Part shown: one piece after another, positions 1 through 24,668 of the stretch
Layout: every line of letters begins with the position of its first letter
Position numbering within the stretch: position 1 is the stretch's first letter
From: Prasinococcaceae sp. CCMP 1430
Lineage: Eukaryota > Plantae > Prasinodermophyta
NCBI GenBank assembly: GCA_013416795.1
Contig: RQSC01001236.1
Span: 30,474-55,141, forward strand
Reading direction: 5' to 3'
DNA length: 24,668 nucleotides
Translations under genes and position numbers: made by a program
The notes under the pieces: model-generated
Told to the model about the DNA's origin: nothing
Databases searched by the model: none
What the model saw: the letters and a program-made list of their open reading frames with translations, nothing else

Positions 1-787
1 TTGCCGCGCGCGCCGCGGCCGACGGGTCGGACGCGCTCGACGCGCGGCAGCCGGGGCTGCTCGCGCGGCCGCGTCGCAACAGGCGCAATGCCACGCTGCG
101 CAAGATGTTCTCCGAGACGCACCTCGGCCCCGAGAACTTCATCCTTCCCGTCTTCATCCACGAGGACAGCGAGGAGAAGGTGCCCATCACGTCGATGCCT
201 GGCGTCTTCCGCCAGCCGTGGAAGACGGGACTCGTCGAGATGGTCGAGGAGGCGCGCGCACTGGGCATCAACAACATCATCCTCTTCCCCAAGTGCGTCG
301 ATCGAGCCCGCGTGCGCTCCTCCCGCGCCGCCCGCGAGGGCGCCCCTGCCCCCCTCGGCAGACCGGCGGACGCGCGCCTCGTCTGAGCAGCACGCAAAGC
401 AGCAGCTGACCGTCCTGCCATGGTCGCCATGGTCGCCCTGACCTCATCCCTCGTGCCCCCCACCCCACCCGCACGCCCCCACGCCGCGCACACATACGCA
501 CGCCCGCCCACACACCAACCAGGGTCCCCGACCACCTCAAGACCAACCTGGCCGAGGAGGCGTACAACCCCGACGGCATCGTGCACCGCTCCATCCGCCT
601 CCTCAAGGAGAAGTTCCCCGACGTGGTGATCTACACCGACATCGCGCTCGATCCGTACTCGTCGGTGGGCCACGACGGCGTGGTCGATACTGAGACGGGC
701 GTCATCCTCAACGACGCGACCGTGCACCAGCTGTGCAAGCAGGCCGTGTCGCAGGCGGAGGCCGGCGCCGACGTGGTGGCGCCCAGC

Positions 788-822
<35 letters not shown>

Positions 823-1303
823 GGCGCTCGACGATGCGGGCTTCCCCGAGGTGGGCATCATGGCGTACACCGCCAAGTACGCCTCCGCCTTCTACGGCCC
901 CTTCCGCGAGGCGCTCGACTCCAACCCGCGCGCTGAGGGCAAGATCCCCAAGGACAAGAAGACCTACCAGATGGACCCGGCCAACTACCGCGAGGCGCTT
1001 CGCGAGATCGAGGCCGACGAGGGCGAGGGCGCCGACATCATGATGGTCAAGCCCGGCATGCCCTACCTGGACGTCATCCGCCTGCTGCGTGACAACTCGG
1101 CGCTGCCCATCGCCGCCTACCACGTGTCGGGCGAGTACGCCATGCTCAAGGCGGCCGCGCAGAACGGCTGGCTCGACGAGCGCGCCGCCGTGCTCGAGGC
1201 GCTCATGTCGCTCAAGCGCGCGGGCGCCGACGTCATCCTCACCTACTACGCGCTCGACGCGGCGCGCTGGCTCAAGGAGGACGCGGAGAAGATCGAGTTC
1301 TAA
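1..1303 (+). CDS. hemB: Delta-aminolevulinic acid dehydratase (porphobilinogen synthase), plant/Mg-type; join(<3..292,523..1303), start upstream of window
   Basis: Frame open from nt 3 gives RPRRNRR..FILPVFIHE..SMPG..IILFPK. Intron 293(GTGCGT)..522(AG) restores FPKVPDHLKT. Motifs DIALDPYSSVGHDG (Asp-rich, no Zn-Cys), APSDMMDGR, AYTAKYASAFYGPFR, MVKP, AAYHVSGEY; TAA at 1301-1303. Confidence 0.97.
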
Positions 1304-1427
1304 TTTGCGGGCGCGCGCCCAGGCGAGGACTGTTATGAATAAGAATGGGCTCGAGTACATACAAAAGAATTTCCGGCGGCGGCGCGCCGCGGTGCACAGG
1401 CAGGCGAGCATGCAGGCAGGCAGGTCA

Positions 1428-2585
1428 TCAGCGCAGGCGGTGCATGGCGAGTTCGTACACCGGGAAGATAGCGGCGCTGCAGACGAAAGCCTTGGCCATG
1501 GTCGCGCCGAAGCCTGCCGCGAAGGCACGCGCGCCGTCGCGCGCGTACACCTCGCGCGCGGCGCGCAGCGGGCCCACCCACGCGCTGCCCGCGCGCCGCG
1601 CCTGCAGGCGCGTCTTGATCACGTCGAGCGGGTAGATGGACGCCTGCCCACGCAGACGCGCCGGGTCAGCGCGCGGAGGCCGCGGCGCCGCCGTCGCGGC
1701 GGCGGCGGCGGCTGCGCCGAGCGCGCGCAGCAGCAAAAGCGGCGACCGCTGCGAAAGCGACAATGGACGACGCACCCACGAGACCATGCCCGCCACGCCG
1801 CCCGCCACGCCTGCCGCCCACGGCGACACGGGGTCCCCGCCGTCCTCGCGCGTGCCCGGCGCGAGGACGTCCAACCCCTTGGCGTACGTGGCGAAGTACA
1901 CGCCGAACGACGGCGCGTCCCGCAGCGCGGTCACGAGCGCGCCGCGGAAGAGCCCGGCGACGCCCTCCCTGGCGACGATGGTGCGCACGACGGCTGCGGA
2001 GAGTGCGAGCCGGGGCGGGCGGCGAAGCGAAGGGCGGTGGCAGGGAGCGGCGCGCACCCGCTCGTCAGCTCGCCGCAGCTGAGGGGGTCACTGGATTGGT
2101 CGGCGAGCATTCGCGCGTCGGTCAGCTCGCGCAGCACGCGCAGCGCGCCGACACGACACTCACCGGACGCCCTCGCCTCCTCCGCGCCGCCCCCACCGGG
2201 CGCCATGAGCTGCCGCTGGATCTTGATCAGGTCGATGGGCGTCACCAAAGCCGTCTGCGCGATGCCCGCCATCAGGCCCGCGACGTACGCCTCGCCGAGA
2301 GTAGGCGGGGGGTCGCGCGCCGCGCCGGTGGCATCGGAGCCCTCGCTTCGCAACGACTGGACGACGCGCACGGCGGCCTCGTACGCTGTGAAGACGGCCG
2401 CGTTCTGGAAGGCCACGCTGTAGAGCGGCCCCGCCAGCCCCTTGAAGAACGAGCGGCCGCCCTCCTGCGCGAGCATCGAGCGGACGCAGTGCGCCACGCC
2501 CGAGTATCTGTGGCCAGGCCGGGCGGGCAAGGGGGGGGCGAGAGCGAGCGAAAGGGTAGGGGGGAAGAGGGGCGCGCGCGCGTGC

Positions 2586-2649
<64 letters not shown>

Positions 2650-3090
2650 GAGAGCGCGCGCAAAAAAAAGGGGGAGAGAGGGATGTGGCGAGTAGCGAAG
2701 GATGAGCGCGAATCGCCGTGCACCGCAGCGGGCCTACAAGTCTCTCCGCGGCCCTCACCTCGCGCCCGCCGAACCGACCGGCCCCTGCTGCTGCAGCCGC
2801 ACACGCACGACGTCCAGCGGGTTGCCCGCGGCGACGCCCGCCGCGCCGCTCACCGCGCCCGCGACAAACTCGCGCCAGTCGGGCGCTGCGCTCGCCAGCA
2901 GCGAGCGCTGCCGCTGCTGGAGCGCGTGCTCGGGCGTGTGGTGCTCCGGGTGCAGGTGGTGGCGCAGCCCGCCCCGGCTTTCACTCGCGGCATCGGCGCC
3001 GCCGCTGGCGCCGCCGCTCGCGCCGCCGACAGACAGGAAGTCGAACTCCAGGCCAAGGCTGCCAGTGTCCTTGTCGAGGCTCTTCAGCAT
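1428..3090 (-). CDS. Mitochondrial carrier family (SLC25) protein, resembling basic amino acid/carnitine carriers; complement(join(1428..1643,1776..1993,2164..2507,2759..3090)), 369 aa
   Basis: Three Px[DE]xx[KR]x[RK] carrier signatures (NPLDVVRVR, TPIDLIKIQ, YPLDVIKTR) plus EG..FFKG and EG..LFRG. Three GT-AG introns are phase-compatible and exons sum to 1110 nt. Confidence 0.92.
2586..2654. repeat. (GA)n microsatellite in intron 1 of the mitochondrial carrier gene
   Basis: About 69 nt of nearly pure GA dinucleotide. Confidence 0.95.
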
Positions 3091-3175
3091 GTCCGGTAGC
3101 TTGTCGAGAGAGCAGCGCAGCAGGCCACGGTGGTGGCGAGCAGCGGCGCTCAACTCTGGATCGTTGGTCACCAGG

Positions 3176-4383
3176 ATGGCGNCCCCCGCGCTGCCGAGGA
3201 GCTCGCCGCGTTCGGCACGCCCGAGTTCGCGGCGCTCGCGGCGGGCGCGGGCGTCTGCGTGGCGTTCGGCGGGCTCATGTCGGGGCTGTCGCTGGGGCTG
3301 CTGTCGCAGGACGCCACCGACCTCGAGGTGATTGCGCGCTCGGGGAGCGCAGAGCAGCGGGCGGACGCCGCGCGTGTCGCCGCGGTGACGCGGTCGCAGC
3401 ACTGGCTGCTGGTGACGTTGCTGTTGTGCAATGCCGTCGCCATGGAGGGCCTGCCGCTCCTGCTGGACCGGTTGGCGAGCCCGGCGCAGGCCGTGGCCAT
3501 CTCGGTGACGCTGGTCCTGCTCGTGGGCGAGGTGCTGCCGCAGGCGGTGTGCTCGCGCTACGGCCTGGCCGTGGGCGCGGCCGCCTCGCCGCTGGTCGCC
3601 GCGCTCATGCGGCTCACCGCGCCCGTGTCGTGGCCGCTCGCCAAGGCGCTCGACGCGGCGCTCGGCACGGGGCACGTCACTCGCTACCGCCGCTCAGAGC
3701 TCAAGGCGCTCGCGGGCATCGAGGGCGAGCGCGGGGGGATCACCGCCGACGAGACGCTCATCGTGGAGGGCGCGCTGGAGCTGGTGGGGAAGTGCGCGGG
3801 CGACGTGATGACGCCGCTCGCCGAGGCGACCCTGCTGGCGGACGACGCGCGCATGGACGAGGAGACGATGACGCGGCTGCTTCGGGAAGGGCACTCGCGC
3901 GTGCCGGTGGTGCGCGCCCCCACCGCACCCGGCGCCGGCGGCGCGCCGCTGGTGGGCGCGGGCGACGCGCGGCTCGCGGCGGGCGATCTGCTCGGCGTGC
4001 TCCTCGTGAAGCAGTGCCTCATGCTGCGGCCCGAGGACGCCGCCGCCGTCTCGGCGCTGCCCATGCGCCAGCTGCCTACCGTGGCGCAGGGCGAATCGCT
4101 CTTCCCGCTGATCGACCTCTTCCAGCGAGGGCGCTCGCACATCGCGGCGGTCGTCGACGACGCGGGCGGCGTGGTCGGCCTCGTGACGCTGGAGGACACG
4201 CTCGAGGAGCTGCTGGGCGAGGAGATCGCCGACGAGACCGACGCCGAGGCGGCCGAGAGCGCCGGCTACGTCGACCGGCAGCTGGCCGCCGCGCGGAGGG
4301 CGCGCGCGCCATGCGCCACAGGGCGCGGCCGCGCTTCGTCATGGGCGACGCGTCCAACGTGCGCGACACGCCCGACGGAATAG
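3176..4383 (+). CDS. CNNM/DUF21 + CBS-pair metal (Mg2+) transporter-like protein, intronless
   Basis: FGGLMSGLSLGLLS, HWLLVTLLLCNAVAMEGLP, LLVGEVLPQAVCSRYGL, DVMTPL, GHSRVPV, GRSHIAAVVD, GLVTLEDTLEELLGEEIADETD. ATG at 3176 is one base out of frame across the N at 3182, so the exact start is uncertain. Confidence 0.93.
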
Positions 4384-4511
4384 CCCTCGCCGAGGACGAC
4401 TGAACGCTCCGGACATCGTAGTCGCAGTGGTCGTAATAGAAACAGCAAAAGGCGCCGCTGCCAGGGCAGAGCTCTCTCGTGCGCGTGCTTGCTTCGCTCG
4501 GTGGCTCCTCC

Positions 4512-6987
4512 TCACGCGGCCTGCGCGGCGGCGCCCTGCTGCGGCGGGCGCATGGGCGCGTACGCGCCCATGCAGTGCGCCTGCCATCCGCCGTTGAATC
4601 GCACGCTGCCCGCCTCGTAGTCGTACACCCAACCGTTGTGCTTCGCGTTCGCCTCGCGCGGCTGTGGCTCGCCCGCGGCGGAGGAGGGACAAGGCGCGAA
4701 CACCAGCTGCGCGTCGTTGAGCATCCGCTTGTCGAACTCGCCGTTGTCCGCCAGCGCGATGCACGCCCGGCTGCCGGCGGCCGCCCCCATCCCCGACGGC
4801 ACGGACGCTGATATGGTGCCCTCGTACGCACGCAGCACGACGTCGTCCAAGGCCTGCGGCGAGTCGCACGGCACGAGGCGCATCAGCCGGTCCGATCCAA
4901 CGCCGGCACACAGCGGCGGCGTCGACGAGTCGGGCGCGAGCGTGCTGCGCAGCGTGAGCCGCCCGCCGCTCAGCGTCCACGCGAGCACGCCCGCCGCATG
5001 AAGCAGGTCGTTGCCGCAGGGCTGCGCCGAGAGCGGCGTGCCCGCCGCGGGCGGTGCGGCGCCGCCAGCGGACAGCGCGCCCGCAGAGGGGTCCAGCACG
5101 CCGCGGACGGCGAAGTCCTTGAAGCCCGCGCGCAGGTAGTCGGTTGTGCCGATGGCGCAGAAGCCGTGCGTGGCGATGGCGTTCATGCCAGACTGGGCGG
5201 TGAGGACCTGTGCGCACGTGACGTCAGCACGCGCATGCAGAGTGCAGCCCACCACCGTGCGCGCGCGTGCATGGATTCGTGCTGGCGTGCGTGCATTCGG
5301 CAACCGATCGGCACGCCCGTGTGCGTGCTCGTACGCGTGAACACGCCTAAGCGTGTGAATGTGTGCTATGCGCAGGCGCCCGGTGTGCACAAACAATCTC
5401 AAAAATCGCACACGCGCACGTACCTTGCGCACGCTCGTCCGGCCGGAGAGGTACGCGCTGGCCGTGTCGCCGCTCACCACCAGCGTGAGGCGCACGTCGT
5501 GCGCGTGCTGCGGCGAAAGCGAGGGCACCACACCGCTGGCGACGGTGGCGCTCCGGTCGTGCACGGACTGCAGCGAGGGCTCGAGGCGCCAGTCGCCGCC
5601 CGCCTCGAGCACGAAGTAGATTCCCACGGGGCGCACGCCGTTAAAGGTGCCGCGGCCGTCCACGCGCGCCGCCACGAAGGCCCCGCCGCCGCGGGTGACC
5701 TCGCCGCCCAGCGATACCGTCGCACTCACGCTGACGTCCTGCCACATGGCATCGCCAACCAGACTGAACGGCACGAGGTCCCCAGACCACGTCACCGGAC
5801 GCTCAGGCACGACCTGAACGAGCGCAGTACGGTTGCCCTTAGGGAAATTGGACGCTCCGGGAATGGGATCCCCACCAGCGGAGTCCTCTGCTGGAGCCGA
5901 ATGCCAGTCGTGGCGGACCTCGAAGGTCCCGGCCTGGTCGGCGAAGTATTGCGTCTGGTCGCCGAAGATGCGCCCGACGCCTTCGTCGTTTTCCGGATCG
6001 GCGTCGTCCGAGGCGAAGGCGACGCTCGTGTACGGGAGGGGAAACGGCTTCGCCTCGGGCCGCGTCTCCGGCAGGTCTATGCGCCCCTGTGCGCCCTCGA
6101 AAGAGTCGAGCGGCGCGACGGTGTACACGCAATCCGTTTCGATCTCGAGGAGGATCTCACCCTCGCAGACAGCGACGTCCGGGAGCCGCTCGAACATGTC
6201 CCGCTCGCCGCCGCCGCGTTTCGAGCTCGCGGGGTAATCGAAGCCGAGGCAGGAGCGCCACACGCCCAACGTGGGCTCCGCGCAGCCGTCGCTAGCATCA
6301 GTCGCATGTTCATCCGAGTCCTCGCGGCGGGGCGCACCGCCGACGCCGCGCATGTTGAGACTGTCTGCGTCAAAGACAAACTTGAAGGTGGCAACCTCCG
6401 GTGCGGTGTCGTACCACCCGAGTGACGGGCGCACGCACGACGAGTGGTACGCGCTCATCTTTTCGATGACCATGGCCCAGTTCGCGGCGACGCCGTCACC
6501 GCTCTCAGGCTCGCGCATCGTCACGTACGAGCCGCCATGTGTGAGCTTGCCACTCCCTTGGCCCACGGGCAAATAGATCCAACCGGGGCGCGTGAACTGC
6601 GTCGTGTGCGCCGCCATCCAGATGGGCGACCTCAGGTTATAGCTCCCCGTCCACGGCTGAGCAGCGTCCATCAGACCGCTAGAGAAGAAGGGGAAGCCGG
6701 AGTAGTAGGAACCGATCAGGTTCCATACGATGGTGCAAGTCATGCCCGCGTCCACGAAATTGCGGTTGATGGCGCGCGCCAGACAGCCGCCGCCCTCGAG
6801 ATCTGCGAACGTCGAGTCGTCCTCGGAGGCCCAGAGCGGCACGCCCGCGGCGCGCGCCGCGGTGGGGGAAGTCGCGCCTGGGTAGTGCACCCCAATAGCC
6901 CCCAGGCTCCCCCTGAGCTCGGCGTCCGCACCGACGGCACCGACGAGCTTGTTGGCCGTGGCACCCCACGAGCCGTCGCTGCCGATG
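4512..6987 (-). CDS. GALC: Glycoside hydrolase family 59 (galactocerebrosidase-like) with a C-terminal Cys/Trp ricin-B-like extension; complement(join(4512..5207,5424..<6987)); 5' part lost at N 6988
   Basis: Colinear with GALC as I recall it: IGVHYPG, LWASED (nucleophile Glu), WNLIGSYY, QPWTGSY, AHTTQFTRPGW, GGSYVT, FADQAGTFE, VGDAMW. In-frame intron 5208..5423 (GTACGT..CAG). Confidence 0.88.
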
Positions 6988-7158
6988 NCGCCCGCCGCAA
7001 CGCCGGTGGCGGCAGCGGTGCGAAAGGCAGCACCCGCTGCGGGGGCTCGGGCGGCCGCGGCCGCGGCTGCTGCGGTGCCGAGAAAGAGCGCGGCGCCCGC
7101 CGACGGGGTGTGTGTGGGTACTGTAGGTATTAGGTTTGGGTAGACCAGGCGCTCGCGC

Positions 7159-7768
7159 TCACTCGACGGGCGCGATCTCCCCGAGGTAGATGGCCTTGTC
7201 GGCGCCGGCGCTGGCGATGACGGGCTCGGCGGGGTGGAATGAGACCTCGGCGACGGCACCCTGGTGGCCGGGCAGCTTGTACAGCAGCTCGCGCGCACCG
7301 TAGTCCCACACGTGGACGTGGCGGTCGCCCGAGCCGCACGCCACGCGCGCGCCGTCGGCCGACCACGCGCAGCGCAGCAGGTCCTGCTCGAAGGTGTGCT
7401 TGTGGCCCGTGAGCACCCTGTCCGCGCGCGCGCCGCCCGCGGCGAAGGGCCGCACGTCCCACGAGCGCAGCGTGCCGTCCATGCCATTGGACAGCAGCGT
7501 GTGCCCGTCGGGGGACAGCGCGAGCCCCGTCACCGTGCCGCCGTGGCCCACCAGCGTCTCGACGGGGCCCTCGTCCGTCCGCCGCAGGTCCCACATGCCC
7601 ACGTCATTATCAATCCCGCCCGTGTACACGCCGTCGCCGCCGTCGGCGAAGGCCACCGACGTCATCGAGTAGCCCCCGGTCAGCGTCATCGCCGACGCGC
7701 GCACGCGCAGGTCCCACACGCGGCACGTCCTGTCGTCGGACGCCGTCGCCACCAGCGGCGGCCCTCGC
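7159..7768 (-). CDS. SNRNP40: U5 snRNP 40 kDa WD40 protein, C-terminal exon only (last ~4 WD repeats)
   Basis: RRGPPLVATASDD, VYTGGIDND, LSNGMD, HTFEQDLLRCAWS, LYKLPGHQGAV..V.FHP, DKAIYLGEI. Exon starts after CGCAG acceptor at 7769; no upstream WD exon was found. Confidence 0.85.
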
Positions 7769-7979
7769 CTGCGCGTGGGGGGGTGGGGTGGGGGGGGGGT
7801 GAGGTTTGCCCGCCACGGGCAGCGCATTCCAAGACGTGCCACCCACGCACCTGCTCGCGCTCACGCTAGCGTATGTGCGCTCGCGCGACGCTCGCTGCGC
7901 GGCCTGTATACGGCGCCGGGGCCGGCCTCCTGGCGTGCGTCGCCGGCCACTAGAGTAGGCTTGAGCCAGATCCACCATC

Positions 7980-8458
7980 CACGTGATACATCTCCTTGGA
8001 TGTGGTGCGCGTGTCACACGTGGACAGCACATGGCGTGCAAACATGCACGGACAATCGATAACATTGCACGTGCAAGCACGCAGCCTGAGTCAAAAGAGT
8101 GCAGGTGCGCGCGTGCCGGCCCCACGGCTCGCAGCCCAGCGTGCCGCCGTGCCTCTGCGCGGTGCGCCGTACAGCCTGGACCCTGGATGCGCGCGCGTGG
8201 AATCAGAGGGCGTTCGAAGTTTGTCATCGAAGACTGTCGGTCGTTGCTCATTGCCGAGACTGTTATGAGTTCCTGCATTTGGCGACGCGGTGCCACGTGG
8301 CGACTCACGTGGCAGATATTATTCTTCTCGCGGCACGCCGTCTCTAGAGAGGCGCTGCGCGCGGTCGCAGCATGCTGCCCGCGGAGGCACACAGAGCGCG
8401 GCTTGCACGGGGCGGGCGGCGGCAGGTGCGGCGCGTGCGCGCCTGCGCTGGCCACGTG
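7980..8458. promoter_or_regulatory. Cluster of six CACGTG (G-box/E-box) motifs in the divergent intergenic region
   Basis: CACGTG at 7980, 8017, 8068, 8294, 8306, 8453, including palindromes TTGCACGTGCAA (8065-8076) and GCCACGTGGC (8292-8301). Function is inferred. Confidence 0.35.
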
Positions 8459-8620
8459 CGCGTCGCGCGAGCGGCGGGCCTGCTCGGCTGCCGCGGCGCC
8501 GCCGCCGCCGCTGGGCGGTGTGTGTCATCCGCCTCAATTTTTGGTCCGCGGCGGCTGTTGACATTGTTGCGGCGCGGCGCGTGCTGTAGGGTCCTTCAGA
8601 GAAGCTCGCTCGTGGCTATC

Positions 8621-9047
8621 ATGTCGGCGGCCGAGGGTGGCGAGACAGGTGCGGAGGCCGTGCCTCCCAGCCGCATGCCTGCTGCGTCGGTCGGCACCGA
8701 GCCCACCGATGAGACGGCCATTCAGATCGACGCCGACAACAAAGGTGATGCCACGACGCCGCAGGAGGCCGCCGAGGACTACGAGCCGCCCGAGATCGCG
8801 CCGATAAACAAGCCGCCCATCCATCCCGGTGACCTGCCGGTGTGGCTCGCCGCCCACCTTGGGCGCACGAAGATGGCCAGGGCCGGGTCGCCGTTCATCG
8901 TGGAATTTACTGGGACTCTGTTTTTGGTGCGTGCGCGCGATGGGTCGTAGCAAGCGATCGATTGTGTGTTGGCGGCTGACCCTGTGCCCGCTTCCCCTGT
9001 CGTCCGACCCCTTTGGTCTCTGCAGACACTGGTGGTGGCGATGACCG
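8621..9047 (+). CDS. Probable MIP/aquaporin, 5' fragment with long acidic N-terminus; join(8621..8926,9026..>9047), cut at N 9048
   Basis: Splicing GTGCGT(8927)..CTGCAG(9025) gives FIVEFTGTLFLTLVVAMT, matching the MIP TM1 EFxGT motif. No NPA motif is visible because the gene is truncated. Confidence 0.5.
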
Positions 9048-9048
9048 N

Positions 9049-10335
9049 GCGGGCGCGCGCACACGCGGCGCGCGCGCGCGCGCGCGTCGTCGCGCTTCCC
9101 GCTGTCGCACGTGCTCAAGGGCCAGCAGTTCACGCCGGAGCTGCTGGAGGTGCTCTTCGATGAGGCCGACCTGATGGCGTCCGTGAAGCCCGGCACGCCC
9201 GAGTCGCGCGTGCTCGACGGCTACATCATGGCATCGCTCTTCTACGAGCCGTCGACGCGCACGCGCCTCTCGTTCGAGGCGGCGATGTGCCGCCTCGGCG
9301 GCAGCGTGATCACCACCGAGAACGCCGTGGAGTTCTCGTCCGCGGCCAAGGTACGCCGCAAGCGCTCGCTCGCGCGCGCGCGCGCGCGCATACACACGCG
9401 CAGCGCAGCACACGCACAGCACACGCACAGCACACGCACAGCACACGCACAGCACGCGCGTCCGCTGACGCGCGCGCGCGCGCGCCCCGCCAAGGGCGAG
9501 ACCTTGGAGGACTCCATCCGCACCGTCGAGCTCTACTCCGACGTGATCGTGCTGCGCCACTTCGCGAGCGGCAGCGCGGGCGCCGCCGCGGCGGCGCTCG
9601 GCGAGAGGGACGGCGACGGCCCGCACACGCCGCTCATCAACGCGGGCGACGGGCCGGGCCAGCACCCGTCGCAGGCGCTGCTCGACGTGTACACCATCCG
9701 CAAGGAGCTCGGCCGCCTCGACAACCTCACGGTGGGCCTGGTGGGCGACCTCGCCAACGGGCGCACCGTGCGCTCGCTGGTGTACCTGCTGGGCAAGTAC
9801 ACAAACATCAAGTTCTACTTCGTGGCGCCCGACGTGGTGCGCATGAAGGACGACATCAAGGAGTACCTCGACGAGGTGGGCATGGAGTGGGAGGAGGCGG
9901 ACGACCTCATGGCCGTCGCCAGCCAGTGCGACGTGCTCTACCAGACGCGCATCCAGAAGGAGCGCTTCGGCGACCGCGTGGAGGACTACGAGTCGGCGCG
10001 CGGCAAGTACATCATCGACAACGAGGTGATGGCGGTGCTGCCGCAGGAGGCGTGCGTGATGCACCCGCTGCCGCGCGTCGACGAGATCGCGCCGGAGGTC
10101 GACGCCGACCCGCGCGCCGCCTACTTCCGCCAGGCGCAGAACGGGCTCTTCATCAGGATGGTGCGCGCGGCGCGCACGCGCACGCGCGCGAGCGGGCGCG
10201 GCGCTCGACTCGACTCGCGGCGTGCGTGCGCCTCGCGCGCGCTGACGCCCACGGTCGCGTCCGCCACCCGCCCCCCCATCCACCCCACGCGCTCGCGCTC
10301 CGCAGGCGCTGCTCAAGCTGCTGCTGCTCTCCTGA
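9049..10335 (+). CDS. pyrB: Aspartate carbamoyltransferase, plant type; join(<9049..9350,9495..10160,10306..10335); start lost at N 9048
   Basis: FYEPSTRTRLSF, SSAAKGETLED, INAGDGPGQHPSQALLD, VGDLANGRTVRSL, YQTRIQKERF, MHPLPRVDEI, YFRQAQNGLFIRMALL after two GT-AG introns. Confidence 0.96.
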
Positions 10336-10546
10336 GGGCGCCGCGGGGCGCGGCGGGCGCTCGCGCGCGAGCTCTGTAGAGACCCGGCTGCGCCGCTGCG
10401 CGCGCAGCTAAGACGTCCTGCCGCGCCACGTCGGACATTACGCGCGCGCGCGCGCGCGCGAGGCCGAAGCGCGACCGACGCCCGCTGGGGCGCGCCGCCG
10501 TTGTCGGGGCGAGCCCCAGCGAGGGCGCCGATGCGGAGCGTCCGCC

Positions 10547-10923
10547 TCACTCGAGCATCATGGAGAGGGGCGTGGGCAGCGACACCTTGCCGAGCAGCCC
10601 CCCGACCTCCTCCCCAAGCGGCGGGTGCAGCCAGCCGCCCTCGCCGAAGTTTACCTCCACCTCGGCGACGCCCGCCGCCGCGCGCGTGCCGCGCGTGAAC
10701 AGCGACACCGCCGGGTACAGCGTGCGCCCGCCCACGGCCACGGACCCGAAGGCGCCGTCTGGCACCCCGTTGCGGTAGAAGAGGATCTCGGCGGTTTGCG
10801 GGCCTCCGCCCTTGGCCTGGCGGCCGCCACCGACGCCACCCGCGCCATCGCCGCCCTCGTCCTCGTCGCCGTCGTCGCCGCCGCCGTCGCTCCCGCCGCC
10901 GCCGCTCCCGCCGCCGCCATCGC
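10547..10923 (-). CDS. 3' fragment of a SPRY-domain protein (ASH2/TRAUCO-like C-terminus) preceded by a Gly/Asp-rich linker
   Basis: EILFYRNG..AF..YPAVSLF..VEVNFG resembles the last SPRY strands. TGA at 10547-10549 and a possible acceptor TTCTCAG ending at 10924. Confidence 0.5.
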
Positions 10924-10964
10924 CTGAGAAGCCCCAGGAACCTCCGCTGCAGACGCTGATAGCA

Positions 10965-11803
10965 ATGGAGTCACAAGATGCTGCGACATCACAGTCCGCT
11001 GCTACCATCGCGAGCTTCTGTGCCAAGTTCGGCGGCGTGCTGGGCTTGCCTTCGCGCGCGTCGAGTGCCCTCGTACTCATGCGTGTCCCAAAGCTCCGTG
11101 CAGAGTTGGCGCACGTGGCTGTGGCCAAGTGCTGCCCTTTGACTGCGTGGTGGGGCGAGGTCGACTTCTCCGAGAACATTGGCGCGAGGTGGGCAGAGGC
11201 GGCTGACGTTGCCTGGCCGGAGGTCATGCGCAGGCTGCTGCTGTGCCGCCCGCTGGCGGGAAGGCAGATGGATGCGGCATCTCAGGCCGCATGCGGCATG
11301 GGCGACACGTACTGGTGCGCCCGGGCAGCGCGCGTGTCGAGGGTGGCCTCGCACCTCAGCGCCCAAAGCTGGCACGAGCTGGATGCGGGCGATCAGCTGG
11401 CTGCAATTGAGGCCATTGTTGACGAGCTGGTCGACACTGCTGAGGTGCGAGAGGCAATCCGCTCGCGGGCGGAGGAGCTGGCAGAGAAAGAGATTGCGTG
11501 GCGGAAAGCTGAGCGCGAGTCGCAGCGAATGATCAAGGAGGCGGCAGCTGCAGCGCGCGATGAGATGCTCGAAAAGCTCAGCGCGGAGGCCGACGACGAC
11601 GCAGAAGCTGAAGCCGCGGAAGCCGTCGCGCAAGCTGGTGCTCAGGGTGCGGACGCCGCCGACGCCCTCGCGCGCCAGCGTGCAGCCAAGGCTGTGTGCG
11701 CCGCCAAGGCAAGCAAGGCCGGCGAGATCCGCAAGCACGTGTCTGAGGCCATCGAAGCCATCAAGGCCGAAATGGCCGACGAGAACAAGGAGCGGCGGCA
11801 GGA
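10965..11803 (+). CDS. Fragment of a DDT/WHIM1-type chromatin protein followed by a charged coiled coil; 3' end cut at N 11804, 5' end uncertain
   Basis: WPEVMRR and LSAQSWHELDAGDQLAAIEAIVDELVDTAEVREAIRSRAEE resemble WHIM1, followed by an EK/R-rich helix. Visibly more A/T-ending codons than neighbouring genes. Confidence 0.55.
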
Positions 11804-11804
11804 N

Positions 11805-12810
11805 GCGCGCGCCGCGAGCGCCGAAGCCGCCGCCGCCGCTGCCTCGGGCGCGAAGGGCGCGTGCGGCGCCCCCGCGCGCCACTCGAGGGCGTGCTCGAGC
11901 CACGCGACCACCATCCGGTTGTTCACGCCGGAGCGCGGGAGCTCGGCCAGCGTGCCGCCCAGGTCGTCGATTTGCGCGTACGCGTAGTGGCGGTCCTTCG
12001 CCACCGTCTCCTCGGCGACCGCCACCAGGCGCCTCACCTCGATCGCGCCGGGTGGCGGGGGGGGGGAGGGGGATGAGGACGGGTGAGGGTCGTTCGTTGT
12101 TCCGTCCGTGGCGGCCGTGGCGTCGGCAGCGACGTCTAGCGCAGGCGCAGGAGCCCGCTCCGCCTCGGGGAGCCCCTGCGCGCGGGGCAGCGCCCATCCG
12201 AGGAGCACGTAGGGCTTGATGTACCGTCCGTCCGCCATCATGCGGGTCTCGTCCTCGTACCACCTGTTGTGCGGGGGGGGCGGGATAATAAAGGCGAGAC
12301 GGCGAAAGGCGAGACGGCGAAAGGCGAGACGGCGAAAGGCGAGACGGCGCGTCAGCGCGCAAGCGCGCGCGCGGGGGTGGCGCTCGCGCGCACTACGGCG
12401 CGCGCGCGCCATCGCCCGCACCTCTCGAACTTGACGAAGCCCTCCGGCCAGCGCGGGCTGGCCGCGTTGAGCTCCTTCGCCCGCGCCACCAGCTCCGCGA
12501 CGCTGTCGATGTGCGGCAGCGCCTCCCGCGCGCGCGCGCCGCGCCGCGAGCGCGACGCGCGCGCGCCTCTGCGCTGCGAGGGCGCCTGGTGCACCTCGAC
12601 CGGCCTGCCCGCGACGATGGCGGCGAGGTACTCCTCCACGAGCCGCGTCGACGAGCACGCGAGGCTCGGCGCCCCCGGCACGTCGCCGGTGGACTTGTAG
12701 GCGTAGTGCTTGTTGCCCGTCGGGTCGACGCCCACGGCCGCCAGCGTCTCCGCGCCGGCCTCGTCGGTGACGAAGAACATGCGCACCTTGGTGCCCGGCG
12801 CCCACGCCAT
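11805..12810 (-). CDS. Hypothetical protein with two copies of a short domain; complement(join(<11805..12263,12422..12810)); 3' end cut at N 11804
   Basis: ATG 12810 after a pyrimidine-rich 5' region. Phase-2 intron GTGCGG(12421)..ACAACAG(12264) gives KFERWYED. Repeats LAAVGVD..KHYAY..LVEEYL and LVAVAEE..RHYAY..MVVAWL. Confidence 0.65.
12290..12349. repeat. 15-bp tandem repeat x4 (AAAGGCGAGACGGCG) inside an intron
   Basis: Four exact units, located on the - strand between the CTGAC branch-like site and the 3' splice site. Confidence 0.95.
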
Positions 12811-12985
12811 GGAGCCCGCGGCGGCGCGCGCGGCCGCCACCCTGGCGGGGGAGGTCGTGGGGTCGTCGTGCGAGGAAGGAAGGGAGGCGGAATGGGGGGT
12901 GCGCGCGCCCGCGCCGTCGCACGCGTCGGCGCCCGCGCCCTGCGCGCCGCCGAGGCCGCCGCCGGCCTCGCCGCTCAGCCTGCAG

Positions 12986-13551
12986 ATGTCGGGCGCGGTG
13001 TCGCGCTTCGCGCTGGGGCTGCTCACCACGCTCTATCACGTGCGTCGCGCAGAAGCCGCCCCGATGCTGCTGGCTCTGTGTGTGTACACGCGTGTGTACT
13101 TGTGCGTGCGTGCGTGTGCGTGTGCATGTGCGTGTGCATGTGCGCGGTAGTGTCGTTGCGCGCCTCCGTCCGCTCGGTACGCGCGCAATCGCGTCGCGTC
13201 GCGCGCGCGCTCGCTCGCGCGCTGACGCACACGCGCATGCGCGCGCGGGCTCGCGTCCGTACTCGTGGGCGTGTGCGTCTGCGCGCGCGCGTGCGTACGT
13301 GTGTGCGGCTGCAGGCGTGGCTGTTGCACTTTTACTCCGCGCTCGCGCTGCGCGAGTCCGTGCTCCTCTCCAACGGATCGCACATCCGCGCGTGGTGGAT
13401 CCGCCACCACTTCTTCTTCATCGGCCTCTCGCTGGTGATGCTCACCTGCTCGTATGCCAGCGAGCCCTGCCGCGCCTTCATGCAGCGCTTCAACGTGTGG
13501 GCGTGCTTCCAGGGGCTCATAATGCTGCTGCAGAACCGCTACCAGCGGCAG
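12986..13551 (+). CDS. TMEM120: TMEM120/TMPIT family membrane protein, central part; join(12986..13039,13315..13551,...); 3' end cut at N 13616
   Basis: LYHAWLLHFYSALALRESVLLSNGSHIRAWWIRHH and QGLIMLLQNRYQRQ are TMEM120 hallmarks. Donors GTGCGT (13040) and GTGCGC (13552), acceptor CTGCAG (13314). Confidence 0.87.
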
Positions 13552-13616
13552 GTGCGCGCGCGCACGCGCGCGTGCGCGCATGTATGCGTCTCTATGTGCG
13601 CGCGCGTGTGTGCGCN

Positions 13617-13761
13617 CTCAGCCAGACGACTTGTACCAGCAGATGCTCAGCCAGACGACTTGTACCAGCAGATGCTCAGCCAGACGACTTGTACCAGCAG
13701 ATGCTCAGCCAGACGACTTGTACCAGCAGATGCTCAGCCAGACGACTTGTACCAGCAGATG
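13617..13761. repeat. Perfect 29-bp tandem repeat x5 (CTCAGCCAGACGACTTGTACCAGCAGATG), flush with an N
   Basis: Five identical units starting at 13617, 13646, 13675, 13704 and 13733; no spacers. Confidence 0.95.
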
Positions 13762-14220
13762 CGGGGCGCGAAGTGCTCGCCGGCATGGACGCCCGGGACG
13801 GCTTCCGGGGTTGCCCAGTACGCGAGGAGGACCGGCGCCTGGCCGATGCGGTTGCGCGCCTGCTCGATCCGAGCGCAAAGGTGACCATCGCACGACACGC
13901 GCTTGTTCATCGACAACGCGGACGACTTCAAATCCGCATTCAACGCTATGGCCCGCGGCATCAAGCTGCTCAAGCACGCCATCAAGCCTCCGTGCGGCCA
14001 AGGCACGCGCTGAATATGTTATTAACAACAACCTCCAAAGCGAGACGCCCATCAACGACCCCGACAAGGAGGACGAGCTCGTCCCTAAGGCTGCACCGCG
14101 AAAGTCCAAGTTTCGAGGTGTGCACTACAAGTTGAAGCGCGACACAATGCGCACGACAATGACACCGTCCAGCATACAAATATGCCGCGGCGCGCACCAC
14201 GAGGAGCCTTCCGCGATCCA
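13762..14220 (+). pseudogene. Degenerate, frameshifted coding-like segment, possibly a mobile-element remnant with an AP2-like start motif
   Basis: Protein-like stretches in shifting frames (LFIDNADDFKSAFNAMARGIKLLKHAIK; EYVINNNLQSETPINDPDKEDELVPKAAPRKSKFRGVHY). Lower GC than host genes. Confidence 0.3.
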
Positions 14221-14391
14221 CGGGATGCCTTCCGTCGTTTTCGAAAGCCGCTCAGGTTCGATCGCTCCTTCCTTTTCGCGGAACTGCGCGCGCGAATCGC
14301 GCCCGAAATCACGCGGTCGCCGCGCGCGCGCGCGCGACCTGGTTCCTCGCCCGACGACCCCGGTGGTCCAATCGAATGACCATGTAGGCAC

Positions 14392-14418
14392 CCGGGTTGT
14401 GCCCCAGCCACAACCCGG
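14392..14418. other. Perfect 10-bp stem, 7-nt loop hairpin
   Basis: CCGGGTTGTG (14392-14401) / CACAACCCGG (14409-14418). Confidence 0.8.
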
Positions 14419-14563
14419 CGACCCTGGTGTGGCAAATATAAACCCTATATCGTCTTCCAACGCGCACTGTACCTTAATTAAACCCCTAACCCGCACGGCG
14501 CACGCACGCGGCCGCTCCAAAGGGGATTCGAAGTTCGAACGCGTCGGGCGCGCGCGTGGCGCT

Positions 14564-14567
14564 GGGG

Positions 14568-14602
<35 letters not shown>

Positions 14603-14621
14603 GGGGGGAGGAGGGGGGGGG
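14564..14621. repeat. Poly-G tract upstream of the 14701 gene
   Basis: About 58 nt, almost entirely G. Confidence 0.9.
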
Positions 14622-14700
14622 CTGCGCGTGGCGCCACGGGCTCCAGGAGGCGTCACACACCGCACGGGTCGGGTGGGGCGGCCGCGCGCCGGCGGGCGGC

Positions 14701-15505
14701 ATGGAGGGCCAGGTGGAGTACGCCGAGCGGCGGAGGCGGCTCAAGCGCGTGCGCGATGCCCTCGACAAGGCAGCCGCGCGCGCCGACAAGCTGCGCGCGG
14801 CGAGGGAGGAGCTCGTCAAGGCGGTGGAGGACGCGGCGTCGTTCGAGGTGCGCGCGCCGCGCCGCCGTGCGCACGCGAATGCGGGTGCTCGCCCGCGCCT
14901 GCTCGCGCCTGCTCACGCCCCTCTCGCGCCGACCCGACCCAACACAGCTCGAGGCCGGCCGACGCCCAGGCGACGGCGCCGCGCTCGACGCGGTCGGGCT
15001 CGCGCTGCGCCAGGGCAACGCGGCGGTGGGCGGGATGGTCAGGACGTGGCAGGCGAGCGTGGACGCCTCCAAGGTGCGCGAGCGAGGGCGCCCGAGCGCG
15101 CGTGGCGGCGAGCGCGCGACTCCATCGGCGCTGACGACCCCGTCTCCCCCCTCTGCCGTTCCCTGCCTCGTCATCCCCCCGCCCCCTCCCTCCCTTCGCC
15201 CGCTGTTGTGTGGCAAAGGAGGCCTTCCCGACGACGCTGCCCAAGGACTCGCGCCCCGACGACGCGGGGTCCTTCCTGGCGCTGCTGTCGCCGGCAATCA
15301 AGGTGCGCGAGATGGATCGAGCGAGCTGGGTGCGAGCCACCCTCAGCATCGCGCGCTCGCCGACGCGCTCGCTGACCCGCGCGCTCTTCAGGCGGAGCTC
15401 GCCGCGCACGCGCAGGCGACCGCCGACATGCAGACCGCGCACCGCGCGCTGCACGCCGACGGCGCGCCCGGCACATCGCGGCCCGCGAGGAGGAGCTCGC
15501 GCTGA
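14701..15505 (+). CDS. Hypothetical coiled-coil protein, ~156 aa; join(14701..14847,14948..15073,15219..15302,15392..15505)
   Basis: Three phase-0 GTGCGC..AG introns join helical exons (MEGQVEYAERRRRLKRVRDALDKAAARADKL...). No family recognised, and the last exon may carry a frameshift. Confidence 0.65.
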
Positions 15506-15565
15506 GGACGGGCGTGCGGCTCGTCGAGGCCGTACTGTACACTCTGCTACTGTACACCACCGCCA

Positions 15566-15952
15566 TCAGTGCTCGCGCTCGAGCTTGGCGCGCTGCGGCG
15601 GCGCCTCCTCCTCCTCCTGCCGCTGCGCCGAGTCGGCCGCGTCGCGGCCGCCCGCTCGCCGCTTGGGCGACGGCGCCGCGCTGAAGAAGCCGCGGATGTC
15701 GGCGCCCGCGCGCGTGGGCTTGGGCGGCGTGTACGGCGCGCAGGCCTCGCTCGGGGGAATGGCATTTGGAGGGATTGTTGATCGCCGGGCTGACCGTGTG
15801 GGAGGTGAGGCCCTCCGCAGTGCCGCGCGTCCGGCGGGCGAACACGTCGGGCCGGTCGCCGCGCCGCAGCCACTCCCTGGCGGCCGCCTCGCCGCGCAGG
15901 ACGACGGGCTGCCGGTCGTGCAGCCACGCGAGCCCCTCGGCGGGCGCCGTCG
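15566..15952 (-). pseudogene. SRAP/HMCES abasic-site processing protein, C-terminal fragment, with a frameshift near 15750
   Basis: TAPAEGLAWLHDRQPVVL..EWL..HTVSPAINN (SRAP HDRxP motif), continuing in another frame as ACAPY..DIRGFFSAAPSPKR to TGA 15566. Upstream coding sequence is replaced by unrelated DNA beyond ~15953. Confidence 0.8.
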
Positions 15953-16099
15953 CGCGACAGGTACTGTCCTGGACACGTGAGAATTTTTTTGGACGGCGAT
16001 AAATTTTTCCGATCGAAAAATGCGGGGGCACAAAACAGTTAGGGTCGCTCGGCGAAAATAAGGGTTTATAAATGACTCGTCGTAGCTGTCGGGGTGGGC

Positions 16100-16238
16100 G
16101 CCGCCACATTTGGCGCTTGAAACCCACCTTCCTCACAACCTCGATGAGCTCGTCGCGGGTCTTCTTGCCCAAGTCCTTGAGCGCAGGGGCCTTGAGGCGC
16201 ACGTGGTATGGGGCCTTGTCCATCACGACGACGGCCAT
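16100..16238 (-). mobile_element. Possible IS630/Tc1-mariner (DDE_3) transposase remnant
   Basis: VVVMDKAPYH resembles the xIVMDNAxYH second-Asp motif, followed by a K/R-rich helix (KKTRDELIEVVRK). No other catalytic residues or TIRs seen. Confidence 0.35.
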
Positions 16239-16444
16239 TGCGCCGATGGCGGTGGTACGCCGCGTACTACAGCGCTTCGAGTTCGCGACAAGTCGCACTT
16301 GGCCCGCCTGTGGGCATGCGCGTCCAGGGCGAAGAGGTGAGCATGCGTGTGTATGTGCGGGCCGTGATGTGACGCGATGGCGAGCCTGATGTGACAGTTG
16401 CGTATCTATACTGACTTTTTGATGCGATCGTCGCACCGCACCTC

Positions 16445-16551
16445 GATCCGTTGGTTTAGTTATTTGAAAGGGCTCTGGCCCTTTTTAACTAGAAGGTTAT
16501 AACGTCCGCCTAACAAGCGGAAGGCCGGCAGTTCGACTCTGCCATGGATTA
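16445..16551 (+). tRNA. trnV-AAC: tRNA-Val(AAC) with a 33-nt intron (16462..16494) in the D-loop at position 17/18
   Basis: Acceptor GATCCGT/ATGGATT, D-arm GTTT-AGTT|GGTTA-TAAC after splicing, anticodon arm TCCGC-CTAACAA-GCGGA, variable AGGCC, T-arm GGCAG-TTCGACT-CTGCC, discriminator A73. The intron ends form a BHB motif. Confidence 0.9.
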
Positions 16552-16579
16552 GCAGTTCAAAAGCCGTGTGCGGGCTTCC

Positions 16580-16588
16580 TTTTTTTTT
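16580..16588 (+). terminator. RNA polymerase III terminator (T9)
   Basis: Nine Ts starting 29 nt after the tRNA 3' end. Confidence 0.75.
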
Positions 16589-16685
16589 GTTGCCCTTGTT
16601 GCATCTTTGTTTTTGCCCGTAACGCTTGCCGCCGCGCATGGGCGCCCCCTCCCCCCCCCACCACCACCCCCTCCGCCCTCCCCCA

Positions 16686-16892
16686 CCTGGTGCAAGAAAA
16701 TAAAACCCAGCACACCCTAATCCGCCGACCTGGTCCCCTAATCCGTCGGCCCTGCAGCGTCCATCGACCCCGGTACCCGCATCCGTCGACCCTGGTGCGG
16801 AAAAAAATTAAAACCCAGCACACCCTAATCCGTCGGCCCTGGTGCCCTAATCCGTCGGCCTTGGTGCGTCCGCCGACCCTGGTGCGCTAATC
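16686..16892. repeat. Degenerate ~22-bp minisatellite (CCCTAATCCGTCGGCCCTGGTG) with higher-order duplication
   Basis: About 7 variant units. TAAAACCCAGCACACCCTAATCCG is repeated exactly at 16701-16724 and 16809-16832. Confidence 0.85.
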
Positions 16893-17137
16893 AGTGGGTA
16901 AATGACTGTCAGAAGTAACCACGGGAGAGCAGATACATAAATGGCTGGACATCAAACGTGACCACGGGAGACTAGATGAGGACAACACTATGTGGCATTA
17001 TCCGATGTAATCCACGTATCATCACACACCACCCTCGACCGAACCTCTAGACTAGTCTGTTCGTAAACATTCGGGGGTTACGTCCGAACTTACCACGAAG
17101 TGAAGATGTAATGAAGATGCAATCCATCTATCATCAT

Positions 17138-17275
17138 AAGCCGCGGCGCCTGAGGCCCGGCGGCGACGACGGGAGTGTCGCATACGTCGCCGCGGTCGTG
17201 GACAATAAGGTGCAGGAGACAACGGGGGCTTGCGACGAGACGCCCGAGCCCACGTTCACTATCCTCACGACGCCG
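17138..17275 (+). pseudogene. SRAP/HMCES internal fragment, inverted relative to the C-terminal fragment
   Basis: KPRRLRPGGDDGSVAYVAAVVD...PTFTILTT is the segment that precedes xxxLxWLHDR in SRAP proteins. It ends where the - strand fragment begins. Confidence 0.65.
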
Positions 17276-17341
17276 TTTTTTTCCTTCGGGCGTGTGCCGA
17301 AAACTTGACGATTAGGTACCGTCTCAGCTTGACGGCCGGAA
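17276..17341. repeat. Exact mirror (reversed, not complemented) copy of 16521..16586 (tRNA 3' half, trailer and T-run)
   Basis: Read right to left, the + strand gives AAGGCCGGCAGTTCGACTCTGCCATGGATTAGCAGTTCAAAAGCCGTGTGCGGGCTTCCTTTTTTT, identical to 16521-16586. Confidence 0.97.
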
Positions 17342-17527
17342 CCGCTTGTTAGGCGGACGTTATAACCTTCTAGTTAAAAAGGGCCAGAGCCCTTTCAAAT
17401 AACTAAACCAACGGATCGAGGTGCGGTGCGACGATCGCATCAAAAAGTCAGTATAGATACGCAACTGTCACATCAGGCTCGCCATCGCGTCACATCACGG
17501 CCCGCACATACACACGCATGCTCACCT
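17342..17527 (-). repeat. Exact 186-bp inverted repeat of 16335..16520, carrying the tRNA-Val upstream region and 5' half (through position 42, intron included)
   Basis: Base-by-base reverse-complement identity over 186 nt; arms are 821 nt apart. Confidence 0.97.
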
Positions 17528-17583
17528 GAAGCGGGACCTGCGCGTACGGGTGTCCGCCCGGTTCACGCTGAACAGCGCTTGAG
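17528..17583. repeat. Exact mirror (reversed, not complemented) copy of 16279..16334
   Basis: GAAGCGGGACCTGCGCGTACGGGTGTCCGCCCGGTTCACGCTGAACAGCGCTTGAG equals 16334 to 16279 read backwards. Confidence 0.97.
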
Positions 17584-17628
17584 ACGTGGCGCCGACTGCA
17601 AATCTGAAATCCCCGCCGCGCGTGCGTT

Positions 17629-19371
17629 TTGACCTGCCTGCGCTCCGCGTGCGTGCGCGCGCGCGCACGCCACGCGCCCACTGAGGTAACCGGCCCAGCG
17701 GCGTGCGCGCCCTTCCCCCGACCCTTTCCCCGTCCTCCGCTCCTCCCCCCCCCTCCCCACACACCCCTGTGCCCCTCCCCCTCTGCCGCGCCCCTCGCGC
17801 CCGCCGCCGCCGCCGTCGCCCCGACCGCTAGCGGGCGGCGGCGCGCGGCATCCGCGCGCTCCGCCCCGCGCGCGGCGGCCACCGATCCCGCCGATCCCGC
17901 CGATCCCGCCGATCCCGCGGAGTCCTCGAGCAACACCAACACAGCAGCCTTCCAATGGCGCGGCTTCAAGCCCCTCCCCGCCCTCGCCTCCGTTTCAATC
18001 GGCCTCGTCCTCTACCTTCTCATCCCGTGCCCCGCCCAGCTCACCCAGCAGGCGTGGGCCCTGCTGGCCATCTTCCTCACCACGGTCACCGGCCTCATCC
18101 TCGAGCCGCTGCCCGTCCCGGCGTGGGCCGTGCTCTCCCTCACCACCGCGCTGATGACCAAGACGCTCTCGTGGGACGCGGCGATGGGCGCCTTCACCAA
18201 CGACGTCATCTGGCTGATCACCGTGAGCTTCTTCTTCGCGCGCGGCATCGTGCAGTCGGGCCTGGGCGCGCGCATCGCGCAGGCGTTCGTGGCGCTCTTC
18301 GGGCGCTCCACCCTCGGCCTGTCGTACGGCCTGGCGGCCGCCGAAACCGTATTAGCACTTGCGATGCCCTCGGGCACCGCGCGCGCCGGCGGCGTCTTCA
18401 TGCCGGTGATCGACTCGCTCTCCAAAGAATCGGGCTCCACGCCTCACTCCAACCCCCGGCGTATGGGCGCCTTCCTGGCCATGTCGCAGGCGCACGGCGC
18501 GTCGGCGCACTCCTCGTCCATCTTCCTGACGGGCGCCGCGCAGAACCTGCTCGTCATCAAGCTCGCCGAGCAGGCCGGCGTGGTGTTCGCCAACGCGTGG
18601 ATGCAGTGGTTCGCGGCGGGCGTCCTGCCGTGCCTGGCGTGCCTGGCGCTCAGCCCGTACGCCGTGTACCGGCTGTGCGAGCCCGAGCTCAAGGACACCC
18701 CGGAGGCGCCCGCGCGGGCGCGCGCGAGCCTCGCGGCGATGGGGCCGCTCACGCAGGACGAGGCGATCATGGTGGCGGCCATGGGCGCCGCGGTGGTCAT
18801 CTGGGTGGGCGGCTTCGGCCTGCCGGGCGCCGTGGGCGCCCTGCTGGGGCTCAGCGTCCTGCTGGCGACGGGCGTGCTCTCGTGGGCGGACTGCATCGAC
18901 GAGGAGCCCGGGTGGTCGACGCTCACGTGGTTCTCCATCCTGGTGGGCTACTCCACGGCGCTCAACGAGCTGGGCGTCATCGGCTGGGTCGCAAGCAGCT
19001 GCAGCGGCCTCGTGGCGAGCCTCGGCCTGCCCACCGCCGGCGCGGTGGCGCTCATCCTCGCCGCCTACGCGCTCATCCACTACATGTTCGCCAGCCAGAC
19101 GGCGCACGTCGCCTCGCTCTTCGGCGCCTTCCTGAGCATGATGGTGCTCGCGGGCGGCGCCGGCCTGCCGGCCGCGCTCGCGCTGGGCTTCCTGACCAAC
19201 CTCTTCGGCGGCATCACGCACTACGCCGCGGGCCAGAGCGTGGTCTTCTACAACGCCGGCTACGTGAGCCTCGCGGAGTTCTGGACCATCGGCCTCAAGA
19301 TGTTCCTGCTGAACTCGGCCGTCTTCGCGGCCGTCGCCATCCCGTGGTGGAAGTTCCTGGGCATCATGTGA
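17629..19371 (+). CDS. DiT2: Plastid dicarboxylate (glutamate/malate) translocator, DiT2 type, DASS family; true start codon not found (17629 is only the ORF-track start)
   Basis: LAIFLTT..LEPLPVPAWA, AFTNDVIWLI..SFFFARG, STLGLSYGL, AMPSGTARAGG, FLTGAAQNLL..KLAE, KDTPEAP, HYMFASQTAHV, HYAAGQS, WWKFLG. Preceded by an Ala/Arg/Ser transit-like segment and a (DPA)4 repeat. Confidence 0.94.
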   Translation: MTCLRSACVRARARHAPTEVTGPAACAPFPRPFPRPPLLPPPPHTPLCPSPSAAPLAPAAAAVAPTASGRRRAASARSAPRAAATDPADPADPADPAESSSNTNTAAFQWRGFKPLPALASVSIGLVLYLLIPCPAQLTQQAWALLAIFLTTVTGLILEPLPVPAWAVLSLTTALMTKTLSWDAAMGAFTNDVIWLITVSFFFARGIVQSGLGARIAQAFVALFGRSTLGLSYGLAAAETVLALAMPSGTARAGGVFMPVIDSLSKESGSTPHSNPRRMGAFLAMSQAHGASAHSSSIFLTGAAQNLLVIKLAEQAGVVFANAWMQWFAAGVLPCLACLALSPYAVYRLCEPELKDTPEAPARARASLAAMGPLTQDEAIMVAAMGAAVVIWVGGFGLPGAVGALLGLSVLLATGVLSWADCIDEEPGWSTLTWFSILVGYSTALNELGVIGWVASSCSGLVASLGLPTAGAVALILAAYALIHYMFASQTAHVASLFGAFLSMMVLAGGAGLPAALALGFLTNLFGGITHYAAGQSVVFYNAGYVSLAEFWTIGLKMFLLNSAVFAAVAIPWWKFLGIM

Positions 19372-19588
19372 GGAGGAGGAGGGGGCGGCTGAGGAGGGCG
19401 CGCCGCGGAGGGGCGCCGCGTGCGTGGTCTGTCGCGACGAGCGAGGGGGCGCGCGCACACACAACGCACAGACGGACGGACGAAGCGGGCGCGCCGCCGC
19501 CGCCGCCGCCGCCGGCGGCGGCGTCGCAGGCAGCCGCGACAGCTCGGCGGGAGCCTCTTTTTTTTGTTGTTGTGAATGGAAAAAATGA

Positions 19589-21528
19589 TTACGACGACAT
19601 GGGCGCCAGCAGCTGCCTCCTCTTGGCCCCCCCCGGGACGGGCGGCGGCGCGCGCTCGACGGGGTGCTCCGCACCCCCAAGAAAGCGCTCCGCACCCCGG
19701 CACGTCGTCGCCTTCCCCGGCACGAAGCCGTGCCCCGCGGGCGCCTGCGCCCGCCTGCGCGCGGCGACGCCCGGCCGCTCGCGCGGCGTCGCGGCCATCG
19801 AAAGGGCGTCGCGGCCCAGCCTCGGCGGCCGCCGCGGCTCGAGCGGCGCGGGCTTGCTCTGGGCCCCGCGCACTGCAGGAGAAACGCCCCGTCGCCCCGA
19901 CGCTTGTTTCACTCGCTCCGCGCCCCCGCGCACTGCAGGAACAACGCCCCCCCGTCGCCCCGACGCTTGCACTGCACGAGCAACGCCCCCCCGTCGCCGC
20001 GACGACGCTCGTTTCACTCGCTCCTCTCCTCCCAAATCCTCCTCCTCCACCACCGCCACGCGCGGGCCCACCGCGAAGGCGGGGAGGCGGTCGGGGTCCC
20101 TGCTCGCCATGACGACGACCTTGCCCTCGTGGTCGTACTGGTAGTCCTGCCCGCGCAGCTCCCTCTTGAGGCTCTGGATCCTCCGGAGCTCGGCGGCGTG
20201 CTCCTGGGCCTGCGCGCGCTTGGACGCCTCGGCGGCCCTGCGCTGCTCGATCTCGTCGCGCAGGCGCTGCTCGCGCTCCTGGTCCTCCAGGGACAGGGAC
20301 AGGAACGACGACCTTCGGCTGTACGCGAGGTGGGCCGCGGCGGCGGCCGCGGCGGGCGGCGCGCCGCTGCGGACCGCCGCCGACGCGCCACCGCGCGCCG
20401 CCGCGCCGCGGGTGCCGCCGTCTCCCTCGCCGCCGTCCGCGGACCCCGCCTCGGCCCTCGCGGCGGCGGCAGCAGCAGCAGCAGCAGCCTCCGAAGCGCC
20501 CTCGATCGCCTCGGCCTCCGCGCTCATTCCGGCCGCCTCCCGCGCCTCGACCGCGTCCCGCGCCTCTCCCTCCTCCTCCCCCTCTCCCTCCTCCACCCCC
20601 TCTCCCTCCTCCTCCCCCTCGGGCAACGCGTCTTGCGCCTCGACCCTCTCAATCGCCCCCAAAGAACAGCCCTCCTCCTCCTTCGCGTCAGCAGCAGCAG
20701 CAGCAGCCGCCTCATCAGACAACAACAGCGGCGCTCGCGTGGCCGCGTCCTCACGCGCCACGAGCGCCTAGACAGATCCTCGGCACCCTCGGGGAGCTTC
20801 ACGGTAGACGCGTCGTCGGTGGCGGCGGCCGGCGCGGCGGCCTCCTCCGGGGCGGCCTCCTCCTCCTCGTCGTCGTCGCTGTCACTCATCATCATGCCCC
20901 CCTCCTCACCGTCGCTCAGGTTCATGAAGTTCATGTCATCGAGCGTCGTCTCCTTGTCCTCCGTGCCGAAGTCGACGGCAGTCACCATGAGATCGACCTT
21001 GCCACCCGGCACAATGATGCCCTTGAAAGTGGGCTTGCCTGTCACCAGCTGTGGTGTAGCAGTGCGAGGGACGCGCGGAGCGGCAGAGCACGAGTTCGGA
21101 CGCGGGCGAGTCAGCACGGATGCGGAAGCTCGTCCGGCGCTGCTCCGACTGTCGCCGCAGCATGCACTGGCGCCGCGCGCTGCACAGAAGCCCTGCGCTT
21201 CACGCGCGTGCCGCGCGGCAGCCCGGGGCACGATCGCGACCCTCGCGCGCACTGCCGAGCGCGCTCGCTGCTCTCCTACGCGGGAGCCTCGCCGCGACGC
21301 CAGCTGCCTCTCGCCGCGCGAGCGCACCTTGTCGAGGTTAAAGAACTGCTGGTCGCCGATCTGCAGCGTGTTGTTGTTCATGAAGAACTTGCCCCACAGG
21401 CGGTCCTTGCTGGGGTTGGCCACCTCGAAGGTCGCCGTCTGCTCCCACTGCGGGTCGAGGCCGCGCTCGGTGCGCGTCGTGAACGACTGCTCGGTGCCCT
21501 CGATGCCCACGGTGCACGTGCAGTCGGG
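19589..21528 (-). CDS. C2-domain protein with acidic low-complexity and coiled-coil C-terminal region; exons 21528..21328 and 21048..~20771, then a frameshift into 20767..19589; 5' end cut at N 21529
   Basis: DCTCTVGIEG..TTRTERGLDPQWEQTATFEV is a C2 signature. In-frame intron 21049..21327 (GTGCGC..CACAG). A TAG at 20770-20768 precedes the second frame, which may instead be a separate gene. Confidence 0.68.
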
Positions 21529-21889
21529 NGCGCACCCGCCGCCGCCCCTCCCCGCGCGCGCGGTGTGGCACGCCTTCGCACGCGCGCACGCCGCGCCGCA
21601 CACGCGTTCCCTCGCGGGCAAAAAAAAAAAAAAAAGCCAACGCTTTTTGACCAGGCCCGCTCGAACCAACGCGTTTTGATGGCGCAGGAGTGGGGAGCGC
21701 CCCGCCCCGAAGGTTTGCGCGCATCGACCGAAAATGTACTCAATAGGGTTCGTGCATTGACCCTAATCAGACGTGCTGTACCCTAACATCTCGTGCGCGT
21801 TCGTGCGCGTGATGTGACAGCGACGCGCATATTTTAACGAACGTTCGTAACGGGCGCGCCAAGTGGCGCCGTCGGCGAGACAGCGCAGT

Positions 21890-22040
21890 GCTGCGCCCCG
21901 GCGGCCAGACAGCTGCGCCCCGGCGGCCAGACAGCTGCGCCCCGCGGGCCAGACAGCCGCGCCCCGCCGGCCAGACAGCTGCGCCCCCCGGCGGCCAGAC
22001 AGCTGCGCGCCGCCACCGGCCAGACAGCTGCGCGCCGCCA
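21890..22040. repeat. 22-25 bp minisatellite with core GGCCAGACAGCTGCGC, six copies, just upstream of ATG 22052
   Basis: GGCCAGACAG at 21903, 21925, 21947, 21969, 21993 and 22018. Confidence 0.92.
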
Positions 22041-22051
22041 CCAAACCGGCG

Positions 22052-23555
22052 ATGGCGGACGCGGAGGGCGGCGCGACCGCAGGAGCGCCGCCGGCCGCCN
22101 NNNNNNNNNNNNNNNNNNNNNNNNNNNNNNNNNNNNNNNNNNNNNNNNNNNNNNNNNNNNNNNNNNNNNNNNNNNNNNNNNNNNNNNNNNNNNNNNNNNN
22201 NNNNNNNNNNNNNNNNNNNNNNNNNNNNNNNNNGGCGGCGACCGTCGTGCTGCACGTGTGCCGCGCGCTCCGCGAGCGCCGACAAGCGGCCCCAGCGACG
22301 CCGGCGAGCCTCGTGGCCGAGGCGCGCGCGGCGGGCGTCGACGACGCGAGGCGCTCGGCGCTGACGGCGCACGCCAGCGAGCGAGAGGGCGACGCTCCGC
22401 GCCGGCCGGCCTTGCTCCTCCTGCACGACGTCGGCGAGTCGATGGAGTCCGTGCTGGGCGCCGCCGAGCGCGCCGCCGAGCGCGGGTACGTCGCCGCCGC
22501 CATGGAGCTGCGCAACCACGGCGCACGCGCGGCGATGCGGCCGCACGCCTACCGCGAGGCGCTCTGCGCCGCCTATCGCGACTACGACGCCCGTGCAGTC
22601 GAGCCGGCGCCTCCCGCGTACGCGCTGGACTCGCTCTGGGACGCCTCGCGCGTGCTCGACTACCTGTGCGCGCGGCCGGACGTCGACGCCGCGCGCGTGG
22701 GCGTGCTGGGGTTCGGGCTGGGCGGCGCGGTGGCGTACATGCTCGCCGCGCTGGACGCGCGCGTGGCGTGCTGCGTGCCCGTGTGCGGCGTGCGCGCGTA
22801 CAAGCGGGCGCTCAGCTCGGGCGAGTGGCGCAACGAGGCCGACGAGATGCCGCACGTGTTCGCGCTCGCGGCGAAGCTCAGGGAGGGGCGTCACGCGGAG
22901 GGCGCCGGCGGAGGACCAGGTGAGAGCGCAGCCGGAGCGGTGGCGGCGCGCCCGCTTGCGCGCGCGCGCGCCCGCGGCGCAGTGTCTGACCCCCCGCGCG
23001 CAAGCAGCGTCCAACAAGTCGGCCGCCGTGGCGGCGTCCTCGGGCGGCCGCCTTGGTCCGACCCTCGCGGGAGTCACTGCAGGCGACGCCAAGGAAGTGT
23101 GGCAGCGCGTGGCGCCGGGGCTGCTGGAGCACTTCGACGCCCCCGAGTGCCTGCATGCGATCGCGCCGCGGCCGCTGCTGGTGATCGCCGGCCAGCGCGA
23201 CGGCGTGTGCCCCGTCGGCGGCGTCCAGGAGGCGTACGCCACTGCGATGCGCGCGTGGGCGGTCCTGGGCGCGGCGCCGCACGTGCGCTTGCAGGTCTTC
23301 GAGGGCGTGGGGCACAGGCCCAACGAGGCGATGCGGCGCGCAGCCAATGCGTGGCTCGACAAGTTCCTGCTGCACGGCGGCAGGGAGCAGAAGGCCCTCC
23401 CCGACATCATCTATGCCGGCGGCCCGCCGCCGCAGCCGGAGGGTGCCGAGGCCGAGCAGGCGAGCCAGCGGCGGACGGGGACGGAGGAGGCGGCGCCCGG
23501 AACGACATGCTCGGCGCGCCCCCCCGTTCGCCGGGGCAGGAGCGCAATCGCGTAG
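22052..23555 (+). CDS. Alpha/beta-hydrolase fold protein (dienelactone hydrolase/esterase-like) lacking the nucleophile Ser; join(22052..22919,23008..23555), spanning an N gap
   Basis: RGYVAAAMELRNHG, VLDYL..RPDVDAARVGVLGFGLGG, AIAPRPLLVIAGQRD, FEGVGH. Intron GTGAGA(22920)..AAGCAG(23007) is a NAGNAG acceptor. Confidence 0.87.
22100..22233. other. Assembly gap (134 N)
   Basis: Run of N. Confidence 1.
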
Positions 23556-23693
23556 CAATCGGTTTCACTGTGTTATCGGTTTGTGTGTACAAGCGCTGCA
23601 GCCCGGGCACGCCTCCCCCTCCTTCCCCATCCCCCTCCTCCTCCACCGCCCCTGCCGCCCGGCGCGCCGCCGCCCCGCGGATGCCCCGCGGAT

Positions 23694-24461
23694 CTAGTCT
23701 TGGCGGCCCTTGAGCACACGCGTGGTGATCTTGTCCTGCTCCACGATGTGCACAATACCGCCCCAGCCGCTCAGGCAGTCACGGTCCACCGAGCTCAGCA
23801 GCACCTGCGAGATTGTCTCGAAGAGGTCCTCGGGCTCGAGGTCCGGCCTGTACATCGACTCGCACGTGCCGTACAAGTTCTCGCTCGCCGTTCCGCCCAC
23901 CGCGAAATCGGCCGCCAGCTGCTGCGCTCCGAGCAAGTCCATCGCGCACAGGTACGGCTCGCCCTGCGCGTCCAGCCCGGCAATGATCGGCTCCGCGAAG
24001 TACGGCCCGAAGCGCTTCTCGTACAGCATGGAGCTCACCATGTTGGCGAAGACCTTCGGGCTCATGTCGCGCTCCTCCCGCAGCTTGTACATGTTCTGGC
24101 GGAAGGCGAAGCGCTGCGACCTGCGGTGAGCGAGCGCGGGGGAGGCAGTCAGCTCGCCGAGGCGCCCACGCGCAAGGGCGCGAGGGCGCAGTGCGCGGCG
24201 CGCGCGTCCTCGGCGACGCGCGCCAGGCGCCACAACCCGTGGGCGCGCGTGCAGGATCTGCGCGCAGCGATCTTCGTGCGCGCGCGGCGGACGCACAGTG
24301 TGAGCACGTCCGTGGCGAGCCCCGGCAGGCCGATGAATAGCCGGTCGTGGATCTTGAAGACCTTGTCGAAGTCCGTCGCAATCGTCTGCTGCTCCGCGCC
24401 CAGCCGCCTGTCCGCCGCGATCGCGACGCAGTTCTTGCCGCTCATCGCGACGATGGCAGCG
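23694..24461 (-). CDS. PBC1: 20S proteasome subunit beta-3; complement(join(23694..24120,24297..24461,...)); first exon lies beyond the window
   Basis: [59 protein letters not shown]. Phase-2 introns GTGCGT(24296)..CGCAG(24121) and an acceptor at 24462. Confidence 0.97.
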
Positions 24462-24503
24462 CTGCGATTGAGGGGGGGCGCGCCGCGCGGGGGAGAACGG
24501 GAG

Positions 24504-24507
24504 GTGT

Positions 24508-24545
<38 letters not shown>
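24504..24545. repeat. (GT)n microsatellite in the proteasome beta-3 intron
   Basis: About 21 GT units with one interruption. Confidence 0.9.
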
Positions 24546-24546
<1 letters not shown>

Positions 24547-24668
24547 GGGGGGGTAGCGGGGACGAAGGCGTGCGTGCGTTTGTGCGTGTGCACGCGCCCA
24601 CGCGTCTGCGTCAGCATGCGCGGCCTGCGCGCGGCCGCGCGCGCGCCTCCACGCGCCGCGGCGCCGCG

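What the first reader, a model, noticed from the sequence alone, without database searches (positions are those of the whole stretch)
16279..17583. 308-nt duplication that is reverse-complement in the middle but MIRROR (reverse, uncomplemented) at both flanks
Seen: every position i in 16279-16586 maps to 33862-i with no indel. The 186-nt core (16335-16520) is reverse-complemented, while the 56-nt (16279-16334) and 66-nt (16521-16586) flanks are reversed without complementation, all at 100% identity. The second copy's - strand therefore reads complement(A)-B-complement(C): the tRNA continues past position 42 as the parallel complement of its own T-arm and acceptor. Known: Watson-Crick templated synthesis, including 3'-5' Thg1-type polymerases, yields only antiparallel complements, so mixed-sequence mirror copies have no known mechanism. 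The most likely cause is an in-silico error, such as gap-fill extensions of a reverse-oriented repeat contig being reversed but not complemented, or a deliberate edit. If reads support it, it would imply parallel-strand or non-Watson-Crick copying, which would be unprecedented.
Basis: partly seen in the sequence, partly recalled or inferred. Interest (0 to 1): 0.85.

Follow-up and report, generated by a model that had tools for sequence, protein, structure and literature searches.

The report
Assembly error inside a tRNA inverted repeat
The "mirror" duplication is really written in this draft sequence, but independent read-derived contigs show a normal, perfect 307-bp inverted repeat carrying two tRNA-Val genes, so the two uncomplemented flanks are a software error and not new biology.

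Summary
16335-16520 is the reverse complement of 17342-17527 (186 nt, 100%). 16279-16334 and 16521-16586 are the plain reverse of 17528-17583 and 17276-17341, co-linear and without indels.

It is not in the DNA. Logan contigs of four public runs were laid on the region.
- In three runs of the same organism, one unbranched 307-nt unitig covers 16280-16586 at about twice the neighbouring depth.
- In all four runs, the contig that ends at 17275 continues into the reverse complement of 16586 and below.
- No contig lies on 17276-17341 or 17528-17582 as written.

The true locus is therefore a perfect 307-bp inverted repeat, 16280-16586 and 17276-17582. It holds two convergent tRNA-Val(AAC) genes, each with a 34-nt intervening sequence in the D-loop. 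In the window, the outer 66 and 55 nt of arm 2 are the plain complement of the true sequence.

The outer ends of both patches fall exactly on de Bruijn-graph branch points. The window is a fragmentary draft whose single Ns hide missing sequence. Together these point to a contig-joining or gap-closing bug (reversed, not complemented).

First readers noted similar complement-only patches on other pieces of this genome; I did not test those notes.

Not a real feature; low interest.

The parts
16280..16586 (+). Arm 1 of the true 307-bp inverted repeat. It is correct as written.
   Evidence: one 307-nt unitig covers it with 0 mismatches in X1, X4 and X17, at 1.8-2.5 times the depth of the flanking unique unitigs. 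X20 covers 16280-16456 and 16503-16586 with 0 mismatches.
16445..16551 (+). tRNA-Val(AAC) gene, copy 1, with a 34-nt intervening sequence at 16460-16493 in the D-loop. A run of nine T follows at 16580-16588.
   Evidence: ARAGORN and Rfam do not call it unspliced. After 16460-16493 is removed, ARAGORN draws a canonical 73-nt tRNA-Val(aac) cloverleaf. The T-run is read directly from the sequence.
16587..17275 (.). 689-bp spacer between the arms. It is lower in G+C and contains copies of a roughly 21-nt motif (TAATCCGTCGGCCCTGGTGC-like) and a 108-109-nt duplication.
   Evidence: families D1-D3 and D5; contigs cover it, and word depth over 16640-16895 is raised 4-6 fold, so it is a dispersed repeat family. 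G+C is 0.57 against about 0.70 elsewhere.
17276..17341 (.). Patch 1 (66 nt). As written it is the plain complement of the true sequence, which equals the reverse of 16521-16586. This is the artefact.
   Evidence: exact mirror; depth is 0 in all four runs, and the joint 17275 to 16586 on opposite strands appears in all four.
17342..17527 (-). Core of arm 2 (186 nt), the correct reverse complement of 16335-16520.
   Evidence: I1: 186 nt, 100% complementary. Its zero depth is an assignment effect: the 307-nt unitig was laid once, on arm 1, and its doubled depth stands for the second copy.
17528..17582 (.). Patch 2 (55 nt). As written it is the plain complement of the true sequence, which equals the reverse of 16280-16334. 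This is the artefact.
   Evidence: no contig lies on it. Contigs that begin at 17583 carry exactly 30 (k-1) further letters that do not fit the window. The 307-nt unitig does not branch at 16334/16335.
17311..17417 (-). tRNA-Val(AAC) gene, copy 2, convergent with copy 1. In the window its last 31 nt (17311-17341) are corrupted by patch 1.
   Evidence: Coordinates follow from i -> 33862-i. One search shows the minus strand of copy 2 identical to copy 1 through ...CCTAACAAGCGG and complemented after that.

Best explanation
The mirror flanks are an error of the deposited draft sequence, not of the organism. The real locus is an ordinary perfect inverted repeat of 307 bp (16280-16586 and 17276-17582) around a 689-bp spacer. 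Each arm carries a tRNA-Val(AAC) gene with a D-loop intervening sequence, and the two genes point toward each other. When arm 2 was written into the scaffold, its outer 66 nt and 55 nt were entered as the plain complement of the true sequence. Reversing a minus-strand piece without complementing it produces exactly this. Because arm 2 is inverted, complement(reverse complement) equals reverse, and this gives the 'mirror' look. Shown: the pattern in the window; the true junction on the left side; the two-copy, unbranched nature of the whole 307-nt unit; the absence of the patch sequences from four runs. Inferred: the step that went wrong was contig-end extension or gap closing at a repeat boundary of a short-read assembly. 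The program responsible is unknown.
For: laid Logan contigs of X1, X4 and X17 (organism A, three studies) and X20 (another sample, 2019).
- (a) A 307-nt unitig equals 16280-16586 with 0 mismatches. Its depth against its neighbours is 293 vs 166, 208 vs 109-117, and 33 vs 13.5-17. It has no branch at 16334/5 or 16520/1, so both copies share the whole unit.
- (b) The joint '16586 / 17275, opposite strands' appears in all four runs. In X20 one contig covers 17122-17275 and then 84 nt of the reverse complement of 16503-16586.
- (c) Depth is 0 over 17280-17343, and the depth in bin 17536-17599 is fully accounted for by the contig starting at 17583.
- (d) Contigs starting at 17583 have exactly 30 unlaid letters to their left.

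none of the 19 runs of organism A holds more than 0.88 of the sampled 31-mers. 31-mers touching the patches account for about 7.6% of the shortfall.

The window is a fragmentary draft. It has six single Ns and a 134-N gap. The single N at 6988 hides at least 908 nt that are present in an independent TARA scaffold.

The outer ends of the patches (17276, 17582) coincide exactly with unitig ends in the independent graphs.

Leads only, not tested here: first-reader notes of complement-only patches of 45-116 nt on other pieces of the same genome.
Against: - The right-hand junction (17582/17583) is supported only indirectly. The tool did not print the 30 unlaid letters, so I did not read them.
- Contigs drop rare variants, so a minority form in the source culture cannot be formally excluded.
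- I could not identify the source run, the assembler or an AGP file, so the specific bug is inferred.
- The layout of wrong outer pieces around a correct 186-nt core does not match any gap-closer behaviour I know.
- I found no paper describing such a bug.
Confidence: 0.93

Rival explanations
1. A deliberate or accidental edit made after assembly (a planted control, or a hand-edited or finished region) complemented two short stretches.
For: The patches are 100% exact complements with sharp edges. Similar patches are reported in several other windows of the same genome (unverified). The read evidence shows only that the sequence is not in the DNA, not when it was altered.
Against: Both patches end exactly at the repeat/unique boundaries (17276 and 17582), which are branch points of independent de Bruijn graphs. 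Randomly placed edits would hit both boundaries to the base with a probability of roughly one in a million. The coincidence points to a graph-aware step, meaning assembly, scaffolding or gap closing.
Confidence: 0.05
2. A colour-space (SOLiD-type) decoding error. A sequence and its complement have the same colour string, so a piece decoded from a wrong anchor base can come out as the plain complement.
For: Established property of two-base encoding (my own knowledge). It would give complement-only stretches of unchanged length, as seen.
Against: Wrong anchors should also give the two other base swaps (A/C+G/T and A/G+C/T) about as often. Both patches here are pure complements, as are all those noted elsewhere, although readers could only recognise that kind. 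Nothing indicates that colour-space data were used. The patch edges sit on graph branch points, which this idea does not explain by itself.
Confidence: 0.02
3. The mirror flanks are real DNA in the sequenced isolate, made by some parallel-strand or non-Watson-Crick copying, or by an unknown rearrangement.
For: Only that the sequence as written is internally exact.
Against:: four runs from four studies show the normal reverse complement on the left junction, an unbranched two-copy 307-nt unit, and no contig on either flank; no run of 19 holds the full word set. No templated mechanism yields a mixed-sequence parallel complement (established knowledge). In the written form the second tRNA gene is destroyed.
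Confidence: 0.005

Closest known systems
Strand-handling errors in draft assemblies (a minus-strand piece reversed without complementing during contig joining or gap closing)
   Same: Exact, indel-free, read-length-sized stretches (55 and 66 nt) are the plain complement of what the reads show. They lie at repeat boundaries of a fragmentary, N-containing draft.
   Different: I found no published description of this specific error and could not name the program. The correct 186-nt core between two wrong ends is an unusual layout.
Inverted pairs of identical nuclear tRNA genes (recent duplication or gene conversion)
   Same: The true structure has two identical convergent tRNA-Val(AAC) genes, each with about 165 nt of upstream and 35 nt of downstream sequence, in a perfect 307-bp inverted repeat.
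   Different: Nothing unusual beyond the D-loop intervening sequence. That is a separate finding of this scan (s1-381933).
Natural mirror repeats (homopurine-homopyrimidine, H-DNA-forming)
   Same: The sequence reads the same in reverse on one strand.
   Different: Natural mirror repeats are homopurine/homopyrimidine tracts, like the (GA)n tract at 2586-2654 of this window. The flanks here are mixed sequence, lie 700-1300 nt apart and are absent from the reads.

Membership tests
In-silico assembly artefact | The written sequence is absent from independent read-derived data, while an alternative at the same place is present. | tested here: met
   depth is 0 on 17276-17341 and 17528-17582 in four runs. 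The joint 17275 to reverse complement of 16586 is present in all four. The 307-nt unitig is unbranched at about twice the depth.
In-silico assembly artefact | The error is located at a structure that assemblers handle badly (repeat boundary, contig end or gap). | tested here: met
   Patch outer ends 17276 and 17582 equal unitig ends in the independent graphs. The window has six single-N joins and a 134-N gap. The N at 6988 hides at least 908 nt.
In-silico assembly artefact | Traceable to a named program or step (AGP, gap-fill log). | not testable with these tools
   The source record, assembler and AGP are not available here. The literature search was unproductive.
True inverted repeat | Both arms are reverse complements over their whole length in the DNA. 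| tested here: met
   unbranched 307-nt unitig at about twice the depth. The left junction was read directly. The right junction is inferred from the 30 unlaid letters at 17583 and from the lack of a branch at 16334/5.
tRNA gene (tRNA-Val, anticodon AAC) | Cloverleaf with acceptor, D, anticodon and T arms. | tested here: met
   ARAGORN gives a 73-nt tRNA-Val(aac) once 16460-16493 is removed. Unspliced, neither ARAGORN nor Rfam calls it.
tRNA gene with bulge-helix-bulge intron | Both splice sites lie in 3-nt bulges around a 4-bp helix. | not tested
   Claimed by note s1-381933. I showed only that removing 34 nt restores the cloverleaf, and many neighbouring deletions also pass ARAGORN.
Natural mirror repeat (H-DNA type) | Homopurine-homopyrimidine composition. 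| tested here: not met
   The flank sequences are mixed purine/pyrimidine.
Product of parallel-strand / non-Watson-Crick copying | The parallel complement is present in genomic DNA. | tested here: not met
   absent from all four runs; no run holds more than 0.88 of the words.

The most novel reading that the evidence does not exclude
The most novel reading not strictly excluded is that the isolate or library behind this assembly really carries the written form as a minority or strain-specific allele. Its parallel-complement flanks would need an unknown copying mechanism. A more modest reading is that the assembly carries a genome-wide, systematic complement-without-reversal error that silently corrupts genes, tRNAs included, in a public record.
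Probability: 0.005. Interest if true: 0.95.

Novelty: not a real feature. Interest (0 to 1): 0.08.

Why it matters
As biology it does not matter: the locus is an ordinary inverted pair of tRNA-Val genes. As data quality it has some practical weight.
- The written sequence destroys one of two identical tRNA genes.
- If the other first-reader notes hold, the same error sits in protein-coding genes of this assembly (pyruvate kinase, an RCC1 copy, an FG-GAP gene), where it creates false stops and false 'strange' features.
- Every 'mirror' or 'complement-not-reverse-complement' finding from this genome should be treated as this artefact until reads say otherwise.
- The single Ns of this assembly should be read as joins that may hide kilobases.

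Tried and rejected
- **JGI metagenome contigs.** Two scans looked for an independent copy of arm 2: both flanks with a 300-315-nt gap, then the left flank alone. Both found nothing.
- **Independent contig next to arm 2 through the adjacent DiT2-like transporter gene.** No near-identical protein is on record. The best are two unnamed ENA proteins at 71-73%, and named relatives are about 52%.
- **Complement-only patches elsewhere in the window.**
  - tblastn of a 100%-identical ENA protein (P0001) and of a 55% relative against the complement-only version of the window gave no hit.
  - blastn of the TARA scaffold L001 against the same version also gave none.
  - L001 matches window 6987-4276 at 99.3% with no patch.
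- **Sequence flanking each single N.** I looked for direct, inverted, mirror or complement relations and found nothing.
- **Literature.** A search for a described 'reversed but not complemented' assembly bug returned only unrelated uses of the phrase.
- **Naming the organism.** G+C of about 70%, marine samples and only distant named relatives suggested a Prasinoderma-like alga. The published P. coloniale assembly is PacBio-based with 22 chromosomes (PMC7455551), which does not fit an N-ridden draft, so I leave the organism unnamed.
- **Colour-space decoding as the cause.** Kept only as a minor rival.
- **Transposon reading of the true 1303-bp unit.** I saw no target-site duplication at 16270-16279 / 17583-17592 by eye. 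I did not pursue it.

Full report
**1. The observation.** I mapped every position i of 16219-16646 to 33862-i and classed each pair as reverse-complement, mirror (same base) or neither.
- 16279-16334: 56 of 56 mirror.
- 16335-16520: 186 of 186 reverse-complement.
- 16521-16586: 66 of 66 mirror.
- Outside these limits the relation is random.

A k-mer scan of the whole window under four relations (direct, reverse complement, mirror, complement) returned the same three blocks. All other mirror or complement matches of 20 nt or more were low-complexity: (GA)n at 2586-2654, a G-run at 14564-14608, (TG)n at 24513-24545, and (CG)n. The repeat finder reports the 186-nt arms as 100% complementary with 821 nt between them.

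**2. The setting.**
- The window has about 70% G+C, falling to 57% over 16-17 kb.
- It is a draft: single Ns at 3182, 6988, 9048, 11804, 13616 and 21529, and a 134-N gap at 22100-22233.
- The repeat lies in a gap of about 1.2 kb between two divergent reading frames with Pfam matches. One frame on the minus strand (15171-16436) has the C-terminal part of an SRAP domain. The other, on the plus strand (17629-19371), is a sodium:sulfate symporter-family protein. Its nearest named relatives are plant and algal chloroplast dicarboxylate transporters DiT2, at about 52%.
- ARAGORN and Rfam call no tRNA in the window.
- After 16460-16493 (34 nt, in the D-loop) is removed, ARAGORN draws a canonical 73-nt tRNA-Val(AAC) from 16445 to 16551. 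This agrees with another first-reader note (s1-381933).
- The right edge of the 186-nt core falls inside this gene, just after the anticodon stem. Copy 1 continues with a proper variable loop, T-arm and acceptor. The minus strand of copy 2 continues with their parallel complement.

Copy 1 is therefore the sound copy on that side and copy 2 the odd one.

**3. What the reads say.** Nineteen public runs of one organism hold 0.83-0.88 of the sampled 31-mers of 15800-18200, and none holds more. Words touching the two flanks of copy 2 make up about 7.6% of the stretch. I laid Logan's contigs on 16000-17900. The runs were three of these, from three studies (X1, X4, X17), and a fourth run from another sample (X20). 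Four results matter.

- (a) **One unbranched unit.** In X1, X4 and X17 a single 307-nt unitig covers 16280-16586 without a mismatch. Its depth against the unique unitigs beside it is 293 vs 166, 208 vs 109-117, and 33 vs 13.5-17, or 1.8 to 2.5 fold. A compacted de Bruijn graph breaks a unitig wherever two copies diverge. An unbranched unit at double depth means both copies share all 307 nt, including the parts the window shows as mirror.
- (b) **The left junction.** All four runs show the joint '16586 / 17275, opposite strands'. The 500-nt unitig that covers 16806-17275 goes on for 30 letters into the reverse complement of 16557-16586. In X20 one contig covers 17122-17275 and then 84 letters of the reverse complement of 16503-16586.
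- (c) **Nothing on the flanks.** Depth is zero in bin 17280-17343 in all runs. The depth in bin 17536-17599 is exactly what the contig starting at 17583 contributes.
- (d) **The right junction.** The contigs that start at 17583 each carry exactly 30 (k-1) further letters that do not fit the window.

The zero depth over the correct core of copy 2 is an assignment effect. The 307-nt unitig was laid once, on copy 1.

**4. The true structure.** It is a perfect inverted repeat of 307 bp, 16280-16586 and 17276-17582, around a 689-bp spacer.
- Base 17583 is unique sequence that equals 16279 by chance, so the second patch is 55 nt, not 56.
- Each arm carries a tRNA-Val(AAC) gene with about 165 nt of upstream sequence and a T-run downstream. 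The genes are convergent: 16445-16551 on the plus strand and 17311-17417 on the minus strand.
- The spacer holds copies of a roughly 21-nt motif and a 108-109-nt duplication. It shows 4-6 fold raised word depth, which indicates a dispersed repeat family.
- A perfect inverted pair of tRNA genes is ordinary. It reflects recent duplication or gene conversion.

**5. How the artefact arose (inferred).** As written, 17276-17341 and 17528-17582 are the plain complement of the true sequence. A piece that lies on the minus strand and is reversed without being complemented gives exactly that. Because arm 2 is itself inverted, the result looks like a mirror of arm 1. Two facts tie the error to assembly rather than to a random edit.

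First, the outer ends of both patches (17276 and 17582) are, to the base, the ends of unitigs in independently built graphs. These are the repeat/unique boundaries where short-read contigs stop and where scaffolders and gap closers write sequence.

Second, the record is a fragmentary draft whose joins are unreliable.
- An independent TARA Oceans metagenome scaffold (L001) is 99.3% identical to window 6987-4276.
- At the single N at 6988 the window jumps to unrelated sequence.
- At least 908 nt, including the first 268 codons of the GH59 gene, are missing.

I could not identify the program, and a literature search for such a bug was unproductive. The layout of a correct 186-nt core between two wrong ends matches no gap-closer behaviour I know.

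Other first-reader notes on this genome describe complement-only patches of 45, 55, 55, 56, 70 and 116 nt in other pieces. I did not test them. The recurrence of 55 nt may reflect a k-mer or overlap setting. The scan has therefore seen this before on other DNA of the same genome. Those notes are leads, not support.

**6. Rivals.**
- **A post-assembly edit or planted control.** The reads alone cannot exclude this, but it would have to hit two graph branch points exactly (0.05).
- **Colour-space decoding.** It can produce plain complements, but should produce two other base swaps as often, and nothing indicates such data were used (0.02).
- **Real DNA made by parallel-strand copying.** This is refuted for the four runs examined. 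It would need raw reads of the source isolate carrying the junction words (0.005).

**7. Limits.**
- Contigs show presence, not absence, and drop rare variants.
- The right junction is inferred from graph logic, not read letter by letter.
- I do not know which run, if any, is the source of the assembly.
- Two scans of JGI metagenome contigs for arm-2 flanks found nothing.
- No near-identical copy of the neighbouring transporter is on record, so I hold no independent contig sequence across arm 2.

**8. Verdict.** This is not a real feature. Its only value is as a warning about this assembly.

Noticed in passing
window 6988 (single N); L001:1-908: The single N is not one ambiguous base but a join of non-adjacent sequence. 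An independent TARA scaffold is 99.3% identical to 6987-4276. It continues upstream with 908 nt, including the first 268 codons of the GH59 (galactocerebrosidase-like) gene, that occur nowhere in the window. The other single Ns (3182, 9048, 11804, 13616, 21529) may hide sequence in the same way.
   Followed up: partly
window 4276; L001:3623-4239: The window and the TARA scaffold also part company at 4276 with no N in the window. The last 617 nt of L001 (with a 248-residue gene on the other strand) have no counterpart in the window. This could be strain rearrangement, a chimeric metagenome scaffold or a silent misjoin in the window.
   Followed up: partly
window 16445-16551 (and the true copy at 17311-17417, minus strand): tRNA-Val(AAC) with a 34-nt intervening sequence (16460-16493) in the D-loop instead of the canonical 37/38 position. 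The insert has a 7-bp hairpin (AAAGGGC/GCCCTTT). The cloverleaf is restored once it is removed. The bulge-helix-bulge geometry was not checked.
   Followed up: partly
window 16640-16895: Copies of a roughly 21-nt motif (TAATCCGTCGGCCCTGGTGC-like) and a 108-109-nt duplication lie in the spacer. Word depth is 4-6 fold above single copy in three runs, so this is a dispersed repeat family of this genome.
   Followed up: no
window 13617-13762: Five exact tandem copies of a 29-nt unit start directly after the single N at 13616, inside a long open frame (13580-15505) that has no Pfam match.
   Followed up: no
window 17629-19371 (+): Intron-free open frame for a chloroplast dicarboxylate transporter (DiT2-like; Na_sulph_symp, E = 8e-104). 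The nearest named relatives are only about 52% identical (land plants, Chlorokybus, Trebouxia). Two unnamed marine ENA proteins reach 71-73%, which suggests a lineage with few sequenced relatives.
   Followed up: partly
window 4512-7487 (-): A GH59 galactocerebrosidase-like gene in a G+C-rich marine alga. Apart from two unnamed ENA proteins (100% and 55% identity), the best hits are a slime mould (Physarum-type transcripts), molluscs and fishes at 32-37%.
   Followed up: no

Follow-up and report, generated by a model that had tools for sequence, protein, structure and literature searches.

The nuclear genome of Prasinococcaceae sp. CCMP 1430, a member of the Prasinodermophyta, probably carries two identical, convergent genes for tRNA-Val(AAC), each with a predicted 33-nt intron of the protein-spliced kind in its D-loop, where it parts tRNA position 17 from position 18. 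The tRNA-Val(AAC) gene with its D-loop insert is a real gene and likely a functional one; the splicing of its intron is a prediction. Genes of this kind are known from red algae, since ectopic introns with a bulge-helix-bulge (BHB) signal occur in Cyanidioschyzon and Chondrus; the present lineage is one for which we found no report. The DNA analysed, called the window below, is a stretch of 24,668 nucleotides of contig RQSC01001236.1 (assembly GCA_013416795.1), and its features are collected in Table 1.

Table 1. Features of the tRNA-Val(AAC) locus and its surroundings (window coordinates).
Feature	Position	Strand	Description
Glycosyl hydrolase ORF, GH59 (galactocerebrosidase-like)	4512-7487	-	C-terminal lectin domain
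Inverted-repeat arm 1	16280-16586 (307 nt)		promoter region, gene and trailer; short-read contigs with 0 differences
TATA-like TATCTATA	16403-16410	+	35-42 nt upstream of tRNA position 1; candidate Pol III promoter element
Exon 1 (tRNA positions 1-17)	16445-16461 (17 nt)	+	acceptor 5' strand, U8, D-stem 5' strand, start of D-loop (AGTT)
Outer helix h	16452-55 with 16496-99	+	one A-U and three G-U pairs
Central helix H, TTAG/CTAG	16456-59 with 16489-92	+	three Watson-Crick pairs, one G-U
5' bulge, TT/A	16460-62	+	predicted cut 16461/16462, after second bulge base
Insert between tRNA positions 17 and 18	16462-16494 (33 nt)	+	hairpin plus CTAG (3' strand of central helix)
Inner helix h'	16463-73 with 16478-88	+	10 of 11 positions paired; loop TCTG
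Hairpin core of intron (8 bp)	16466-73 with 16478-85	+	loop TCTG
3' bulge, AA/G	16493-95	+	predicted cut 16494/16495, after second bulge base
Exon 2 (tRNA positions 18-73)	16495-16551 (57 nt)	+	D-loop GGTTA, D-stem 3' strand, anticodon arm with AAC, variable loop AGGCC, T arm with GTTCGACTC, acceptor 3' strand, discriminator A at 16551
T9 run	16580-16588	+	29 nt past discriminator; putative Pol III terminator
Second gene copy	17311-17417	-	exon 1 17401-17417, intron 17368-17400, exon 2 17311-17367
Inverted-repeat arm 2	17276-17582		reverse complement of arm 1 in the window over 17342-17527 only
DiT2-type plastid dicarboxylate (2-oxoglutarate/malate) transporter gene	17629-19371 (conserved 18001-19368)	+	downstream of tRNA gene
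Proteasome-subunit gene fragment	23694-24617	-

An initial annotation of the locus had proposed that removal of 16462-16494 leaves a valine tRNA, with the intron at 17/18. Its letters and coordinates across 16445-16551 agree with the sequence as read, and when the two exons (16445-16461 and 16495-16551) are joined in silico, ARAGORN calls the product as a 74-nt tRNA-Val(aac), in accord with the proposal. The acceptor stem of the joined tRNA is paired at seven of seven positions, by five Watson-Crick and two G-U pairs (G1-U72 and G6-U67). The D stem is paired at three of four positions, 13:22 being a U-U mismatch. After excision the D-loop is AGUUGGUUA, 9 nt long, with G18-G19 restored. The anticodon arm has a 5-bp stem and the loop CUAACAA (CTAACAA in DNA); the T arm has a 5-bp stem with UUCGACU; and the discriminator is A. 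Exon 1 contributes U8, A14 and R15, and every invariant position tested is intact. The combination of anticodon AAC and discriminator A73 is the eukaryotic nuclear valine type, and the gene displays four features of a eukaryotic nuclear tRNA-Val(AAC): the anticodon, A73, a B box, and a downstream T-run. The intron site, in the D-loop, lies outside the 37/38 position.

The standard searches applied here miss this gene, as the initial annotation had anticipated. ARAGORN called no tRNA in the whole unspliced window, and none at the unspliced locus when run with the intron option, which is confined to the anticodon loop; an Rfam scan of the window at gathering thresholds likewise returned no match. 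Under relaxed settings the Rfam tRNA model (RF00005) recovers just the exon 2 part (16495-16543, model positions 9-63), scoring 25.6 bits on unspliced DNA, below the gathering score of 29, with a local E of 0.0032. The relaxed scan of the whole window gave no further tRNA fragment.

Two properties of the locus were compared with chance. The first is the 5' exon. Lenient ARAGORN also called a full-length tRNA for 615 of the 48,798 window 17-mers (1.3%) when these were joined to the real exon 2, so an ARAGORN call taken by itself is weak evidence for exon 1. A strict test therefore demanded seven of seven acceptor pairs (at least five of them Watson-Crick), U8, A14, R15, and at least three D-stem pairs; only 2 of the 48,798 17-mers pass, namely exon 1 and its inverted copy. 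The second property is the junction. A register-exact 4-bp central helix together with an inner helix of at least 2 bp is found for 0.7% of shuffled introns, and for 0.24% of window 33-mers put in as the intron. Chance resemblance is excluded for the tRNA feature.

The inverted repeat and the second copy

A repeat search of the window revealed a perfect inverted repeat of 186 nt (16335-16520 with 17342-17527, 100% complementary), and with it a second, inverted gene copy about 0.8 kb downstream of the first, which the initial annotation had overlooked. Within the window, the intron sequence is present only in these two copies. As the record stands, copy 2 is broken: its last 31 nt (17311-17341) are complemented, with loss of the T loop and of acceptor pairing. 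This segment belongs to one of two unusual blocks. Compared with the reverse complement of 16280-16586, positions 17276-17341 (66 nt) and 17528-17582 (55 nt) are complementary at every base, unreversed, and the centre between them is identical. The two blocks are the only mirror-type matches within the window. We know of no replication or recombination event that yields complement without reversal.

An independent check comes from the Logan contigs of two public DNA runs (X1 and X18) of the same organism. The X1 contig of 307 nt spans 16280-16586 with 0 differences, at a depth of 218 (compared with 73-131 in its neighbours), which corresponds to about two copies; the X18 contig spans 15950-16586, also with 0 differences. 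The contig over 16806-17275 carries exactly 30 extra letters that do not match the window, and the contig that starts at 17583 carries 30 nonmatching letters on the other side. No other short-read contig lies on 17276-17582. Overhangs of 30 letters are the overlap expected for 31-letter words, so the real DNA is most probably a perfect 307-nt inverted repeat. It follows that the genome probably holds two complete genes, identical and convergent, with 689 bp between them; that copy 2 is probably intact in the real DNA; and that the complemented blocks are probably an artefact of assembly or polishing, with the breakage of copy 2 an error of the record and not biology. The public assembly holds complemented but unreversed blocks that break real genes on paper. 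Because the two copies are identical, they are uninformative about selection.

The inverted repeat with its 689-bp spacer could be a foldback-type element that carries a tRNA gene. No target-site duplication is evident around the repeat. Between the tRNA copies, 16694-16895 consists of tandem and dispersed repeats with units of ~21-22 nt (TAATCCGTCGGCCCTGGTGC-like, preceded by AAAACCCAGCACACCCTAATCCG); read depth in the public runs rises about tenfold at 16805-16861, which indicates that the repeat unit is multi-copy in the genome.

Expression and function

The A box (positions 8-19) is not contiguous: the 33-nt insert parts TGGTTTAGTT from GG. The B box (GTTCGACTC in the T arm) is intact. Two T5 runs accompany the gene, one upstream of it (16416-20) and one inside the intron (16482-86). 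Transcription must begin downstream of the former. The latter is a possible, perhaps partial, Pol III terminator, and speaks against efficient expression. The split A box, the intronic run and the TATA-like element at 16403-16410 had been pointed out before, and all are present. In the trailer (16552-16588) a small hairpin (AAGCC...GGCTT) immediately precedes the T9 run, an arrangement reminiscent of a bacterial intrinsic terminator; the trailer lies within both repeat arms.

Split A boxes also occur in genes of Cyanidioschyzon merolae, which are expressed nonetheless (PMC3728597), and upstream TATA-dependent, TFIIIC-independent transcription has been proposed for that alga (PMC3978253). The tRNA genes of C. 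merolae and of plants (PMC3978253) offer an analogy by which TATCTATA at 16403-16410 is a candidate Pol III promoter element upstream of the gene. As part of the inverted repeat, it is common to both gene copies. Because the A box is split, this element and the intact B box probably direct transcription together. RNA polymerase III would start just downstream of the T5 run at 16416-20 and stop at the T9 run.

The product would be needed. Among valine codons in the confident coding stretches of the window, GTG occurs 67 times, GTC 38, GTT 7, and GTA 5. In eukaryotes GUC is read by the anticodon IAC; a Val(IAC) tRNA is therefore needed for GTC, GTT and GTA, which together make up 50 of the 117 codons (about 43%). 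Editing of A34 to I would let the present tRNA read GUC, GUU and GUA. If so, standard annotation of the tRNA genes in this genome lacks an essential decoder, the Val(IAC) tRNA that serves about 43% of the valine codons in the window's genes.

Another gene might supply this tRNA. The locus would then be a dead, duplicated pseudogene, in which a 33-nt hairpin-forming insertion entered the D-loop and an inverted duplication followed. We regard this as unlikely, although several observations lean towards it: the acceptor stem is weak, with two G-U pairs, and U13-U22 is a mismatch; the insert brings a T5 run and splits the A box; the two public runs guessed to be RNA-like (X19 and X20) have no contig on 15950-17640; and the intergenic setting is rich in repeats, beside a multi-copy tandem repeat. 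However, nothing about an inactivating insertion would call for a register-exact BHB that restores G18-G19 and a 9-nt D-loop, a configuration reached by chance in 0.24-0.7% of cases, and the tested invariant positions are all intact. Read continuity also bears on the supplying gene. In X1 a single contig passes through all 57 nt of exon 2 without a break, at about twofold depth, which argues, indirectly, against any other locus that shares at least 31 nt of exon 2, such as an identical intronless twin. This argument from contig structure applies to a Val(AAC) gene with an identical exon 2, and not to a divergent isodecoder.

The predicted splice signal

The junctions can be drawn as a BHB: a 4-bp helix lies between two 3-nt bulges, and both predicted cuts fall after the second bulge base. 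This geometry is canonical: the standard archaeal signal has the first two bases of the anticodon within its 4-bp helix, and positions 36 and 37 with the first intron base form the bulge (PMC4090602). The BHB as drawn has an energy of -5.4 kcal/mol (RNAeval), inside the range of C. merolae BHB motifs that are processed in vivo, -11.1 to +1.15 kcal/mol (PMC3728597).

The drawn structure does not come out as the ground state in prediction. At minimum energy (-16.4 kcal/mol, 11 kcal/mol more stable) the locus is predicted to adopt a slipped variant, in which the 5' bulge TTA pairs with TAA at 16486-88 and the bulge shifts to TTT at 16463-65. Pair probabilities are high for the central helix H (0.87-0.96), the hairpin core (0.94-0.99) and the slipped pairs (0.92-0.96); they are about 0.001 for the two h' pairs beside the 5' bulge, and about 0 for the outer helix h. 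The endonuclease would thus need to select or induce the bulged form. The initial annotation had described the central helix, the bulges, the boundaries and a weak outer helix with G-U pairs, and these are present; as a BHB, however, the junction falls short of textbook form, since the slipped fold is favoured. The hairpin with TCTG loop that it gave for the intron body is present in the sequence, and corresponds to the core of high pair probability.

In the fold of the whole precursor, the acceptor, anticodon and T arms are intact, and the D region forms one long hairpin with the intron. This precursor is more stable than 200 of 200 shuffles (z = -3.3). A path to the mature tRNA can be proposed. 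The three arms would form first in the precursor, next to the long hairpin of D region and intron. The tRNA splicing endonuclease would then recognise the BHB locally, with no need of a mature-domain ruler, and cut at 16461/16462 and 16494/16495; eukaryotic splicing endonucleases are able to cut BHB substrates (PMC4090602). Ligation of AGUU to GGUUA by a tRNA ligase would then allow the D stem and the elbow contacts of G18-G19 to form. Genes for Sen2, Sen34 and Sen54 are absent from the window.

The insert might instead be removed at other junctions, or through something less strict than a BHB, such as the slipped fold or a relaxed one-bulge motif, to leave a different D-loop. The slipped fold, with its 3-nt bulge at 16463-65, does dominate the predicted ensemble, and relaxed motifs (hBH and HBh') are in use both in archaea and in C. 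merolae (PMC4090602, PMC3728597). Against this, a cut at the slipped bulge would, as judged from the letters, give a D-loop of about 15 nt that lacks a proper setting for G18-G19, and neither splice boundary can slide, because the neighbouring letters differ. The predicted cuts at 16461/16462 and 16494/16495 are the only ones that would restore A14, G18-G19, and a normal 9-nt D-loop. We therefore consider other junctions quite improbable.

Less probable still is that the mature RNA retains the 33 nt, which would then stand as an additional arm in the variable region of its D-loop. The unspliced RNA does fold with intact acceptor, anticodon and T arms, and with the insert as a self-contained hairpin. 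However, the D stem is unformed and G18-G19 are displaced in that fold, and the register of the BHB would be left as an unexplained coincidence. We know of no tRNA with a 33-nt arm in its D-loop. Finally, the complemented, unreversed blocks of the assembly, one of them inside copy 2, invite the suspicion that chance resemblance or an assembly error has produced a gene that the organism does not have, an explanation rejected for copy 1 by the letter-for-letter contigs from two other read sets and by the statistical tests, and to which we give next to no weight.

Known systems and genomic neighbourhood

A close parallel to this tRNA-Val(AAC) gene is found in Cyanidioschyzon merolae. This red alga has 42 ectopic introns, of 11-69 nt, in 27 nuclear tRNA genes; 14 of the 42 lie in the D-loop, the commonest ectopic class (PMC3728597). 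Soma et al. (2013, PMC3728597) demonstrated their splicing with Northern blots and RT-PCR. Shared with C. merolae are a short D-loop intron in a nuclear tRNA gene, a junction that can be drawn as hBHBh', an interrupted A box, and a TATA-like element upstream. The differences are that the present gene belongs to the Prasinodermophyta, within the green plants; that its splicing is predicted; and that its BHB competes with a far more stable slipped fold.

In Chondrus crispus, RT-PCR has validated introns of nuclear tRNA genes in the D-loop (20/21) and in the T-loop (58/59) (Cognat et al. 2022, PlantRNA 2.0; bioRxiv 10.1101/2021.12.21.473619). There, as here, a D-loop intron interrupts an essential tRNA gene, which tools of the tRNAscan type miss or call a pseudogene; the site in our gene is 17/18 in place of 20/21, and splicing is predicted. 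Ectopic BHB introns are also established for the Guillardia nucleomorph.

The signal itself resembles that of non-canonical crenarchaeal introns, in which a transplantable element of 4 bp and two 3-nt bulges lies outside the anticodon loop and is cut after the second bulge base (PMC4090602). Unlike the archaeal introns, this one sits in a eukaryotic nuclear gene, as the anticodon AAC, the Pol III-type T-run and the eukaryotic neighbours indicate, and the enzyme would be a complex of the Sen2/Sen34 type and not EndA.

Within the green lineage, the prasinophytes Ostreococcus and Micromonas have permuted tRNA genes, mostly at 37/38, and a single ectopic intron, according to the summary of Maruyama et al. 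2010 given in a later review (PMC3978253). These picoalgae share with the present one a tRNA gene rearrangement that depends on the BHB, but their genes are circularly permuted, whereas ours is collinear with a D-loop intron. Reviews credit green algae with permuted tRNA genes and "almost no" ectopic introns, and, up to August 2026, treat eukaryotic tRNA introns outside 37/38 as rare exceptions of red algae and nucleomorphs (PMC3978253, PMC13578239). The August 2026 review of photosynthetic tRNA repertoires makes no mention of Prasinoderma (PMC13578239), the Prasinoderma coloniale genome paper does not discuss nuclear tRNA genes (PMC7455551), and our literature search found no report of D-loop BHB tRNA introns in Prasinodermophyta or other green plants.

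As a single case, the gene is ordinary by red-algal standards; the lineage and a genome-wide pattern are what would matter. If the gene works as proposed, D-loop BHB introns extend to the green plants, in a lineage that split off before Chlorophyta and Streptophyta diverged, and the gene bears on whether BHB-only recognition by a eukaryotic endonuclease is ancestral. One may go further and suppose, tentatively and at somewhat less than an even chance, that in Prasinoderma, which represents the third phylum of green plants, the endonuclease processes many essential tRNA genes across the genome by a BHB recognition that is archaeal-like and independent of position. Were that so, "highly disrupted" nuclear tRNA genes would be no peculiarity of red algae, and would either go back to the ancestor of Archaeplastida or have arisen repeatedly in small, GC-rich genomes of algae.

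The tRNA gene lies in a 1.9-kb intergenic stretch, where the G+C content, 70% for the window, dips to 61%. The window value agrees with the 69.8% published for Prasinoderma coloniale (PMC7455551). The best named relatives of the DiT2-like transporter encoded downstream, at about 52-54% identity, come from land plants, Chlorokybus and Trebouxia. Its best relatives overall are unnamed proteins from the Tara Oceans metagenomes (73-74% identity); the relatives carry Pfam Na_sulph_symp. The Tara Oceans relatives lie on compact contigs, with a gene for tripeptidyl-peptidase II adjacent, and suggest that an uncultured relative of the alga is widespread in the ocean. These contigs (L001-L008) contain no tRNA and no partial tRNA match around the transporter gene. 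A metagenome scan gave 0 matches for an exact 23-mer of exon 2, and again 0 for an exon-2 30-mer with free letters in the anticodon stem.

Elsewhere in the window, 13078-13624 is GT/GC-rich and of low complexity, with chance-level Rfam matches to mir-297, mir-3149 and a snoRNA, far below gathering scores. A single N stands at each of 3182, 6988, 9048, 11804, 13616 and 21529, and a run of N at 22100-22233. The GH59-like and proteasome genes are ordinary eukaryotic neighbours that probably contain spliceosomal introns, since their domains lack the N-terminal parts in the ORFs.
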